64,000 bases of DNA from Chitinophagales bacterium (lineage in GTDB: Bacteria; Bacteroidota; Bacteroidia; Chitinophagales; JADIYW01): the NCBI GenBank assembly GCA_019694955.1, contig JAIBAX010000001.1:109852-173851 (forward strand), written 5' to 3'. Made by a program: the position numbers and the translations under genes. The notes beneath the pieces were generated by a model that saw only the letters and a list, made by a program, of their open reading frames with translations, was not told the origin of the DNA and made no database searches. This document shows, piece after piece, positions 1-64,000 of this stretch; position 1 is the first letter of the stretch; every line of letters starts with the position of its first letter.

Positions 1-2478
1 TTGGCAGTTTTGATGAGTAAAAATGTGGATGGGCAAGAGTTGCGATTATATGAAAGAGATAATGTAAGTGAAGATTCCAGAACAAATAGACATGTTAATT
101 ATTCTTTATATAAGCCAACCTTTACAGACTTGGATGGTGATGGAGACTTTGATGTGTTTGTTTTATATAACACCTATCCTTATGAATATGGTACAACTTG
201 TATCTATTTTGAAAATAAAGGAAATCGTGAATTTCCAAATCTTCAGATCATAAATTTTCACGAGACAGATAGTATTTTGATTAAATCAAATTTAGTTAAA
301 ATTAGTGGGTTTGGCACCTACGATATGGGTGCGAATAATGATTACTCTCGTTACAGAGAGTTTCTTGACATTGATGGAGATGAAGATTTTGATCTCATTG
401 ATCAAATAACGGAAGTAATTTATGAACCCAATTATAAAATGAGTCCTTATACATATATTTATGAAAACATGGGAAATAAAATGACACCATTGTTTGATAC
501 AATACCGATGTTTAAATTCTCTGGATATTTCTCTATACTTGATATTAATTCTGATGGGAATTTTGATTTATATAATTTAAGTCATATTGATGATTATTAT
601 GTTATTGATACATGCTTGGTTTATCATTTAAATAAAGGGAGTTTTATAATACCTGAGTTTGATTTTTTGATGCCTGACACGGTCGAATTAATAGACTATA
701 ATAAAGATATCATTGATTTAAAATTAGCTGATATGGATGGTGATGGTATAGATGATTTGGTAATATTTTCAAAAGAAAAACCTTATTTAGACCCTCGTTA
801 TGGTGAATATCTCTATTATCATATTTATGGAACTTATTTTAAGAGAAATAATAATGAAGTATTGGAATTTGAAAACGGAGGAGAAGCTTTCTTTGATAGT
901 GAATTGGTAATGGAAGGTCATTATGGTTGGGTCGAAATTCTTCAACAAGATATTGACTACGATGGAGATTTTGATATTCATATTGGCGGTATTCATCCAA
1001 GTCAAAGCCATTTTACTTATTTTAATTGTGGGTTATTTTTTAACACGGGAATGTTACTTAATAGTATTGAAGGAAATGTTGATATAGATCTTGACGGAGA
1101 TGGAATTTTCACACAAGATGAAAATTATAACCATAGAGAAATTACTAAATTTGATTATTATGGTGAACCCTATACAGAAACAATTTATTTCCACAAACTA
1201 ACAAATCATCCCATTGTAGCAGAAGGGGTCGACTATATCTTTCCAATAGATGAAATGGGAGAATTTACTGTTTTTACCTCCGACGGCACACAAAAAATAT
1301 ACCCAAAACCAGTTCCCAATTTTGAGTTTGAACCACCATTTTATACTTATGACTTTCCTGCCGATACCAATATATCCGTTGCAAATGTTCAATTTGTGAT
1401 GAAACCGATAACAGGTAGGTATGATGTAGCTGTAGATTTTTCCGGCTTAGCAACACGCCCCGGTTTTGAAACGAAGCAGTATTTGTATTATAAAAACTTA
1501 GCAGGAAATCCTACAAACGGCACACTTTCCTATACACCGCCAGCAGAACTCACGATTCTTAGCACACAACCCAATTTTGACAGAACTGAGTCTGGTGTAT
1601 ATTATTGGGATATTGAAGATTTACAAGCTTTAGAATCAGAACAGGTAGAAGTGAACTTACAAGTAGATGTCAATGCGGTTTTAAACACACCTATTCAGTC
1701 AGTTGTGAGTTTTGAACTTACCAACGGCACAGATTTTAATCCTTTAAACAATACTGATACATTATTTGGAAGGATTACAGGTTCTTTTGACCCGAATGAC
1801 AAATTGGTGAGTCCGTCCGGATTGGATGGCGGTTTGACGGCCGTTACCGACCGGTCGTTTGAATACACCATTCGTTTTCAAAACATGGGCAATGATACTG
1901 CTTTTACGGTGATTATCACGGACACCTTAGATACAGATTTCAACCTTTCTTCTTTCGAGATGGTATGCTCTTCTCACAATTATGAATTGAGTGTAAGAAA
2001 TAATAATGTACTGATATGGAAGTTTAGGAATATTCTGCTGCCACCAAGTAACACGAATCTAACGGGCAGCCAAGGTTTTGTGAAGTATCGATTTACGCCT
2101 AAAGAAGATGCCGATATCGGCACAATTTTCACCAATAAAGCGGATATTTATTTCGACTATAATACACCAGTTGTAACCAACGAGACGAGAAATATATTTG
2201 GCGTTATTAGCGGTATTCACAACCACCAACATCAGCAAGATATTGTATCGAAAGCATATCCAAATCCAACGAAAAACAAATTGCTAATCGAGTTTAACAA
2301 TGCAGAAAAGCAAGATGTTATCATCACAATTTACGATATCGAAGGACAACAAATTTTACAGAAAACCATACGAGAAGGATTTTTTAGTTTTGATGTACAC
2401 AATCTTTCAGCAGGCACATATTTATATACAATTGAAAGCGTCAGTGCATTTGGAAAGGGGAAATTTATAAAAGAATAA
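1..2478 (+). CDS. FG-GAP/VCBS-repeat adhesin-like secreted protein with T9SS C-terminal sorting domain (5' truncated by window edge)
   Basis: ORF is open to position 1. It has repeated DxDGDGDxD calcium-binding-like motifs (DLDGDGDFD, DIDGDEDFD, DMDGDGIDD). A beta-sandwich region carries GSFDPNDK and RFQNMGNDTAF. The C-terminus (YPNPTKNKLLIEF...IYDIEGQ...LSAGTYLY...GKFIKE) fits the T9SS type A sorting domain. Paralog of 35746..38340. Confidence 0.8.
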   Translation: MAVLMSKNVDGQELRLYERDNVSEDSRTNRHVNYSLYKPTFTDLDGDGDFDVFVLYNTYPYEYGTTCIYFENKGNREFPNLQIINFHETDSILIKSNLVKISGFGTYDMGANNDYSRYREFLDIDGDEDFDLIDQITEVIYEPNYKMSPYTYIYENMGNKMTPLFDTIPMFKFSGYFSILDINSDGNFDLYNLSHIDDYYVIDTCLVYHLNKGSFIIPEFDFLMPDTVELIDYNKDIIDLKLADMDGDGIDDLVIFSKEKPYLDPRYGEYLYYHIYGTYFKRNNNEVLEFENGGEAFFDSELVMEGHYGWVEILQQDIDYDGDFDIHIGGIHPSQSHFTYFNCGLFFNTGMLLNSIEGNVDIDLDGDGIFTQDENYNHREITKFDYYGEPYTETIYFHKLTNHPIVAEGVDYIFPIDEMGEFTVFTSDGTQKIYPKPVPNFEFEPPFYTYDFPADTNISVANVQFVMKPITGRYDVAVDFSGLATRPGFETKQYLYYKNLAGNPTNGTLSYTPPAELTILSTQPNFDRTESGVYYWDIEDLQALESEQVEVNLQVDVNAVLNTPIQSVVSFELTNGTDFNPLNNTDTLFGRITGSFDPNDKLVSPSGLDGGLTAVTDRSFEYTIRFQNMGNDTAFTVIITDTLDTDFNLSSFEMVCSSHNYELSVRNNNVLIWKFRNILLPPSNTNLTGSQGFVKYRFTPKEDADIGTIFTNKADIYFDYNTPVVTNETRNIFGVISGIHNHQHQQDIVSKAYPNPTKNKLLIEFNNAEKQDVIITIYDIEGQQILQKTIREGFFSFDVHNLSAGTYLYTIESVSAFGKGKFIKE

Positions 2479-2538
2479 AGCTTGTCTGATTGCAATGAAG
2501 ACTTTGTTAAAGTAATCTCGTAGCGTGGATGGAGTGTC

Positions 2539-2560
2539 TTTGTGATTAATTTATCACAAA
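2539..2560. promoter_or_regulatory. perfect 22-bp palindrome TTTGTGAT-N6-ATCACAAA (candidate operator) overlapping the promoter of the Crp/Fnr gene
   Basis: Read directly: tttgtgat taattt atcacaaa, with 8-bp arms that are exact reverse complements. The half-site TGTGA resembles the CRP-type half-site but with different spacing. The left arm contains a TTTG that could be the -33 element. Confidence 0.5.
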
Positions 2561-2564
2561 CACC

Positions 2565-2572
2565 TATCTTTG
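2565..2572 (+). promoter_or_regulatory. Bacteroidota -7 promoter box TATCTTTG
   Basis: Matches the TAnnTTTG consensus and ends 6 nt before ATG 2578, which implies a very short or absent leader. Confidence 0.45.
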
Positions 2573-2577
2573 TACCC

Positions 2578-3201
2578 ATGGAAATGTTGAATCAGATCAC
2601 CGAGTTTAAATCTTCTCCGCAACTTCGCGAAATGCTCTTTGCGAATAGTATCCACAAAACCTTTAAGTCTGGAGATGTCATTTTAAATGAAAATGCCTAC
2701 ATTCGAGCCATACCCATTGTAGTGAAGGGAAGTATTAGAGTTATCAGAACGGAAGATGATGGCAGAGAAATTTTGCTATATTATATAAAAGCAGGGGAGA
2801 GTTGCATTATGTCTTTTTTAGGTGGTATGCATCAAGAAACCAGCAAAGTGAAAGCCGAAGTGGAAGAAGATGCCGAGATACTCTTTTTACCCATAGAAAA
2901 AGTATCGCTGTTTATCAAAGAGTATCCGCAATGGTTGGATTACATATTCAGGTTGTATCATAAGAGATTCGAAGAATTGCTTGAAGTAGTCAATGCCGTG
3001 GCCTTTAAAAAGGTAGATGAGCGCCTTTTATCCTTGTTATCCAAGAAGTCAACACTCACAAATAGTAACACTATTTCTATTACTCATGAACAACTTGCCA
3101 ATGAATTGGGAACAGCACGGGTAGTAGTTTCGCGATTGCTGAAACAATTGGAAGATTCCGGTAAAGTGAAACTTGGGAGAAATAAAATCATTCTTGTGTA
3201 A
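2578..3201 (+). CDS. Crp/Fnr family transcriptional regulator
   Basis: cNMP-binding-like beta-roll (GDVILNE...IKAGESCIMSF) followed by a C-terminal HTH (ITHEQLANELGTARVVVSRLLKQLEDSG). ATG 2578 is preferred over the GTG at 2542, because a TATCTTTG -7 box (2565-2572) and a 22-bp palindrome lie inside the longer ORF. Confidence 0.85.
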   Translation: MEMLNQITEFKSSPQLREMLFANSIHKTFKSGDVILNENAYIRAIPIVVKGSIRVIRTEDDGREILLYYIKAGESCIMSFLGGMHQETSKVKAEVEEDAEILFLPIEKVSLFIKEYPQWLDYIFRLYHKRFEELLEVVNAVAFKKVDERLLSLLSKKSTLTNSNTISITHEQLANELGTARVVVSRLLKQLEDSGKVKLGRNKIILV

Positions 3202-3211
3202 CATTAGTAGC
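3197..3211 (+). promoter_or_regulatory. 15-nt motif TGTAACATTAGTAGC, copy 1 (candidate activator site upstream of tauE-like gene)
   Basis: Exact 15-mer shared with 4079-4093. It starts 37 nt upstream of a -7-like box (CACTTTTG, 3234-3241). Confidence 0.45.
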
Positions 3212-3256
3212 ATTAAATGATAAATAATCAACTCACTTTTGTACCTAAATGGAGAG

Positions 3257-4057
3257 ATGGAGTTATTAGGTTATTTTTGTTCAATATTGATTGGTGTTGC
3301 ATTGGGACTTATTGGTGGGGGTGGAAGTATACTTACCGTGCCCGTTTTAGTATATTTGTTTGGTATTGAACCTGTTGTAGCAACAGCCTATTCGCTTTTT
3401 ATTGTTGGGTTAACCAGCGCAGTGGGTTCAGTAACATATTTTCAGAAGCGTTTGGTCAATATTCGAACCGCCATTATTTTTGGAATTCCCTCTATTGTTG
3501 CTGTGTTCTTAACACGTGCATTTATTGTTCCTGCCATTCCCGAAGAGGTCTTTAGCAGTGCTTCTTTTGTAATGACAAAAGGAATGTTAATGATGATATT
3601 ATTCGCCATACTCATGGTGGCCGCATCCTATAGCATGATAAAGAAAAATCAACCCGTGATGAAGGAAGTGGAAGAACCGCAAAAGTTTAACTATCCACTT
3701 ATTCTCATAGAAGGTGTCGTGGTAGGTGTCTTAACCGGATTAGTAGGTGCAGGAGGCGGATTCTTAATCATTCCTGCTTTAGTAGTACTCAGTAAACTGC
3801 CGATGAAAGAGGCTGTAGGAACATCATTGGTCATCATCGCCGCAAAATCGCTGATTGGTTTTTTTGCGGAAGCAGGTGGCGACCATATCAATTGGTTGTT
3901 CCTATTTAAAGTATCCCTATTTGCAATCGTCGGAATATTCATTGGCGCTACGCTTTCCAAAAGAATCAATGGCGAAAAGTTAAAACCTGCATTTGGTTGG
4001 TTTGTGCTGGTCATGGGTGTTTATATTTTGGTAAAAGAACTCATCCTTTCAAAATAA
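3257..4057 (+). CDS. TauE/SafE family sulfite/anion exporter (DUF81)
   Basis: Polytopic membrane protein with duplicated GxGGGxxxxP motifs (GLIGGGGSILTVPVL and LVGAGGGFLIIPAL) typical of TauE/SafE. ATG 3257 chosen downstream of a -7-like box. Confidence 0.85.
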   Translation: MELLGYFCSILIGVALGLIGGGGSILTVPVLVYLFGIEPVVATAYSLFIVGLTSAVGSVTYFQKRLVNIRTAIIFGIPSIVAVFLTRAFIVPAIPEEVFSSASFVMTKGMLMMILFAILMVAASYSMIKKNQPVMKEVEEPQKFNYPLILIEGVVVGVLTGLVGAGGGFLIIPALVVLSKLPMKEAVGTSLVIIAAKSLIGFFAEAGGDHINWLFLFKVSLFAIVGIFIGATLSKRINGEKLKPAFGWFVLVMGVYILVKELILSK

Positions 4058-4078
4058 AATTATACCAAAGTAATGTTA

Positions 4079-4093
4079 TGTAACATTAGTAGC
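4079..4093 (+). promoter_or_regulatory. 15-nt motif TGTAACATTAGTAGC, copy 2 (upstream of CstB-like gene)
   Basis: Exact copy of the 15-mer at 3197-3211. It starts 37 nt upstream of the -7 box TAATTTTG (4116-4123), the same spacing as copy 1. Confidence 0.45.
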
Positions 4094-4115
4094 TGTATAG
4101 CCTGAATGAGGGCTT

Positions 4116-4123
4116 TAATTTTG
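4116..4123 (+). promoter_or_regulatory. -7 promoter box TAATTTTG
   Basis: Matches TAnnTTTG, 19 nt upstream of ATG 4142. No TTTG -33 element at the usual spacing. Confidence 0.4.
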
Positions 4124-4141
4124 ACCGATAAAATTATTTAT

Positions 4142-5557
4142 ATGAAGATAGAACAAATTTATACAGGATGTTTGGCGCAAGGAGCGTATTATATCGTTTC
4201 AGAAGGTGAAGCTGCCATTGTTGACCCACTCAGAGAAATAGCACCTTATATGGCAAGGCTTAAAGAAGACGGTGTCGTATTAAAATACATTTTTGAGACG
4301 CATTTTCATGCCGACTTTGTTTCAGGACACGTAGATTTGGCAAAAGAAACGGGTGCAGCAATTGTTTACGGGCCCACCGCGAAACCGGGATTTGAAGCCA
4401 TCGTTGCGGAGGATAACCAAGTGTTTACGTTGGGAAAGGTGCATATAAAAGTTTTGCATACACCCGGACATACCATGGAGAGTTCTACCTTTTTGTTAAT
4501 AGATGAAAATGGGAAAGACCATTGTATATTTAGTGGGGATACCTTGTTTTTAGGAGATGTTGGCAGACCTGATTTAGCCCAGAAAGCCGCCAATATGACA
4601 CAAGAAGAATTGGCAGGATTATTATATGATAGTTTATATAACAAGATTCTTCCTTTAGCCAATGATATTATTGTCTATCCAGCCCATGGTGCCGGAAGTG
4701 CCTGCGGAAAGAATATGATGAAAGAAACAGTAGATACACTGGGACATCAAAAGGAAATTAACTACGCATTAAACCAACCCGATAAAGCCTCTTTCATTGC
4801 CGCCGTTACGGATGGTCTTACACCACCGCCTGCATATTTTGGTGCAAATGTTGCCATGAATAAGATGGGATATGAAAGTATTAAAGAGGTCATCCACCAT
4901 GGCACAAGGGCTTTAAGCGTGACGGAGTTTGAAGTAGCAGCAGAAGAAACAGAAGCATTGATTATAGATACGAGAGCCGCAGGAGTTTTTGCCGCAGGAT
5001 TTATCCCACAGTCAATAAATATCGGTATTGATGGCGATTTTGCTCCATGGGTAGGTGCCATGGTAATTGATGTAAAACAACCTTTACTTATAGTGGCAGA
5101 TGCCGGTAGAGAAGAAGATGTCGTGATTCGGTTAAGCAGAGTAGGATTCGATCATGTATTGGGATATTTAAGTGGAGGCTTCGACGCATGGAAATCAGCG
5201 GGTAAAGAAATCGATACTGTAAATAGAATTGCACCTTCCACTTTTGAAGCTCAGTTCGAAGCAGCAAATACCCTTGTGATAGATGTTCGCAAAGAAGGGG
5301 AGTATGCGGCAGAGCATATTGAAAATGCTTACAGTAAACCATTGCTTTATATGAATGATTGGATTAAAGACATCGACCCCAAACAACATTTCTTCTTGCA
5401 CTGCGCCGGAGGATATAGAAGTATGATTGCTGCATCAATACTAAAAGCGCGGGGATATCACAATTTTTCCGAAATAAATGGCGGTTTCAATGCGGTAGCC
5501 AATGAAACAAATATTCCAAGAACTAATTTCATTTGTCAATCAAAAGTTTTAAAATAA
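4142..5557 (+). CDS. MBL-fold persulfide-dioxygenase-like domain fused to two rhodanese domains (CstB-like architecture)
   Basis: N-terminal metallo-beta-lactamase motif ETHFHADFVSGH plus HTPGHT. The middle rhodanese-like domain has Asp at the catalytic position (IVADAGRE), so it is probably inactive. The C-terminal rhodanese has an intact active-site loop (HCAGGYRS). ATG 4142 gives the typical MKIEQIY N-terminus. Confidence 0.85.
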   Translation: MKIEQIYTGCLAQGAYYIVSEGEAAIVDPLREIAPYMARLKEDGVVLKYIFETHFHADFVSGHVDLAKETGAAIVYGPTAKPGFEAIVAEDNQVFTLGKVHIKVLHTPGHTMESSTFLLIDENGKDHCIFSGDTLFLGDVGRPDLAQKAANMTQEELAGLLYDSLYNKILPLANDIIVYPAHGAGSACGKNMMKETVDTLGHQKEINYALNQPDKASFIAAVTDGLTPPPAYFGANVAMNKMGYESIKEVIHHGTRALSVTEFEVAAEETEALIIDTRAAGVFAAGFIPQSINIGIDGDFAPWVGAMVIDVKQPLLIVADAGREEDVVIRLSRVGFDHVLGYLSGGFDAWKSAGKEIDTVNRIAPSTFEAQFEAANTLVIDVRKEGEYAAEHIENAYSKPLLYMNDWIKDIDPKQHFFLHCAGGYRSMIAASILKARGYHNFSEINGGFNAVANETNIPRTNFICQSKVLK

Positions 5558-5562
5558 TCATT

Positions 5563-5877
5563 ATGTTAGATATGTTAAAAGGGCTTTTTAGCTCAGGACC
5601 AAAAGTAGATATTGCGTCAATAGTTAATGATGGTGCTTTTTTAGTAGACGTAAGAACACCCGGCGAATTTTCTGATGACCATATTAAAGGGTCGGTAAAT
5701 ATTCCATTGGATAGAGTGGGAAGTCAATTAGCGAAGTTTAAGGATAAAAAGCATATTATCGTGTTTTGTAGAAGTGGTGCCAGAAGCAGTCAGGCAAAGG
5801 CAATCCTGGAGAACAATGGCTTTACCAATGTTGTTAATGGTGGCTCATGGTTGAATATGAAACAATATGTAAAATGA
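5563..5877 (+). CDS. single-domain rhodanese sulfurtransferase
   Basis: About 104 aa with the active-site loop FCRSGARS and the flanking rhodanese pattern (VDVRTPGEF...GSVNIP). The ATG lies 6 nt after the upstream stop. Confidence 0.85.
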   Translation: MLDMLKGLFSSGPKVDIASIVNDGAFLVDVRTPGEFSDDHIKGSVNIPLDRVGSQLAKFKDKKHIIVFCRSGARSSQAKAILENNGFTNVVNGGSWLNMKQYVK

Positions 5878-6113
5878 TGTACGCCCTCACTCATCATTGG
5901 CATTTCTTACGCATAATTCGGTTGTTATTAGGGGTGTTTATAGCTGTCGAAGGAGGACGTTCTGGAGATTATCTAATGTTGACCTTGGGATTGTTCTTTT
6001 CAGGTATGGCGTTATTTAACAAGGGTTGTTGTGCTTCGGGTGCTTGTAATCATCAGATAGAAAATAAAGAAAGGGAAAAAGAAATCGTGTATGAAGAAGT
6101 TCATAATAAGTAA
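5874..6113 (+). CDS. small membrane protein, DUF2892/YgaP-TM-like, with GCCASGAC motif
   Basis: Two predicted TM helices followed by KGCCASGACN. The ATG overlaps the upstream TGA (ATGA). The family name is from memory and unverified. Confidence 0.6.
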   Translation: MMYALTHHWHFLRIIRLLLGVFIAVEGGRSGDYLMLTLGLFFSGMALFNKGCCASGACNHQIENKEREKEIVYEEVHNK

Positions 6114-6303
6114 AATATGGTATATTATAGGGGGACTGGTGGGCGCCCTCGCAGGATATCTCTACTGGAGATATGTGGGGTGCGCATCAGGCACCTGTAT
6201 GATTACCTCAAGACCTATAAATAGCACGCTTTACGGAATGGTGATGGGTAGCTTATTGTTTAGTATGCTGGAAAGAAAAGAGATTAGTACCAAAAATAAA
6301 TAG
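6091..6303 (+). CDS. small membrane protein (DUF6132-like) with GCASGTC motif
   Basis: 70 aa with two TM helices and the motif YVGCASGTCMITS between them. It overlaps the upstream gene by 23 nt. The family name is from memory. Confidence 0.55.
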   Translation: MKKFIISKIWYIIGGLVGALAGYLYWRYVGCASGTCMITSRPINSTLYGMVMGSLLFSMLERKEISTKNK

Positions 6304-6306
6304 GAA

Positions 6307-6603
6307 ATGAAAAGTTTCAACGAACTCATACAATCAAATAAACCAGTATTGGTAGATTTTTTTGCTGAATGGTGTGGTCCCTGTAAAATGATGGCACCCA
6401 TCTTGAAAGAAGTGAAAGAAAAACTGGACGACACCGTAAGTATCATTAAGGTGGATGTGGATAAAAATCCACAGGTGGCTGCCGTGTACCAAATACAAGG
6501 CGTTCCAACGATGATACTGTTTAAAGAAGGTAAAATATTGTGGCGAAAGAGTGGCGTCATGCCGGCTTCGGAATTGGTTCAGATAATACAACAAAATCAA
6601 TAG
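6307..6603 (+). CDS. trxA: thioredoxin
   Basis: 98 aa with the canonical WCGPCK active site and VDVDKNP...GVPT thioredoxin fold motifs. Confidence 0.9.
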   Translation: MKSFNELIQSNKPVLVDFFAEWCGPCKMMAPILKEVKEKLDDTVSIIKVDVDKNPQVAAVYQIQGVPTMILFKEGKILWRKSGVMPASELVQIIQQNQ

Positions 6604-6606
6604 GTT

Positions 6607-6936
6607 ATGAGGACTGGAATTTGGATGCTTGTGTTGCTGGTGGTCATTAGTGCTTGCAAACAAAAAGTTACTACTCCCAATGGAAATATTATAATCGATG
6701 TTAGAACTAAGGGAGAATGGGATGCGGATGGCCATGCGGACTGTAGCGAATTGTTCCCGTTGGATGAACTTTCAAATGCAATACCATCTTTGTTAAAATA
6801 TGATACCATTCAAGTAGTTTGCAGAAGCGGAAATAGGGCTGAGACAGCAAAAGAAATGTTGCGTGCAGCCGGCGCACAGTACGTTGAAAATAAAGGTTCT
6901 TGGCAGAATATCATCTGTTCAGAACCAGAGCTGTAA
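6607..6936 (+). CDS. rhodanese-domain lipoprotein
   Basis: Lipoprotein signal peptide (MLVLLVVISAC). Rhodanese pattern IDVRTKGEW with active-site loop VCRSGNRA. Confidence 0.8.
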   Translation: MRTGIWMLVLLVVISACKQKVTTPNGNIIIDVRTKGEWDADGHADCSELFPLDELSNAIPSLLKYDTIQVVCRSGNRAETAKEMLRAAGAQYVENKGSWQNIICSEPEL

Positions 6937-7016
6937 TCCGTAAACTGTGAACAAAAATTGACATCTCTAAATTTACCATAAACTGTGAACCGTGAACATT
7001 CCCAAATTTTACCAAC
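6937..7016 (-). repeat. mosaic intergenic repeat (GTTCACGGTTCACAG / AATTTGGGAATGT / AATTTAGAGATG modules)
   Basis: The reverse complement reads ...aaatttgggaatgttcacggttcacagtttatggtaaatttagagatgtc..., sharing modules with 35309-35360 and 11560-11600. It fills the spacer between the rhodanese and yeeE-like genes. Confidence 0.6.
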
Positions 7017-7029
7017 CTAAAAATACAAT

Positions 7030-7590
7030 ATGGAATTTTTAAAACATCCTTGGCCATGGTATGTGGCAGGACCGCTTATCGGGTTAATAGTACCCATTTT
7101 GCTGATAATTGGCAATAAATCCTTCGGAATATCATCTTCGCTCAGACATGTTTGTGCGGCGTGCTTACCTGCAAATATAGCATTCTTTAAATATGATTGG
7201 AAGAAAGAAATATGGAACCTGTTCTTTGTTTTTGGTATTGCCATGGGTGGAATGTTGGCTATGTTATTGCTGTCAAATCCGGCAGATATTATTGTTAATA
7301 AGAAACTTGCAGCTGAAATGTCCACATATGGAATTACTGATTTTAGCAGCTTAGTCCCAAAAGAAATTATTAACTGGTCGCAATTGTTGTCTTTAAAGGG
7401 ATTTTTGATGATAGTGGTCGGTGGCTTTTTAGTGGGTTTCGGTACACGCTACGCAGGAGGATGTACAAGTGGTCATGCGATCATGGGTATGTCAACACTC
7501 CAATGGCCCTCATTGGTTGCCACTTGTTGTTTCATGATGGGCGGTATTTTGATGGCAAATTTTATTTTACCATTTATTTTAAAATTATAA
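7030..7590 (+). CDS. YeeE/YedE family sulfur-compound transporter subunit
   Basis: Polytopic membrane protein with the conserved GGCTSGH motif (YAGGCTSGHAIMG) of YeeE/YedE proteins. Confidence 0.85.
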   Translation: MEFLKHPWPWYVAGPLIGLIVPILLIIGNKSFGISSSLRHVCAACLPANIAFFKYDWKKEIWNLFFVFGIAMGGMLAMLLLSNPADIIVNKKLAAEMSTYGITDFSSLVPKEIINWSQLLSLKGFLMIVVGGFLVGFGTRYAGGCTSGHAIMGMSTLQWPSLVATCCFMMGGILMANFILPFILKL

Positions 7591-7591
7591 T

Positions 7592-8095
7592 ATGACAGAG
7601 CAGCAACAAGAAACAAACCTTGATTTTGAGGTACGTTCATTAGATACCATTTGCGTAAATGAAAGTAGGTTGGAGCATAAATGGTACCACAACATTAAGT
7701 ACTTAGTAGTGGGTATTTTATTTGGAATTATCTTCGTGAAGGCAGAGATTATTAGTTGGTTTAGAATACAAGAAATGTTTCGGTTTCAGTCGTTTCATAT
7801 GTTTGGTGTAATTGGCAGTGCTGTTTTTGTGGGTGCCATTTCTGTATTTGCCATAAGAAAATTAGGAATAAAAACCATTTATGGTGAAGAAATTGTCTTT
7901 CATCCCAAAACCTTCAATAAGGGTCAGGTTATTGGTGGTGTTCTGTTTGGTTTAGGTTGGGCTATCACAGGTGCATGTCCGGGACCGTTGTTTGCACAAA
8001 TAGGTTCTGGAGCCACCGTTATCATCGTTACCTTATTAAGCGCCATCGCCGGAACGTGGACATACGGCTATTTTAGAGAGAAATTGCCGCATTAA
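7592..8095 (+). CDS. YeeE/YedE family protein (second half-size subunit)
   Basis: Membrane protein with the TGACPGP motif characteristic of the second YeeE/YedE repeat. It starts 1 nt after the upstream stop. Confidence 0.85.
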   Translation: MTEQQQETNLDFEVRSLDTICVNESRLEHKWYHNIKYLVVGILFGIIFVKAEIISWFRIQEMFRFQSFHMFGVIGSAVFVGAISVFAIRKLGIKTIYGEEIVFHPKTFNKGQVIGGVLFGLGWAITGACPGPLFAQIGSGATVIIVTLLSAIAGTWTYGYFREKLPH

Positions 8096-8118
8096 TCAAC
8101 CCTCGAGGTTGATTTTAG
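8094..8118 (+). terminator. hairpin AATCAACC-CTCGA-GGTTGATT followed by TT (weak intrinsic terminator after the yeeE-like pair)
   Basis: 8-bp perfect stem and 5-nt loop overlapping the stop codon. The T-run is only 4 nt including the stem. Confidence 0.45.
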
Positions 8119-8197
8119 AAGGTTGTCACAAAGTAAAAGTACTAATAAAAACCACTAAATGCTGTTTTATCGGGTAATGGTTACGAAATTTTCGAAT

Positions 8198-8238
8198 TCA
8201 ACCCTCGAGGTCGATTTGAAATCAACCCTCGAGGTTGT
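8198..8238. repeat. two further copies of the TCAACCCTCGAGGT(T/C)G hairpin element
   Basis: Copies at 8198-8214 and 8221-8237, with a third at 8096-8112. The last copy encodes the C-terminal residues ...DNLEG and the stop codon of the AI-2E transporter gene. Confidence 0.6.
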
Positions 8239-9256
8239 CCATTTTTCCAAACTCATCAACATAAATCTTTATCAGCAAAATAAACATGGATAATAGAAGG
8301 GGACCAAAAATGATACCCATTAATCCAAACATATTAATACCCACAAAGACGCCAAACAAGGTGATGAGTGGGTGAATATCGGAAAATTGTTTTTGTAGAA
8401 ATATCCTAGCGATATTATCAACAGAACCTATTACCCCGAATCCCCAAATTAAAATGGCAATACCTTGCCAGGTATGCCCTATGGAAAGTTCGTAAAGCCC
8501 TAATGGCAAATATACCAGCATCGCACCTACCATTGGCACAACTGAACAGATGGCAGTCAGTAACCCCAAAAGAAGAATCTGTTCTGCACCAAATATCCAA
8601 TATCCAAACGTACCTACAATGCCTTGAACTATTGCTACGATAGGAATACCTATCGCATTACTATATACCATGCTTTTAACTTCCGTAACTACTTTTTGGT
8701 CATTACTTGCCTTAAATGGAAGATGTTTTTTTACCCATTCTTCCAGTTCCTTGTATTGCGTAAGCAAAAAATATAGGATTAAATACATGAAAAAGAAACT
8801 GCCAATTCCAGACATAGTGCCTTGAATGGTGCTTTGAACAAAACCAATGCCCTTGCTATAAACCATATTCATATCAAGTGCATCCATAATGTCGATTTGC
8901 GTTTTCGACATGATAAACTGGTTGATTTTTTCAAATATTTCATTCAATTTGCTGGTGTCATGAACAAATGGCAATATTTTGTCGATAGCAAAGGATGTCG
9001 TCCAGGCAAAGGGTAATACCAGTAAAACAATAGAAATTATCATTAAAAATAGTGCAGCTAGGGGTTTCTTCCATTTCCATTTTTCTATAAGTTTTTTTGC
9101 TACACCACGCATTATGACATATAAAGTGAGTGCACCTAAAAAACTACTCAATAGGAAATACATTTCTTTGAATAAGGTAATGCCCATAAAGATAAGCACC
9201 GCTAAAAAGGCACCTTGCCGAATAATATTGGGATGGATTTGCTTGTCTGTCATCAT
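8222..9256 (-). CDS. AI-2E family transporter (PerM/UPF0118)
   Basis: 344 aa with about 8 TM helices. The C-terminal region GSVDNIARIFLQKQFSDIHPLITLFGVFVG matches the conserved AI-2E pattern (DN..RP.l....l.hP). Confidence 0.85.
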   Translation of the reverse strand: MMTDKQIHPNIIRQGAFLAVLIFMGITLFKEMYFLLSSFLGALTLYVIMRGVAKKLIEKWKWKKPLAALFLMIISIVLLVLPFAWTTSFAIDKILPFVHDTSKLNEIFEKINQFIMSKTQIDIMDALDMNMVYSKGIGFVQSTIQGTMSGIGSFFFMYLILYFLLTQYKELEEWVKKHLPFKASNDQKVVTEVKSMVYSNAIGIPIVAIVQGIVGTFGYWIFGAEQILLLGLLTAICSVVPMVGAMLVYLPLGLYELSIGHTWQGIAILIWGFGVIGSVDNIARIFLQKQFSDIHPLITLFGVFVGINMFGLMGIIFGPLLLSMFILLIKIYVDEFGKMDNLEG

Positions 9257-9353
9257 TTCTTGTTTAATATATAAGTTCTAAGCATTTTGTTTACTAAAGA
9301 TAATAAAATAAGAGAATCAAAAAACTAAATATTTAGTTCCCTTAATGTCGAAT

Positions 9354-9707
9354 TTATTTTGATAAGCCAGTTTTGAATCCATAAACACAATGTCGGCAAC
9401 CGTTGTTACAACATTTGCCCTTTAAGTAATGGTACAGTTCAGTGAAGATAAAATGACTCCCTTCTATATAAAAATGCAATCCTTCCTCCAACGGTTCGTT
9501 TTTTTGAGGTAGTGAAAAGTTTCCCGCATACTTGACAAAATCTTCTAAAGCTTCTAGGCATTTATTGCATAAACAATCTGAAAAGTACGTCTTCGTTAAA
9601 AAGTCTCTTGTAGCAGGGGAGAGGACAATTTTGGTACAAGCGCAATTTTCTATGTCATGCACCATACATTCCATGGGTTGACCACACCTACAACAGTTTG
9701 TTTGCAT
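9354..9707 (-). CDS. cysteine-rich CWC-like / DUF5522-like protein
   Basis: N-terminal CCRCGQPMECMVHDIENCAC cluster and C-terminal CCNNGCRHCVYG motif. Domain names are from memory. Confidence 0.65.
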   Translation of the reverse strand: MQTNCCRCGQPMECMVHDIENCACTKIVLSPATRDFLTKTYFSDCLCNKCLEALEDFVKYAGNFSLPQKNEPLEEGLHFYIEGSHFIFTELYHYLKGKCCNNGCRHCVYGFKTGLSK

Positions 9708-10486
9708 TATAAGATTTTATAAGCAAATGTGGCAAAATTCATTGCGATAAATATAGCTGCTCCAATCAATATCATCTTCTTTTCTTCTCCTTCGTCTATT
9801 TCATAGTGGTTGTATATATGTGGCTTGATTAGAAACAAAAATCCAAAAAAACTTCCAAAGCAATTTAACAGCAAATACTTAATGGAACTAAAGGAGAATA
9901 ATGAAGAAGCATTTATATTTAAATTAAAGTTTAGAGATAGAGTGAATGCGAAAAAAGTACCAATTATATTAAAGACAAAATAAACTAACGTACCTTGCCA
10001 GCCCAGTTTTTTCTTTTGCCAAAGAAGGTAAAAACAAACCAGTGGCAAAATTAAAATAGCTATATATATAAAGTTCGTAAACAATCCATTGCTGTACGAT
10101 ATCCCTTTAAATACGTTCTTTGCAAACATGAATAGTTGAAAAATACCTGCACTTCCATAAATAATACAAATAGCAAGAATAATATGTTCGTCTTGCTCTT
10201 TTAGAGTGTTAACTTTTTTAAATGAATCCAGTAAATCACTGTTTGTGTCAAGAATTTCTTGCTCAACAATAATGGGTGTCGGTTTGACTTTTTTATGCGC
10301 TTCCTTCTCTTTAATCTCATTGATTTGCTGGATATAGGTGTTCTTTTCTTCATCAGTTACACCTCTCTCGGATAAAATTTCCTCGGCAGTTTGCAATGCT
10401 AGTTCTTGATAATCATCGGGTTGCATGATGATATCGATTAATTGCTCATTGGTGAGTTTTTTATAACGTTCTACAAAAGGATTCAT
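9707..10486 (-). CDS. hypothetical membrane protein
   Basis: Soluble acidic N-terminal region of about 85 aa followed by 5-6 hydrophobic helices. The stop overlaps the downstream start by 1 nt. No recognisable family. Confidence 0.55.
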   Translation of the reverse strand: MNPFVERYKKLTNEQLIDIIMQPDDYQELALQTAEEILSERGVTDEEKNTYIQQINEIKEKEAHKKVKPTPIIVEQEILDTNSDLLDSFKKVNTLKEQDEHIILAICIIYGSAGIFQLFMFAKNVFKGISYSNGLFTNFIYIAILILPLVCFYLLWQKKKLGWQGTLVYFVFNIIGTFFAFTLSLNFNLNINASSLFSFSSIKYLLLNCFGSFFGFLFLIKPHIYNHYEIDEGEEKKMILIGAAIFIAMNFATFAYKIL

Positions 10487-10534
10487 ACTGCAATAATAAT
10501 TATAAAAATGATGAAAGATACCACTTTTCGTTTT

Positions 10535-10750
10535 TCAATTTATTCCATCGCTCATATATAAAAACCGCTTTACCCATTTTCCATCCCGTTCAATGGTTTC
10601 GTCAAACATAGCTTTAGGTCGTATAAATACCTTTTCCGGAAGTTGTATGTTGTGATAAATGACAAATTCTTCGCTGGTTTCGCTATGTATAGCAACACCT
10701 GTCACCCGATAGGTATTGCCTTTGAAATGCTTATATAATCCGTTTTTCAT
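10535..10750 (-). CDS. DUF1653 domain protein
   Basis: 71 aa; YKHFKGNTYRV...AIHSETSEEFVIY matches the DUF1653 signature as I recall it. Confidence 0.7.
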   Translation of the reverse strand: MKNGLYKHFKGNTYRVTGVAIHSETSEEFVIYHNIQLPEKVFIRPKAMFDETIERDGKWVKRFLYMSDGIN

Positions 10751-11319
10751 ACGATTGATTTCAAGTATTCATTTTTATTCTTTTCCATCTGTGCAATATG
10801 ACGCAATCCGTGTTGTGCTAGAAAATAAATATAAGCATACACATCAATTTTACCTAGTTCATTAACTGACATAGTGGTTTTATACAATACACCTTCACCA
10901 TTAGACAACTGTTGAAGGTAATCTAAGCAGGTTGCCAATTGTTCTTTCAGCCATCGCCTTACTTCCTCTTCCGTTTTTTCTCCGTTCGGCTCCATGTGCT
11001 CAGGTCTGATCCATTTGAAAGATTGATGGATGCCTACTTCTGTTAGTGCTTTAGATGGAAATGTATAATCACGTAAAGTGGCCTCCAAATCTAATCCGTG
11101 AATATTCTGCAGTGCTTTTCTAGTGCCTTTTTGAATGATGATTAATAAGAAATGATTGGTTAAAGCAATATGCTCCAAAATTTGTGTGATGTTCCATCCA
11201 CCATTTTCGGGAAAATACGCTTTTAACACTTGAGGTTGGTCAAACCATTTGTCTATTTCTGAAAAAGTAGCAGTAAGCGAATGTCGAATTTCACTTATTA
11301 TTTCATCGATGCTCATCAT
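10747..11319 (-). CDS. DinB family protein
   Basis: 190 aa helical-bundle protein with spaced His residues (ILEHIALTNHF, AQHGLRHIAQM), typical of the DinB/YfiT metal-binding triad. 4-nt overlap with the downstream gene. Confidence 0.7.
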   Translation of the reverse strand: MMSIDEIISEIRHSLTATFSEIDKWFDQPQVLKAYFPENGGWNITQILEHIALTNHFLLIIIQKGTRKALQNIHGLDLEATLRDYTFPSKALTEVGIHQSFKWIRPEHMEPNGEKTEEEVRRWLKEQLATCLDYLQQLSNGEGVLYKTTMSVNELGKIDVYAYIYFLAQHGLRHIAQMEKNKNEYLKSIV

Positions 11320-11368
11320 AATTATTTATCAAAACGAATATGCAAGATAAGAAAAAAGTTCATGATTC

Positions 11369-11581
11369 ATGGAGTAATTGGGGATGTGAAGATTTGAATA
11401 TGTGGAGATGTGAAGATGAGGGAATTTGAAGATGTGGGAATTTGGGAATTTGGGGAATTGAAGATGTGGAAATGTGGGGATTTGGGGATTTGAAGATGAG
11501 GGAATTTGGAAATGTGGAGATTTGAAGATGTGGGGAATTTGAGAATTTGGAGATTTGAAGATGTGGAAATTTGGAAATGTT
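11369..11581 (+). repeat. 213-nt cytosine-free tract of degenerate short tandem units (GGAATTTG / GAAGATGTG / GGGGATTTG)
   Basis: Read directly: there is no C between 11369 and 11581 on the plus strand. Units of 7-9 nt are reiterated about 25 times. Two overlapping low-complexity ORFs on the minus strand are artefacts of it. Confidence 0.85.
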
Positions 11582-11674
11582 CATGGTAAATTTGGGTAAG
11601 TCTATAGTCAATAGACCACAATCGACCGCAGTTAATGGTTAATGGTCATTGCACTAAAAACTAATCACTTAATT

Positions 11675-11708
11675 GTCGCAAGACACAAAACGAATATCGC
11701 TGTACTAA
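11675..11708 (+). repeat. 34-nt conserved core GTCGCA-N10-ACGAATATCGCTGTACTAA, copy D
   Basis: gtcgcaagacacaaaacgaatatcgctgtactaa. It shares its first 6 nt and last 18 nt exactly with the three copies at 35364, 35544 and 35708. It is followed at 11749-11763 by GCATTCGTGGCAAA, which is also present in the 35.4-kb locus. Confidence 0.7.
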
Positions 11709-11807
11709 TCAAAGGCTTTTGCCACTAATCGCCAAAGACTTAATTCGTGCATTCGTGGCAAATAAAGTGCACAATTTACGTTAAATTTGGGTATGTCACT
11801 GGACTAA

Positions 11808-12551
11808 TTACATTTGAAACTTATACCCGATACCTCGAATTGTTTGAATATGCTCTTTTCCAATTTTTTTGCGCAATTTTTTGATATGGGTGTCGATATT
11901 TCTATCTCCGACAATGATGTTGTCGCCCCAGATTTTTTTGAGGATATAATTTCTTCTAAAAACTTTTCCAGGGATAGTCGTTAGCAAGATAAGTACTTGA
12001 ATTTCTTTCTTGGATAATTTCAGCGAAACGCCTTTTTTATATACGAGCAACTGCTCTTCATCGATTTCTAAGTTGCCAAATTTTTTAACAGGGTTCGGCA
12101 GTTCTTCTTTTTCAAAAGTCCTGCGAAACAAGGCATTTAATTTAGCTATCAGCAACCTTGTGCGCATGGGTTTCTTTAGAAAATCATCTGCACCTGCTTC
12201 ATATGCGGCAATTTGTGTGAAGTCTTCAATTCTATCCGTATAGAAAAGAATTAATGAATCTGTTAACCCAACATTTGATTTTAAGTCCCAACATACTTCG
12301 ATGCCATCCATGTCATCAAACTCAATATCGAGCATAATCATTTCCGGAATATTGGCTTTGGCGGCTTCGAGTAGTTCCTTGCCGTTAGAAAATGTTGCAA
12401 CAGCAAATTCGGTAGATTTGAGCGCTTCCGCAAACTCTTCCCTGGCAGCCTCAGATTTATCTGCGTAGTAAATATGATATTTATCCGGTTTCATCGAAGC
12501 TAATGTTTCCTCGAAATTAGGACTTTTTATCTTATTGTTTTTGGAAGGCAT
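11808..12551 (-). CDS. OmpR/PhoB-type response regulator
   Basis: Receiver domain (MLDIEFDDMDG phospho-acceptor region, FYTD, LKKP) plus a C-terminal winged-helix (IDTHIKKLRKKI...IQTIRGIGYKF). No adjacent histidine kinase. Confidence 0.85.
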   Translation of the reverse strand: MPSKNNKIKSPNFEETLASMKPDKYHIYYADKSEAAREEFAEALKSTEFAVATFSNGKELLEAAKANIPEMIMLDIEFDDMDGIEVCWDLKSNVGLTDSLILFYTDRIEDFTQIAAYEAGADDFLKKPMRTRLLIAKLNALFRRTFEKEELPNPVKKFGNLEIDEEQLLVYKKGVSLKLSKKEIQVLILLTTIPGKVFRRNYILKKIWGDNIIVGDRNIDTHIKKLRKKIGKEHIQTIRGIGYKFQM

Positions 12552-12639
12552 GACAAGCTAAGATTATCTTTAGGTGTAAAGAAAAAGTAAAAATTCTTAT
12601 AGTGTACACATACGAAAGCATATTTTTTACAATAACTAC

Positions 12640-13890
12640 TCATTTAACTATAAAACGCCCTATTTTATGGTGATTTTCTTTTGTGTCAATTATGTGAAGA
12701 AAATAAACTCCACTGGTGATAGATAGGTTTTTAATATTTAACTGCTCCGGTAAATGCTTCCCTTCCGCAATTACTTTTCCGGAATTGTCTATGATTTGGT
12801 AGGCAAAACTGCTGTTCAACTTCTGAAAATCTTTCAAAATTAAGACATCTGTCACAGGATTGGGGTATAATTGCACTTCCTCGGCCTGATAGTTTTGTAT
12901 TACACCTACGGAAATATAATCTGGGTTGCACGATAAAAATTGATATAGAAATGTTGGCAATGTATTCCAAAGGGTATCCCACCCGGGTTGTAGAGGCACA
13001 TCCCCATCTTTATAAGGAACATGAGCATTTCCGGGCAATGATATAAATAATGCGTGCATGCCAAGGCTATCTGTTCTTTCATGTATTTGCTTACTGCCCG
13101 CAACAATGGGTAAGGTAGGTATATAATAGGGGAATCCATAGCCATACGGAATGGTTAAGTCGCCAACACTGTGCATCGAATAGATAGGAATCGTAGTATT
13201 ATTGTTCATATAATCTTGATCTCTGATACATCCACTAACATTTACTACTGCTTTCACCCAAGAACTATACCCGGGATTCCCACTGTTTCCTTCCATGCCA
13301 CCTAGGAAATTTACATAGTGTTGGTAATCAGGTTCCAATTCGTTGATATCATCCATATAGGCATGATGGATAGCAGTAATAGCACCTGCAGAAGCACCTC
13401 CTAGAAATATCTCTGAAGGATTGATACGCCATTGATTGTCATTTTCTGCATAATCTTTTCTAAAATACCTAACCGCAGCCTTGGAGTCTTGTACAGCACG
13501 CATCACTGCTTTAATCATAATTTCAGGGAAAGCCAATACCAATGGGTTGTTTTCTAATCTATAATCTATACTAACGGCTACATATCCTCTTTTTGCAAAT
13601 TCATTACAAATCAAGGAAGCCTCCGCAACATTTTTATCGCCACCAAAAAAACTTCCGCCATGCAAATAAATCATTAGTGGGCGCATGGCAAGTGTGTCAC
13701 CTTCCGGCTCATAAATGTCCATAAGCAGGTCTTGTGCGATGCCATTGCTTTTTTTTGCCGCGCCATACTGAATGTCTTTGGTGATTTTTATATTTGTAAA
13801 TATTGGATTCAGATACCTGTCACCACAACTCGCCTGCAACAAGGTATTCAACATAAAGAAAACAGAACATAATATCCATACTTTTTTCAT
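12640..13890 (-). CDS. secreted alpha/beta-hydrolase (carboxylesterase/lipase-like) with T9SS C-terminal domain
   Basis: Signal peptide, oxyanion-hole motif YLHGGSFFGGD and nucleophile elbow GGASAGA. C-terminal LYPNPVTDVLIL...IIDNSGK...SGVYFLHI...GRFIVK fits the T9SS sorting domain. Confidence 0.8.
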   Translation of the reverse strand: MKKVWILCSVFFMLNTLLQASCGDRYLNPIFTNIKITKDIQYGAAKKSNGIAQDLLMDIYEPEGDTLAMRPLMIYLHGGSFFGGDKNVAEASLICNEFAKRGYVAVSIDYRLENNPLVLAFPEIMIKAVMRAVQDSKAAVRYFRKDYAENDNQWRINPSEIFLGGASAGAITAIHHAYMDDINELEPDYQHYVNFLGGMEGNSGNPGYSSWVKAVVNVSGCIRDQDYMNNNTTIPIYSMHSVGDLTIPYGYGFPYYIPTLPIVAGSKQIHERTDSLGMHALFISLPGNAHVPYKDGDVPLQPGWDTLWNTLPTFLYQFLSCNPDYISVGVIQNYQAEEVQLYPNPVTDVLILKDFQKLNSSFAYQIIDNSGKVIAEGKHLPEQLNIKNLSITSGVYFLHIIDTKENHHKIGRFIVK

Positions 13891-13971
13891 AGTGGCTATT
13901 TTAGTTTATGATATTCAATGACGTTAAGTTAAGTAATAAATCCTTGAAAGAAAAATAGTATACATACATTT

Positions 13972-14054
13972 TTAACCGCCAAAATGCATAGGACGCACAA
14001 AATTTGTAGAGATTTCTTTGTGAACTTTGTATATGCTTAGCGCCTTTGCGGTAA
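13972..14054 (-). repeat. REP/MITE-like element with TTAACCGC...GCGGTAA termini (ACCGCAAAG family)
   Basis: The reverse complement reads ttaccgcaaaggcgctaagcatatacaaagttcacaaag...ttggcggttaa. It is related to 44534-44635 in the opposite orientation. Confidence 0.55.
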
Positions 14055-14171
14055 AAATCATTATTACTGACATATATTCTTATTCATAACCCCACTAACT
14101 TAACAAGTTTGATATAAATTTAAGTAAAATGATAAACTTTTTACCGATTTTTACCTTATATAATAAACGTT

Positions 14172-14759
14172 ATGAAAAAAATATGGATTGTCGCAGTTTT
14201 TATATCACTATTCTCTTGTAAGCAAGGGAAAGATGTTTCTAATGAACATACACAAGTAAAAGCACCTACTCACCCAACAAGCGTGTACGATTTTACAATG
14301 AAGACTTTGTACGGAGAAGATAAGAAATTGTCAGATTTTAAAGGTAAAGTCTTGGTCATTGTGAACACCGCCAGTAAATGCGGACTTACGCCACAGTATG
14401 CGGAAATAGAAGCCTTCTACAATAACTATAAAGACAAAGGCGTGGAAGTACTCGGTTTTCCGGCAAATAATTTTCTCTGGCAAGAACCGGGTACTGATGA
14501 TGAAATTGCTAAATTCTGTGAGGAAAATTATGGTGTTTCCTTTACCATGTTTTCAAAAATTTCTGTAAAAGGTAAAGATATAGACCCATTGTACAGTTAT
14601 TTAACAAAAAAAGAGAACAATGGTGTTTTAGATGCAGATGTATCTTGGAACTTTCAAAAATTTGTAATCGATAGGAATGGAAAGCTAATCACCTTCTTCA
14701 CACCTAAAACCACCGTTACATCTCCCGAATTTCTGAAAACAATTGACGGTTTGTTATAA
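14172..14759 (+). CDS. gpx: glutathione peroxidase (lipoprotein-type signal)
   Basis: NTASKCGLTPQY active-site region, GFPANNF and WNFQKF motifs. The N-terminus VFISLFSC suggests lipoprotein processing. A Cys, not TGA, sits at the catalytic site. Confidence 0.9.
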   Translation: MKKIWIVAVFISLFSCKQGKDVSNEHTQVKAPTHPTSVYDFTMKTLYGEDKKLSDFKGKVLVIVNTASKCGLTPQYAEIEAFYNNYKDKGVEVLGFPANNFLWQEPGTDDEIAKFCEENYGVSFTMFSKISVKGKDIDPLYSYLTKKENNGVLDADVSWNFQKFVIDRNGKLITFFTPKTTVTSPEFLKTIDGLL

Positions 14760-14898
14760 TTTTTTTATATTGAAAATCAATCACTTGTAATTTATTTTTA
14801 TTTTTTTTGAATTTTTCTTCATTTTTTTCGTGGAATTTTTGTGGTTTCTGTATCTATATAATCGAACACGATTGATTAACAAATTAAAACACAAAATT

Positions 14899-15240
14899 AT
14901 GAACACGATCAAAAATCAGGTACAACTCATCGGACATTTAGGTAAAGACCCTGAAGTAAGAAAATTCGAAAGCGGAAAAGTAAGGGCAGCATTTAGCCTA
15001 GCTACCACCGACAGTTACGTAAACCAAAACGGCGAAAAAGTGAAAGATACCCAATGGCATAATGTAGTCGTATGGGGACAAACTGCGAAAGTAGTGGAAA
15101 AATACTTGCATAAAGGGAGTGAAGTGGCCATTCAAGGGAAGCTGATGTATCGAAATTATGAAGATAAAGACGGTCAAAAGCGGTATATGACAGAAATTAT
15201 GGCCAACGAACTCATGCTGATGGACAAGCAACAAAATTAA
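14899..15240 (+). CDS. ssb: single-stranded DNA-binding protein (short form, no acidic tail)
   Basis: OB-fold signature NQVQLIGHLGKDPEVR...TQWHNVVVWG...GSEVAIQGKL. Ends ...LMLMDKQQN, without the Gly-rich linker or DDDIPF tip. Confidence 0.85.
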   Translation: MNTIKNQVQLIGHLGKDPEVRKFESGKVRAAFSLATTDSYVNQNGEKVKDTQWHNVVVWGQTAKVVEKYLHKGSEVAIQGKLMYRNYEDKDGQKRYMTEIMANELMLMDKQQN

Positions 15241-15260
15241 TCCGCCATAACAAGCCGTGC

Positions 15261-15290
15261 AAAGCAGATCCTCAGCGATCTGCTTTTGTC
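15261..15290 (+). terminator. intrinsic terminator after ssb
   Basis: Perfect 10-bp stem AAAGCAGATC/GATCTGCTTT with a 6-nt loop, followed by TTTTG. Confidence 0.7.
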
Positions 15291-15310
15291 GTCAGAATAC
15301 TGCTTAAATA

Positions 15311-15374
15311 GACCTGACAGGTTTTCAAAACCTGTTAGGTCTTAACGCTTGAAGGGTTCTAAACCTGTTAGGTC
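15311..15374. repeat. palindromic element GACCTGACAGGTTTTCAAAACCTGTTAGGTC plus a downstream half copy
   Basis: The 15-nt arms are complementary with one G-T pair (15311-15341). The half copy AAACCTGTTAGGTC lies at 15361-15374. Confidence 0.6.
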
Positions 15375-15465
15375 TCTCAATGCGATATTGCGGCAATTTG
15401 AGTTAAAATCTCATTAAATATCGACTCTTTTGAACAAATCTCAAAAGAAATGGTTAGGTTTGATT

Positions 15466-16065
15466 ATGGAAAAGTATTTTAAAGAGGAAATTATAAAAGA
15501 GGAAATCACGGAGTCTTTGAGTGATAACTATACCAAGATTTTAGATTTGTTAGGAGAGGACAGCCATCGTGAAGGGCTGATTAAGACACCCGAACGCGTT
15601 GCTAAGGCTATGCAGTTTATTACCCAAGGTTATAAAATAGACCCGCAAGAGATTTTGACATCAGCCATTTTTCATGAAGAAAATAGCGAAATGGTTATTG
15701 TAAAAGATATAGAATTATTTTCCTTATGTGAACATCATATGTTGCCATTCTTTGGGAAAGCACATGTTGCCTATATTCCAAACGGAAAAATTACAGGACT
15801 CAGTAAAATCGCTAGGGTGGTAGATGCTTACTCTAGAAGATTGCAAGTGCAAGAACGCTTGACCATACAAATTCGAGATTGCATACAAGATGCATTGCAA
15901 CCTTTGGGTGTTGCTGTTGTTATCGAAGCTAAGCACTTATGTATGATGATGCGGGGTGTACAGAAGCAAAATTCTATAACGACTACCTCCGCTTTTGTTG
16001 GCGAGTTCCAACAATCCGCCACCCGGTCAGAATTTTTAAAATTGATAGCCGCTAGCTTAAGCTAA
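15466..16065 (+). CDS. folE: GTP cyclohydrolase I
   Basis: [34 protein letters not shown] and QVQERLT motifs are the FolE type I signature. ATG 15466 is preferred over the TTG at 15430. Confidence 0.9.
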
Positions 16066-16069
16066 ATTC

Positions 16070-16507
16070 ATGACGTCGTTAGATCGGCATGTTCAACTCC
16101 TGAACAATGCTTATAAACAATATTTTGGTGTTTTCTTGGTGGAAGAAAAGGAAAACCTATATAAACAGTTTATGGAAGCACCATTGGTCATTGTCTCACA
16201 TGGAATAGAAGCAGATCCAATTTTTAATTTTGCCAATCTTCAAGCACAACAACTTTGGGAAATGGATTGGGAGACTTTTACAAAATTGCCTTCTCGCTTG
16301 TCAGCAGAACCAATGTTGCAGTATGAACGGCAAGTATTTCTTGAAAAAACGGCTCTAAATGGCTTTGTAGATAATTATTCAGGCATGCGCATCTCAGCGA
16401 ATGGAAAGCGTTTTGAAATCCAACAAGCAAAAATATGGAATTTGCATGATGAAGGTCAATACTATGGACAAGCCGCTACTTTCTCTTTATGGCATTTTGT
16501 AGAATAG
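16070..16507 (+). CDS. MEKHLA domain protein
   Basis: 145 aa. DPIFNFANLQAQQLWEMDWETFTKLPSRLSAEP...ISANGKRFEIQQAKIWNL matches the MEKHLA (PAS-like) pattern as I recall it. Confidence 0.65.
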   Translation: MTSLDRHVQLLNNAYKQYFGVFLVEEKENLYKQFMEAPLVIVSHGIEADPIFNFANLQAQQLWEMDWETFTKLPSRLSAEPMLQYERQVFLEKTALNGFVDNYSGMRISANGKRFEIQQAKIWNLHDEGQYYGQAATFSLWHFVE

Positions 16508-16629
16508 AAAGATTCGTAATTCAATTCCTTGTAAAGATGAATTTTGTTGAAAATTAGTAGAAACCTGTTGATTATTAATTAGCTATAGCTGATATTTAAT
16601 TCGTAATTTTATTTTTTAAAATTCGGAGT

Positions 16630-17814
16630 ATGAGTCTATTTGTTTATCCTAGCTCTATGGAGCCGATTTTTCCGGAAGGAGATATCATTGATCTGGAAAA
16701 TATAGCTATTGAAGTGTATTCAAAAAATCAAGTATTAGAGAAAATATTGGCTAGTAAAAATGGACTTGTACTAAAAAATATCATCAGGAAAATAGATGCC
16801 ATATGGTTTATGCACTACAAAGGTTTTGAAAATGAACAGTTAATAGACATTCTCTTAGGGCAATCGCATGATCAAAATATTCAAAGGTTTATGGATATTT
16901 TCATTGAAAATGCATTTGGTGTATCTCCTGAAAATATTATTGCAAGGAAGTACATACAACATTTGCACAAGAAATGGAATGAAACTATGTTTCCGGAAGA
17001 AACCAATATCCTCGAAAAACGAAAATGGGGTGCTTATAGAATTGATGAGGTTAAATTAGGGAATCATCAATGTCCCGCTGCATATTTTCTCGATGCCTTT
17101 TTAGAACATCTCGAACTAAAAATGGATACAAGCCAACCGCAGAATAAGTCACTCATCCGAAGAATCATCCAACAAGTAGCTTTTTTACAACGTTTTATGT
17201 GGATACATCCCTTTGATGACCATAATTTGGTAATGGGCTGCATATTGAGTCATCAGGGATTTCAGAAATTGTCTGTCAATAATGGCGGATGGTCTTTATC
17301 TAAAGCGGTATTCAAAAAAAAGAAAGAATGGCTGAACATGGTGCGATTGGCAGATATGGTGAAAACTACTAAGGAAGATGGTACCGGAAATCTGTCAAAT
17401 GCTGCTTTGTTGCAATATTGTAATTTCGTTTTAACGCAGTACCTTGTTGAGATAGACAATATGATACAACTTTTTTCACAGGAATCCTTGTTGGAACGAT
17501 TCCGTCAGCTCAATGATTTACTGGCAAAGAAAAAGGTCATTAGAAAAGATTCCTTCCTAATCTTGGAGGAAGTTATTTATAAAGGGTCTATACAAAAGAT
17601 GGATGTAGATAAAATCACCGGAAGAAGCGATAAAACCGCTAAAGCGATGGCGAAACATTTGGTAGATATCGGGTTATTGCACGTCGGCGATAACCATTTC
17701 GCTCCTTATACTTTTTATGCAGATATTAAGTGGATAGCATTTTTATTCCCTGAGCTATTGCCAGCAGAAATAGTGTTGGGAATACAAAAGGATATAGGTA
17801 ATATATTAATGTAA
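16630..17814 (+). CDS. Fic-fold protein with degenerate catalytic motif
   Basis: The layout resembles about-390-aa Fic proteins: YRIDEVKLG...P region, central helix FLQRFMWIHPFDDHNLVMGCIL, C-terminal wHTH-like region. The canonical HPFx(D/E)GNGR loop is replaced by HPFDDHNLV. Confidence 0.55.
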   Translation: MSLFVYPSSMEPIFPEGDIIDLENIAIEVYSKNQVLEKILASKNGLVLKNIIRKIDAIWFMHYKGFENEQLIDILLGQSHDQNIQRFMDIFIENAFGVSPENIIARKYIQHLHKKWNETMFPEETNILEKRKWGAYRIDEVKLGNHQCPAAYFLDAFLEHLELKMDTSQPQNKSLIRRIIQQVAFLQRFMWIHPFDDHNLVMGCILSHQGFQKLSVNNGGWSLSKAVFKKKKEWLNMVRLADMVKTTKEDGTGNLSNAALLQYCNFVLTQYLVEIDNMIQLFSQESLLERFRQLNDLLAKKKVIRKDSFLILEEVIYKGSIQKMDVDKITGRSDKTAKAMAKHLVDIGLLHVGDNHFAPYTFYADIKWIAFLFPELLPAEIVLGIQKDIGNILM

Positions 17815-17854
17815 ACTTGACTGCGCTGAATAATTGCTCTATAAAGCAGTTTTA

Positions 17855-18193
17855 TTATTCATTGATTAATACTCTTTTTATATCGCCTTTTTCTTTTGAG
17901 AACAGATAGAGAAGGTAGGGTGCAAAAACAATAATGCCAATAATCATGGCAAATATTCCTATAAATATTGATGAGGCTGAGAATTTATTCCGCCACATAA
18001 TCCAAAGCCCAGACAGTGTGAGGTAGCAGCTGAAATCTAGATTAAATTGTCCATTCCAATTGAAAGCAGCAATATTCGAAAGAAATATGTTGAATAAAGC
18101 GTTTCCCTCATTTGTAAACGTTATAACCGTATAAGTCAGTAATAATAGGGTTTGTGTTATCAATAATGCTTTTAAAAACGTTTTGCTTTTCAT
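17855..18193 (-). CDS. hypothetical small membrane protein
   Basis: 112 aa with 3-4 hydrophobic helices. No recognisable family. Confidence 0.5.
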   Translation of the reverse strand: MKSKTFLKALLITQTLLLLTYTVITFTNEGNALFNIFLSNIAAFNWNGQFNLDFSCYLTLSGLWIMWRNKFSASSIFIGIFAMIIGIIVFAPYLLYLFSKEKGDIKRVLINE

Positions 18194-18433
18194 TTGTCCA
18201 TCATTTTTTGTTGAAAGAAATAAGGTGTATAGTGTCTTTGTTTAAACTGAAATTAATTTTAGAAGAGAAGTATGATCCAATGGATTGTTAGAAGGCTGCT
18301 GTTTATCCACATTCCGATATATCAGAGACAGTCTACAGACTATCGTGGCTAAGGAGAAAACACAAATTATTTTTTTCATCTCATGTGTAATTTGGGTTAG
18401 AAGAAGTTTTGTCGGGAAAATAGGCGATTTACA

Positions 18434-18853
18434 TTATGATGTCGCTGGTTTCCATAATGGCCCAACAGCAATAAGTAGTACGAGGATGTTTATAAAGGCA
18501 TTTGAAGTATTCCCGGATGCAATGCTACCACAACTGTCCAAGAAAAACCACGCCAGCAATCCTGCCAGTACAGATTTTCTTACTTCTTCCGGTGCTTTGT
18601 CGTACGCCCATTTTTGAAGAAACCATATACAAATGCCCCATCCAAATAAAAAACCACCAGTAAGTGCTGATAAAAACCTTGTGGTGGGTGCTCCATAGTT
18701 TTGCAAATTATCTAAAGGTAGACTCAAAATATCTAAGGTCCAACTTGCCGGCTTTGAAGTGGATAACATACTACCTAAAAAGAAAATTGGACCAAAAGAA
18801 CCTACTACGAACGCTGTTATTTTTAGATAAGTCTTATGCAATTTTTGTGTCAT
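18434..18853 (-). CDS. hypothetical membrane protein
   Basis: About 139 aa from ATG 18853 (MTQKLHK...) with four hydrophobic segments. No family recognised. Confidence 0.5.
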   Translation of the reverse strand: MTQKLHKTYLKITAFVVGSFGPIFFLGSMLSTSKPASWTLDILSLPLDNLQNYGAPTTRFLSALTGGFLFGWGICIWFLQKWAYDKAPEEVRKSVLAGLLAWFFLDSCGSIASGNTSNAFINILVLLIAVGPLWKPATS

Positions 18854-18913
18854 AGCTATTTTTTTGCAAAGGTAACTACGCATAATACCTTATTATAGAC
18901 GTTGCCGTACAAT

Positions 18914-19495
18914 CTATTCGAAACTTTTGGCGATATTTTTTAAACCCTCGAAGTACTGCGTTAGCCACGCTTCCTGTATATTATCGATGTTGATTTGAAG
19001 AAAGAAATTTTCAAGTGCCAATTGAAACAGTCCTTCCAGTTGTTTAAAAGAGAGTGTTAGCTGAAGATCTTTTATCCAAATCTCTATGAAGGCATTGCCG
19101 ATAATCTGATTGGATTTTTGCAAGGTTGTTTTAAATGAATCAACTTGTTGGTGGATTCGTAGTTGCCTGTTGAATAGCAGGTCTATTTTATGTTCAACTA
19201 ATATATTTACTAAATCAGGGTTAATCTTCTTGGCATTTTTTTCTTTTTGAGCGATAATTTCAGATTGTTTCAAATGGTGGTTAAGCAGATATTCCATAAA
19301 AACTTCCATTTCGGCAAAATGATGGTAGAAGGATGATTTGCTGATACTAATTTTTTTTGCCAAGGTTTCAATTTTAAGTCCTTTTTCGCCTTCAATGGCA
19401 AAAATTCGATATCCTTCATTGATCCACTGCTCTTTCAAAACTATTGTTTTTTTTCTAAGGATAATTTTTTTAGACAATGTCAGTAATTGGAACAA
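18914..19495 (-). CDS. TetR/AcrR family transcriptional regulator
   Basis: N-terminal HTH EGEKGLKIETLAKKISISKSSFYHHF followed by a helical ligand-binding region. The start is uncertain: TTG at 19495 overlaps the upstream gene by 26 nt. Confidence 0.75.
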   Translation of the reverse strand: MFQLLTLSKKIILRKKTIVLKEQWINEGYRIFAIEGEKGLKIETLAKKISISKSSFYHHFAEMEVFMEYLLNHHLKQSEIIAQKEKNAKKINPDLVNILVEHKIDLLFNRQLRIHQQVDSFKTTLQKSNQIIGNAFIEIWIKDLQLTLSFKQLEGLFQLALENFFLQINIDNIQEAWLTQYFEGLKNIAKSFE

Positions 19496-19880
19496 GGCAA
19501 ATTACGTCTTTATCACCATATTGGGCATACATCTCTAAACAAAAACCATTTGGATTTAGTTGAGGGTGCTTTAAGGTTCTTTGGATACTATTTTTATCAC
19601 TTAAATAATCGTCGATACGGATAGCGGCATAATGACCCTTTTTTATGGTCATACTCGTAAGTCCATATTCAAGCGGTTCATTTTCTGCTAAAACTTCGGC
19701 ACAAGCATGATAAACAATCATTCCTTCTGCGTTAGGGTGTGAAAATCCAAAATACCGTCTTTCTACTTTATTTGTGATTTTTTCTTCTAAATCAGTGAAA
19801 ATACTAGGAATGTCATCTGGGAATTTCTTTGCGGTCAAATACATGACCTGAATATCTGAATCAAGGGTAATGAATTCCAT
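19470..19880 (-). CDS. GyrI-like small-molecule-binding domain protein
   Basis: 136 aa, size and pattern (YLTAKKF...RRYFGFSHPN...YHACAEV...IKKGHYAAIRI) are consistent with a GyrI-like/AraC effector-binding fold. It pairs with the TetR gene downstream. Confidence 0.6.
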   Translation of the reverse strand: MEFITLDSDIQVMYLTAKKFPDDIPSIFTDLEEKITNKVERRYFGFSHPNAEGMIVYHACAEVLAENEPLEYGLTSMTIKKGHYAAIRIDDYLSDKNSIQRTLKHPQLNPNGFCLEMYAQYGDKDVICLVPITDIV

Positions 19881-19890
19881 ATATTAAACA

Positions 19891-21750
19891 CTACTTATTC
19901 ATTTTTACAACAGATTTTTTTGTGCTTTCATTGCCCACACGCAATAATAACTGGTAACTTCCCGTCGCCAATTTTTCTGTTTCTTGCAACATTTCGATAT
20001 GTAAGCCTCGTTGTAACATGCCTAAGTCTTTGCTTAATACCAGTTTACCTGTTGCATCATACAATTCTATCTGTGCATTGGCAGATTTGAAAAGGTTAAA
20101 TTGTATCCCCAAATCTAAGATAAAAGGATTGGGGTAAATGCCAACAATGGTGAAGTCTTTGGGGGTTTGTTGGAAAATGGTCGTTACAGTTGTATCTAAT
20201 CCACGTGGCCATTCGGGTGCCGGAATGGCTTGCTCGCCTTCTAATACCGTTGGCGTGTTGTCGTTTTGCAGGTGATTGTCTCCGTCTTGTGTATACCAAC
20301 CTTCTTCAAATGCCTGATTATCTGTTTTATAATTTACTGGAACCGTATAAAAATTATTATTGGCACGTTCCGGTGTTAAGTCTAATATGGAATACCCTTT
20401 TTTAGATAAATCTACATATTTTATATGTGGCAATATCGACTCAATTAAATCGTAGGCAGGAGGCAGGGGAAATGGAGAAGATGGCGAAGTAACACTCGTA
20501 CTCACAAATTCTACCAAAAAGCTATTAGCACCGGTTTCGGGATCATAAAACTGTGTGCGGAAGGGTACATCCATCGCCCAAGCGGTATGGATATCACCTG
20601 TTAGCACAATGACATTGTCGATATTATTGTTTTTGAGGTGCTTGATGAGCTCATCTCTGTCAGCACTGTACCCATCCCATTGATCGTTGTTTATAGGTAC
20701 ACCGAACGGTGTAAGTTGCCCAAACATCACCTGTTGTGCAATAATCTTCCATTTTGCGGAAGAGTTGGAAAGTCCTGTTTTTAACCACTCCATTTGTTCT
20801 GCGCCAAGGATATGTCTGGAAGTATCGCTGAATTCATTGGCAAATTCCGCTTGCAAAGAGCGATCGTACAATCGGGTGTCTAATACGAAGATATCTGCTA
20901 AATCACCATAAGATATTTTTCGGAAGATTTTATCAGGTCTATTTTCTTCAGGCAACTGTATAGGTAGCCATTCCTCATATGCCTTCTGTGCAGCCGTTTT
21001 TCTATCTGACCAAAGCCCTTCGCTTGGGTCATGATTTTCTGCACCGTCACGATAAGAATTGTTAGCGCTCTCATGGTCGTCCCAAGTAGTGACAAAGGGA
21101 TACTGTTGGTGTACTTTCCTTAAATCCTCATCCAAGCGGTAGGAGTTGTACCTGAGACGGTAGTCACCCAGCTTTATGATTTCACTCTCCGGTTCTACCT
21201 GCCTTGGATTTAATGGGTCATTAGCATATTCATAAATATAATCACCCAAGTGAAGTACAGCATCGACATCATTTCTCTTGGTAATTTGTTTGTACGCATT
21301 AAAGTATCCGGCGGGATAGTTAGAACATGAAACTACTGCAAAACGAAGTTGCTGCATATTGCCTTCGGGTGTGGTTTTTGTTCTACCTGTGATAGAATTT
21401 TTGCCATACGCCGAGAACTCATAATAATACCAAGTATTAGATTCAAGATTTTCAACTTTTACCTTAGCTGTATAGTCTTTAGAACTATCTGTGGAAATCG
21501 TTCCACTTTGTAGAATATTTGTGAAAGCAGTATCTTTTGCTATTCTCCATGCTATTTCTATAGATCCTGAAGTCCTTGGTGTAATCCTTGTCCATAAGAT
21601 AACAGATGTCGCTGTTGGATCACCGGAGGCAACCCCATGATAGAATGGTTCTAACCGTTCATCCAACATGGATCTTTGCCCGAAATTATCAGGTTGAGCG
21701 AAGGAGCATATTTGTATCAATACAAAACAACATGTCAAAAGCCTTTTCAT
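19891..21750 (-). CDS. phoD: alkaline phosphatase D family protein with T9SS C-terminal domain
   Basis: Signal peptide; FYHGVASGDPTATSVILWTRI PhoD N-terminal motif; metallophosphatase motifs (HLGDYIYE, TWDDHE, LTGDIHTAWA). C-terminal IYPNPF...LYDATGK...GSYQLLL... fits the T9SS domain. Confidence 0.9.
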   Translation of the reverse strand: MKRLLTCCFVLIQICSFAQPDNFGQRSMLDERLEPFYHGVASGDPTATSVILWTRITPRTSGSIEIAWRIAKDTAFTNILQSGTISTDSSKDYTAKVKVENLESNTWYYYEFSAYGKNSITGRTKTTPEGNMQQLRFAVVSCSNYPAGYFNAYKQITKRNDVDAVLHLGDYIYEYANDPLNPRQVEPESEIIKLGDYRLRYNSYRLDEDLRKVHQQYPFVTTWDDHESANNSYRDGAENHDPSEGLWSDRKTAAQKAYEEWLPIQLPEENRPDKIFRKISYGDLADIFVLDTRLYDRSLQAEFANEFSDTSRHILGAEQMEWLKTGLSNSSAKWKIIAQQVMFGQLTPFGVPINNDQWDGYSADRDELIKHLKNNNIDNVIVLTGDIHTAWAMDVPFRTQFYDPETGANSFLVEFVSTSVTSPSSPFPLPPAYDLIESILPHIKYVDLSKKGYSILDLTPERANNNFYTVPVNYKTDNQAFEEGWYTQDGDNHLQNDNTPTVLEGEQAIPAPEWPRGLDTTVTTIFQQTPKDFTIVGIYPNPFILDLGIQFNLFKSANAQIELYDATGKLVLSKDLGMLQRGLHIEMLQETEKLATGSYQLLLRVGNESTKKSVVKMNK

Positions 21751-21857
21751 AAAATGGTATTTGACATAAAAATAAGATAATAAGATATTATTTACAATAC
21801 TTAATTTGCGAAACTGCTAAGATTCATCAAGAATCCTTTCAAACAACACACACTTCT

Positions 21858-24383
21858 CTAAAACTTCACATTCAATTTTAAATTAAACCTTCTATTGGTC
21901 AAATAATTGGGTAGTGGCCAGAGGATGTTTTGGAAATCTTTTACCCATTTATAGCTGATAGTATTTTGAACGCCCAAAAGATTATATACATCAAAACTAA
22001 GTACAATTTTATCTAAATGGCTGAAAAAGCCCGTTTGTTTAAAATTCTCCCGCTCACTATCCAATAAAATAGCGGCAAACCCAATGTCTACACGCCTATA
22101 TGCGGGCGCACGGAAAATATCTCTGTAACGATTCCGATCGGGAGGGCCAAACGGAACACCTGTTCCAAAGGTCAATCCTAAGCTCATTTTTAAAAACTCG
22201 GCTTTGGGAATATAATCTTGAAAAAACATGCTGAAGCTGAAGCGTTGGTCGGTAGGGCGGGGGATATATCCTGGTCGGATGGTGGCGCTGTCAACGATTG
22301 TCTGATCTTCTACATATGGCGTTACAACCTCGCCTTTAGAATTGTAGTATTCTTTGTAAAAATCATTTAGCAAATCTTCTTTTGTGCTCAAGTAGGAGAG
22401 GCTTACCCAAGAGTCGGTGCCTTTGACAAACTCACCAAACAACCGGAGATCCACGCCATAAGTATGTCCTTTGGCATTATTATCAGCAAAGTAGCGGATA
22501 CGGACATCCTGCAACTCGTAAGGATTGACATCTTTAAGTAATTTATAGTACAACTCAGATGTGAATTTGAAATTTCGTCCCCATCCCTGAAAATTCAAAT
22601 CACTGCCAAGAATGACATGTAATGCCTTTTGTGCCACAACTTCCGGATGTAAATTGCCGTCAAAATCTCTGATTTCTCTGTAGAACGGTGGTTGTGTGTA
22701 CCAGCCAGTTGCAATACGAAAGACGACGTCTTTTTTGGTGTTGGGTTTAAAGGAGAATTGCAACCTTGGACTGACGTTGAAGTTTTTATTATAACTCCAA
22801 TAGTTGTACCGCACACCAATAGTCATGGTAATTTTGTTAGAGTCTCCCGATAGGTCCCAAGTATCTTGTATATAACCCGAATTTCTCCAAGTATTCAAGG
22901 AATTGGTGGATTTGAGTGAGTAAGAAATATTTACTTGCTCACCATTATATGGTATTGAATATCCGGCAGAGTCTTGCCTTTGCCATTCGCTCAATTTATC
23001 GTCGATCATTTCCATTTGAAAGGAATTGCCCCAGCTTAAAAAGTGTTTGCCCAAAGAATTAAAACCTTTAAATCCTGCGTTGGCGATAATGGCTTCGAGT
23101 TTATTCCTTCCCCAATCTTGTGAAAGTCCGTAGCCAAGTACATTTTTTACCTGCCCAAAATTATCTTTGGAGAAATCTGATTCTACTTCTCCCAAGGAAT
23201 ATGCGCCAGTGATATCATAGTTTTCTTCTTCCTGTAATTTCCATGCGGATGCCAGCCACTTTATGCTAAACCGATCGGTAAGTTGATTTTTTATCGATAA
23301 ACCACCGAAGGTGTTTTTAAATAAATCGTTTTCCTTCCCATCAAAGTAAACAGTTAAGCGGATGACCTGATTCACCGCACCTGTAGTCGTGGATTGCACT
23401 TCAGGTTGAAAGTCGTATTTATTGGAAGCGTGATTGAATAGTAATTCAATTACTGTTTTTTTATTGGGACGATATAAAAGGTCGGTTTGAAAATCTAAAG
23501 CATTAGGTGTGTATTGCCCCGAAATATCCAAGTTGCCGAATAAATATTTGTTGGTTTTATAGCGAAATCCAGTTAAAAAGGCAAATTTTTGATTTTTGGT
23601 TGCACCTTCTAAATGGGCGGAAGCACCCAAAATACTTCCACTTACAGAGCCATGGAAAGACTTAGGGCGTTTGTACTGTATGTTTAGTACGGAAGAGAGT
23701 TTATCACCATAAGAAGCTTCAAAGCCTCCTGCCGAGAAAGTGATTTTTTCAACAAGGTCGGGATTGATAAAACTCAGCCCTTCTTGTTGCCCGGAAGTTT
23801 GCAGCAGCGGGCGATATATTTCAAAATCATTGACATACACTAAATTCTCATCAAAATTTCCACCACGTACAGAATATTGATTGGTTAATTCGCTGCCTTT
23901 TCTGGCAAAATTTCCGCTTAATAAATCTTCCACACTTTGATTGATAGTAGGTATCGATTCGATTTTTTTAAGGTCAATGCTAATAGTGCTGGCTTTATCA
24001 CGTACGCTTTGGTCAATGATTTCTACTTCATTTAAGATGGTAGAAGATGTTTTGAGAACTATGTTGAATGACTGACGTAACCCATCTGCTTTATAGATGA
24101 TTAATTCTCTTTTTTCGTAGCTAATTGTTTGAAAAACAAGTGTATAGCTTTCTTTTTCAGGATGAGGAATGTTTATTTCAAATAAGCCGTTTTCGTCCGT
24201 ATTTGCACCTAATAATGTGCCTTGAACTAAAATGGAGATGTATTCTATAGGTTTTTTACTTTCGTCTTTTATTGCACCAACGATACGAAGGGTGTCCGTG
24301 GATATCAATGATGGATTCCCCGACTGTCCGTGGGCGAGACCGGTGAGGAAAATAAAAATGAAAAGTCCAATAATCTTTTTCAT
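21858..24383 (-). CDS. TonB-dependent receptor with carboxypeptidase-regulatory-like N-terminal domain
   Basis: Signal peptide; N-terminal GAIKDESKKPIEYISILVQGT...TDENGLFEI (CarboxypepD_reg-like); plug region; beta-barrel ending in the terminal aromatic ...KLNVKF. Confidence 0.85.
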   Translation of the reverse strand: MKKIIGLFIFIFLTGLAHGQSGNPSLISTDTLRIVGAIKDESKKPIEYISILVQGTLLGANTDENGLFEINIPHPEKESYTLVFQTISYEKRELIIYKADGLRQSFNIVLKTSSTILNEVEIIDQSVRDKASTISIDLKKIESIPTINQSVEDLLSGNFARKGSELTNQYSVRGGNFDENLVYVNDFEIYRPLLQTSGQQEGLSFINPDLVEKITFSAGGFEASYGDKLSSVLNIQYKRPKSFHGSVSGSILGASAHLEGATKNQKFAFLTGFRYKTNKYLFGNLDISGQYTPNALDFQTDLLYRPNKKTVIELLFNHASNKYDFQPEVQSTTTGAVNQVIRLTVYFDGKENDLFKNTFGGLSIKNQLTDRFSIKWLASAWKLQEEENYDITGAYSLGEVESDFSKDNFGQVKNVLGYGLSQDWGRNKLEAIIANAGFKGFNSLGKHFLSWGNSFQMEMIDDKLSEWQRQDSAGYSIPYNGEQVNISYSLKSTNSLNTWRNSGYIQDTWDLSGDSNKITMTIGVRYNYWSYNKNFNVSPRLQFSFKPNTKKDVVFRIATGWYTQPPFYREIRDFDGNLHPEVVAQKALHVILGSDLNFQGWGRNFKFTSELYYKLLKDVNPYELQDVRIRYFADNNAKGHTYGVDLRLFGEFVKGTDSWVSLSYLSTKEDLLNDFYKEYYNSKGEVVTPYVEDQTIVDSATIRPGYIPRPTDQRFSFSMFFQDYIPKAEFLKMSLGLTFGTGVPFGPPDRNRYRDIFRAPAYRRVDIGFAAILLDSERENFKQTGFFSHLDKIVLSFDVYNLLGVQNTISYKWVKDFQNILWPLPNYLTNRRFNLKLNVKF

Positions 24384-24478
24384 AGTAGGATAACGCTTAA
24401 AGATAACGGAAATTTTTTAAATGGATGAATGGAACTGTTTTTTCTGGTATTTCCAAGGGAAAGCACCGAATGGAAAGT

Positions 24479-25141
24479 TTAAATGTTTATGTATGAAGTT
24501 CTTTTCAATGCCAGAATGGTTTCTTTCGGGTCTGAGGCACTAAACACAGTGTTTCCGGCTACCAATACATTCGCACCACAACTGCAAAGCCTTTCAGCGT
24601 TTTCAAGTGAGACGCCTCCATCTATTTCTATATAAAGGTTCGGATTTAATCTTTCGGCCATCTGTTTCAAATCGGCAATTTTTTTAAAGGTATTTTCTAT
24701 GAACTTTTGCCCGCCAAATCCCGGATTTACGGACATTAAACAGACCAACTCTATATCGGCAAGGATGTCTTCCAGTAAATGTATGGGTGTATGCGGATTT
24801 AAGGCTACTCCTGCCTTCATTCCCTGCTGGTGTATTTGTTGGACGGTACGATGCAAATGCGTAGAGGCTTCATAATGCACAGTTAGAATGTCGGCACCAA
24901 CATTTTTGAAATCAACGATATATTTTTCCGGCTCCACTATCATTAGATGTACATCGAAGACTTTCTGTGTATAGCTTCTAATGGAGCGAATGATGGGCAA
25001 ACCTAGGCTGATATTTGGAACAAATCTCCCATCCATCACGTCGATATGTACAAATTCCGCTGCGCTTTGGTCAATCATAGTAATGTCTTCACCTAATTTC
25101 GAAAAGTCAGCGGAAAGAATAGAAGGCGCAATTATTGGCAT
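24479..25141 (-). CDS. rpe: ribulose-phosphate 3-epimerase
   Basis: MPIIAPSILSADFSKLGE...HIDVMDGRFVPN...VNPGFGGQKF...DGG motifs. Confidence 0.9.
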   Translation of the reverse strand: MPIIAPSILSADFSKLGEDITMIDQSAAEFVHIDVMDGRFVPNISLGLPIIRSIRSYTQKVFDVHLMIVEPEKYIVDFKNVGADILTVHYEASTHLHRTVQQIHQQGMKAGVALNPHTPIHLLEDILADIELVCLMSVNPGFGGQKFIENTFKKIADLKQMAERLNPNLYIEIDGGVSLENAERLCSCGANVLVAGNTVFSASDPKETILALKRTSYINI

Positions 25142-25192
25142 GTTTAACTTTTTGTAAAGGTAAATGTTTGTATAAACAATGGCAAGTATCGT

Positions 25193-25510
25193 TTACTTTT
25201 TCTTGCGAAGCACCAATTCATAGCTTCTTGAAATACGTTTTTTCCATTCTTCTGTACTGAACGTCTCGTAATTCTCAATATGAATCCAATGATACCTGCC
25301 AACATATGGTGCAATGCTAATGCCCGGAATACTTGTTAAAGTATCAAATTCTTCTGTGTCAACTTTTAAGGTGATGCCATTTTGTGAATCTAAAGGTATA
25401 ACACAGAACATTTTGCCTTTGATACAAAAACATAAATCATTGCCCCATTTAATATCTTCTGTGGTATCAGGAAGCGATAAACAAAAAATTCTCAGTGTTT
25501 CTGGATTCAT
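25193..25510 (-). CDS. MmcQ/YjbR family protein
   Basis: About 105 aa from ATG 25510. The pattern LRIFCLSLPDTTEDIKWGNDLCFCIKGKMFCV is typical of YjbR/MmcQ. The start lies 1 nt after the upstream stop. Confidence 0.65.
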   Translation of the reverse strand: MNPETLRIFCLSLPDTTEDIKWGNDLCFCIKGKMFCVIPLDSQNGITLKVDTEEFDTLTSIPGISIAPYVGRYHWIHIENYETFSTEEWKKRISRSYELVLRKKK

Positions 25511-25511
25511 A

Positions 25512-26129
25512 TTAAAAGAACATGGCAATGACTTTTTGCATATTGTTTCGGATGCTCTTCCAGAAAACTTGCCCATTTTTATCGATAACGGTAAGTTTAT
25601 TTGATTGCTCTAATATTATTGCAAATTCTGATGGAAGTTTCTCTGCTACATTTTTATTATTCAATTGTAGAAATGCACTCAATTCCTGCGATGAAAGTTG
25701 GTTTCTGCGAATAATATTACCCATATATTTTAATACTTGCAAAGATGCCAAAGCCGTTAAAATCTTTAAAGAATTGAACTTAAGGTGGTACATCGTATTG
25801 ATGGTTCCATAAATTTTGGTCTGTAGATCTCCTAGCAGAAGTGCTGAAAAGTATTGAGATCGTTTTAGTAAATTGCCACCATCCGACCAAAGCATTCTAA
25901 GATCGTTCTGTTCTTTGTGGAGGGCGTCTAATGATAATTGAAATATCATTTCGGTGCCTCCCGGTTGCGAAGCTTTCTTGATTAACCCTCCTAAAATCAA
26001 GGGTAAAATCAATTCATTGGCCTTTTGTAGGTCAAGTTGATTCTCATTTATGAGTGAGGATAGTGTTTTGAAATTTATCGGGTAAATGTAGTTTCTTAGC
26101 TCTTCAGTTAAATCCAATTCTGCCCCCAT
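25512..26129 (-). CDS. hypothetical protein
   Basis: 205-aa ORF tightly coupled to the downstream gene. Helical, with no motif I can assign. Confidence 0.5.
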   Translation of the reverse strand: MGAELDLTEELRNYIYPINFKTLSSLINENQLDLQKANELILPLILGGLIKKASQPGGTEMIFQLSLDALHKEQNDLRMLWSDGGNLLKRSQYFSALLLGDLQTKIYGTINTMYHLKFNSLKILTALASLQVLKYMGNIIRRNQLSSQELSAFLQLNNKNVAEKLPSEFAIILEQSNKLTVIDKNGQVFWKSIRNNMQKVIAMFF

Positions 26130-26258
26130 GAAAACTTTTTTAGAAATTCGGGTTAAATATATGCTTTAATTTTTTAAATAAAAGCATTAAAAATCAAAAT
26201 ATTATGATTTATATTATTTTTTTCTCTTGTTTAACTGTTTTGATATATTGTAAAAATA

Positions 26259-26294
26259 AATAGACCTTATCATTTTTCAATAATAAGGTCTATT
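26259..26294 (-). terminator. hairpin terminator after rpoD
   Basis: 11-bp stem AATAGACCTTA/TAAGGTCTATT with a 14-nt loop. On the minus strand it is followed by TATTTTTA. Confidence 0.55.
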
Positions 26295-26312
26295 AACTAA
26301 TTAGTTTGATAT

Positions 26313-27179
26313 CTAACTTAAGTATGTTCTTAGTCCTTTTCCAGCACTGTTCTTTTTTATTTTTCGAAGTGCTTTGTCTTTCAATTGCCGTACTCTTTCT
26401 CTAGTAAGACCCATTTTATCGCCAATTTCATCTAGGCTAAAGGATTGCCCATCAGTTTTTAGTCCGTAATAATAGGATAGAATCTCCATTTCGCGATCAG
26501 AAAGATGTTGTAAGGCGATTTTCATTTCTGTTTTTAGAGATTCATCTATTAACATCCTATCCGGTTGAAGGCTGTTAGCATCTTCCATTAAATCTAAATT
26601 CGTTGTTTCATCATCATCGCTCACGGAGGAGTCGGTAGAAACATGAAAAGTGAGTGATGATCTCAGTTGTATTAGTTCATCAGGTCTGATAGCCAATATT
26701 TCTGCAAGTTCTTCAGTAGAAGGTTCTCTTTGGTTTTTTTGCTCAAAATCACTGACGGCTTTCGTAATTTTTTGGTAAAAAGTCGCCTTGTTCATAGGGA
26801 CTCTGACAATTCTAGGTTGTTCAATTAAAGCCTGTAAAATAGATTGACGTATCCACCAAACGGCATAAGAGATGAATTTAAATCCCTTTGTTTCATCGAA
26901 TTTTGAAGCAGCCTTGATTAGACCGATATTGCCTTCGTTAATGAGGTCGTTTAAGCTAAGACCTTGATTTTGATATTGTTTTGCAACAGAAACCACAAAT
27001 CTTAAATTAGCAGTAATCAGTTGCTCCAATGCCTCTTGGTCTCCGTTTTTAATTCTTGAAGCAAGTTCTACTTCTTGTTGTTCAGTAAGTAATGGCAGTC
27101 TTCCAATTTCATTTAAATATTTGTCAATAGAATAACTGTCACGAGATGTAATTTTTGTCGTAATCTTTAATTGCTTCAT
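26313..27179 (-). CDS. rpoD: RNA polymerase primary sigma factor (Bacteroidota short RpoD type)
   Basis: Region 2 (ANLRFVVSVAKQY...FKFISYAVWWIRQ), region 3, and region 4 (LSDREMEILSYYYGL...SLDEIGDKMGLTRERVRQLKDKALRKI). Confidence 0.9.
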   Translation of the reverse strand: MKQLKITTKITSRDSYSIDKYLNEIGRLPLLTEQQEVELASRIKNGDQEALEQLITANLRFVVSVAKQYQNQGLSLNDLINEGNIGLIKAASKFDETKGFKFISYAVWWIRQSILQALIEQPRIVRVPMNKATFYQKITKAVSDFEQKNQREPSTEELAEILAIRPDELIQLRSSLTFHVSTDSSVSDDDETTNLDLMEDANSLQPDRMLIDESLKTEMKIALQHLSDREMEILSYYYGLKTDGQSFSLDEIGDKMGLTRERVRQLKDKALRKIKKNSAGKGLRTYLS

Positions 27180-27360
27180 GGTATCTGCTTTTCTAATTAT
27201 ACGTGTTTTGAAAATAAAAAGTTTCAGCAGACGAAAAAACGCATGAATAAAATTTGTCTGAATGTTAGAAATCGTTCAATACAGTTACCATAAAAGTAGT
27301 ACCATATATATGTTTTTCATGCAATGTATATTAAAAATATGTAAATGGGTAGTGGTAAAA

Positions 27361-27386
27361 TAAAAAAAGCCGGAATTTCTCCGGCT
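27361..27386 (-). terminator. intrinsic terminator after pnp
   Basis: Stem AGCCGGA/TCCGGCT with a 5-nt loop. On the minus strand it is followed by a run of 6-7 T. Confidence 0.75.
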
Positions 27387-27414
27387 TTTATCTGTATTTA
27401 GTAGAAATCAATCC

Positions 27415-29538
27415 TTAATCTCTAGGTAATAAAACTTTTCTGCTCAACTTAAATTTGCCTGTCTTTTTATCTACGTCTAGCAATTTAACTTGTATCTCTT
27501 GACCTTCTGTTAATACACCTTCGAGGCTGTCTAATCTTCTGTGTTCAATTTCAGAGATATGTAATAATCCTTGCTTACCCGGTAAAAATTCGACAAATGC
27601 ACCATAAGGCATCAATGATACCACTTTAGCATCGTAAACATCGCCCACTTCTGGTACTGCAACAATACCTTTGATTCTGTTCAATGCGGCATCTAAATTA
27701 TCTTTGGTAGGTGACATGATGACCACGCGACCAATACCCAATTCTTTAATCTCTTCAAGGTTTACAACGGTGTTTGTTTTTTCTTGAATGTCTCTGATGA
27801 CGCTTCCACCCGGGCCTATTACTGCGCCTATAAAGTCTTTAGGAATATCAATGCTAACTACTCTTGGTACTTGCGGTTTCATTTCTTCACGTGGGGCATC
27901 AATGGTAGCATACATTTTTTCGAGGATATGTAATCTTCCACGTCTGGCTTGTTCCAAGGCTTCCATGAGTAATTCATAAGATAACCCTTGTACTTTTAAG
28001 TCCATTTGCACGCCACAGATACCATCTCTTGTACCTGTTACTTTAAAGTCCATATCACCCAAATGATCTTCGTCGCCCAAGATGTCAGAGAGGATTGCAT
28101 ACTTTGCATCTTCGCGCATCACCAATCCCATTGCAATACCGGAAACATGTTTTTTAAACTTTACTCCGGCATCCATCAATGCCAATGAACCGGCACATAC
28201 CGTTGCCATTGAAGACGAGCCATTAGACTCCAATATGTCTGAAACAACTCTTATTGTATAAGGATTCTCAGTATCATCAGGAAGCATCATTTTTAAGGAA
28301 CGCATGGCAAGATTTCCATGTCCAACTTCTCTGCGGCTGGTGCCTCTGAGCGGTTTTACTTCTCCGGTAGAAAAAGGAGGGAAGTTGTAGTGTAATAGGA
28401 ACTTTTTAAATTCTACTGCCTGCGCTTTGTCAATCAATTGCTCGTCGTCCTTTGAACCTAAGGTTACCGTCGTCAGAGATTGTGTTTCACCTCTTGTAAA
28501 AAGTGCCGACCCGTGTGGAGAAGGGAGGTAATCTGTTTCGATGAAAATAGGTCTTATTTCGTCGAATTTTCTACCATCTAATCTTTTCTGTTGGTCAATC
28601 ATCATGTTGCGGACGATTTCTTTTTCCAATTTACCATAATAATAGTAAAATAGTGGGTAATTGAAAACGGCGAGTTCTTCTTCTGAGTATCCTGCTAAGA
28701 AATCATCTTTTATCGCCTTAAAACCAGCTTTTCTTTCTGCTTTTCCAAGGCTTGCCGCTGCTACTTCTAATATTCTTGCGGAGCAAAAATCCGTTATTTT
28801 CTGTTTTAACTCCAAGTCTTCAACGGCTACCGGAATTTCTCTTTTAGGCTTACCACAAAGTTCTCTAAGCTGTAATTGTGCGGCACACTGAAGTTTAATC
28901 ACTTCATGTCCTGCTCTAATGGCTTCCGTAAGTTCTGCTTCTGAACATTCTTTGGCTTCTCCTTCCACCATCAGGATTTCGTCTGCAGATGCTGCTAATA
29001 AAATATCGAGCTTCGCTTCTTTAAGTTCGGAAGCGGTAGGGTTAACTATGTATTTTCCATTGATTAATGCTACTCTTACTTCAGATATCGGTCCTTCAAA
29101 AGGAATGTTTGATATAGTTAATGCCGCCGATGCTGCCAAACCTGCCAATGCATCCGGAAGAATTTCTGGATCTAAGGAAATCAAGTAAACAAGTACCTGC
29201 GTTTCACATTTGTAGTCTTTGTTAAATAAAGGTCTGATAGCCCGGTCAACAATACGACAAATTAGGATTTCATAGTCTGAAGGTCTCCCTTCTCTTCTTT
29301 GAAAACTTCCCGGTATTCTACCTGCGGATGCGAATTTCTCTTGATATTCTACCGTTAGGGGAAAAAAGTCAATACCTGGCTTTACATCTTCTGCACTTAC
29401 TACTGTTGCGAGCAACATTGTATTTCCTTGGCTAACAACAACACTGCCGTCTGCTTGACGAGCCAACTTTCCTGACTCTAATTTTATTGATTTTCCATTT
29501 TCCATTTCTATGGTGGTGGAAACTGCTTTTAATTCCAT
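27415..29538 (-). CDS. pnp: polyribonucleotide nucleotidyltransferase (PNPase)
   Basis: 707 aa with two RNase PH domains, a KH domain ([16 protein letters not shown]) and an S1 domain ([20 protein letters not shown]). Located downstream of rpsO. Confidence 0.95.
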
Positions 29539-29568
29539 AATTACATTTTTAGGATTTGAATAATAAAC

Positions 29569-29596
29569 GAAAGCGGAACCATATGGCTCCGCTTTC
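29569..29596 (-). terminator. rpsO-pnp intergenic hairpin (terminator/attenuator)
   Basis: 12-bp stem with one mismatch (GAAAGCGGAACC / GGCTCCGCTTTC) and a 4-nt loop. On the minus strand it is followed by GTTTATTATT. Confidence 0.55.
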
Positions 29597-29613
29597 TATT
29601 TTTCTGATACAAA

Positions 29614-29880
29614 TTACTTTCTTAGATTTAATTTCTCCAACAAAGCCCTGTATTTCTGAATGTCTCTGTCGTGAAGGTACTTCAACATTTTCTTACGTTG
29701 TCCTACCATTTTGTACAAAGAACGTGTAGAAGAAAAATCCTTCCTCTGCGTTCTTAAATGTTCAGAAATGTGATTAATCCTGTGTGTTAATAATGCAATT
29801 TGGCCTTCTACAGAACCCGTATTGGTTTCACTACCACCAAATTCCTTGAAAATTTCTTTAATTTTTTCTGTCGTCAACAT
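29614..29880 (-). CDS. rpsO: 30S ribosomal protein S15
   Basis: 88 aa; GSVEGQIALLTHRINHISEHLRTQRKDFSSTRSL...RKKMLKYL is the S15 signature. Confidence 0.95.
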   Translation of the reverse strand: MLTTEKIKEIFKEFGGSETNTGSVEGQIALLTHRINHISEHLRTQRKDFSSTRSLYKMVGQRKKMLKYLHDRDIQKYRALLEKLNLRK

Positions 29881-29927
29881 CTTTAATAAATTTCGTCTTT
29901 TTTTTAAATGCTCTTTATAATTCGGTG

Positions 29928-29935
29928 CAAAGGTA
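29928..29935 (-). promoter_or_regulatory. -7 promoter box TACCTTTG for rpsO
   Basis: The minus strand reads TACCTTTG, about 48 nt upstream of the rpsO ATG (29880). Confidence 0.45.
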
Positions 29936-30062
29936 TTATTTTTTTAAAGAATTCTGAAAATCTTATATTTATTTTTCTTAAAGATTTGTAAGAAATGTAG
30001 ATATGTGGTGCGCAATCTATTAATTTATTATGTGTAAGTCATTGAAAATGAAAATTATTTAT

Positions 30063-30070
30063 TATTTTTG
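30063..30070 (+). promoter_or_regulatory. -7 promoter box TATTTTTG
   Basis: Matches TAnnTTTG and ends 10 nt before ATG 30080. Confidence 0.4.
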
Positions 30071-30079
30071 AACAATTGA

Positions 30080-33000
30080 ATGAAAATGAAATACCGGGGA
30101 TTAATTTTTGTATATCTTTTGCTTTGTACCGCTCTACTTTATGGGAACACTACTTTGATTCCTTTTGGTTCGACTTGGAAATATTTGGATAACGGTACTG
30201 ATCAAGGAACTGCTTGGCAAGGAATTGGGTTTAATGATGCCGTTTGGGCAACAGGAAATGGACAATTAGGCTATGGAGATGGCGATGAAGCAACCACCGT
30301 TAGTGCTGGATGTACACCAGTAGCAACCTGCGGCCCCAAATATATAACAACGTATTTTAGAAAAGTCATCAATATTGCAGATGTGTCTATTTATGGTGGC
30401 TATACCTTAAATGTAAGGAGAGATGATGGCGTAATTGTGTATATAAATGGCGTTGAGGTATTCAGAAATAATATGGCTGCCGGAGCAGTAAATTATCTCA
30501 CATTGGCGACCTCTGCTGCCGACGATGGTAATACACCGCAAAGCATCAACCTCCCAGCTTCTGTTTGTGCCAATGGAAATAATACCATTGCTGTTGAAAT
30601 TCATCAAACCAATAATACCAGTTCTGACATTACCATGGATCTTGAATTCATTGGTCTTTCTACGTCAACATTATTGAATTTTGGTTCATCTTGGAAGTAC
30701 TTAGATAATGGCTCTGACCAAGGAACCGCTTGGACGACAACGTTATTTAATGATGCTTCTTGGTTGTTAGGAAATGGACAGTTGGGTTATGGTGATGGAG
30801 ACGAAGCAACGCTCTTAAGCGCAGGATGTACACCCGTGGCAACCTGCGGCCCGAAATATATAACTACTTATTTTAGAAGGCAAATCTCTATTGCTGATGT
30901 TTCGCAATATTCTTCGGTCAAATTTAATTGTTTGCGAGATGACGGCGTTGTATTATATGTAAATGGAGTAGAGGTAGCTAGAAATAATATGCCTGCTGGA
31001 ACCATCAATTATCTCACACTTGCTTCTGCTAATGCCGCCGACGATGGCAATACGGTACAAGTAATAAATGTACCAATAACATCCTTTGTTAATGGTACGA
31101 ATACCATCGCTGTGGAGGTACATCAAGTCAATAATACCAGTTCGGATATTACTTTTGATTTGGAGCTAGTCGGTGTTTCTTCGTCTGTACTACCTGTGTT
31201 AACTAGAGGGCCATACCTACAAAAGGGAACGTCAAGTAGTTTAATCTTACGTTGGAGAACCGATTTACCCACAGACTCGAAGGTTAGTTACGGATTAACT
31301 GCCGGTAATTTGAATATGGTAGTAACAAATGCTACCGTCGCAACAGAACATGAAGTGGCTATTACAGGTTTGACAGCCAATACTAAATATTTTTATAATA
31401 TAGGTAGTTCTTCGAATGTGTTACAAGGAGATGCCTTAAACTATTTTGTGACGGCGGTCACGCCAGGGACGAATCAGGTGACTAATATTTGGGCAATGGG
31501 CGATTGTGGGAATAATTCCACCAATCAAGCCAATGTCAGAGATCGTTACTTGTCTTATATGGGAACACGACATGCCGATTTATGGTTGTTATTAGGTGAT
31601 AATGCTTACAATAGTGGCTTTGATAATGAATATCAAACGAATTTTTTCAATATATATAAAGATGATATCCTGAAAAATACCATGTTATTCCCTGCTCCTG
31701 GTAACCATGATTATGCAAATAATGGTACAAGACAAAATGATCATGCCATTCCATATTATGATATTTTTAATCTTCCTTCTAATGGCGAATGTGGTGGTGT
31801 TCCTTCCAATACGGAAGCATTTTATTCTTTTGATTATAATAACATACATTTTCTTTCACTAGATTCTTACGGGAGAGAAGCAAATACCTACCGTATTTGG
31901 GATACCCTCGGTCCGCAAGTGGTGTGGGTAAAGAATGACCTCGCCGCCAATACAAAACCTTGGGTAATCGCATATTGGCATCATCCTCCCTATACGATGG
32001 GTTCTCACAATTCAGACTCTGAGTCGGATTTAGCAGCCATAAGAACAAATTTTATCAGGATTTTAGAGCGCATGGGCGTTGATTTGATACTTTGCGGACA
32101 TAGCCATTGTTATGAGCGATCTTATTTGCTAAATGGTCATTACGGCAATGAACCGACTTTTAATCTGGCTACTCAGGCAGTCAGCAATTCTTCTGCAAAG
32201 TATGATGGTAGCTTGAATTCATGTCCATATGAAAAATCTACTGATCATCCAATTGGTACAGTATATACAGTGGTGGGTTCAGCAGGACAATTAGGTGGTA
32301 CACAAAGTGCCTTTCCACATAATGCAATGCTGTATTCGAATGCTACCAATGGCGGTTCTCTATTTTTGCAAATAGATGATAATAGGTTAGATGCCAAATG
32401 GATATGTGCGGATGGCGTGATTAGGGATCAGTTTACCATGTTTAATGATATTCGCAAAACCAATACTGTCTTTATTTCACCCGGTAATAGTGTTACACTT
32501 ACAGCATCATGGCCAGGGGATTACTCATGGACACATGATGGAAGTACTACAAGGTCAATAACAGTTGCACCCGTGACCAATACAACCTATGAAGTAAAAG
32601 ATGTCAATAATTGTGTGATAGATGTTTTTAATGTGGTAGTGAATGTACTGCCTGTTGAACTTATTTATTTTAATGGATATGATAAAAAAGATGTTGTTCT
32701 ATTGGACTGGGAAACTGGTTCTGAGGTGAATGTGGATCGGTTTATTATAGAGAAATCCGGCAATGGTGTTGACTTTTTTGAACTTGGCAGTAAGGATGCA
32801 AAAGGAACAAGTTCCATTAATACTTACTATTCTATAGAAGATGCTTTTCCATATAGTGGTGTGAATTATTACAGGATAAAAATACTGGATAATGATGGTA
32901 GTTATAGTTATTCGAAGATTATTCAGGTGAAACATCTTGTTCAGGGAACTGCATCCATAATGGTATATCCGAATCCGGTTTTGAGTGAATGTAATGTTTA

Positions 33001-33205
33001 TTGTAGAAATTTTACTGCTTTCGAGCAAGTACAAATGCAAATATCCAATATCCAAGGGCAGGTTTTAACGGATTTTGCTTTCTACTTTAATCCTTCCGAG
33101 TATGTTGTTCCCATAGACATGACAAATTTTTCTGATGGGATTTATTTGCTTAAAGTAAAGACGCAAAGTGCAGAGATTGTGAAGAAAATAGTATGTAGCC
33201 ATTAA
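30080..33205 (+). CDS. secreted metallophosphoesterase (purple-acid-phosphatase-like) with duplicated N-terminal domain and T9SS C-terminal domain
   Basis: Signal peptide. Two tandem 172-aa repeats (30155-30670 and 30671-31186). Metallophosphatase motifs GDCG, GDNAY, GNHDY, WHHPPY, GHSHCYER. C-terminal VYPNPV...SDGIYLLKV...KKIV fits the T9SS domain. Confidence 0.8.
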   Translation: MKMKYRGLIFVYLLLCTALLYGNTTLIPFGSTWKYLDNGTDQGTAWQGIGFNDAVWATGNGQLGYGDGDEATTVSAGCTPVATCGPKYITTYFRKVINIADVSIYGGYTLNVRRDDGVIVYINGVEVFRNNMAAGAVNYLTLATSAADDGNTPQSINLPASVCANGNNTIAVEIHQTNNTSSDITMDLEFIGLSTSTLLNFGSSWKYLDNGSDQGTAWTTTLFNDASWLLGNGQLGYGDGDEATLLSAGCTPVATCGPKYITTYFRRQISIADVSQYSSVKFNCLRDDGVVLYVNGVEVARNNMPAGTINYLTLASANAADDGNTVQVINVPITSFVNGTNTIAVEVHQVNNTSSDITFDLELVGVSSSVLPVLTRGPYLQKGTSSSLILRWRTDLPTDSKVSYGLTAGNLNMVVTNATVATEHEVAITGLTANTKYFYNIGSSSNVLQGDALNYFVTAVTPGTNQVTNIWAMGDCGNNSTNQANVRDRYLSYMGTRHADLWLLLGDNAYNSGFDNEYQTNFFNIYKDDILKNTMLFPAPGNHDYANNGTRQNDHAIPYYDIFNLPSNGECGGVPSNTEAFYSFDYNNIHFLSLDSYGREANTYRIWDTLGPQVVWVKNDLAANTKPWVIAYWHHPPYTMGSHNSDSESDLAAIRTNFIRILERMGVDLILCGHSHCYERSYLLNGHYGNEPTFNLATQAVSNSSAKYDGSLNSCPYEKSTDHPIGTVYTVVGSAGQLGGTQSAFPHNAMLYSNATNGGSLFLQIDDNRLDAKWICADGVIRDQFTMFNDIRKTNTVFISPGNSVTLTASWPGDYSWTHDGSTTRSITVAPVTNTTYEVKDVNNCVIDVFNVVVNVLPVELIYFNGYDKKDVVLLDWETGSEVNVDRFIIEKSGNGVDFFELGSKDAKGTSSINTYYSIEDAFPYSGVNYYRIKILDNDGSYSYSKIIQVKHLVQGTASIMVYPNPVLSECNVYCRNFTAFEQVQMQISNIQGQVLTDFAFYFNPSEYVVPIDMTNFSDGIYLLKVKTQSAEIVKKIVCSH

Positions 33206-34050
33206 TCGTGACATATTATGTCAAAAACTTTGCAGAGTTGTTGCTTTAATTCTTTCCGATCGACGATAAAATCTAAGAATCCATTTTCTAGGAGTGATTC
33301 TGATTTTTGAAAATCTAAGGGTAGTTTCTGTTTGATGGTTTCTTCAATAACACGCGGTCCGGCGAATCCGATTAATGCATTTGGTTCTGCAATATTTAAA
33401 TCTCCCAGCATGGCAAAGGACGCAGAAACACCTCCAGTCGTTGGGTCTGTCAATACTGAAATATAGGGAATTCTTTTTCCTGCAAGTAGTGTAAGCTTTG
33501 CAGATGTTTTGGCCATCTGCATCAGGGAAAATGCAGACTCCATCATTCGTGCGCCACCAGATTTGCTGATAATAATAAACGGTGATTGGGTGCTGATGCA
33601 ATAATCTATTGATTTGCTGATTCTTTCTCCTACCACAATACCCATGGAGCCGCCAATATATCCAAAGTCCATACATGCAACCATGACATTTCTGCCATTC
33701 ATTTTTCCGGAAGCACATTGAATGGCCTCGTTCAAATTAGGGTCTTTGCTCATGTCTTCCAGCCTTTTAGAATAGGGCTTTAAGTCACTAAATGCCAATA
33801 AATCTTTCGGTTGGATATCAGAAAAGTGTAGATGAAATGCTTGGTCGTCAAAAAGTATTTCGAAATAGTCTGTCGGGGTGATTCGGCTATGATGATTACA
33901 CTCCGGGCAGGTGAAACATAGCTCTTTATGTTGTTTGGTAGAGAAAGTCTTTTTACAAGAGGTGCATTTGTGCCAAACCCCTTCAGGGGCTTCCTTCTTG
34001 TCTTTTGTTTCGGTGTTGATGCCACCACTCTTACGTTTCCACCAATTCAT
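33202..34050 (-). CDS. accD: acetyl-CoA carboxylase carboxyltransferase beta subunit
   Basis: N-terminal zinc ribbon CTSCKK...CPECNHH, then the carboxyltransferase domain (GGSMG, GGARMQE-like SGGARMMES). Confidence 0.9.
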   Translation of the reverse strand: MNWWKRKSGGINTETKDKKEAPEGVWHKCTSCKKTFSTKQHKELCFTCPECNHHSRITPTDYFEILFDDQAFHLHFSDIQPKDLLAFSDLKPYSKRLEDMSKDPNLNEAIQCASGKMNGRNVMVACMDFGYIGGSMGIVVGERISKSIDYCISTQSPFIIISKSGGARMMESAFSLMQMAKTSAKLTLLAGKRIPYISVLTDPTTGGVSASFAMLGDLNIAEPNALIGFAGPRVIEETIKQKLPLDFQKSESLLENGFLDFIVDRKELKQQLCKVFDIICHD

Positions 34051-34100
34051 AATAAACCCATTGGTTGGGTGAAATTACATATTATTTCTCAAAGAAAATC

Positions 34101-35162
34101 TTAAGCAATCTTAATTTCAGTATTCAAGTAGACATCTTGAATAGCGTTTAAAAGTGCAACTCCTTCTTTTACAGGCTTTTGGAACGCCTTCCTTCCTGAA
34201 ATTAGCCCCTGACCACCTGCTCTTTTGTTGATAATGGCTGTCGTTACGGCTTCTGCTAAGTCAGTAGCACCTTTAGATTCTCCACCTGAATTGATGAGCC
34301 CTGCACGACCCATGTAGCAGTTGGCTACTTGATAGCGCGTTAAATCAATGGGATGTTCTGTGGTGAGTGTTGAATAAACTAAAGGATGCGTTTTTCCATG
34401 CTTGGTAGCATTATAACCGCCATTATTGGTAGGTAATTTCTGTTTAATAATATCTGCCTGAATGGTTACACCTAAATGGTTGGCCTGGCTAGATAAGTCG
34501 GCAGAAGTATGATAATCTACACCATCTACCTTGAAGCTATTGTTTCTCAGGTAACACCAAAGAATCGTCGCCATTCCTAACTGATGGGCATATTCGAACG
34601 CTTCAGCTACCTCAACAATCTGCCTTCTTGATTCATCTGAGCCGAAATATATGGTAGCGCCAACTGCAGCGGCACCCATTTCCCAAGCACTTTTAATCGT
34701 GCCAAACATTACTTGGTCGAACTTATTTGGATAAGAAAGAAACTCGTTGTGGTTAATTTTTACTATGAATGGTATCTTATGTGCATATTTTCTTGCAACA
34801 GAAGCTAAAACGCCGTAGGTTGAAGCGACCGCATTACAACCGCCTTCGATGGCAAGTTTTACAATGTTTTCAGAATCAAAATAGATAGGATTGGGTGCGA
34901 AACTGGCACCTGCTGAATGTTCAATGCCTTGGTCTACAGGCAGTATAGATAGATAACCTGTGTTGGCAAGTCTTCCGGTATTGTACATGGCTTGAATGTT
35001 CCTTAGAACTTGCGGATTTCTGTTGCTGTTAATCCATATCCTATCCACAAAATCAGGACCTGGAACGTGAATCAAAGACTTGTCGATGGTAGTACAAGTG
35101 TGGTTGAGTAAATGATTTGCTTCCTTATCGCCAATTAAGGCTACAATCTTATCTACATTCAT
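34101..35162 (-). CDS. fbaB: class I fructose-bisphosphate aldolase (FbaB/DhnA type)
   Basis: [20 protein letters not shown]...FIVKINHNE... matches FbaB-type class I aldolase. ATG 35162 is preferred, because a minus-strand -7 box (TATATTTG, 35178-35185) lies inside the longer ORF. Confidence 0.85.
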
Positions 35163-35177
35163 TTCAAAAATTTTGCG

Positions 35178-35185
35178 CAAATATA
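35178..35185 (-). promoter_or_regulatory. -7 promoter box TATATTTG for the aldolase gene
   Basis: The minus strand reads TATATTTG and ends 16 nt before ATG 35162. This supports the shorter gene model. Confidence 0.45.
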
Positions 35186-35265
35186 CGGTAAGAGTTTTGG
35201 AAAACACAGTATGTAAAAAGAAAAACTATAATTCTTCCTTTTAGGTGTGGTTTGAGCTTGTTGGC

Positions 35266-35363
35266 TATATTTGGAAATGTGAGAATGTGAGAATTTGGAG
35301 ATGAGAGAATTTGGGAATGTGAAGATGTGCGAATTTAGAGATGTTCACGGTTCACAGTAAATT
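35266..35363 (+). repeat. C-poor short-unit repeat tract (GGAAATGTG / GAGAATTTG / GAAGATGTG) followed by GTTCACGGTTCACAG module
   Basis: There is no C from 35266 to 35329. Same unit family as 11369-11581. Ends in gatgttcacggttcacagtaaatt. Confidence 0.7.
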
Positions 35364-35745
35364 GTCGCAGTACGCAATACGAATATCGCTGTACTAAAAT
35401 AGGGAATTTGAAGATGTGTAAATGTGGAGATGTGAAAATACCTGCATTCGTGGCAAAAAGTTCACAGTTCACGGTTCACAGTTCACTGTCAAATGTCAAT
35501 GGTCAACTGACGACAGTCAACAGACCACAAACAATAACTCACCGTCGCAAACCGCAATACGAATATCGCTGTACTAAAATAGGGAATTTGATGATGTGTA
35601 AATGTGGAGATGTGAAAATACCTGCATTCGTGGCAAAAAGTTCACAGTTCAAGGTGAATTTGGTGGTAACAGACCACAGTCAATTGGTCAATAGTCAATA
35701 ACTCACCGTCGCAGTACGCAATACGAATATCGCTGTACTAAAAAC
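35364..35745 (+). repeat. tandem repeat: two units (180 and 164 bp) plus a third partial unit, each starting with the 34-nt GTCGCA...CGCTGTACTAA core
   Basis: The units start at 35364, 35544 and 35708. The first 108 nt of units 1 and 2 differ at only 4 positions. The array abuts the stop codon (35746-35748) of the FG-GAP gene. Confidence 0.85.
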
Positions 35746-38340
35746 TTACTCTACCATTAGCTTTCCCGAGCTTATGGTTTGTTGGCCTTCCAATGTGAAG
35801 ATGTACATACCCGGTGCTAAATCTCTCCTTTCGATAACAACCTGATTGCCATCTACCGGAAGTGTTTTGATGGTTTTTCCGGTGGCATCTACCAATCGCA
35901 ACATAAAGGTTTCCTGAAAAATATTGTCGAATTGCAGTACTGCTTTTTCGTACATGGGATTGGGGAATAATCTGTAAGAAAGTTGCAAATTGTCATAAAC
36001 GCCTGTTGGTACAAAGAAAGTATTCACAGTTGTATTCGTTTCAATTGGAGCGTTGTAGTCGAAATAGATATTGGCGGTATTGTGGAATTTTGTTCCGCCA
36101 ACCAAGCCCGACTTAGGTTCAAGGCTGTATTTTACAAAGCCATGGCTGGCAGGTTCATTGACGGCTTGATGTGGTAATTCAATGTCTTCGAAGGTGAATT
36201 TTATCTTGTTATTATTGCGCGTAGTGGCGGTCACTTCGTGAGAAGATGCCAATATTTTAAATGTCGACCAGTCGAAATCCAAATCTAGACTGTCTTGGAC
36301 TACTACATTGAAGGCGGTATCCGTTCCTGTATTTTGGAAGCGGACGGTATATTCTAGCGGTTGTGTGCCGATGGGAATATTGCCGTTGACGCCTGTACCT
36401 GTTGGTGTCACCAATTTATCATTCGGATCAAAGGAGCCTACGATGATGCTATTGAGGGTGTCGAGATTATTTGTGGGGTTGGCATCATTTGGTATCGGAA
36501 TAATGCCTAAGATGGTGGTGAGTGTATTACCTAAATTGGCGGTTGCAGATAATGTCATTTCCACATAAATGGTTTTGGACTCAAATGGTTGCAGGTTGTT
36601 GAAATTCCATGCATAAGCATCGGCAGAAATATCATCAGGCGTTGATGAAGCCATATTGAAGGTAAGGAGGTCATTCTTTTTGAATACCAAGGTTCCACTT
36701 CGTTTAGTTGTCCCCACGTTTTTATAAGTAAGCCAAAAAGGAACTACAAAACCGGGTCTGGTAGGGCCGGAAGTGATTTGGCAGGCTAAATCATTTATAC
36801 TAACAAGCGGTTGAAGGGCAAAATGTTGCTCATAAATGTAGTTCGAATCAGCAGCGTTTATTTCTATTTCCGAAGGAACTACCTGAAAATGCTCCGGCAC
36901 ACTTGGTTTTAACACATATACGTTATTGAGGGCTGGTATGATGAATTTTCCAGCCGTATCTGTAATAGCAATGCCTTGAATATCAGGCATGTCCTTGTTT
37001 TGATAGGCTATAACCATATTTGGCATAAGCGACTCATCAATAATTTCATACATGCCATTGCTATTTTCGTCGTGGAAGACAGTACCGGTAATAGTGTTAT
37101 TGGAATTGCCTAGATTTTCAAAGAAATGGAAGGCATGTGGATTTGGATAGTAGTTGCCAAAATTGGTAAGATAAAAACCATTAGGACCTGTAGTCATTAA
37201 ATCAATGTCACCGTCATTGTCGATATCCCCACTTCCAATGCTATAAATAGCGGAGGAAGAGGGATTTATTGGATTATTAATGTTGAAAATAAAATTGATG
37301 TTGGGCAGGACTTTTAAATCAAATTGAGGCTGGAGCGAGGTGCCGATATTTTCAAATAAAGATCCGTAAGTGTGTTTACTACTATAAAAGTAATTTGTGT
37401 AATCATAATAGGTATTTCCTGACCAAGAAACGATATCCAAATCTCCATCATTGTCATAATCTACTATATAATGTTCAAAACTACCAATACTCGCTTTAAA
37501 ATAATTTCCTCCATTAAATGTCAGGGTATCAATAAGTGTTAAGTAATGTTGAAATTGTGGGTTGTTTTTATCGCCAATGTTTTCATAATATACTATTTGG
37601 TATAGTGAATTATTTTCCTGTCCAATATTGTCTCTTTTGTAAATCAAACTTTGCGGGCATTTGATGATATCTAAGTCACCATCATTATCAAAATCGTTGA
37701 AATTGAAGGTATGAGACTGGTCTTTAGCATCGTTAACATAGGGAATGGTTTCCAGTTGGAAGGGAAGGTCAGTAGGGTTGGAGAATTTAAAATTAAATTT
37801 ATCTCCTATGTTCTCAAAATAAAAAATATGTTCTTTGTAGGATTCTTCATCACTGCCAATAGCAAATAAGTCCAAATCATTATCACCATCTAAATCGCCA
37901 AATTCAATGTTGTTGACAGATATTGGATAAAAAAGTGAATCGATGTTTAGATTTAAAGGATTGAAATTAGAGGAAGTGAATTTTGGATAATCCTTTGTGC
38001 CAACGTTTTCCTCAAATCTAAAGATTATCTTTCCATCAAATAGCCAAGATATACCCGTAAATGAAAAAATATCTAAATCATTATCACCATCTAGATCAAC
38101 AAGTTCAGTGTTTACATCCTTAATTGAGTTCCTAGTTGAATCACTATGTGTAAAATCTCCCAACCCAAACGGCTGTGCCACTGGTGGAGCATAAATCGGC
38201 ATACCATTTTGTGCATTGGCTTCTTTTGTTACCAATGCAGTAAAACCCAAACCAGAAATTGCACCAAGTGTTTTTAAATGTGCTATTTTACTTTTTATGG
38301 ATTTATTGGCGTTCATCTTTAGTAAACTATTTTTTTCCAT
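35746..38340 (-). CDS. FG-GAP/VCBS-repeat adhesin-like secreted protein with T9SS C-terminal domain
   Basis: Repeated DLDGDNDLD / DFDNDGDLD / DYDNDGDLD / DIDNDGDID motifs. A carboxypeptidase-regulatory-like insert (TGTVFHDENSNG). GSFDPNDK...RFQNTGTDTAF...GFVKY...ANIYFDYNAP region. C-terminal LFPNPM...LVDATGK...GMYIFTL fits the T9SS domain. The start is uncertain (38340 or 38316). Confidence 0.8.
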   Translation of the reverse strand: MEKNSLLKMNANKSIKSKIAHLKTLGAISGLGFTALVTKEANAQNGMPIYAPPVAQPFGLGDFTHSDSTRNSIKDVNTELVDLDGDNDLDIFSFTGISWLFDGKIIFRFEENVGTKDYPKFTSSNFNPLNLNIDSLFYPISVNNIEFGDLDGDNDLDLFAIGSDEESYKEHIFYFENIGDKFNFKFSNPTDLPFQLETIPYVNDAKDQSHTFNFNDFDNDGDLDIIKCPQSLIYKRDNIGQENNSLYQIVYYENIGDKNNPQFQHYLTLIDTLTFNGGNYFKASIGSFEHYIVDYDNDGDLDIVSWSGNTYYDYTNYFYSSKHTYGSLFENIGTSLQPQFDLKVLPNINFIFNINNPINPSSSAIYSIGSGDIDNDGDIDLMTTGPNGFYLTNFGNYYPNPHAFHFFENLGNSNNTITGTVFHDENSNGMYEIIDESLMPNMVIAYQNKDMPDIQGIAITDTAGKFIIPALNNVYVLKPSVPEHFQVVPSEIEINAADSNYIYEQHFALQPLVSINDLACQITSGPTRPGFVVPFWLTYKNVGTTKRSGTLVFKKNDLLTFNMASSTPDDISADAYAWNFNNLQPFESKTIYVEMTLSATANLGNTLTTILGIIPIPNDANPTNNLDTLNSIIVGSFDPNDKLVTPTGTGVNGNIPIGTQPLEYTVRFQNTGTDTAFNVVVQDSLDLDFDWSTFKILASSHEVTATTRNNNKIKFTFEDIELPHQAVNEPASHGFVKYSLEPKSGLVGGTKFHNTANIYFDYNAPIETNTTVNTFFVPTGVYDNLQLSYRLFPNPMYEKAVLQFDNIFQETFMLRLVDATGKTIKTLPVDGNQVVIERRDLAPGMYIFTLEGQQTISSGKLMVE

Positions 38341-38554
38341 AATTGCGGTTTTTGTGTTAAAGATAATGTAGAAAGTATATCCTTGCAATTACATTTTTAT
38401 GTTAAAATCGGATTTTTTTATTTATTTTTAGTATAATTTGTACGACATTAGGCTATTAAGTTAACAGGCCTATTTTTAAGTATAAATCCCAGATAGTCCT
38501 TACTAAATACAATTTACTCACTACTAATTACTTAATCATTTCATCATTTTTTCT

Positions 38555-38562
38555 TATTTTTG
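38555..38562 (+). promoter_or_regulatory. -7 promoter box TATTTTTG
   Basis: Matches TAnnTTTG, 28 nt upstream of ATG 38590. This supports the shorter gene model. Confidence 0.4.
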
Positions 38563-38589
38563 CACTTTAACGACGATGATTGCAGATGT

Positions 38590-39360
38590 ATGAAGACAAA
38601 AGATGAAATAGTACAAAACTGGTTGCCAAGATATACCGGTACTAATGTGGAAGACTTTAGTAAGTATTTACTACTAACCAATTTTAATAATTATGTTAGA
38701 ATTTTTGCAGAAAAGTATGAAGTTCCAATTAATGGTTTGGATAGGGTGATGCCCAATGCTACCGCAAATGGAATTTCTATTATAAACTTTGGTATGGGTA
38801 GTGCCAATGCCGCCACCATTATGGATTTGCTGACAGCAATAGAACCGAAAAGTGTATTGTTCCTTGGGAAATGTGGCGGTTTAAAAAAGAAAAATGAACT
38901 TGGAGATTTAATTCTTCCACTGGCAGCAATAAGAGGCGAAGGAACTTCTAATGATTATTTATTGCCGGAAGTGCCTGCTTTGCCGGCATTTAGCCTACAA
39001 AGAGCAGTTTCGCATGTTATTAGAGATAAGGGTTACGATTATTGGACAGGAACAGTGTTTACAACCAACAGAAGGGTTTGGGAGCATGATGATGACTTTA
39101 AGGAATACCTTCGAAAATGTCGTGCCATGGCCATTGATATGGAAACCGCCACCATTTTTAGCGCTGGCTTTGCAAATGAAATCCCCGTAGGCGCCCTCTT
39201 ACTCGTTTCCGACCAACCCATGATATCTTCAGGCGTAAAAACAGAACAAAGCGATAAAGTAGTCAGCCAAAATTTCGTCGAAAGGCATATAGATATTGGC
39301 ATCGATTCGCTACTCGAAATTTGTAACCACGGGATGTCTGTGAAACATTTGAAGTTTTAA
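38590..39360 (+). CDS. AMP nucleosidase-like / PNP-UDP family nucleoside phosphorylase
   Basis: INFGMGSANAATIMDLL...LFLGKCGGLK...AIDMETA motifs resemble the catalytic domain of AMP nucleosidase. The short form is common in Bacteroidota. Confidence 0.7.
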   Translation: MKTKDEIVQNWLPRYTGTNVEDFSKYLLLTNFNNYVRIFAEKYEVPINGLDRVMPNATANGISIINFGMGSANAATIMDLLTAIEPKSVLFLGKCGGLKKKNELGDLILPLAAIRGEGTSNDYLLPEVPALPAFSLQRAVSHVIRDKGYDYWTGTVFTTNRRVWEHDDDFKEYLRKCRAMAIDMETATIFSAGFANEIPVGALLLVSDQPMISSGVKTEQSDKVVSQNFVERHIDIGIDSLLEICNHGMSVKHLKF

Positions 39361-39376
39361 TCGCTGTTCCTATAAT

Positions 39377-40399
39377 ATGACTTATTCTAAAGACCTAAAG
39401 GTTTTCTTTATCGTTGGCAACTCTCGAAGTGGCACCACTATGATGTTGCGCATTCTAGACAACCATCCCGAAATATATGGATTGAACGAACTTCATTTCT
39501 TCGAGCAATTGTGGTCAGGAACGGATATCGATAGGGTGGTTTCAATAGATGAAGCTATTGACCTTGCCGCCAGATTGATTTATATCCAAAGAAAAGGATA
39601 TATGGGCTTCTCAGATGCTGTAACTTATCGAAAGGAAGCAACAGCACTGGTGTCTAAAATGGAACAGCAAAATCTCCTTCTCCATGACGTATATGCATAT
39701 ATGATGCAGGACGAGACCATTCAAAATGAAAAAAAATATCCGGTAGAAAAAACACCGCAAAATGTCTTTTATATCAAAGAAATTTTGACGTTATTTCCCA
39801 ATGCACGTGTTATTAATATGGTTAGAGATCCCCGTGGCGTCATGCTTTCTCAGAAGAGAAAATGGATGAGGCGGAAAATGGGTGCAACCTTTATTACAAG
39901 AAAAGAAGTTGTGCGTTTGAGAATAAACTATCACCCCATTACCATTAGCAAGCTTTGGAATAGCTCCATTACCGCAGCAAAAATGAGCCTGCATGATGAA
40001 CGGGTAAAAACCATCCATTTCGAGCATATGTTGGATGCTCCGGAAGAAACGGCAAAAGAAATTTGTAACCATTTCGGTATTCAATTTTTGCCGGAAATGT
40101 TAGACATACCACAGGCATCTTCCTCTAACGAACCGGACAGTAAAGAGAAAGGAATCAATAAAAATAGGGCTGGAAATTGGAAGAAAGGCGGACTTAATGA
40201 AACGGAGCAGTATATATGTCAGCAGATAAGTGGCCATCTGATGGAGGAGTTTAATTATCCTTTAGAGCCATTAAAGCCGAACTACTTAGCACTGAGCTTG
40301 TATTACCTATCATTTCCATTTAAGTTGGCACTAGCACTGTTGGTGAATTTAAATAGAATGAAAAATATTGTTGAAACTTTAAAGAAAAGATGGACATAA
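39377..40399 (+). CDS. sulfotransferase family protein
   Basis: 5'-PSB loop FIVGNSRSGTTMM and 3'-PB-like region VINMVRDPRGVMLS are typical of PAPS-dependent sulfotransferases. Hydrophobic C-terminal segment. Confidence 0.8.
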   Translation: MTYSKDLKVFFIVGNSRSGTTMMLRILDNHPEIYGLNELHFFEQLWSGTDIDRVVSIDEAIDLAARLIYIQRKGYMGFSDAVTYRKEATALVSKMEQQNLLLHDVYAYMMQDETIQNEKKYPVEKTPQNVFYIKEILTLFPNARVINMVRDPRGVMLSQKRKWMRRKMGATFITRKEVVRLRINYHPITISKLWNSSITAAKMSLHDERVKTIHFEHMLDAPEETAKEICNHFGIQFLPEMLDIPQASSSNEPDSKEKGINKNRAGNWKKGGLNETEQYICQQISGHLMEEFNYPLEPLKPNYLALSLYYLSFPFKLALALLVNLNRMKNIVETLKKRWT

Positions 40400-41157
40400 T
40401 TCCTGCATTTGATAAAAGTTTACCCAATCTGAGGTTTACAGATGCACCCGACCAACCATCTGTGGTGGATTATATCTTTAAGCAATGGTCAGCTAAGGAT
40501 GCCTATGTTGTCCATTTTATGTACTATGCCAGTTATATTCTGATGCAACACGACCCTGCCTTTTTGCAGTCCATGTTATTGGCAAACAATATCCTCATAG
40601 ATGGTATTGGTGCGCAAATGTATTTTAAATGGCTGATGAACCTAAAAGTCAATAACCTAAATGGCACAGATTTAAGTCCTTTGGTGATTAACTACTGTGT
40701 TAAAAGCAATATTCCCTTAGCATTTTACGGCACCACCCAAGAGCAAATTGCCAGAGCCGCAGAAAAGCAAGATGAACAGTACGGCAAAAAGGTGGTTTAT
40801 TATTGCCAAAATGGGTATAGTGCTTTGGATTGGAATGCCATACAGCCGGAATCAGTACTCATCGTCGGTATGGGTTCTCCCTTACAGGAAAATTGGGTTA
40901 AGAATAATATAGAAACCCTGAAACAGAAGAAAATACTGGTGTTTACCGTTGGAGGTTTTTTTGATTTTGCCTCCGGTTTTTATATTCGTGCACCCAAATG
41001 GGTGAGGAAGCTTAAGCTAGAATGGGCGTGGCGTACAATATTACATCCGGGACGACACTACAAAAAGAGGCTGAGAGATACTACGATTATCATAAAACCC
41101 TTTATAGATAGACTAAAAGGATATCATAAAATCATTAACTTTCTTTATATAAAATAA
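40390..41157 (+). CDS. WecB/TagA/CpsF family glycosyltransferase
   Basis: DGIG...LNGTDL...FYGTT...VGMGSPLQENW...VGGFFDF...APKW...LEW..R pattern of glycosyltransferase family 26. Overlaps the upstream gene by 10 nt. Confidence 0.8.
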   Translation: MDIIPAFDKSLPNLRFTDAPDQPSVVDYIFKQWSAKDAYVVHFMYYASYILMQHDPAFLQSMLLANNILIDGIGAQMYFKWLMNLKVNNLNGTDLSPLVINYCVKSNIPLAFYGTTQEQIARAAEKQDEQYGKKVVYYCQNGYSALDWNAIQPESVLIVGMGSPLQENWVKNNIETLKQKKILVFTVGGFFDFASGFYIRAPKWVRKLKLEWAWRTILHPGRHYKKRLRDTTIIIKPFIDRLKGYHKIINFLYIK

Positions 41158-41220
41158 GTTTGATTATCTTTGGAGAGCAGTTTAATATGGGACGTTAAAC
41201 AGTATCAAAAGAAAGTTTAT

Positions 41221-42111
41221 ATGAGAATATGGCTTATTATCGCCTTGGTTTTTGTAGTCTTATTTGCAAAGAAAAATAACATCAGTTATCATAATAAGAT
41301 GCATGAAAAGGCATCGCTATTTGTGTTTGATAAAAAGATATCCTATATCATCGAACATGCCGAATATTCGTTGACTAAGCAGGAAATGTCAAGTGTTTTT
41401 GTGCCTTTGGGTAAAATCTTTCAAAATGACGAGACATGGGTGAATGCACGATTCTTGACATCTTCAACTCAAAGTAACAAAAGATTACTTTTTTTATCCG
41501 GAGAGGCATCTAGCCTATTGCTTTTGCTTTCAAAAGAATCTAAAAGATGGTGCTTGCAAGATACCATCACGCTAAGTGCCAATGAACCTGTAGATTTTAA
41601 AATCCTTAATTCCAATTCACACATGGGTTTTATTACTAAAGGCTTTCCGCAGCAATACTATTTTTATCGCGTAGTACAGGATAGTTTGTGTAAGGTAGGG
41701 GAGATGACTGGCAACCGACAGGCAAGGAAAGGTGACCTTGTTACAAGGATAATTGCAAACATGGACTATTCAACGAAAACAGATGATATTAATTTTCTTT
41801 ATGATATACAGATGAATCTTGAAGCGGAAGATTCACTTTCCTTGGTCACCCCTTTGTTTCAAACAAAAATTGCGTATAGTTATCATTTCGATGAGCAAAA
41901 GAAAATGCTCGTGCCTGCACAAGTACTCGATAGTGTTCAAGTATGGCAGCTAAGCTATATTGACCATCCAGAGAGATATCAACAATTTTTTAAAGCATTT
42001 AACAATGAAATAAATCTTATATTTGAAGGCAGTAATCAACAGCAAAGGGACAGGTTGTTGATGCTAAAATCCTTCATTTCAGGTGATACGATATCTTCGC
42101 ATCCGCTTTAG
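41221..42111 (+). CDS. hypothetical protein with N-terminal signal anchor
   Basis: ATG 41221 gives MRIWLIIALVFVVLFA. No recognisable domain. Confidence 0.5.
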   Translation: MRIWLIIALVFVVLFAKKNNISYHNKMHEKASLFVFDKKISYIIEHAEYSLTKQEMSSVFVPLGKIFQNDETWVNARFLTSSTQSNKRLLFLSGEASSLLLLLSKESKRWCLQDTITLSANEPVDFKILNSNSHMGFITKGFPQQYYFYRVVQDSLCKVGEMTGNRQARKGDLVTRIIANMDYSTKTDDINFLYDIQMNLEAEDSLSLVTPLFQTKIAYSYHFDEQKKMLVPAQVLDSVQVWQLSYIDHPERYQQFFKAFNNEINLIFEGSNQQQRDRLLMLKSFISGDTISSHPL

Positions 42112-42160
42112 AAATGTAAGAAGAATGGGAAAGTATGTAAAAAATTAAAGAAAGGGAATT

Positions 42161-42652
42161 ATGGCAAAAAGGGACCAATTAGATCGTTTAGATTTACAGA
42201 TTTTGGCATTTTTGATGGAAGACGCAAAAATGCCTTACACAGACATCGCTAAAAAACTCATCATCTCCAGTGGCACAGTTCACGTAAGGATGAAAAAAAT
42301 GGAAGACCTCGGTGTGATTAAAAGTTCAAACTTAAGGATTCAAGAACAGAAACTCGGATATGATATCACTGCCTTCTTAGGAATATATCTTTCCAAGAGT
42401 TCTCACTACAAGTCAGTGGCAAAAGAACTGGAAAAAATACCGGAAGTCATCGAACTTACCTATACAACGGGTATTTATTCTATGTTTGCCAAAGTTGTTT
42501 GTAAGGACACCACACACCTTAGAGATGTTCTGCATGAGAAAATTCAGAACATTGAAGAAATTACACGAACGGAGACATTTATTTCTTTAGAGGAGACATT
42601 TAGCAGGCCAATAAAAATTGATGTGAATGACGCTCCAGAATCTGAGGAGTAG
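42161..42652 (+). CDS. Lrp/AsnC family transcriptional regulator
   Basis: LDRLDLQILAFLMEDAKMPYTDIAKKLIISSGTVHVRMKKM HTH followed by a RAM/ACT-like domain. Confidence 0.85.
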   Translation: MAKRDQLDRLDLQILAFLMEDAKMPYTDIAKKLIISSGTVHVRMKKMEDLGVIKSSNLRIQEQKLGYDITAFLGIYLSKSSHYKSVAKELEKIPEVIELTYTTGIYSMFAKVVCKDTTHLRDVLHEKIQNIEEITRTETFISLEETFSRPIKIDVNDAPESEE

Positions 42653-42701
42653 TTTTTAACATTTTATGCATATTTTATAGAAATCCATCGGATAAGGTTT
42701 T

Positions 42702-42709
42702 TATCTTTG
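42702..42709 (+). promoter_or_regulatory. -7 promoter box TATCTTTG
   Basis: Ends 5 nt before ATG 42714 of the cysteine synthase family gene, which implies a leaderless or near-leaderless mRNA. Confidence 0.45.
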
Positions 42710-42713
42710 CCCC

Positions 42714-43700
42714 ATGCAAATCTATAATAATATTTTAGAAACTATTGGAAATACACCAATAGTAAAGTTGAATAAAATTACCAGTCATATACCTGCAACT
42801 ATTGCAGTTAAAGTAGAATATGGCAATCCTGGCAATTCTATAAAAGATAGGATGGCCGTTAAAATGATAGAAGATGCTGAAAAGGATGGTCGCTTGAAAC
42901 CGGGTGGCACCATCATCGAATGTACTAGCGGGAATACAGGAATGGGACTGGCAATAGCGGCATGTGTGAAGGGTTATAAGTGCATATTTACCTCTACTGA
43001 AAAGCAATCAAAAGAAAAGTTTGATATGTTACGAGCCTTGGGAGCAGAAGTGCATGTGTGTCCTACTGCTGTAGAACCGGAAGATCCTCGTTCCTATTAT
43101 TCCGTCGCCAAACGACTGGCAAAGGAAATTCCTAATTCAGTGTGGATGAACCAATACGATAACCTTTCCAACAGACAGGCACATTATGAGTCTACGGGCC
43201 CAGAAATTTGGCGCCAGACCGAAGGGAAAATTACGCATTTTGTCGTTGGAATCGGTACCGGTGGTACCATTACCGGCACGGGTACCTATTTGAAAGAACA
43301 AAATACAAATGTAAAAGTATGGGGTATAGATACCTATGGCTCCATCTTAAAACAATACTATGAGACAGGTACCTACAATCCGGCAGATATCCATAGTTAT
43401 GTTACAGAAGGAATCGGGGAGGACTTTATTCCGCAGAATTACGATTTTAGCATTATAGACTTTATTGAAAAGGTAACAGATAAAGATGCAGCATTGATGC
43501 AGCGGAGACTGGCAAGGGAGGAAGGACTGTTTTTAGGAAATTCCGCCGGTTCGGCCGTGCAAGGCTTGCTGCAATTGCACGAACAATTTCCGTTGACAAA
43601 AGATGATATTGTAGTGATTGTTACACATGATCACGGTTCTAGATATGTCGGCAAATTTTTTAACGATGATTGGATGAGGAGCAAAGGCTATATCGATTAG
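42714..43700 (+). CDS. PLP-dependent cysteine synthase / cystathionine beta-synthase family protein
   Basis: ILETIGNTPIVKL, PGNSIKDR (PLP lysine), TSGNTG and GTGGTITG motifs of the fold-type II CysK/CBS family. There are no C-terminal CBS domains. Confidence 0.85.
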   Translation: MQIYNNILETIGNTPIVKLNKITSHIPATIAVKVEYGNPGNSIKDRMAVKMIEDAEKDGRLKPGGTIIECTSGNTGMGLAIAACVKGYKCIFTSTEKQSKEKFDMLRALGAEVHVCPTAVEPEDPRSYYSVAKRLAKEIPNSVWMNQYDNLSNRQAHYESTGPEIWRQTEGKITHFVVGIGTGGTITGTGTYLKEQNTNVKVWGIDTYGSILKQYYETGTYNPADIHSYVTEGIGEDFIPQNYDFSIIDFIEKVTDKDAALMQRRLAREEGLFLGNSAGSAVQGLLQLHEQFPLTKDDIVVIVTHDHGSRYVGKFFNDDWMRSKGYID

Positions 43701-43704
43701 CGAA

Positions 43705-44448
43705 ATGGTCAGTTATCCCAAAAGAATTGTTTCATTAGTACCCTCTATAACGGCAACGCTTTGTGATGTTGGTATGGAGCAATATTTAGTAGGCAGAACA
43801 AAATTCTGTATACATGATAAAGAAAAACTACAGCATGTTCGTATTGTTGGCGGAACAAAACAGGTAAATTATTCCATCATAGATGCCTTGCAGCCGGATT
43901 TAATCCTTTGCAATAAAGAAGAAAATACAAAAGAGATGGTAGAAACTCTATCACGTGTCTATAGCGTTTGGGTTTCTGATATTCGAACAATACAGGATAA
44001 TTTTGAATTGTTGGACTATATAGGCGTCATTTCTGGGAATGAAGCAAAAACAGATGCTATGAAGCGCCAGCTTAGTGAGGTCTTTGATAAGGTAAAAGAT
44101 ATTTTTTTTGGACAACGTGTGTTGTATTTGATTTGGTACAAACCTTGGATGTGTGCTGGTGGCGATACTTTTATTGACGCCATTTTACATCATTTGGGGT
44201 ATGTTAACGTTATTAAAGAAATTTCAACGGATAGATATCCAATACTGGATACAAAGAAAATTCCTACAAACTTAAACGTAGATAAAATACTGCTTTCCTC
44301 AGAACCATTTCCCTTTAAACAGCAACACCTGAAGATGTTGGAGGTCATTTTTCCTGCGGCAAAAATTCAATTCGTAAATGGAGAATGGTTTAGCTGGTAC
44401 GGGTCAAGGATGAAACTATTAGAAAATGTGCTGCTGACCAATTCCTAA
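43705..44448 (+). CDS. BtuF-like periplasmic-binding-protein type 2 fold protein
   Basis: RIVSLVPSITATLCDVG and LQPDLILCNKEEN are typical of helical-backbone (cobalamin/siderophore-binding) receptors. No obvious signal peptide, so the function is uncertain. Confidence 0.6.
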   Translation: MVSYPKRIVSLVPSITATLCDVGMEQYLVGRTKFCIHDKEKLQHVRIVGGTKQVNYSIIDALQPDLILCNKEENTKEMVETLSRVYSVWVSDIRTIQDNFELLDYIGVISGNEAKTDAMKRQLSEVFDKVKDIFFGQRVLYLIWYKPWMCAGGDTFIDAILHHLGYVNVIKEISTDRYPILDTKKIPTNLNVDKILLSSEPFPFKQQHLKMLEVIFPAAKIQFVNGEWFSWYGSRMKLLENVLLTNS

Positions 44449-44681
44449 TTAACGTGAATTTAGGAACGAACAAATCATAAGTTATTGATAATGAATGATT
44501 TGTAATATTATTGATATTTACTTCAATCATTTCTTAACCGCAAAGTCGCAAAAGAATACGCAAAGTAAACAGAGAAAATCCTTGCTCCCGACAATTTAGT
44601 CGGGACTTGCGTTAACATTGCGTCACAGCGGTTAAAATCTTTTTAAAGCACTTGTTCTATGTTCCCGAATTCACGTTAATT
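44447..44681. repeat. 21-bp inverted repeats (19/21) bracketing the whole convergent intergenic region
   Basis: Left arm aattaacgtgaatttaggaac (44447-44467). The right arm (44661-44681) has reverse complement aattaacgtgaattcgggaac. Each arm overlaps the stop codon of one convergent gene. Confidence 0.5.
44534..44635 (+). repeat. REP/MITE-like element with TTAACCGC...GCGGTTAA termini (ACCGCAAAG family)
   Basis: ttaaccgcaaagtcgcaaaagaatacgcaaag...gcggttaa, with an internal hairpin TCCCGAC-N6-GTCGGGA (44586-44605). Confidence 0.6.
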
Positions 44682-45554
44682 ACTACTTACTTGCTTTTTC
44701 TCTTTGCCACCTTCAGCCGAGGTTCTCTCCACCCACCATTCATCCATCTCCCAGAAATTATCCCATCCCAGTTTCCTATATTTAGGGTTTACCTCGACTT
44801 CTCTTTCGCCAATGCTGAAATCTTTTAATATCTCATTAGCAAACATAAACAAGTCTTTTGAAAAAAGGAAAGGTTTCGATTTTGTTGAACCATAGCCCAT
44901 CCAGTTTCCTTCAAATAAAAAACCACTGGAACGCGCAGGCGTTTTGTTGCTCCAAAACCATAGTTCCGGTTGACCGTCTTCTTTAACGCCAAAATCCAAC
45001 GCCATTTTTCCTGAGAAAATACCACTATACGGTTGCGTGCTGTCTTCCTTTAGTTCAAAAAATCCCGTACAAGCATACATTTGGTCGTAATTGTCGTAAG
45101 TATAATCCTCCACTTCAAAAACAGTATCTTTGATATTCGGATCGGCAACCTGATAAACATGGTCGATGGTGAAACTTCCTTCAAAATTGCTTACGACCTT
45201 CTTATGCCTATTTTTGCCTGATATAAAATACTTGTTGGGTTGAGATTTGTCTTGTTGCATATTTAATATGACAAACTCAATTCTATAATTATCAGGTCCA
45301 TAGAATCCATTTAGTGGTCCATATATTTGGTCTTGTATAAAGAGTGGTCGGATATCATTCTTTGAAAGAAGTTCTTCAATTTCTTTAGCTTCCAATGCCT
45401 TGTTAACCACTTTTTTTGGTGAGTGATGAACGCCGGCGGCAGCTAGATTCATCGCCATTTTTAATTCTTTATGTGTAATGATTTTGTTGATATTTTGCTT
45501 TTGCCCACAGGCAATGAGCAATAAAATCGAAAGTAAGAGTGTTGTATATTTCAT
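44676..45554 (-). CDS. hypothetical lipoprotein
   Basis: ATG 45554 gives the lipoprotein signal MKYTTLLLSILLLIACG. No recognisable domain. The long upstream extension in the ORF track overlaps the preceding gene. Confidence 0.55.
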   Translation of the reverse strand: MKYTTLLLSILLLIACGQKQNINKIITHKELKMAMNLAAAGVHHSPKKVVNKALEAKEIEELLSKNDIRPLFIQDQIYGPLNGFYGPDNYRIEFVILNMQQDKSQPNKYFISGKNRHKKVVSNFEGSFTIDHVYQVADPNIKDTVFEVEDYTYDNYDQMYACTGFFELKEDSTQPYSGIFSGKMALDFGVKEDGQPELWFWSNKTPARSSGFLFEGNWMGYGSTKSKPFLFSKDLFMFANEILKDFSIGEREVEVNPKYRKLGWDNFWEMDEWWVERTSAEGGKEKKQVSSN

Positions 45555-45556
45555 AT

Positions 45557-46213
45557 TTATTTTTTTAAAGATTTTAATAAAAATTGTCCCATTCCAAAAT
45601 AAATTAATATTTCTGCCAAAAATAAATTGCCCACCCACGACAGCCAAGTGACTGTTAAATAGGTCTCTAATGGTTTAGTGTGGAAGACATAAGTCATAAT
45701 ATAACTGTCTACCCGTAAACTCATTGCAGCTAAAGTTACAGCATAACTTCTGAATATCCATTGCGTATGGGATAAGAAATCCTTTTTTTTAACACTATTT
45801 AGAGCAATAGCGGTACAAATCCACCAAATAAAGCTTTGGAGACAAAAGGCAATCTTGCAGGGCAATCCACCATTGGCAAAGTATCCAAGAATCAGTCCCG
45901 AAGGAGCCGCAAGTATTAATATGCCGACCATATACACTTTTCCAATGCTTCTGTGAAAACTTGTTTTACGGATGAATGGCGGAATAAATTGAAAAACGCC
46001 TGCTATCATTACGAAGAAACTGGATGTAATATGTACGTAAAATGCCCAGTTGAAAAGTGAATTATCCAATACTTCATCCATTTTTGTTCCAAGAAAATCT
46101 GTGTAACGCTCGAAACTTAAATAAGGAATGATTTTTGACAGCATTAGTAGGGCAAAAAGAAATGCTCCCAACAAAATCAAGTATAATGTGCCGATTTTTA
46201 TTTTTTTGTTCAA
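45557..46213 (-). CDS. DUF2306-like membrane protein
   Basis: 218 aa with 6 TM helices. The HRSIGKVYMVGILILAAPSG pattern resembles DUF2306 as I recall it. Confidence 0.55.
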   Translation of the reverse strand: MNKKIKIGTLYLILLGAFLFALLMLSKIIPYLSFERYTDFLGTKMDEVLDNSLFNWAFYVHITSSFFVMIAGVFQFIPPFIRKTSFHRSIGKVYMVGILILAAPSGLILGYFANGGLPCKIAFCLQSFIWWICTAIALNSVKKKDFLSHTQWIFRSYAVTLAAMSLRVDSYIMTYVFHTKPLETYLTVTWLSWVGNLFLAEILIYFGMGQFLLKSLKK

Positions 46214-46304
46214 TTTCTTATTAATTTTTAATTAGCTTTTGACTAAAAGCTTTTGAATAACTACTAACTTTTCTATTTTTCTAAAGTAAAAGTATAAAAT
46301 TTAA

Positions 46305-47162
46305 ATGGAACATAAGTTTATAGAGGTAAATGGAATTCGACTTCACTATGTAACGGAAGGGAATGGCAAGAAATTGGTAGTGCTATTACATGGTTGGCCG
46401 GAGTTTTGGTATTCTTGGAAAGCGCAAATTCCGGCACTGTCCCAAATATTTACGGTTGTAGCTTTGGATATGCGTGGTTTTAATGAAAGCGATAAACCCG
46501 AAGGTATCGAGCATTATCAGGCACATATTGTTGCTTCGGATGTAGCAGCACTGATTACTCAATTAGGCTTTGAGAAGGCACATATCGTTGGACATGATTG
46601 GGGTGGAGGGATTGCATGGGCATTTGCGATGAATTATCCGGCCTTAACCGAACAGTTGGTGGTGCTGAACTGTCCGCATCCTGCCATTTTTATGAAAACT
46701 GTGAAAAATAGCCCGGCGCAGCTATTGAAAAGTTGGTACATGTTTGCTTTTCAGGTGCCTAAGTTGCCGGAATTATTGTTGAAGCCTATGTTGCTACAGT
46801 TTTATAAGACTTTTGTCAAAGGTTGGTGCTATAATAAAGAAGCATTTTCAGATGAAGACCTTCGACAATACGTTGAAGCATTTTCTAAACCCGGTGCACT
46901 CACGGCAGGAATGAATTATTATAGGGCGATGTTTCAGTTGGGACGTAAAGATAGTAGTATCCTGAAGAAACGCGTTGCTTCGCCAACACTAATGATATGG
47001 GGTGAGCAAGATCAGGCGCTTGGCAAAGAAATGACCTTTGATACAGCTAAATATATTGATAACTCTTTGGAAATTAAATATATACAAAATTGTAGCCATT
47101 GGGTGCAAAGCGATGCGCCTGATAAAGTAAACGAGTATCTTACACAATTTTTAAACGCCTAA
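46305..47162 (+). CDS. alpha/beta hydrolase (epoxide-hydrolase/haloalkane-dehalogenase-like)
   Basis: LLHGWPEFWYSW motif, nucleophile elbow GHDWGG, C-terminal catalytic His (CSHWVQSD). Confidence 0.85.
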   Translation: MEHKFIEVNGIRLHYVTEGNGKKLVVLLHGWPEFWYSWKAQIPALSQIFTVVALDMRGFNESDKPEGIEHYQAHIVASDVAALITQLGFEKAHIVGHDWGGGIAWAFAMNYPALTEQLVVLNCPHPAIFMKTVKNSPAQLLKSWYMFAFQVPKLPELLLKPMLLQFYKTFVKGWCYNKEAFSDEDLRQYVEAFSKPGALTAGMNYYRAMFQLGRKDSSILKKRVASPTLMIWGEQDQALGKEMTFDTAKYIDNSLEIKYIQNCSHWVQSDAPDKVNEYLTQFLNA

Positions 47163-47172
47163 CTAATTTATC

Positions 47173-48138
47173 ATGCCTCTTTTACCCAGTCCACTTATTA
47201 TTCCTCCAGCTACACAACCTAATGGTCATCTGCAAACCATTATTCCTAATCTTCGTAGAAAGGTATTGGGCGTTGATTTTGTGCGAACAAGAATTGATAC
47301 TTGGGATAATGATTTTTTGGATATAGATTGGCTGAAAGGAGGATATAAAAAGATTGCTGTGATAACACATGGCTTGGCGGGAAATTCACGGGCGGAGTAT
47401 GTGAAAGGTATTGCCAAAGTATTGCACGGTAAAGGATATGATATTGCGGCATGGAATATGCGTGGATGTAGTGGAGAACCCAATAAATTACTACATTCTT
47501 TTCATGGTGGTAAAACCGATGACCTCCATTTTATTATTGAGCATTTGTCTAATTTTTATGATTATGAAGAAGTAGTGTTAGTGGGGATAAGTATGGGAGG
47601 GAATATTACCCTGAAGTATGTTGGTGAGTATGCGGATAAGTTACCTGCTTTAGTTAAAAAAGCATTTGCTGCGTCAGTTCCGGTAGATATGCTGGGTTGT
47701 TCATTACATTTGATAAAGGGATGGAATCTTATCTACAGCCGAAGGTACTTGAATCAGTATAAGGATATGCTTCGACTGAAGGAGAAGATGTTTCCCGGGA
47801 AATTTAATTTTAAACATGCTTATGAGGCGGCTGATTTGCATCAATTTGTTGATCGTGTCACCGTGCCGATGTTTCATTTTGGAACCATTGAACATTATTT
47901 GGAAACCCAGAGTGCTTTGAAGTACTTGGATAAAATTAGCATTCCCACTTTGCTGGTAAATGCTGATAATGACCCTTTTCTTACCGATACCTGTTTCCCC
48001 AAAGAGCATGCGGCATTATCAGAGCATTTTTATCTGGAAATCGTTCATAACGGCGGGCATGTGGGTTTCGAAGAAAAAGAAACCGTAGAAGTGAATTGGT
48101 TAGAGAAGAGAATTTTGTCATGGTTTAATGGATTTTGA
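47173..48138 (+). CDS. alpha/beta hydrolase, YheT/ABHD1-3-like
   Basis: ITHGLAGNS...Y, GISMGGN nucleophile elbow, NADNDPF and GGHVGF motifs. Confidence 0.8.
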   Translation: MPLLPSPLIIPPATQPNGHLQTIIPNLRRKVLGVDFVRTRIDTWDNDFLDIDWLKGGYKKIAVITHGLAGNSRAEYVKGIAKVLHGKGYDIAAWNMRGCSGEPNKLLHSFHGGKTDDLHFIIEHLSNFYDYEEVVLVGISMGGNITLKYVGEYADKLPALVKKAFAASVPVDMLGCSLHLIKGWNLIYSRRYLNQYKDMLRLKEKMFPGKFNFKHAYEAADLHQFVDRVTVPMFHFGTIEHYLETQSALKYLDKISIPTLLVNADNDPFLTDTCFPKEHAALSEHFYLEIVHNGGHVGFEEKETVEVNWLEKRILSWFNGF

Positions 48139-48249
48139 ATGTTGAATGTTAAATTTTAAATGGTATATTAAGCTTTTCCTTGAATGGTGAACTGAATAAC
48201 TGTTAACAATTTTCACGATAATTTGTAAGGTTAATTCTTACAATGGAAC

Positions 48250-48257
48250 TATATTTG
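48250..48257 (+). promoter_or_regulatory. -7 promoter box TATATTTG
   Basis: Matches TAnnTTTG, about 54 nt upstream of ATG 48311. Confidence 0.4.
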
Positions 48258-48310
48258 CACTTTATTCGTTTAATTGATTTTTATAACTATTTAAAGCAAA
48301 AAATTAGAGC

Positions 48311-49510
48311 ATGAAGAAAGTACTCATCATTGGCGCCGGTGGCGTTGGAAATGTGGTGGTTCGTAAATGTGCCCAAGTACCCGAAGTATTTGGACAGATT
48401 ATGTTGGCAAGTCGCACAAAATCCAAATGTGACGCAATTGCTAACGACATTCCGGGCGCAAATATCCTTACTGCACAGGTAGATGCGGATAATGTTCCTG
48501 AATTGGTGAGTCTGATAAAGAGTTTTCAACCTTATATGGTAATAAATGTGGCTTTGCCCTACCAAGATTTGACGATTATGGATGCTTGTCTCGAAACAGG
48601 CGTTCACTACTTGGATACTGCAAATTATGAACCCAAAGATGTCGCCAAGTTTGAATATAGCTGGCAATGGGCTTATCAGGAGCGATTCAAAGAAAAAGGG
48701 TTAATGGCGCTACTCGGTTGTGGTTTCGACCCCGGACAAAGTCAGATATATGTTGCCCATGCTGCTAAGCATCATTTCGACGAAATCCACTATTTGGATA
48801 TTGTCGATTGTAATGCCGGCGATCATGGACAGGCATTTGCTACTAATTTTAATCCTGAAATCAATATTCGTGAGATTACACAACCCGGTAGATATTACGA
48901 GAATGGGGAGTGGGTAGAGATTCCCGCTATGTCGATTCATAAGCCCATTGATTACCCAAGAATCGGTCCTAAAGAATCTTATGTGCTCTATCATGAAGAG
49001 CTGGAGTCGTTGGTGAAGAACTTTCCTACCATCAAACGCGCAAGATTCTGGATGACTTTCGGTCAGCAGTATATTACACATCTTACTGTTTTACAGAATG
49101 TGGGTATGACGAGCATTAAGCCGATTAAAATTCAAGGGGTAGAAATCGCCCCATTAGAATTTTTGAAGGCAGTACTTCCTGAGCCGGGTTCACTTGGCGA
49201 AAATTATACCGGTGAAACCTCTATTGGTTGTCAAATCAAGGGAATTAAGGATGGTAAGGATAAAACCTATTTTATCTGGAACAACTGTAAACATCAGGAT
49301 GCTTATAAAGACTGTAAAGCACAAGGGGTTTCATATACGACTGGCGTTCCCGCTATGTTGGGGGCTAAATTGATGATGGAAGGCGTTTGGATGAAGCCAG
49401 GCGTATATAATACCGAAGAAATGGATCCAGATCCATTTATGTCGCAAATTGGCAAATATGGCTTACCATGGGAAGAATCAGTAGGTTTGGAACTTCCGCA
49501 TGAATATTAG
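48311..49510 (+). CDS. carboxynorspermidine/carboxyspermidine dehydrogenase (saccharopine dehydrogenase family)
   Basis: VLIIGAGGVGNVV Rossmann motif, GFDPGQS and NAGDHGQAFATNFNPEIN regions align by eye with Vibrio CANSDH as I recall it. About 400 aa. Confidence 0.8.
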   Translation: MKKVLIIGAGGVGNVVVRKCAQVPEVFGQIMLASRTKSKCDAIANDIPGANILTAQVDADNVPELVSLIKSFQPYMVINVALPYQDLTIMDACLETGVHYLDTANYEPKDVAKFEYSWQWAYQERFKEKGLMALLGCGFDPGQSQIYVAHAAKHHFDEIHYLDIVDCNAGDHGQAFATNFNPEINIREITQPGRYYENGEWVEIPAMSIHKPIDYPRIGPKESYVLYHEELESLVKNFPTIKRARFWMTFGQQYITHLTVLQNVGMTSIKPIKIQGVEIAPLEFLKAVLPEPGSLGENYTGETSIGCQIKGIKDGKDKTYFIWNNCKHQDAYKDCKAQGVSYTTGVPAMLGAKLMMEGVWMKPGVYNTEEMDPDPFMSQIGKYGLPWEESVGLELPHEY

Positions 49511-49531
49511 AATAAATAAGAGTAATATTGA

Positions 49532-49559
49532 GGGGCAGAAATAATTTTGCCCCTTTTTT
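49532..49559 (+). terminator. intrinsic terminator after the carboxynorspermidine dehydrogenase gene
   Basis: Stem GGGGCA/TGCCCC with a 10-nt loop, followed by TTTTTT. Confidence 0.7.
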
Positions 49560-49992
49560 ATTGCATGAAATATGAAGCTCCGGAGGAAATACCCAAGATT
49601 ATTAATAAGATAAAAGATAATATCATCAGATATCCATAGAACTTAAAAACTAATCTCATATGGTCAAAAGCTAATCGAAAGAGGTCTGAGTCGTTTTTTC
49701 TAATAGATTCTTTTATGTTCGTGCTAAATCTCAGTAGATGGAAATTGGGAAAATAGAAAGAGGCTGCGAAAAAGACTATTAAGAATGGAATTATGACATT
49801 ATTTATTCTCAGGGTTTGTTGCAAAGTGTTGGCGAGCGCAAAAGATCCTAATATTGAAAGACTTGTTCCAATTAAACCAATAATGGCAAGGAGTTTTGAA
49901 TATTTTGCAGTGGTTAATAGTGTTTTTGAAGCTTGATTGTCGATGTCAACCTCGTAGGTGGCAATTTCCTTATCTAATAACGTATCTTCCAT
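49558..49992 (-). CDS. DUF5362-like small membrane protein (paralog 1)
   Basis: Acidic N-terminus, AKYSKLLAIIG motif, four hydrophobic segments, FKFYGYL motif. Paralogous to 50002..50403 and 58776..59234. The family name is from memory. Confidence 0.55.
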   Translation of the reverse strand: MEDTLLDKEIATYEVDIDNQASKTLLTTAKYSKLLAIIGLIGTSLSILGSFALANTLQQTLRINNVIIPFLIVFFAASFYFPNFHLLRFSTNIKESIRKNDSDLFRLAFDHMRLVFKFYGYLMILSFILLIILGISSGASYFMQ

Positions 49993-50001
49993 TGTTGTCG
50001 T

Positions 50002-50403
50002 TTAATTAAATTTAATATTTAAAATAGTAATTATATAATACAAAATGGTGAGGATGAAATTAAATAGGATGAAGTACTTTAGTTGAGTAAATGCCTTCGT
50101 GTAATTTTCTATAAGTTTTGATTGATTTCCTTTTCTTAACATGTTGCCAAAACGTACTAAAAGACTACCTGGTGTGACAACGATAATTGCAAAAATAATA
50201 ATGATTAAAACCTCATTGAGCAGTAGGATTGAAGGCTGTTGTGCACTGAAAATAATGCCTGCGATAAACAGAACAACAAATAGAGAGAAAAAGGAAAGGG
50301 TAGGAATCCCAATAAACTTTGCCCACTTCGATATATTTTCTAAGTGTTCTTGAGCAAGGTCATTTATTTTTAATTGTTCTTCGTTGTTAAAATCTTCCTC
50401 CAT
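50002..50403 (-). CDS. DUF5362-like small membrane protein (paralog 2)
   Basis: Same layout: acidic N-terminus, SKWAKFIGIP motif, hydrophobic helices. It lies in tandem with paralog 1. Confidence 0.55.
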   Translation of the reverse strand: MEEDFNNEEQLKINDLAQEHLENISKWAKFIGIPTLSFFSLFVVLFIAGIIFSAQQPSILLLNEVLIIIIFAIIVVTPGSLLVRFGNMLRKGNQSKLIENYTKAFTQLKYFILFNFILTILYYIITILNIKFN

Positions 50404-50440
50404 TTTGATTAGTTTTAAGCAAATTTATGAATTTTTCTTT

Positions 50441-51379
50441 ATGCAAGCATTTTATAATAGACTCCAAAAAGTAAATAAGCACACCTCTAAATGGGCAAGG
50501 CGACACAATATTGAGTGTTATCGAATATATGACCTTGATATGCCTGAATTTCCTCTGTGTATAGATAGATATAAAGATTGGGTACATGTTTCTGAATATA
50601 AAGCTAAACATGGTATGGAAGAAGAGGAACACCAACAATGGCTGCAAGAATGTATTTTAGTAATCTGTGCCGTCATGGAAGTGCCGATGGAAAAAATAGT
50701 GCTCAAAGAAAGAAAGAGACAAAAGGGCAAAGAGCAATATACCAAAATAGACTCTACAAACAATGAAATGGTCGTTGAAGAAAATGGGCTGAAGTTTATT
50801 GTCAATTTAAAAGACTATTTAGATACCGGTTTGTTTTTAGATCATAGGAATCTACGGGAAATCGTAAGAAAGGAGTCGGAGGGTAAGCGCGTATTGAACT
50901 TGTTCTCTTATACAGGTTCATTTTCTGTTTATGCCGCAGCCGGCGGAGCAGAACAAGTTACAACGGTAGATATGTCTAATACTTATCTTTCTTGGGCGAG
51001 AAAAAATATGTTGCTAAATGGTTTTGATGACAAGGAAAAATATACATTCCTATCTGAAGATGTAAAACCATTTTTGAAAACCCTTGGGAAAAATTCTTAC
51101 GACCTAATTATCTTAGATCCACCGACATTTTCCAATAGCAAAAAAATGAAACATTTCTTAGATATTCAATTAGACCATACCTATATAATTAATGATTGTC
51201 TAAAATTACTGACAAATGTCGGAAAGGTATATTTTTCCACTAATTTTAGAAATTTTCAATTAGAATATAATAAAATCAATACAAAAAACATAAAAGAAAT
51301 AACAAATATTACCATTCCAGAGGATTTTAGAAATAAAAATATACATAAAACATTTGAAATTATTTTGAAAAAGTATTGA
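50441..51379 (+). CDS. class I SAM-dependent RNA methyltransferase (RlmK / RlmL C-terminal-half-like)
   Basis: YRIYD..MPEF N-terminal region, YLDTGLFLDHR, LNLFSYTGSFSVYAA (SAM motif I) and ILDPPTFS (motif IV) match the m7G2069-type half of RlmKL. ATG 50441 chosen. Confidence 0.75.
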   Translation: MQAFYNRLQKVNKHTSKWARRHNIECYRIYDLDMPEFPLCIDRYKDWVHVSEYKAKHGMEEEEHQQWLQECILVICAVMEVPMEKIVLKERKRQKGKEQYTKIDSTNNEMVVEENGLKFIVNLKDYLDTGLFLDHRNLREIVRKESEGKRVLNLFSYTGSFSVYAAAGGAEQVTTVDMSNTYLSWARKNMLLNGFDDKEKYTFLSEDVKPFLKTLGKNSYDLIILDPPTFSNSKKMKHFLDIQLDHTYIINDCLKLLTNVGKVYFSTNFRNFQLEYNKINTKNIKEITNITIPEDFRNKNIHKTFEIILKKY

Positions 51380-51398
51380 CAATTTAACAAATAAATAG

Positions 51399-51406
51399 TA
51401 CATTTG
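51399..51406 (+). promoter_or_regulatory. -7 promoter box TACATTTG for the RES/Xre pair
   Basis: Matches TAnnTTTG, 19 nt upstream of ATG 51425. A TTGAC lies 23 nt upstream. Confidence 0.4.
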
Positions 51407-51424
51407 TCTTAAAATTATTGAGAG

Positions 51425-51892
51425 ATGAAAAAATATGAAGAAACACCGCTTGGCAATAGTAAAGTAGAAGAGCCAGTGTCCGTATATTTTACGGAAAGCC
51501 CTTCTATGGTGGCTATGTCGTTTAATAATCAATCCTTTATAAAAATGGCACGCAAAGGTGTAGAGCGTAAGCGTTTGGATGCACTCATCGCTTATTTGGA
51601 TATGGATTTGGAGCAAATTAGTCAATTACTAGGGGTTTCTTCACGTACTTTGATGAGAAAATCCGCCTCTGATCAATTAAATATTCATATTTCTCAACAG
51701 GCAATTTTATTAATGATGTTGGTTCAAAAAGGTATTCAAGTGTTTGGTACAAGAATAGATTTTAACGATTGGTTGCGTACGCCTATTACTGCTTTAGGGG
51801 GTGATAAGCCGATAAACTATTTAGATACTTCATTTGGTATCAATGAGTTAATGAATGTGCTAGGTCGTATTGAGTATGGTGTATATGCTTGA
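51425..51892 (+). CDS. Xre/MbcA/ParS-type antitoxin (DUF2384)
   Basis: C-terminal FNDWLRTPITALGGDKPINYLDTSFGINELMNVLGRIEYGVYA is the DUF2384 signature. Located 3 nt upstream of a RES-domain gene. Confidence 0.85.
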   Translation: MKKYEETPLGNSKVEEPVSVYFTESPSMVAMSFNNQSFIKMARKGVERKRLDALIAYLDMDLEQISQLLGVSSRTLMRKSASDQLNIHISQQAILLMMLVQKGIQVFGTRIDFNDWLRTPITALGGDKPINYLDTSFGINELMNVLGRIEYGVYA

Positions 51893-51895
51893 TTT

Positions 51896-52384
51896 ATGTT
51901 GTTGTATAGATTAAGTAGGCATGCGTATGTACGCGATTTAACAGGAGAAGGGGCTAGGCTTGTAGGTGGGCGCTGGAATGAAAAAGGCATTCCCGTACTA
52001 TACACTTCTAATACTTTGTCTTTAGCATTTTTAGAAGTGCTGTGTCATATGAAGCCTGCGTTAATTAAAAATCTTTTTAGTGTATTGGTGTTAGAATATA
52101 ACGAAACGAAGTTTCCTTTGCAAGCATTCTCTGAACATGTTTTACCTGAAAATTGGCATGACTTTCCTGCTCCTGTATCTACTATTGAGTGTGGGTCTGA
52201 CTGGCTGCGGGCAAGAAAATCCGTGGGAGTTAGGGTGCCTTCGGCTGTCATTCCATTTACCAATGAGTCTGAATGGAATGTGCTTTTAAATCCTTTACAT
52301 CGCGATTTTGATAGAGCCGTAAAAATCTATAATGTATTCCCATTTTCTTACGATGATCGTTTGAACCGATTGACAGAAAATTAG
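51896..52384 (+). CDS. RES domain toxin (NAD+-targeting family)
   Basis: LYRLSR...GEGARLVGGRWNEKGIPVLYTS...LAFLEVL...RVPSAVIP carries the conserved R, E and S positions of RES domains. Confidence 0.85.
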   Translation: MLLYRLSRHAYVRDLTGEGARLVGGRWNEKGIPVLYTSNTLSLAFLEVLCHMKPALIKNLFSVLVLEYNETKFPLQAFSEHVLPENWHDFPAPVSTIECGSDWLRARKSVGVRVPSAVIPFTNESEWNVLLNPLHRDFDRAVKIYNVFPFSYDDRLNRLTEN

Positions 52385-52405
52385 TCTTCAAACAAGATTA
52401 AAATG

Positions 52406-52413
52406 TATATTTG
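52406..52413 (+). promoter_or_regulatory. -7 promoter box TATATTTG for nspC
   Basis: Matches TAnnTTTG, 18 nt upstream of ATG 52431. Confidence 0.4.
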
Positions 52414-52430
52414 ACCGATTATTCTCGTAT

Positions 52431-53570
52431 ATGTCCGTAAATTTAAAGAAAGTACCATCTCCTTGTTTTGTGTTAGAAGAGGATTTGCTCAAGAGAAACC
52501 TCGAACTAATGAAATATGTTCAACAAGAAGCCGGGGTTCAAATAATTGTCGCATTGAAAGGATTTGCTTTTCATAAAGCTTTTCCCTTGTTGGGGAAATA
52601 TTTGGCAGGTGGAACCGCTAGTAGTTTGCATGAAGCAAAATTAGTGTATCAAAAGCTGAAAACTAGACCACATACTTATTGCGCAGCGTATGTGCCTAGT
52701 GAGTTTGAGGAGCTTGTAGATATCTCCAGTCATCTTACGTTTAATTCTCTAAGCCAATGGGCGTTTTGGAAAAAAAGGGCATTGAAAGCGTCTAAAAAAG
52801 TTTCTTTTGGGTTAAGGGTCAACCCGGGATATAGCGAAATTGCAACCGCTTTATATGATCCGGCCTCCGAATCTTCTCGTTTGGGAATATCTAGGAAATT
52901 ATTGGGTGATGTTTTGCCAAAAGGTATTGACGGCCTCCATTTTCATGCGCTTTGTGAGAATGATTCTTACACCTTGGAACGTGTATTACAATCATTTACG
53001 GAGCGCTATGACAATCTATTGAAGACCTGCAAATGGGTGAATATGGGTGGTGGACACCTGATGACCAAAAAAGGCTATGATGTTGAACACCTTATTTCTG
53101 TCTTAAAGCAGTTTAAAGAAAAATATCCAAATTTAGAAGAGGTTATCCTCGAACCCGGGAGTGCTGTTGGCTGGGAAACGGGTTTCCTAAAGAGTACTGT
53201 TCTCGATATTGTAGACAATGGTTCGGGATCTACTGCCATGTTGGATGTTTCGTTTACATGCCATATGCCTGATTGCTTAGAAATGCCCTATAAACCGAAG
53301 GTTAGAGGAGAAGTGGATAATGGGCAGTATGTCTATAATATGGGCGGATTAAGTTGTTTGGCAGGAGATTTTATGGAAGGTTTTAAGTTTGATAAGCCAC
53401 TTCATGTTGGCGATACCATTATTTTTGAAGATATGATTCATTATACAATGGTGAAAACTTCCACCTTTAATGGCATTAATTTACCGTCTATTGGAACTTG
53501 GACGAGTGATAATAAGTTTAAATTGCATAAGACGTTTGGGTATAAAGACTATAAAAATAGATTATCATAA
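52431..53570 (+). CDS. nspC: carboxynorspermidine/carboxyspermidine decarboxylase
   Basis: N-terminal PSPCFVLEEDLLKRNL. Alanine-racemase-fold PLP decarboxylase pattern (ALKGFA, HFHALCE, NMGGGH, EPGSAV, CLAGD), typical of NspC. Confidence 0.88.
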   Translation: MSVNLKKVPSPCFVLEEDLLKRNLELMKYVQQEAGVQIIVALKGFAFHKAFPLLGKYLAGGTASSLHEAKLVYQKLKTRPHTYCAAYVPSEFEELVDISSHLTFNSLSQWAFWKKRALKASKKVSFGLRVNPGYSEIATALYDPASESSRLGISRKLLGDVLPKGIDGLHFHALCENDSYTLERVLQSFTERYDNLLKTCKWVNMGGGHLMTKKGYDVEHLISVLKQFKEKYPNLEEVILEPGSAVGWETGFLKSTVLDIVDNGSGSTAMLDVSFTCHMPDCLEMPYKPKVRGEVDNGQYVYNMGGLSCLAGDFMEGFKFDKPLHVGDTIIFEDMIHYTMVKTSTFNGINLPSIGTWTSDNKFKLHKTFGYKDYKNRLS

Positions 53571-53575
53571 CACAT

Positions 53576-53974
53576 ATGAATAGTATCTTTCATAAATTCT
53601 ATGATCGGCTTATTAAACAAGCGGAGGACTTGATAACAAATAATGAGCAAGTTTCTTCATTGATTGATCAAGCATTTGAGAAAATCGGCAATATGTCGGC
53701 GACATATTACTTTATACAAGACCATATTTTTGCTTTGGTAAGGATGTTGAAATTATGGTTGAAGCAAGAGTATAAAGGCATTTCTACAAAATCAGTCATC
53801 GCCGTTATAGCAGCTTTGTTGTATTTTATTAATCCGTTGGATTTAATTCCTGATTTTATACCATTTATTGGTCAGTTGGATGATATTCTTGTATTATCAT
53901 ATTTGGTGAAAACGCTGAATCATGAAATCCAACGCTTTATGGCTTGGGAAAAAGATAGGAGCGAAACCGCTTAA
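53576..53974 (+). CDS. YkvA/DUF1232 family membrane protein
   Basis: NPLDLIPDFIPFIGQLDDILVLSYL is the DUF1232 signature. Confidence 0.75.
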   Translation: MNSIFHKFYDRLIKQAEDLITNNEQVSSLIDQAFEKIGNMSATYYFIQDHIFALVRMLKLWLKQEYKGISTKSVIAVIAALLYFINPLDLIPDFIPFIGQLDDILVLSYLVKTLNHEIQRFMAWEKDRSETA

Positions 53975-54627
53975 ACGAGGTTGTGCTTATATGCATATTT
54001 TAATAAAGCAGCCGTATTTTTTACGTTTAATTTGCTCAGTAAATTCTTGCGATGTGTTTCAACCGTATTCTTGCTGATATACAGGCGATTTGAAATTTCC
54101 TGACTGGTTAATCCTAATGCAATTAACTGTAATATTTCCAGTTCTCTTGTGGTAATGTTTTCCACTAGTTTAGCATCTTCAGCGTCGTCTTTTTCTTCAT
54201 CGCTGCCTGCCATTGCTTGTATCATCTTTTCTTGAACATTTGGGTCAAGGTAAGGTTTGCCGGAAATTACTGTATCCAACGCTTTCAGTAAGTCCTCTCT
54301 GGAAATATTTTTTAATATATATCCTCTCGCACCAATTTCAAGCAATTCCTTGATCAACCGTAGTTCATTATACATCGTTAACATAATCACCTTGATACCC
54401 GGAAACTTATCTTTTAATATCTTCATGGTATCAACGCCATTGAGAATGGGCATATTGATGTCTAATAAGATAATATCCGGTTGTGCAGTAGGTATTTTGT
54501 CAAGTGCAGCCTGACCATTATTGGCGGTATCCACCACTTCATAGCCTTCTACACCTTTTAATAATGCGATGAGACCGTTGATGAAAATAGGGTGATCATC
54601 TACTACCAATATTTTTGTATTATTCAT
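53971..54627 (-). CDS. NarL/FixJ (LuxR-type) response regulator
   Basis: Receiver domain (ILVVDDHPIF, IILLDINMP, MLTMY, GYILKN) and C-terminal LuxR HTH (TTRELEILQLIALGLTSQEISNRLYISKNTVETHRKNL). No adjacent kinase. Confidence 0.85.
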   Translation of the reverse strand: MNNTKILVVDDHPIFINGLIALLKGVEGYEVVDTANNGQAALDKIPTAQPDIILLDINMPILNGVDTMKILKDKFPGIKVIMLTMYNELRLIKELLEIGARGYILKNISREDLLKALDTVISGKPYLDPNVQEKMIQAMAGSDEEKDDAEDAKLVENITTRELEILQLIALGLTSQEISNRLYISKNTVETHRKNLLSKLNVKNTAALLKYAYKHNLV

Positions 54628-54734
54628 ATTAGTTATTCAATTAATTCAACAAAGGTACATATGTTTTTGTATGCCTGAAAATTCTGTTATCCACATCAAC
54701 CAATTTTTTGTTTTTTTAACTTGTTAAGTGCGTT

Positions 54735-55073
54735 TTACAAGAAATGTAAGAATGCCCAATGCTTTCTTTTGTTCAAATACTGCAAGTCTTCATCATTTTC
54801 GTATGCTTCATTTTCAAAACTGATACGCTTATAGGCCATTTCCCAATTGCGTAGCAAAATCAATCTAATAGTAAATTCAACCAAGTACCATATATAGAAC
54901 AATATAACGCCTGTTTCTATCTGTTGCCTTAGGTGAATTTTTTCATGATTGACGAGCGTATCATTTTTCAGGTACTTTTCATCTGATAAGAGTATCCAAG
55001 GGTAAATAGTAATCCCTGCAATTTTATTGCTAAATGTGAGAAACTTGATAATTTTCGGCGCAATAACAATCAT
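54735..55073 (-). CDS. hypothetical protein with HExxH motif
   Basis: 112 aa. HEKIHLRQQIE contains an HExxH-like motif followed by a hydrophobic helix. The function is not assignable. Confidence 0.45.
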   Translation of the reverse strand: MIVIAPKIIKFLTFSNKIAGITIYPWILLSDEKYLKNDTLVNHEKIHLRQQIETGVILFYIWYLVEFTIRLILLRNWEMAYKRISFENEAYENDEDLQYLNKRKHWAFLHFL

Positions 55074-55108
55074 GGATAAAAATAAAGTCTCGTTAATATC
55101 AATTTAAA

Positions 55109-55116
55109 TACCTTTG
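55109..55116 (+). promoter_or_regulatory. -7 promoter box TACCTTTG
   Basis: Matches TAnnTTTG, 30 nt upstream of ATG 55146. Confidence 0.4.
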
Positions 55117-55145
55117 CACAAATATGGCAATTTTCAGACCAATTT

Positions 55146-56297
55146 ATGGAAAAAAAATATGATTTAGTCGTGTATGGCGCAACAGGATTCACAGGCGGAC
55201 TTGTGGCAGAATATCTTTCACAAAACGTAGATGCTACTGTTTTCAAATGGGCGATTGCCGGGCGTAATGAGGAGAAACTTCAGGCTGTGAAAAGTAGCAT
55301 TACAGCATTAAATCCGGCTTCTGCTGATATTGGTATTATTGTAGCGGATTCTTCTGATTTAGCGAGCCTGCGTTTTATGGCTAAACAAGCAAAAGCCGTT
55401 ATCACCACTGCGGGACCTTTTATGGAATATGGGGAGCCGGTTGTACAGGCTTGTATTGCAGAAGGTACTCATTATCTTGATATTACCGGAGAACCTGCTT
55501 ATGTACAAAATATTTTGAGAAATTATGATGCCATGGCAAAAGAAGCTGGCGTTTTAATTATTAATTGTTGTGGTTTTGATAGCATTCCCGCGGATTTAGG
55601 TGCATATTTTACGGCAAAACAACTTCAAGGTGAAGACAATATTCACGTAGATGGTTATGTGTTTTCTAATGGAACTTTTAGTGGAGGCACTTGGACATCT
55701 GCAATTAAGGCGTTTGCAGATATTTCAAAAGCCACTGGATCGTCTGAAGGGAATGGATCTTCTAAGAAAGTCAAGCAACCGTTCCTGCAAAAAGTGAAAG
55801 AAACAGGGAAGTGGGCGTTGCCGATGCCAGTTATTGACCCATGGATGGTGAAAAGAAGTGCAAAAGCAAGAAAAGATATCTATGGTAACATGTTCTCTTA
55901 TAACCAATATATCTCTTTGCCTGATTTCGGTTCAGTAGTAGGTTTGCTGGGCGGTGTTGGCGTGGTTGTCTTAGGGGCGCAACTGAAATTTACTCGAGAA
56001 CTATTGCTTAATTACCGTAAGTCTGGCGAAGGACCTTCTCCGGAAAGACGTGCAAAGAGTTTCTTTAAATTAACGTTTGTCGGAAAAAGTCATTCAAGAA
56101 AAGTTATTACTACCGTAAGTGGTGGCGACCCCGGCTATACGGAGACTTCCAAGATGATTGCAGAATCGGCTTTGACACTGTTGAGTAATTATAATCAGCT
56201 AAGTGTGCAATCTGGTGTAACTACCCCTGCAGCAGCCTTAGGAGATTTTCTTATAGCAGCATTACAAAAAAAGGGAATTAAATTTGAAGTAAAATAA
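55146..56297 (+). CDS. saccharopine dehydrogenase-like oxidoreductase
   Basis: YDLVVYGATGFTGGLVAEYL Rossmann motif, TAGPF, GFDSIPAD motifs of the saccharopine dehydrogenase / trans-acting enoyl reductase family. Confidence 0.8.
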   Translation: MEKKYDLVVYGATGFTGGLVAEYLSQNVDATVFKWAIAGRNEEKLQAVKSSITALNPASADIGIIVADSSDLASLRFMAKQAKAVITTAGPFMEYGEPVVQACIAEGTHYLDITGEPAYVQNILRNYDAMAKEAGVLIINCCGFDSIPADLGAYFTAKQLQGEDNIHVDGYVFSNGTFSGGTWTSAIKAFADISKATGSSEGNGSSKKVKQPFLQKVKETGKWALPMPVIDPWMVKRSAKARKDIYGNMFSYNQYISLPDFGSVVGLLGGVGVVVLGAQLKFTRELLLNYRKSGEGPSPERRAKSFFKLTFVGKSHSRKVITTVSGGDPGYTETSKMIAESALTLLSNYNQLSVQSGVTTPAAALGDFLIAALQKKGIKFEVK

Positions 56298-56306
56298 TCA
56301 AAAATT

Positions 56307-56969
56307 ATGGGTAATATTTTTATCGAGTTATTAACGAATACTAAGGATACATTAGACTATCTAATGCAAAACTATGGTACATTATTATACGGCGTGTTGT
56401 TCCTTATCGTATTTGCTGAAACAGGATTTGTTGTAACACCTTTTTTACCTGGAGATTCGATGCTTTTTGCGGCTGGGATGCTCGCTGCGACGTCAGATGG
56501 TGTGATTAGTCCTTGGTTGATTATATTGGTATGCGTTGCGGCAGGTTTTCTCGGGAACATGGTCAATTATAAGATAGGGTCATTTATTGGACCAAAGATA
56601 TTTGAACAAGAGAAGATACGTTTTATTAAGAAAGAATACTTGGTGAAAACACACGAGTTTTATGAAAAGCATGGCGCTTTGGCAATCATAATAGGACGCT
56701 TTCTTCCATTTATTAGAACTTTTGTACCGTTTGTTGCCGGAATTGGACAAATGGATTGGAAGAAATTCTCCTTGTATAACTTGGTGGGTGCTATTGCATG
56801 GATAATACCATTTACATTAGCAGGATATTTCTTAGGAGAGATTCCTTTTGTGGAGCGAAATTTTGAAAAAATCATGTTGTCAATTATATTTATAACCGTG
56901 TTGCCTACATTTGTTGGTATTTTCAATCAATGGAGAAACAGTAGAAAAACAAAACAAAGTCTATCGTAA
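56307..56969 (+). CDS. DedA family membrane protein
   Basis: VTPFLPGDSMLFAAG and GRFLPFIRTFVPFVAG motifs of the DedA/VTT domain. Confidence 0.85.
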   Translation: MGNIFIELLTNTKDTLDYLMQNYGTLLYGVLFLIVFAETGFVVTPFLPGDSMLFAAGMLAATSDGVISPWLIILVCVAAGFLGNMVNYKIGSFIGPKIFEQEKIRFIKKEYLVKTHEFYEKHGALAIIIGRFLPFIRTFVPFVAGIGQMDWKKFSLYNLVGAIAWIIPFTLAGYFLGEIPFVERNFEKIMLSIIFITVLPTFVGIFNQWRNSRKTKQSLS

Positions 56970-58105
56970 TGAATAAGCCTGATCATTTAATTGTAAAAAC
57001 CCTGATGGGTTTAGAACCAGTATTAGCCCAAGAATTAGAACAAATAGGCGCCACAGGAATTGAGATATTGAATCGTGCCGTGAAGGTGGATTATGATAAG
57101 AAATTGCTGTACAAAGCAAATTTAGCGTTGAGAACTGCGTTGAGGATATTGGTTCCCATAACTACATTTACTGCGCAAACCGATGACCAGTTGTACAAAG
57201 GAGCCATGCAGGTGAATTGGACAGAATTCTTTGAACTCAATAAAACATTTTCTGTAAAAGCAGATATTAAAACGACCTATTTCAAACACTCCAATTTTGT
57301 TTCCATACGGGTTAAAGATGCTATCGTTGATAGATTTAGAGATGAAATAAAATTGCGCCCAAATGTTGATCCAAAAGAACCACAGATACAGTTTTATGTA
57401 TTAATGGGGCAAGATAAAGTGACTATATATATGGATAGTTCGGGGGAGTCGCTGCATAAGCGTGGATACAAAGTACGTCATACTAAAGCTCCCGTTAGTG
57501 AAGTATTGGCGGCGGGCATGATTCTATTAACGGGCTGGGACGGCAGTCAAACACTTGTTGACGGAATGTGCGGTAGTGGTACCATCTTATGTGAGGCAGG
57601 TATGATTGCATTGAATAAAGCACCTAATCTCAAAAGACGCAATTTCTGTTTTAAGAATTGGAAAGACTTTGAACCTAAATTATTAAAAGAAGTAACAGAC
57701 GAATTGAAGACCGCCGAAAAGGAAGAAAGCGACGGTTGGATTTATGGTTACGATATCTCAGGGAATGCCATCATTTCCGCCAGCGAGAATATTACTGGCT
57801 TAGAATTGGATGATAGTGTAAAGCTGAAGAAGATAGATTTTATTAGCACACATGCTCCCAAAGATCATGCAATAGTTATCTTAAATCCGCCATATGGTGC
57901 CAGGCTGCAAGTAGATGAAATAGAAAATTTGTATAGGGAAATAGGCAATACCTTAAAGCATAAGTATAAAACCTGTTCGGCATGGATAATTTCTTCAAAT
58001 GCAGAAGCTATGAAGCATGTTGGGTTGAAAACCAACAAGAAATTACATTTAATGAATGGGGAATTGGAATGTGCTTATAATAGGTATGATATTTTAGAAG
58101 ATTAG
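56969..58105 (+). CDS. THUMP-domain class I SAM-dependent RNA methyltransferase (RlmL N-terminal-half-like)
   Basis: THUMP region followed by the methyltransferase motifs DGMCGSGTI and NPPYG, as in the m2G2445 half of RlmKL. The start overlaps the upstream stop (TAATG). Confidence 0.85.
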   Translation: MNKPDHLIVKTLMGLEPVLAQELEQIGATGIEILNRAVKVDYDKKLLYKANLALRTALRILVPITTFTAQTDDQLYKGAMQVNWTEFFELNKTFSVKADIKTTYFKHSNFVSIRVKDAIVDRFRDEIKLRPNVDPKEPQIQFYVLMGQDKVTIYMDSSGESLHKRGYKVRHTKAPVSEVLAAGMILLTGWDGSQTLVDGMCGSGTILCEAGMIALNKAPNLKRRNFCFKNWKDFEPKLLKEVTDELKTAEKEESDGWIYGYDISGNAIISASENITGLELDDSVKLKKIDFISTHAPKDHAIVILNPPYGARLQVDEIENLYREIGNTLKHKYKTCSAWIISSNAEAMKHVGLKTNKKLHLMNGELECAYNRYDILED

Positions 58106-58120
58106 CACTTCAGGACATGT

Positions 58121-58744
58121 ATGGTGCGCTTGTCAGAACAGAATTTTAGGTTTTATTGTGATGAACTCTGTCGTACTGACGTTAGTTTTCTTTCTATTAA
58201 GGAAAAATATGGATATCCAACCTTTTGGAAACGCAATGAAGGTTATGTGTCACTAATACAAATTATTTTAGAACAACAGGTGTCTCTTGCTTCTGCTAAG
58301 GCGCATTTTATTAAATTACAGCAAAATGCTATCTCCATAACACCGGAAAACCTTGTGGGTTGGTCTGATGATACATTCTTTAAATGCCAAGTGAGCCGTC
58401 AGAAAGCATCGTATATCAGGGATTTATCCAAGGCTATTTTGGAGGAAAGACTGATATTGGAAAGCCTTTCTTCAATGTCTGATGAAGAGGTCATTTCCTT
58501 ATTGACAGCAATAAAAGGAATAGGGAAGTGGACGGCAGATATTTATCTGATGTTTTGCCTGAATAGACCGGATAGATTTCCCGTTGGAGATATTGCATTG
58601 ATGCATTCATTACAACAATGTTTCCATTTATCGACACCTGAAAGTTTTTCGGCACGCATTGCATCATGGTCACCATTTCGAACAATAGCGGCTTACTTTT
58701 TATGGTGGGAATATTTGAATAGAAAGAATAGAGTAGAGATATAG
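58121..58744 (+). CDS. DNA-3-methyladenine glycosylase II family (HhH-GPD, AlkA-like)
   Basis: QQVSLASA, IKGIGKWTADIYLMF (HhH) and the catalytic Asp context FPVGDIAL. Confidence 0.8.
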   Translation: MVRLSEQNFRFYCDELCRTDVSFLSIKEKYGYPTFWKRNEGYVSLIQIILEQQVSLASAKAHFIKLQQNAISITPENLVGWSDDTFFKCQVSRQKASYIRDLSKAILEERLILESLSSMSDEEVISLLTAIKGIGKWTADIYLMFCLNRPDRFPVGDIALMHSLQQCFHLSTPESFSARIASWSPFRTIAAYFLWWEYLNRKNRVEI

Positions 58745-58775
58745 AAAATATTTGTTTCAGCAAAGAAACGAAGTG

Positions 58776-59234
58776 TCATGATATTAAACTGAATGCCGAA
58801 ACCAACATTCCTAAAACAAACATTGCAATATAAATGATGCCAAATATTCCATAAAATCTAAAAAAGGAACGCAAATTCTTTATGGAAATTTCTAATTTCT
58901 CGGGATCATTGAAAGTAGTGAAATCTAACCCATTTTTAGCAAACATATATAGCCTGTATACAGGATAGGTGAAAATAGCAGCAAAAATGAGATATAATCC
59001 ACCCACAAAACTTACCCCCATGCCTCCCATATTATTAAAGGATTCTGCTAGAGAGCCTATTCCTATTATAAAAAATATAGCTAGGATAACGATAAACCCA
59101 ATAAGCACAAATCCTAAAATGGCTAAGAATCTCGCCCATTTAGCAGCTTCTTGAAGATATTGCTTGGTGTTTTCTGATATTCCGATATCACCCCTATCAA
59201 ATGAGTTATTGTCTAGGATAGCCTGTTCTTCCAT
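58776..59234 (-). CDS. DUF5362-like small membrane protein (paralog 3)
   Basis: Acidic N-terminus, AKWARFLAILG motif, hydrophobic helices and FRFYGIFG motif. Paralogous to 49558..49992 and 50002..50403. Confidence 0.55.
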   Translation of the reverse strand: MEEQAILDNNSFDRGDIGISENTKQYLQEAAKWARFLAILGFVLIGFIVILAIFFIIGIGSLAESFNNMGGMGVSFVGGLYLIFAAIFTYPVYRLYMFAKNGLDFTTFNDPEKLEISIKNLRSFFRFYGIFGIIYIAMFVLGMLVSAFSLIS

Positions 59235-59251
59235 AATGGTAATTTTGTATG

Positions 59252-61375
59252 TTAAAGAAATAATTCTCCTTTTGCGGCCTTTTCCTTAATTAACGGTGGG
59301 CAGTTGAATCTTTCCCCATATTTTGCAGCGAGTTCATCTGCTCTTTTGGCAAAATTGATTAAACCAACGGCGTTAATAAATTGTAGCGTTCCACCATGGA
59401 ATGGAGCGAATCCCCACCCAAAAATGGAACCAATATTACCATCAGCAACGCTGCTGAAAACGCCTTCTTCAATACATCTGACAGTCTCGATAGATTGGAT
59501 ATACAACATTCTATCTATCATTTCTTGCTGATCTACTTGTGTGCTTAGTGGGAAAATGTTTGTCAACGCTGGGTATAAAAATTTCTTTCCATCCTTGGGA
59601 TATTCATAAAATCCGGCTCCGGCAGCCTTGCCCGGTCTGTTGATGGCTAACATTTTTTCACATACGGCAAAGCCCGGGTGATTGGGTGCTGATTTGCCTT
59701 CAGCGGCTAAATCTTTTTCCGTTTGCTTACGGATATGATCCATTAATTTTAGACTCACTTCGTCGGTTAATGCCAAAGGCCCTACCGGCATGCCTGCTTT
59801 TAATCCGGCACTTTCAATAGCTTTAGGATGTTGCCCTTCGCCGAGTAGGGCAATTCCTTCCATGACATATGTTGAAAATACCCTAGAGGTATAAAATCCA
59901 CGGCTGTCATTCACTACTATGGGTGTTTTTTTAATTTGTAATACATAATCAAAGGCTTTAGCTAGTGTAGCTTGATCTGTTTGTTCACCACAAATGATTT
60001 CTACTAACGGCATTTTATCTACTGGAGAGAAAAAGTGCAAGCCAATAAATTGTTTTGGTCGGACGGACGCTTGTGCTAGTCCGGTGATAGGTAGGGTAGA
60101 AGTGTTTGACGCAAATGTTCCTTCGGTCAGCATGGTTGTTTCTGCTTCTTGCGTTACCTTGGCTTTCAATGCTCTATCTTCGAAAACAGCTTCTATGATT
60201 AAATCACAACCTTGAAAATTTGGCTGATCAGTTGTGTGAATATTGCTTAAAATTTGTTCCGCCTTTTCTTTGGTCATTTTTCCTTTGGTAATGCTTTTTT
60301 TGAGCAATCCTTCGGAATAGGCTTTTCCTTTTTCTGCGGCTTCTATTGTAACGTCCTTTAAAATGACTTCCATTCCTGCCAGTGCAGAAACATAGGCTAT
60401 GCCGGCGCCCATCATTCCGGCACCCAATACACCTACTTTTTTAGTAGTGTATTTTTCATAACCTTCAGGGCGAGAACCTCCGGCATTGATGGCATTTAAG
60501 TTGTACCAAAAGGCAGTAATCATGTTTTTAGAAACCTGACCTATTGCTAAAGAAGTAAAATAGCGTGATTCTATTCTGCACGCAGTATCAAAGTCAACAA
60601 CCGAGCCTTCAACAGCGGTGTTTATAATGGCTTCGACTGCCGGATAATTGCCATAAGTTTTTTTCTTTGTCATCGCCGGAACAATCGGAATCATGCTGGC
60701 AACTTTCGGGTTTTTGGCATCCCCACCGGGGAATTTAAAGGCTTTGTCATCCCAAGGATTGATGGCTTTAGGATTGGCTTTAATCCAAGCTTTTGCTTTT
60801 TCTAACATTTCTTCTGATGTCTCGGCTATTTCATTGATCATTCCGGCAGATAGTGCTTCATTTACTTTTAGCCTTTTTCCTTCTGTTAAGTAAGGTAAAG
60901 CGGGTTGGAGACCTATCATTCTTGTTAACCTAATGATTCCACCACCTCCGGGTAATAAGCCTAAGCCGACTTCAGGAAGTCCGAACTGCGCCTTAGGATT
61001 GTTGAGGGCAATTCTGTAATGGCAGGCGAGGGCAATTTCCAGTCCACCGCCTAATGCAGCACCATTGAGCGCTGCAACCACAGGCTTTCCGAGCGTCTCG
61101 AGTCTTCTCAATTGCGCTTTCAGTCCTTCGCACATCTCAAAGATAGCTTTTGGATCTGTTTGTTTATATAGATTGTCGATATCGGCGCCGGCAAAAAATG
61201 TTGATTTAGAAGAGGTTAGGATTACACCTATAATCTCATTCTTCTCTCTTTCCAATCTTTCAATCATTTCCAGCCAAAGTTTGGCAAAATCTTCATTGAT
61301 AACATTGGCAGACCTGCCTTGCATGTCCATAGAAATGGTAACGATATTGTCAGAATCTTTTGAATAGTGGAACAT
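59252..61375 (-). CDS. bifunctional enoyl-CoA hydratase / 3-hydroxyacyl-CoA dehydrogenase (FadB/FadJ-like)
   Basis: N-terminal crotonase fold (FFAGADI, ALNGAALGGGLEIALAC), central Rossmann motif VGVLGAGMMGAGIA, C-terminal 3HCDH domains. Confidence 0.9.
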   Translation of the reverse strand: MFHYSKDSDNIVTISMDMQGRSANVINEDFAKLWLEMIERLEREKNEIIGVILTSSKSTFFAGADIDNLYKQTDPKAIFEMCEGLKAQLRRLETLGKPVVAALNGAALGGGLEIALACHYRIALNNPKAQFGLPEVGLGLLPGGGGIIRLTRMIGLQPALPYLTEGKRLKVNEALSAGMINEIAETSEEMLEKAKAWIKANPKAINPWDDKAFKFPGGDAKNPKVASMIPIVPAMTKKKTYGNYPAVEAIINTAVEGSVVDFDTACRIESRYFTSLAIGQVSKNMITAFWYNLNAINAGGSRPEGYEKYTTKKVGVLGAGMMGAGIAYVSALAGMEVILKDVTIEAAEKGKAYSEGLLKKSITKGKMTKEKAEQILSNIHTTDQPNFQGCDLIIEAVFEDRALKAKVTQEAETTMLTEGTFASNTSTLPITGLAQASVRPKQFIGLHFFSPVDKMPLVEIICGEQTDQATLAKAFDYVLQIKKTPIVVNDSRGFYTSRVFSTYVMEGIALLGEGQHPKAIESAGLKAGMPVGPLALTDEVSLKLMDHIRKQTEKDLAAEGKSAPNHPGFAVCEKMLAINRPGKAAGAGFYEYPKDGKKFLYPALTNIFPLSTQVDQQEMIDRMLYIQSIETVRCIEEGVFSSVADGNIGSIFGWGFAPFHGGTLQFINAVGLINFAKRADELAAKYGERFNCPPLIKEKAAKGELFL

Positions 61376-61524
61376 AAAACTTTTATTATTAAGACAAATG
61401 TAAGAAAAAATTATATTCTCGAAGTAAACAAATAGCAGTATCTGTAAAGAAGTTATGGTGTAAGCATTTTTGTCCTATGTAGTTATAGTTTGCTTTTCAA
61501 TCATTGTGATGTGGGTTGAAAAAT

Positions 61525-61560
61525 AAAAGGAGCTATCCAAATAGATAACTCCTTTTATTT
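61525..61560 (-). terminator. intrinsic terminator after the FN3/PPC gene
   Basis: 13-bp stem with one mismatch (AAAAGGAGCTATC / GATAACTCCTTTT) and a 6-nt loop. On the minus strand it is followed by ATTTTTC. Confidence 0.6.
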
Positions 61561-61588
61561 TGTTTAGCACCAAATTAATTAAACATTG

Positions 61589-64000
61589 CTATTTAGCAAT
61601 AGTAATCTTAGTAGTTTGACTACTTACACCGTTATTAAACCTAACGAAATAAAGACCATTGGTGAGATTTGATAAGTCTAAGGATTTCTCACTTTTTTCA
61701 GATGATGGTGAGTATTTCTCTGTAAATACTATTTTGCCGGATAAATCACTGATTTCTATTAGTATTTCTTCATCAACATTGGCATTAGATTTTATATTAA
61801 TTATACCATTGGAAGGATTCGGGAAAACAGTTAGTTGCAAAGTCTTTTCGGGATCTGACGTTGGCATGGATATTCTTTGATAGTTATGCCAAACACAGGC
61901 TGACTTAATACGATAGCAGAAATTAGGATAATTCCCTTTTGCCTTTACCTTATAACCTGATGTAGAGCCATTTGGTATAGAAACACTATAATGTAAACTA
62001 TTTATGCTTGAAGAAACTACATTCCCATCAGGATTGTATAATTCGAGGTTGACCGTACCCGCATAATCTTGTATAGTGATATCTATGTCAAGATAATCAT
62101 CACCGAATGTGCCATATAGTGAGTTATATAAAAAGAACCAATCTTCATCGTTTGTAGAACTAAAGTTTCCTTCTAAGGGAAATTCATCTGATAATAATTT
62201 GCTCTCTCCGATAGTATTGTTAGGTTCATTATTATCGTTACATACGTAGGGAGTATGGAATGCTCCGGTTGCCCATGGAATGCTACAGCCAGGGAAGACT
62301 CCTGCTACAAGGGTTGGCCTCACCCTATAATTATAATCTTTGTTTTCTTGAAGACCAGTAATGATAAATGAAGTAGCCGTTGTCGATCCCAATGTTATCC
62401 ATGTAGGGGAACTTGCAAGTTTATAATCTACATCATAAGTGCTTGTACTAGGTCTAGTATTCCAATTTAATTGTACACTTGTAGTGCTTAAATAGGTTAC
62501 TGGCTTTAATGTGACTCCAAAGCAGGCATTTGTACCTTGGAATGGGAAATAAGAATGTACGCTCAGGTGATAACATTGTGTAGTATCCCAATTCAATGGA
62601 TTGCCTCCCGCTTCACTTGATCTTGGGCTTACTCTTAGTTTAAAAGTGCCAACAATTCCAACAAAAGGACTACCTACTGTTATAATAATTCTATCATCCT
62701 CGATTCCTGAATTAACTGAACTATCTATTACTTCGCCGCCTTGTTTATACAAGTATAGATTATAATCTTTTGGTAAGTTTGTGAGTGTCATTACAATAGT
62801 AGGGAAAAGTAGTACATCATCTTCTTCTTTAATTTCGACTGCAAAAGTATAGTAATCTTCATCCTGTGGGTGTTCAATCATGGCTTTATGTGTGGTTACG
62901 GGGTTGCCAAACACAGGAGAATTTACAATAGGTACGGCTTGTGCCTGCGTTTCATTTGGTTCATAATTATATATACCACAATCTTCTAAGGTAAGCGTTT
63001 TGAAAGATTGCTCGCCACTGAATGGACTAGCCAAGGTCTGAACGCATTTTGATCGAACCTTGAACGTATAATTAGTTGAATGCCATAATCCGGTAATCAA
63101 GATAGAAGTATCTGTTGAAGATGCTACATCCCATCCCGTCTGACCAAATACTTTCTTATAGAAAACATCATAGCCTAATGTATTTGGAACCGGATTCCAA
63201 GAGATGGCTACCGTTGTAGTTGTTATATTTTGAATGACAATATTCTGTGGAATGGCACAATTGATGGGACCGTTCCAGAGTTCAACTTTTAACTTATAGC
63301 ATTCAAATGGACTAAAGCTTTGAGCATTTTTTGGACCTACTGCTACCATATAGTTTGTTGCGCCAGTACTTTGATATTCAATATATTCATTTTGTATTCC
63401 ATCCTTTTTAGAATAGGCAACAGGAAAGTCAGGAAATACTGCTCCCCATCCACCGGCAGAACCTTGTTTGAATAAATATATATCATAATCTTTTGGTAGA
63501 CTAGTGAGGTATATTTTGCAATGTGGATTCGCAACCGTAGTGCTAAAGGAATAAACATCTAAGTCACCAGCTTCCTCTATCATCGCTTGAATTTCAACTC
63601 CCGGTGTTAGGGCTTTAGCATTGGGAGGACCATTGTTCGGCTCATAAATGGTAAAAGCGCAACCGACTAAAGGTGTACTAAATGTAGCAATAGTGCTGTA
63701 TTGACTCTCACCAAAGTCACAATATGATTTTACCTGAAATTCATAATTTGTTTGTTCTGTTAATCCTGTAACAATTAGTTCTGTTGTAGGTGCAAACACT
63801 TGTTGCTCTGTCCATGTTGTAGTGCCTACTTTTCTATATCTTACATAATAAATGGTTGCGTCTACATCTCCTGCCCACATTAACTTAGCACTAATAGGAG
63901 TGATATTGTCTACCGTTAATCCGGATGGGGCATCACAAGTTGGCGGTGCCGGATATTTCACGATATTTAAGGTATAGCAATTTACGGTATCTTTTGCGGA
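61589..64000 (-). CDS. modular secreted protein with three FN3 plus pre-peptidase-C-terminal(PPC)-like units and T9SS C-terminal domain (5' end beyond window)
   Basis: The reading frame stays open to position 64000. Three FN3-like segments (e.g. LTVDNITPISAKLMWAG...YEFQVKS) alternate with PPC-like segments (EPNN...GDLDVYSF...LPKDYDIYLFKQG; LPKDYNLYLYKQG). C-terminal VFPNPSNGIINI...ISDLSGK...NGLYFVRF...ITIAK fits the T9SS domain. Confidence 0.8.
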   Translation of the reverse strand, partial: SAKDTVNCYTLNIVKYPAPPTCDAPSGLTVDNITPISAKLMWAGDVDATIYYVRYRKVGTTTWTEQQVFAPTTELIVTGLTEQTNYEFQVKSYCDFGESQYSTIATFSTPLVGCAFTIYEPNNGPPNAKALTPGVEIQAMIEEAGDLDVYSFSTTVANPHCKIYLTSLPKDYDIYLFKQGSAGGWGAVFPDFPVAYSKKDGIQNEYIEYQSTGATNYMVAVGPKNAQSFSPFECYKLKVELWNGPINCAIPQNIVIQNITTTTVAISWNPVPNTLGYDVFYKKVFGQTGWDVASSTDTSILITGLWHSTNYTFKVRSKCVQTLASPFSGEQSFKTLTLEDCGIYNYEPNETQAQAVPIVNSPVFGNPVTTHKAMIEHPQDEDYYTFAVEIKEEDDVLLFPTIVMTLTNLPKDYNLYLYKQGGEVIDSSVNSGIEDDRIIITVGSPFVGIVGTFKLRVSPRSSEAGGNPLNWDTTQCYHLSVHSYFPFQGTNACFGVTLKPVTYLSTTSVQLNWNTRPSTSTYDVDYKLASSPTWITLGSTTATSFIITGLQENKDYNYRVRPTLVAGVFPGCSIPWATGAFHTPYVCNDNNEPNNTIGESKLLSDEFPLEGNFSSTNDEDWFFLYNSLYGTFGDDYLDIDITIQDYAGTVNLELYNPDGNVVSSSINSLHYSVSIPNGSTSGYKVKAKGNYPNFCYRIKSACVWHNYQRISMPTSDPEKTLQLTVFPNPSNGIINIKSNANVDEEILIEISDLSGKIVFTEKYSPSSEKSEKSLDLSNLTNGLYFVRFNNGVSSQTTKITIAK

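Follow-up and report, generated by a model that had tools for sequence, protein, structure and literature searches.

Gene content and organization of the cluster

The window, a 64-kb stretch of genomic DNA, contains ten co-directional genes between positions 2578 and 8095, all on the plus strand in an ORF check (Table 1). This confirms the observation of a ten-gene sulfur cluster made in an earlier note on this DNA, whose family assignments were upheld by Pfam and NCBIfam searches. Five start codons were corrected using homologue lengths and predicted promoters: crp begins at ATG 2578 instead of GTG 2542, tauE at 3257 (homologues are 265 aa), cstB at 4142 (homologues 470–472 aa), rhd1 at 5563, and small protein 1 at 5874 or 5877. 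Three copies of a palindrome (TCAACCCTCGAGGTTGA), found nowhere else in the window, mark the 3' border of the cluster and are probably terminator or REP-like hairpins.

Table 1 Genes and predicted regulatory features of the sulfur cluster, with positions in the window.
Feature	Position	Strand	Evidence or motif
Predicted sigma-A -7 box of crp promoter, TATCTTTG	2564..2571	+	TAnnTTTG-type box
Crp/Fnr-family regulator (crp), 207 aa	2578..3201	+	Pfam cNMP_binding + HTH_Crp_2
Box 1, TGTAACATTAGTAGC	3197..3211	+	Core GTnAC-N4-GTnGC; exact match; PWM score 26.4
Predicted -7 box of PtauE, CACTTTTG	3234..3241	+	Final G 37 nt from Box 1 centre
TauE/SafE-family membrane protein, 266 aa	3257..4057	+	Pfam TauE E=7.5e-47
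Box 2, TGTAACATTAGTAGC	4079..4093	+	15-mer identical to Box 1, then TGTATAG; PWM score 30.8
Predicted -7 box of PcstB, TAATTTTG	4116..4123	+	Predicted TSS ~4128
CstB-type persulfide dioxygenase, 471 aa	4142..5557	+	MBL/PDO domain, pseudo-rhodanese, rhodanese
Cytoplasmic single-domain rhodanese (rhd1), 104 aa	5563..5877	+	Active site CRSGARS; Pfam Rhodanese E=3.8e-16
Small protein 1, two-TM, 78-79 aa	5874..6113	+	ORF call; C-terminal GCCASGAC
Small membrane protein 2, DUF6132, 70 aa	6091..6303	+	Pfam DUF6132 E=5.2e-7
Thioredoxin, 98 aa	6307..6603	+	WCGPC; TIGR01068 121 bits (cutoff 96.8)
Lipoprotein rhodanese, 109 aa	6607..6936	+	Active site CRSGNRA; lipobox VISAC; Pfam
YeeE/YedE-family half-transporter A (yeeA), 186 aa	7030..7590	+	GGCTSGH motif; Pfam Sulf_transp
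YeeE/YedE-family half-transporter B, 167 aa	7592..8095	+	GACPG motif; DUF6691; Pfam Sulf_transp
Palindrome TCAACCCTCGAGGTTGA, three copies	8096..8241	.	3' border of cluster

The gene product of cstB combines a Pfam Lactamase_B domain with two rhodanese stretches and aligns end to end with Staphylococcus aureus CstB (PDB 3r2u, E=1.3e-54) and with 3tp9 (E=1.9e-64). The HxHxD motif (THFHADF) and the C-G loop (GAGSACGK) are present, and the catalytic cysteine is kept in the last rhodanese only (LHCAGGYRS versus IVADAGRE), bearing out the three-domain CstB layout proposed in the earlier note. Mutating either the C-G loop cysteine or the rhodanese cysteine abolishes activity in CstB (PMC12934615). 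With every sequence-level defining feature present, the assignment of this protein as a CstB-type persulfide dioxygenase (PDO) is supported.

The TauE protein is a putative sulfite/thiosulfate exporter. Two Sulf_transp proteins form the split YeeE/YedE pair, as had been claimed, though half-transporter A scored 33.8 bits against the TsuA model (cutoff 400 bits); because the characterised role of the YeeE family is chiefly import, the proposed direction of transport is tentative. PspE/GlpE-like NCBIfam matches to rhd1 were weak and under cutoff, and the lipoprotein rhodanese is rare among relatives (7/80 loci). Small protein 1, originally listed at 88 aa, had no family match and is conserved beside the DUF6132 protein in many loci; the latter carries GCASGTC between two hydrophobic segments, and a CASGxC motif is common to both.

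As the earlier note stated, a sulfide:quinone reductase (SQR) gene is absent: when every ORF of at least 120 aa in the 64-kb window was screened for GxGxxG near the N terminus, only a saccharopine dehydrogenase was flagged. Clusters without sqr are the norm, because 185 Bacteroidetes genomes held 194 type III PDOs versus ~31 SQRs (PMC5702731). The Crp/Fnr gene likewise stands as the only regulator in the cluster, with no ArsR-, CsoR- or Fis-type sensor in the window or among ten sampled neighbour ORFs.

Conserved boxes and predicted promoters

Both here and in most orthologous loci, the start codon of crp follows a TAnnTTTG-type box by a few nucleotides, so the crp mRNA is predicted to be leaderless or nearly so; no GTnAC box was present upstream of crp. 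A different arrangement precedes tauE and cstB (and, in relatives, yeeA), where we found a conserved box, TGTAAC-N4-GT(A/G)(A/G)C. The window holds just two such sites, both in the expected gaps, with Box 2 the best-scoring site and no recognisable box before yeeA in the PWM scan. Box 1 covers the TAA stop codon of crp (3199-3201), and 55 of 79 metagenome loci show such an overlap.

Across 1.29 Mb of sequence (the window plus loci L001-L080) the box gave 60 matches, of which 59 fell on the same strand as the cluster, compared to ~2 matches expected by chance from composition. Nearly all matches lay 44-175 nt upstream of tauE, cstB or yeeA, and in 55/60 the final G of a -7 box (the TTTG end) followed the box centre by exactly 37 nt, a spacing repeated in 92/99 cases from a second, metagenomic set. 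In Flavobacterium psychrophilum the -7 box occupies positions -12 to -5 (PMC9723704); on that basis, this spacing places the core centre of the box at ~-41.5 and the predicted tauE start site at ~3246. Such a centre would correspond to the class II activation position of Crp/Fnr proteins, and Boxes 1 and 2 are thus predicted activator sites of the tauE and cstB promoters, respectively. Both promoters lack TTTG at the -33 position, so we propose that the regulator is a class II activator. The box is asymmetric (GTTAC never occurs in its right half), and we infer its assignment to this regulator from co-occurrence, geometry and family precedent. The cluster therefore appears to contain at least three predicted promoters, before crp, tauE and cstB: the Crp/Fnr gene does come first, as the earlier note described, but the genes do not form a single operon headed by it.

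An invariant cysteine in the regulator

Cys76 is kept by all 29 aligned regulators, the most divergent of which is 31% identical. The residue sits in a near-invariant loop, G73-E-S-C-x-M-S-F-L-G-G-x-H85-x-E-T-S-K-V, the whole of which is invariant in 31 orthologues. The loop aligns with the cAMP phosphate-binding cassette of E. coli CRP, where Arg82 and Glu72 are replaced by Thr and Met. The regulator has thereby lost the cAMP-contact residues, and its remodelled effector pocket carries one invariant cysteine. Its recognition helix has the sequence T-A-R-V-V-V-S-R, with R-V where R-E is expected; HcpR2 has likewise been linked to loss of Glu181 in this helix (PMC1274295).

In the close subgroup of regulators Cys76 and His85 are both invariant and Cys76 is the only cysteine; a dithiol-to-polysulfide bridge of the CstR/BigR/SqrR kind is therefore not available within a monomer. 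A more distant subgroup has an extra CC pair six residues after Cys76 and Glu at the position of His85. The regulator sequence lacks an FNR-type N-terminal cysteine cluster and any heme-binding motif recognisable from sequence. The invariant His85 near Cys76 is also compatible with heme or metal binding. The regulator has more than 7,900 homologues (the best 120 of these are 78-100% identical), and its nearest solved Crp/Fnr structure is 3dv8 (E=7e-25). In the AlphaFold model pLDDT falls below 50 for residues 77-88, exactly the sensing loop.

Conservation and mobility

The earlier note would have been refuted by a lack of synteny between the Crp/Fnr gene and the sulfur genes in related genomes; on checking, the linkage held in both directions across Bacteroidota. 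A close regulator (73-80% identical) lies immediately upstream of tauE/cstB in 16 of 80 CstB loci, all 16 of which contain the box, and a further 17 of the 80 carry a Crp/Fnr gene of 31-48% identity in or near the cluster (within the fetched locus). Conversely, sulfur genes lie near the regulator in 3/3 loci and in a further 58/62; the other 4/62 have none nearby. The arrangement recurs in well over 100 independent loci and is thus far beyond chance. It also occurs beside conjugative-transfer genes (ICEs) and on a plasmid, and the Bacteroidota cluster has probably spread horizontally. Accessory genes in relatives encode a TsdA-like cytochrome, DoxDA, DsrE, OsmC, a CoA-disulfide-reductase-rhodanese, a TPMT methyltransferase, and a 5'-nucleotidase/metallophosphoesterase protein read as SoxB-like.

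A proposed dedicated activator for reactive sulfur species

We consider it fairly probable that this compact gene island serves to detoxify reactive sulfur species (RSS; persulfides and polysulfides) and that a dedicated activator of the Crp/Fnr type switches it on. In the mechanism that we propose, the CstB-type enzyme would oxidise persulfides, either of low molecular weight or on proteins, to thiosulfate with O2, and TauE would export the oxidised product. Sulfane sulfur may be shuttled or reduced by the two rhodaneses and thioredoxin, while the split YeeE/YedE pair, perhaps together with both CASGxC proteins, would move a sulfur species across the inner membrane. The regulator, expressed from its own promoter, would act as a homodimer that binds GTnAC-N4-GTnAC boxes at ~-41.5 before tauE and cstB. 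It would no longer bind cAMP; the favoured signal is sulfane sulfur, which would modify the invariant Cys76 in the remodelled effector pocket and so turn the regulator on.

The nature of the signal could be otherwise. It is conceivable, though we think it unlikely, that the regulator senses H2S itself, or the O2/NO/redox state, through heme or a metal with Cys76 and His85 as ligands, a pair that we liken to Cys75 and His77 of CooA. CooA and the HcpR of Porphyromonas gingivalis are heme proteins, both residues are invariant in the close subgroup and lie within the pocket-forming loop, and because CstB needs O2, coupling its expression to O2 or sulfide would be sensible. HcpR2, the nearest DNA-motif relative, also falls among NO-responsive FNR-like regulators (PMC1274295). 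Against such a sensor, only Cys76 is universal (the distant subgroup has replaced His85 and gained two more cysteines), and neither of the cysteine or heme signatures sought above was recognised. The sulfur-detoxification role of the cluster would be the same with either kind of sensor. There is less still to recommend a site for another factor encoded elsewhere, or an extended promoter element, with the Crp/Fnr protein regulating something else or acting as a repressor: we hold this very improbable. The two halves of the box do not form a clean inverted repeat and 13 box-positive loci have no crp gene in the fetched sequence, but many crp-negative loci are truncated contigs and every locus with a close regulator has the box. 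Most loci show Box 1 overlapping the stop codon of the regulator gene, so that the two are passed on together, and the 5-4-5 GTnAC skeleton centred at -41.5 bears the hallmarks of Crp/Fnr class II promoters.

The earlier note gave thiosulfate/sulfite assimilation equal standing with RSS handling. It stays a candidate, at a reduced weight, and we regard as quite doubtful that the cluster serves mainly acquisition, with YeeE/YedE importing thiosulfate, rhodanese and thioredoxin splitting it to sulfite and sulfide, and the Crp/Fnr protein sensing sulfur limitation in a CysR-like manner. Rhodanese and thioredoxin are a known thiosulfate-reducing pair. The thiosulfate importer TsuA belongs to the YeeE family (NCBIfam matches here are weak), and CysR is a named Crp/Fnr subgroup (PMC3590769). 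However, the best-conserved central gene encodes an O2-dependent enzyme running in the opposite direction, from persulfide to thiosulfate; TauE belongs to an exporter family; no TusA/TsuB partner gene accompanies a half-transporter that scores 34 bits against the 400-bit TsuA cutoff; the accessory genes of relatives fit oxidation or stress handling; and, unlike core assimilation genes, the cluster travels with ICEs and plasmids.

RSS detoxification under a dedicated Crp/Fnr activator would add a family not yet counted among dedicated reactive-sulfur sensors. An August 2026 review names no primary RSS sensors outside the CsoR, ArsR and Fis families, and our literature search found no paper describing this cluster's Crp/Fnr regulator. 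Together with the two-way synteny, this supports the earlier suggestion of a distinct Bacteroidota regulatory solution, to which our analysis adds a conserved operator at the predicted class II position, an invariant cysteine in the presumed pocket, and evidence of mobility.

Comparison with known systems

The staphylococcal cst operon shares with this cluster the TauE exporter and a CstB with the same three domains, C-G loop and C-terminal rhodanese cysteine, and its sqr-less core likewise has a copy on a mobile element (SCCmec). Its regulator CstR, however, is a CsoR-family dithiol repressor rather than a predicted Crp/Fnr activator, and the window lacks CstA, having instead single-domain rhodaneses, thioredoxin, the YeeE/YedE pair and the CASGxC membrane proteins. 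BigR/PigS operons (Xylella, Agrobacterium, Acinetobacter, Serratia; blh or pdo2) also pair a PDO-rhodanese enzyme with two membrane proteins of the YeeE/YedE family, as documented for yeeE-yedE-pdo2 of A. baumannii, and have a proposed role in sulfide/RSS detoxification. They differ in having an ArsR-family dithiol repressor and in lacking both thioredoxin and CASGxC proteins. In Xylella and Agrobacterium the bigR operon has, in addition, a gene for a TauE/DUF81 protein. The Blh enzyme is a type II, GSH-dependent PDO whose domains come in another order.

HcpR2 (a regulator of hcp in Bacteroides, Clostridia and Thermotogales) belongs to the same family, has lost Glu181, and has an operator (GTAACnnnnGTTAC) of the same 5-4-5 geometry with a GTAAC half-site (PMC1274295), whereas the right half-site here is GT(A/G)(A/G)C and HcpR2 is tied to hcp and nitrosative stress rather than to sulfur genes. 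FisR, which controls pdo-sqr in Cupriavidus and Acinetobacter as a sigma-54 activator, stands alone among established primary RSS sensors in activating rather than repressing, but it represents an unrelated protein family and promoter type. Cyanobacterial CysR, plasmid-borne and tied to sulfur metabolism, controls sulfur-starvation genes, answering starvation by driving acquisition genes, and is not known to have a PDO/TauE/YeeE cluster. It is alike in its Crp/Fnr membership, but was not detected as a close homologue of the regulator described here. The type III PDO of Zunongwangia profunda, of the same enzyme class and phylum (Bacteroidetes), yielded thiosulfate when co-expressed with SQR in E. 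coli (PMC5702731), a comparison that covers the enzyme alone. If our reading is true, the cluster would do in Bacteroidota what the cst operon does in staphylococci and the BigR operons do in proteobacteria.

Gene content of the sulfur cluster

The earlier note had described ten co-directional genes for handling persulfide and thiosulfate, centred on a three-domain CstB-like fusion protein with the catalytic Cys in the last domain alone, and had seen no sulfide:quinone reductase (SQR) gene among them. Pfam and NCBIfam bear out the ORFs and family assignments, and structure alignments and motifs bear out the domain layout; the absence of sqr holds across the 64-kb window, while the gene starts and promoter structure needed correction. 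The regulator matches Pfam cNMP_binding and HTH_Crp_2 (E=6e-11 and 1.7e-10) and is followed by a TauE/SafE protein (E=7.5e-47), the fusion protein (Lactamase_B plus two rhodanese stretches), a small rhodanese, an 88-aa ORF with no family match in Pfam or NCBIfam, a DUF6132 protein, a thioredoxin scoring above its NCBIfam equivalog cutoff, a second rhodanese with a lipoprotein signal, and two half-size Sulf_transp (YeeE/YedE) proteins of 186 and 167 aa. None of the ten proteins matched the CstR (CsoR-family) or CstA families. Some gene starts were fixed by the predicted transcription starts (see table), and the revised crp, tauE and cstB starts match homologue lengths of 207, 265 and 470-472 aa.

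The flanks are unrelated to the cluster (a T9SS-secreted protein upstream, a convergent AI-2E-family transporter downstream), and G+C is slightly higher in the cluster (0.37-0.42) than around it (0.28-0.35). No genes of integrative conjugative elements (ICEs) were found in the 64-kb window, and an Rfam scan of 2300-8400 returned nothing credible. The palindromes directly downstream of yeeB, which have no copy elsewhere in the window, could be terminator or REP-like hairpins, or an insertion scar.

Coordinates of features in the window and in related loci
Feature	Location	Strand	Description
Ten-gene cluster	window 2542-8095	+	ten co-directional ORFs
Palindrome	window 2539-2560		TTTGTGAT-TAATTT-ATCACAAA; perfect 8-6-8 palindrome, single occurrence in window; just 5' of the regulator's -7 box, overlapping the database-annotated GTG start
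-7 box of crp	window 2564-2571		few nt 5' of the crp start
crp	window 2578-3201	+	ATG start at 2578
Box 1	window 3197-3211		TGTAACATTAGTAGC; overlaps crp stop codon
Predicted transcription starts	window near 3246 and near 4128		
tauE start	window 3257	+	ATG
Box 2	window 4079-4093		15-mer identical to box 1
cstB start	window 4142	+	ATG
Direct repeats	window 6934-7014		two imperfect repeats (AAACTGTGAAC ... AAATTT(T)ACCA) in the 93-nt gap 5' of yeeA
Palindromic repeats	window 8096-8241		three copies of the 17-20-mer TCAACCCTCGAGGTTGA(TTT), directly 3' of the yeeB stop, in the convergent gap with the AI-2E transporter gene
Cys_rich_CWC + DUF5522 protein	window 9354-9707	-	1.2 kb downstream of cluster; no evident link to it
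CysK-like PLP enzyme	window 42161-43700		34 kb from cluster, after an ORF resembling an Lrp/AsnC-type regulator by eye; no evident link
Extended cluster (Sphingobacteriales)	L047, 16198-20964		TsdA/SoxA-like dihaem cytochrome c, SoxB-like 5'-nucleotidase/metallophosphoesterase, DsrE, OprD-like porin; distant Crp/Fnr gene follows
Pyr_redox_2/Pyr_redox_dim/rhodanese fusion (Solitalea lacus)	L083, 1935-3641		CoA-persulfide-reductase-like; adjoins cluster; regulator divergent there
Conjugative-element genes	L081, 1-8919		abut the regulator
crp(43%)-DUF81-MBL-hypothetical-YeeE-YedE	L165, record 104795-109566		Spirosoma linguale mobilizable plasmid pSLIN02

A CstB-type persulfide dioxygenase

By every sequence criterion, the central enzyme is predicted to be a bona fide CstB-type (type III, multidomain) persulfide dioxygenase (PDO). 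Full-length alignments were obtained with S. aureus CstB (SaCstB; 3r2u, E=1.3e-54) and an Alicyclobacillus homologue (3tp9, E=1.9e-64), and the architecture of the enzyme runs from a PDO domain through a pseudo-rhodanese without Cys (IVADAGRE) to a catalytic rhodanese (LHCAGGYRS). The metal motifs (HxHxD, H, D, H) are kept, with THFHADF, HTPGHT, FSGDTLF and AHGAG aligning with their SaCstB counterparts. In the mobile active-site loop, GAGSACGK aligns with GAGSPCGK of SaCstB (C201-G202), and the rhodanese motif HCAGGYRS aligns with HCQSGIRS (C408). In SaCstB, C201 is self-S-sulfonated and passes the group to persulfidated C408, with release of thiosulfate, and mutation of either Cys abolishes O2 consumption (2026 preprint, PMC12934615).

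A survey of 185 Bacteroidetes genomes counted 194 type III PDOs versus only about 31 SQRs, and a type III PDO from Zunongwangia formed thiosulfate in E. coli when SQR was supplied (PMC5702731). Given those counts, a cluster without sqr is typical of the phylum.

Judged by their predicted families, the accessory genes in related clusters all indicate a role in stress and in dealing with sulfur that is reduced or partly oxidised, not one in assimilation. Among the 85 sequences searched, 23 carried a TPMT-type methyltransferase and 20 a YgaP-like TM protein; further accessory genes encode OsmC, HMA, DUF2490, DoxDA and DsrE proteins, a TsdA-like cytochrome c, a CoA-disulfide-reductase-rhodanese, and a 5'-nucleotidase/metallophosphoesterase protein that we read as SoxB-like. 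The extended cluster in a Sphingobacteriales genome (L047 in the table) suggests a thiosulfate/tetrathionate branch.

Linkage of the regulator to the sulfur genes

The earlier note had also proposed that a cluster headed by a Crp/Fnr regulator represents a distinct regulatory solution for reactive sulfur species (RSS), which called for that gene to accompany the sulfur genes in relatives. The linkage was found from both directions and supports the proposal, which is sharpened by the operator, promoter geometry and pocket cysteine discussed below. A scan with the CstB-like protein against one genome per species found more than 590 relatives, of which 80 loci were kept, and the ten window proteins were placed on these by tblastn. 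The tauE, rhodanese, two small-protein, thioredoxin and YeeE/YedE pair genes recur beside cstB across Chitinophagales, Sphingobacteriales, Flavobacteriales, Saprospiraceae and one Porphyromonas. A regulator 73-80% identical to that of the window lies directly upstream in 16 of the 80 loci, and a further 17 have a less similar Crp/Fnr gene (31-48%) somewhere in the fetched locus, inside the cluster or close to it; many of the remaining loci are short contigs.

In the reverse direction, the cluster adjoins all three named orthologues of the regulator (Flavobacterium, Solitalea, Sphingobacterium), and a metagenome scan with the regulator as query found sulfur genes in 58 of the 62 loci whose downstream sequence reached 1.2 kb or more; in 42 of them, tauE or cstB comes immediately after the regulator. 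A 100% identical regulator is present in the protein database, from a Chitinophagales metagenome-assembled genome, and every named entry is labelled merely "Crp/Fnr family transcriptional regulator". Orthologues at 78-83% identity are encoded by Pedobacter, Sphingobacterium, Chitinophaga and Flavobacterium species. The Crp/Fnr protein is the only regulator in the window cluster, with no ArsR-family dithiol repressor adjoining. Likewise, no ArsR- or CsoR-type RSS sensor was present among ten sampled neighbour ORFs of CstB loci without a Crp/Fnr gene, which encode helicase, chalcone-isomerase-like, peroxiredoxin, DsbA-like, YHS and similar proteins.

A conserved putative operator with predicted class II geometry

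The crp/tauE and tauE/cstB gaps of orthologous loci share the motif TGTAAC-N4-GT(A/G)(A/G)C, often followed by TGTACA. The window carries two identical copies and no other, by pattern and by weight matrix, over its 64 kb. Across the window and the 80 genome loci (1.29 Mb), the pattern matched 60 times, with 59 matches on the cluster strand, against about two expected overall from simple base composition; since the pattern was derived from this same first set, the count is partly circular, while the spacing result described next is not. Nearly all matches precede tauE, cstB or yeeA by 44-175 nt. In the window, no site 5' of yeeA exceeded the weight-matrix threshold, though several relatives have one.

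Downstream of the box centre, the TTTG end of a Bacteroidota -7 box (TAnnTTTG) lies at exactly 37 nt in 55 of the 60 boxes, and the same spacing recurs in 92 of 99 distinct boxes in a second, metagenomic set. In Flavobacterium psychrophilum, the sigma-A box spans -12 to -5 (PMC9723704). This span and the 37-nt spacing together place the centre of the GTnAC-N4-GTnAC core at -41.5 relative to the predicted transcription starts. Class II activation by CRP and FNR proceeds from -41.5, a position overlapping the -35/-33 region, and the predicted tauE and cstB promoters match this Crp/Fnr-dependent geometry. In the sequences examined these promoters have no TTTG at -33, and the box plus TGTACA occupies that place, a substitution that would fit activator dependence.

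Strong circumstantial evidence makes the box the predicted target of the adjacent regulator. Because GTnAC is self-complementary but for its middle base, GTnAC-N4-GTnAC is a skeleton with two-fold symmetry, spaced 5-4-5 as FNR-type sites are. For the HcpR2 branch (Bacteroides, Clostridia) the predicted site is GTAACnnnnGTTAC, a specificity tied to the missing Glu181 of its recognition helix (PMC1274295). In our regulator the recognition helix reads T-A-R-V-V-V-S-R, keeping the equivalent of Arg180 and having Val in place of Glu181. The box is present in all 16 genome loci with a close regulator, and box 1 overlaps the regulator stop codon in 55 of 79 loci, so that gene and site move as one unit.

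Two other candidate sites were rejected. The palindrome overlapping the annotated crp start is absent upstream of every orthologous regulator and has 5-6-5 spacing; it may be the site of a different, host-specific regulator, or chance. The first return of a palindrome-enrichment screen, AAACC-N11-GGTTT, turned out to lie in a conserved coding stretch of tauE (KLKPAFGWF). A sigma-70 promoter and terminator scan stayed at background level, sigma-70 models being inapplicable to Bacteroidota promoters.

A cysteine in a probably rebuilt effector pocket

The regulator has the layout of the Crp/Fnr superfamily: an N-terminal cNMP-binding-like beta-barrel, a long dimerisation helix and a C-terminal HTH_Crp_2 domain. 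Full-length alignments to PDB 3dv8 and E. coli CRP, along with AlphaFold2 topology, agree with this assignment, and it appears not to be CRP proper. In the phosphate-binding cassette, Glu72 of CRP is replaced by Met and Arg82 by Thr (E. coli CRP numbering), in a comparison of cAMP contacts that covered Glu72, Arg82 and Ser83; the NCBIfam CRP model scores it at 60 bits versus a cutoff of 266. Nor does it have the N-terminal Cys cluster and internal Cys with which FNR holds a [4Fe-4S] centre, its single Cys being Cys76, at the start of the phosphate-binding cassette.

This Cys76 is invariant in 29 of 29 regulators extracted from loci, down to 31% identity, and the surrounding loop (GESCxMSFLGGxHxETSKV) is essentially invariant in 31 orthologues. 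Since no other candidate residue is kept throughout, the favoured reading is that Cys76 senses sulfane sulfur through its thiol: persulfidation of the invariant Cys, or its capture in a mixed polysulfide with a small thiol, would switch DNA binding on. A heme or metal site formed by Cys and His is a less likely alternative for the close subgroup, in which His85 is also invariant; the distant subgroup instead has two extra Cys six residues on (C-x5-CC). Binding of a small sulfur anion or persulfide is a further possible reading. The AlphaFold2 model (mean pLDDT 71.6) is too weak for pocket analysis, falling below 50 in the Cys76-His85 loop. The closest solved structure, 3dv8, a structural-genomics Crp/Fnr-family protein, carries a Cys where the regulator has Cys76 and another six residues on (MCLLSASC), like the distant Bacteroidota subgroup; given this Cys pair, the cysteine-pocket subfamily may reach beyond the loci examined.

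Mobility of the island

Between different classes of Bacteroidota, the regulators share 70-85% identity, as do the CstB proteins. Conjugative-element genes (ParA, DUF3408, MobC, relaxase, T4SS coupling protein, TraG) abut the regulator in six loci (L081, L106, L109, L125, L127 and L164), with MobC, relaxase and coupling-protein genes immediately upstream of it, making the island the cargo of Bacteroidota ICEs there. A related operon on the Spirosoma linguale plasmid pSLIN02 adjoins a Tn3-family transposase; its box is a variant, GTAAC-ATTT-GTCAC, spaced from a -7-like box just as in the other loci. On the same plasmid, the gap 5' of the MBL gene carries a classical CRP-type TGTGA-N6-TCACA rather than the GTAAC box, and the neighbouring genes include those for a LysR regulator and a molybdopterin oxidoreductase that may be sulfite-oxidase-like. 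The ICE and plasmid association suggests that tolerance of reactive sulfur is a traded trait in these communities.

Comparison with known systems

An August 2026 review places primary RSS sensors in three families, CsoR, ArsR and Fis, and mentions Crp only as a persulfidation target in Acinetobacter. Full-text searches, mostly outside subscription journals, turned up no description of a Crp/Fnr regulator of such clusters or of the island itself, and a survey of the CRP/FNR superfamily (PMC3590769) does not mention the regulator. We tentatively offer, with slightly less than even confidence, a fourth dedicated RSS sensor family: in this Crp/Fnr class II activator the former cAMP pocket would have been rebuilt around one invariant Cys, and the protein would have spread with its stop-codon-fused operator and detoxification genes on conjugative elements throughout Bacteroidota. 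Sulfide and polysulfides are common in the soils, waters, guts and oral cavities in which these bacteria abound, and nearly all Bacteroidota have a type III PDO while SQR is rare (PMC5702731). The proposed circuit is concrete, in that it names one protein, two operator sites, the geometry predicted for activation and a residue that may do the sensing, and it occurs in thousands of database proteins annotated just "Crp/Fnr family". Should the sensing chemistry hold, it would widen the RSS sensor repertoire and provide a case of a cyclic-nucleotide pocket turned to thiol-based sensing.

The staphylococcal cst operon is similar in gene content, but its CstR, CstA and SQR are absent from the island. 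The BigR/PigS-controlled yeeE-yedE-pdo operons are similar too, but BigR is absent here and the island PDO is of type III; the island belongs to neither group. HcpR2 has a similar operator skeleton (GTAAC-N4-GTTAC), but linkage here is to tauE/cstB instead of hcp, and no hcp-type gene was annotated in the cluster, either in the window or in the four loci for which gene tables were available. The TsuA/YeeE importer is a single polypeptide of about 330 aa with a TusA-like partner (TsuB/YeeD), whereas here the transporter is split; the halves score 33.8 and 30 bits against a 400-bit cutoff in the TsuA equivalog model, and Pfam and NCBIfam found no TusA-like gene in the cluster. The enzymes of the island are a new combination of known parts, and the predicted regulatory solution, joining a Crp/Fnr class II activator to a conserved operator and a cysteine-bearing pocket, looks new.
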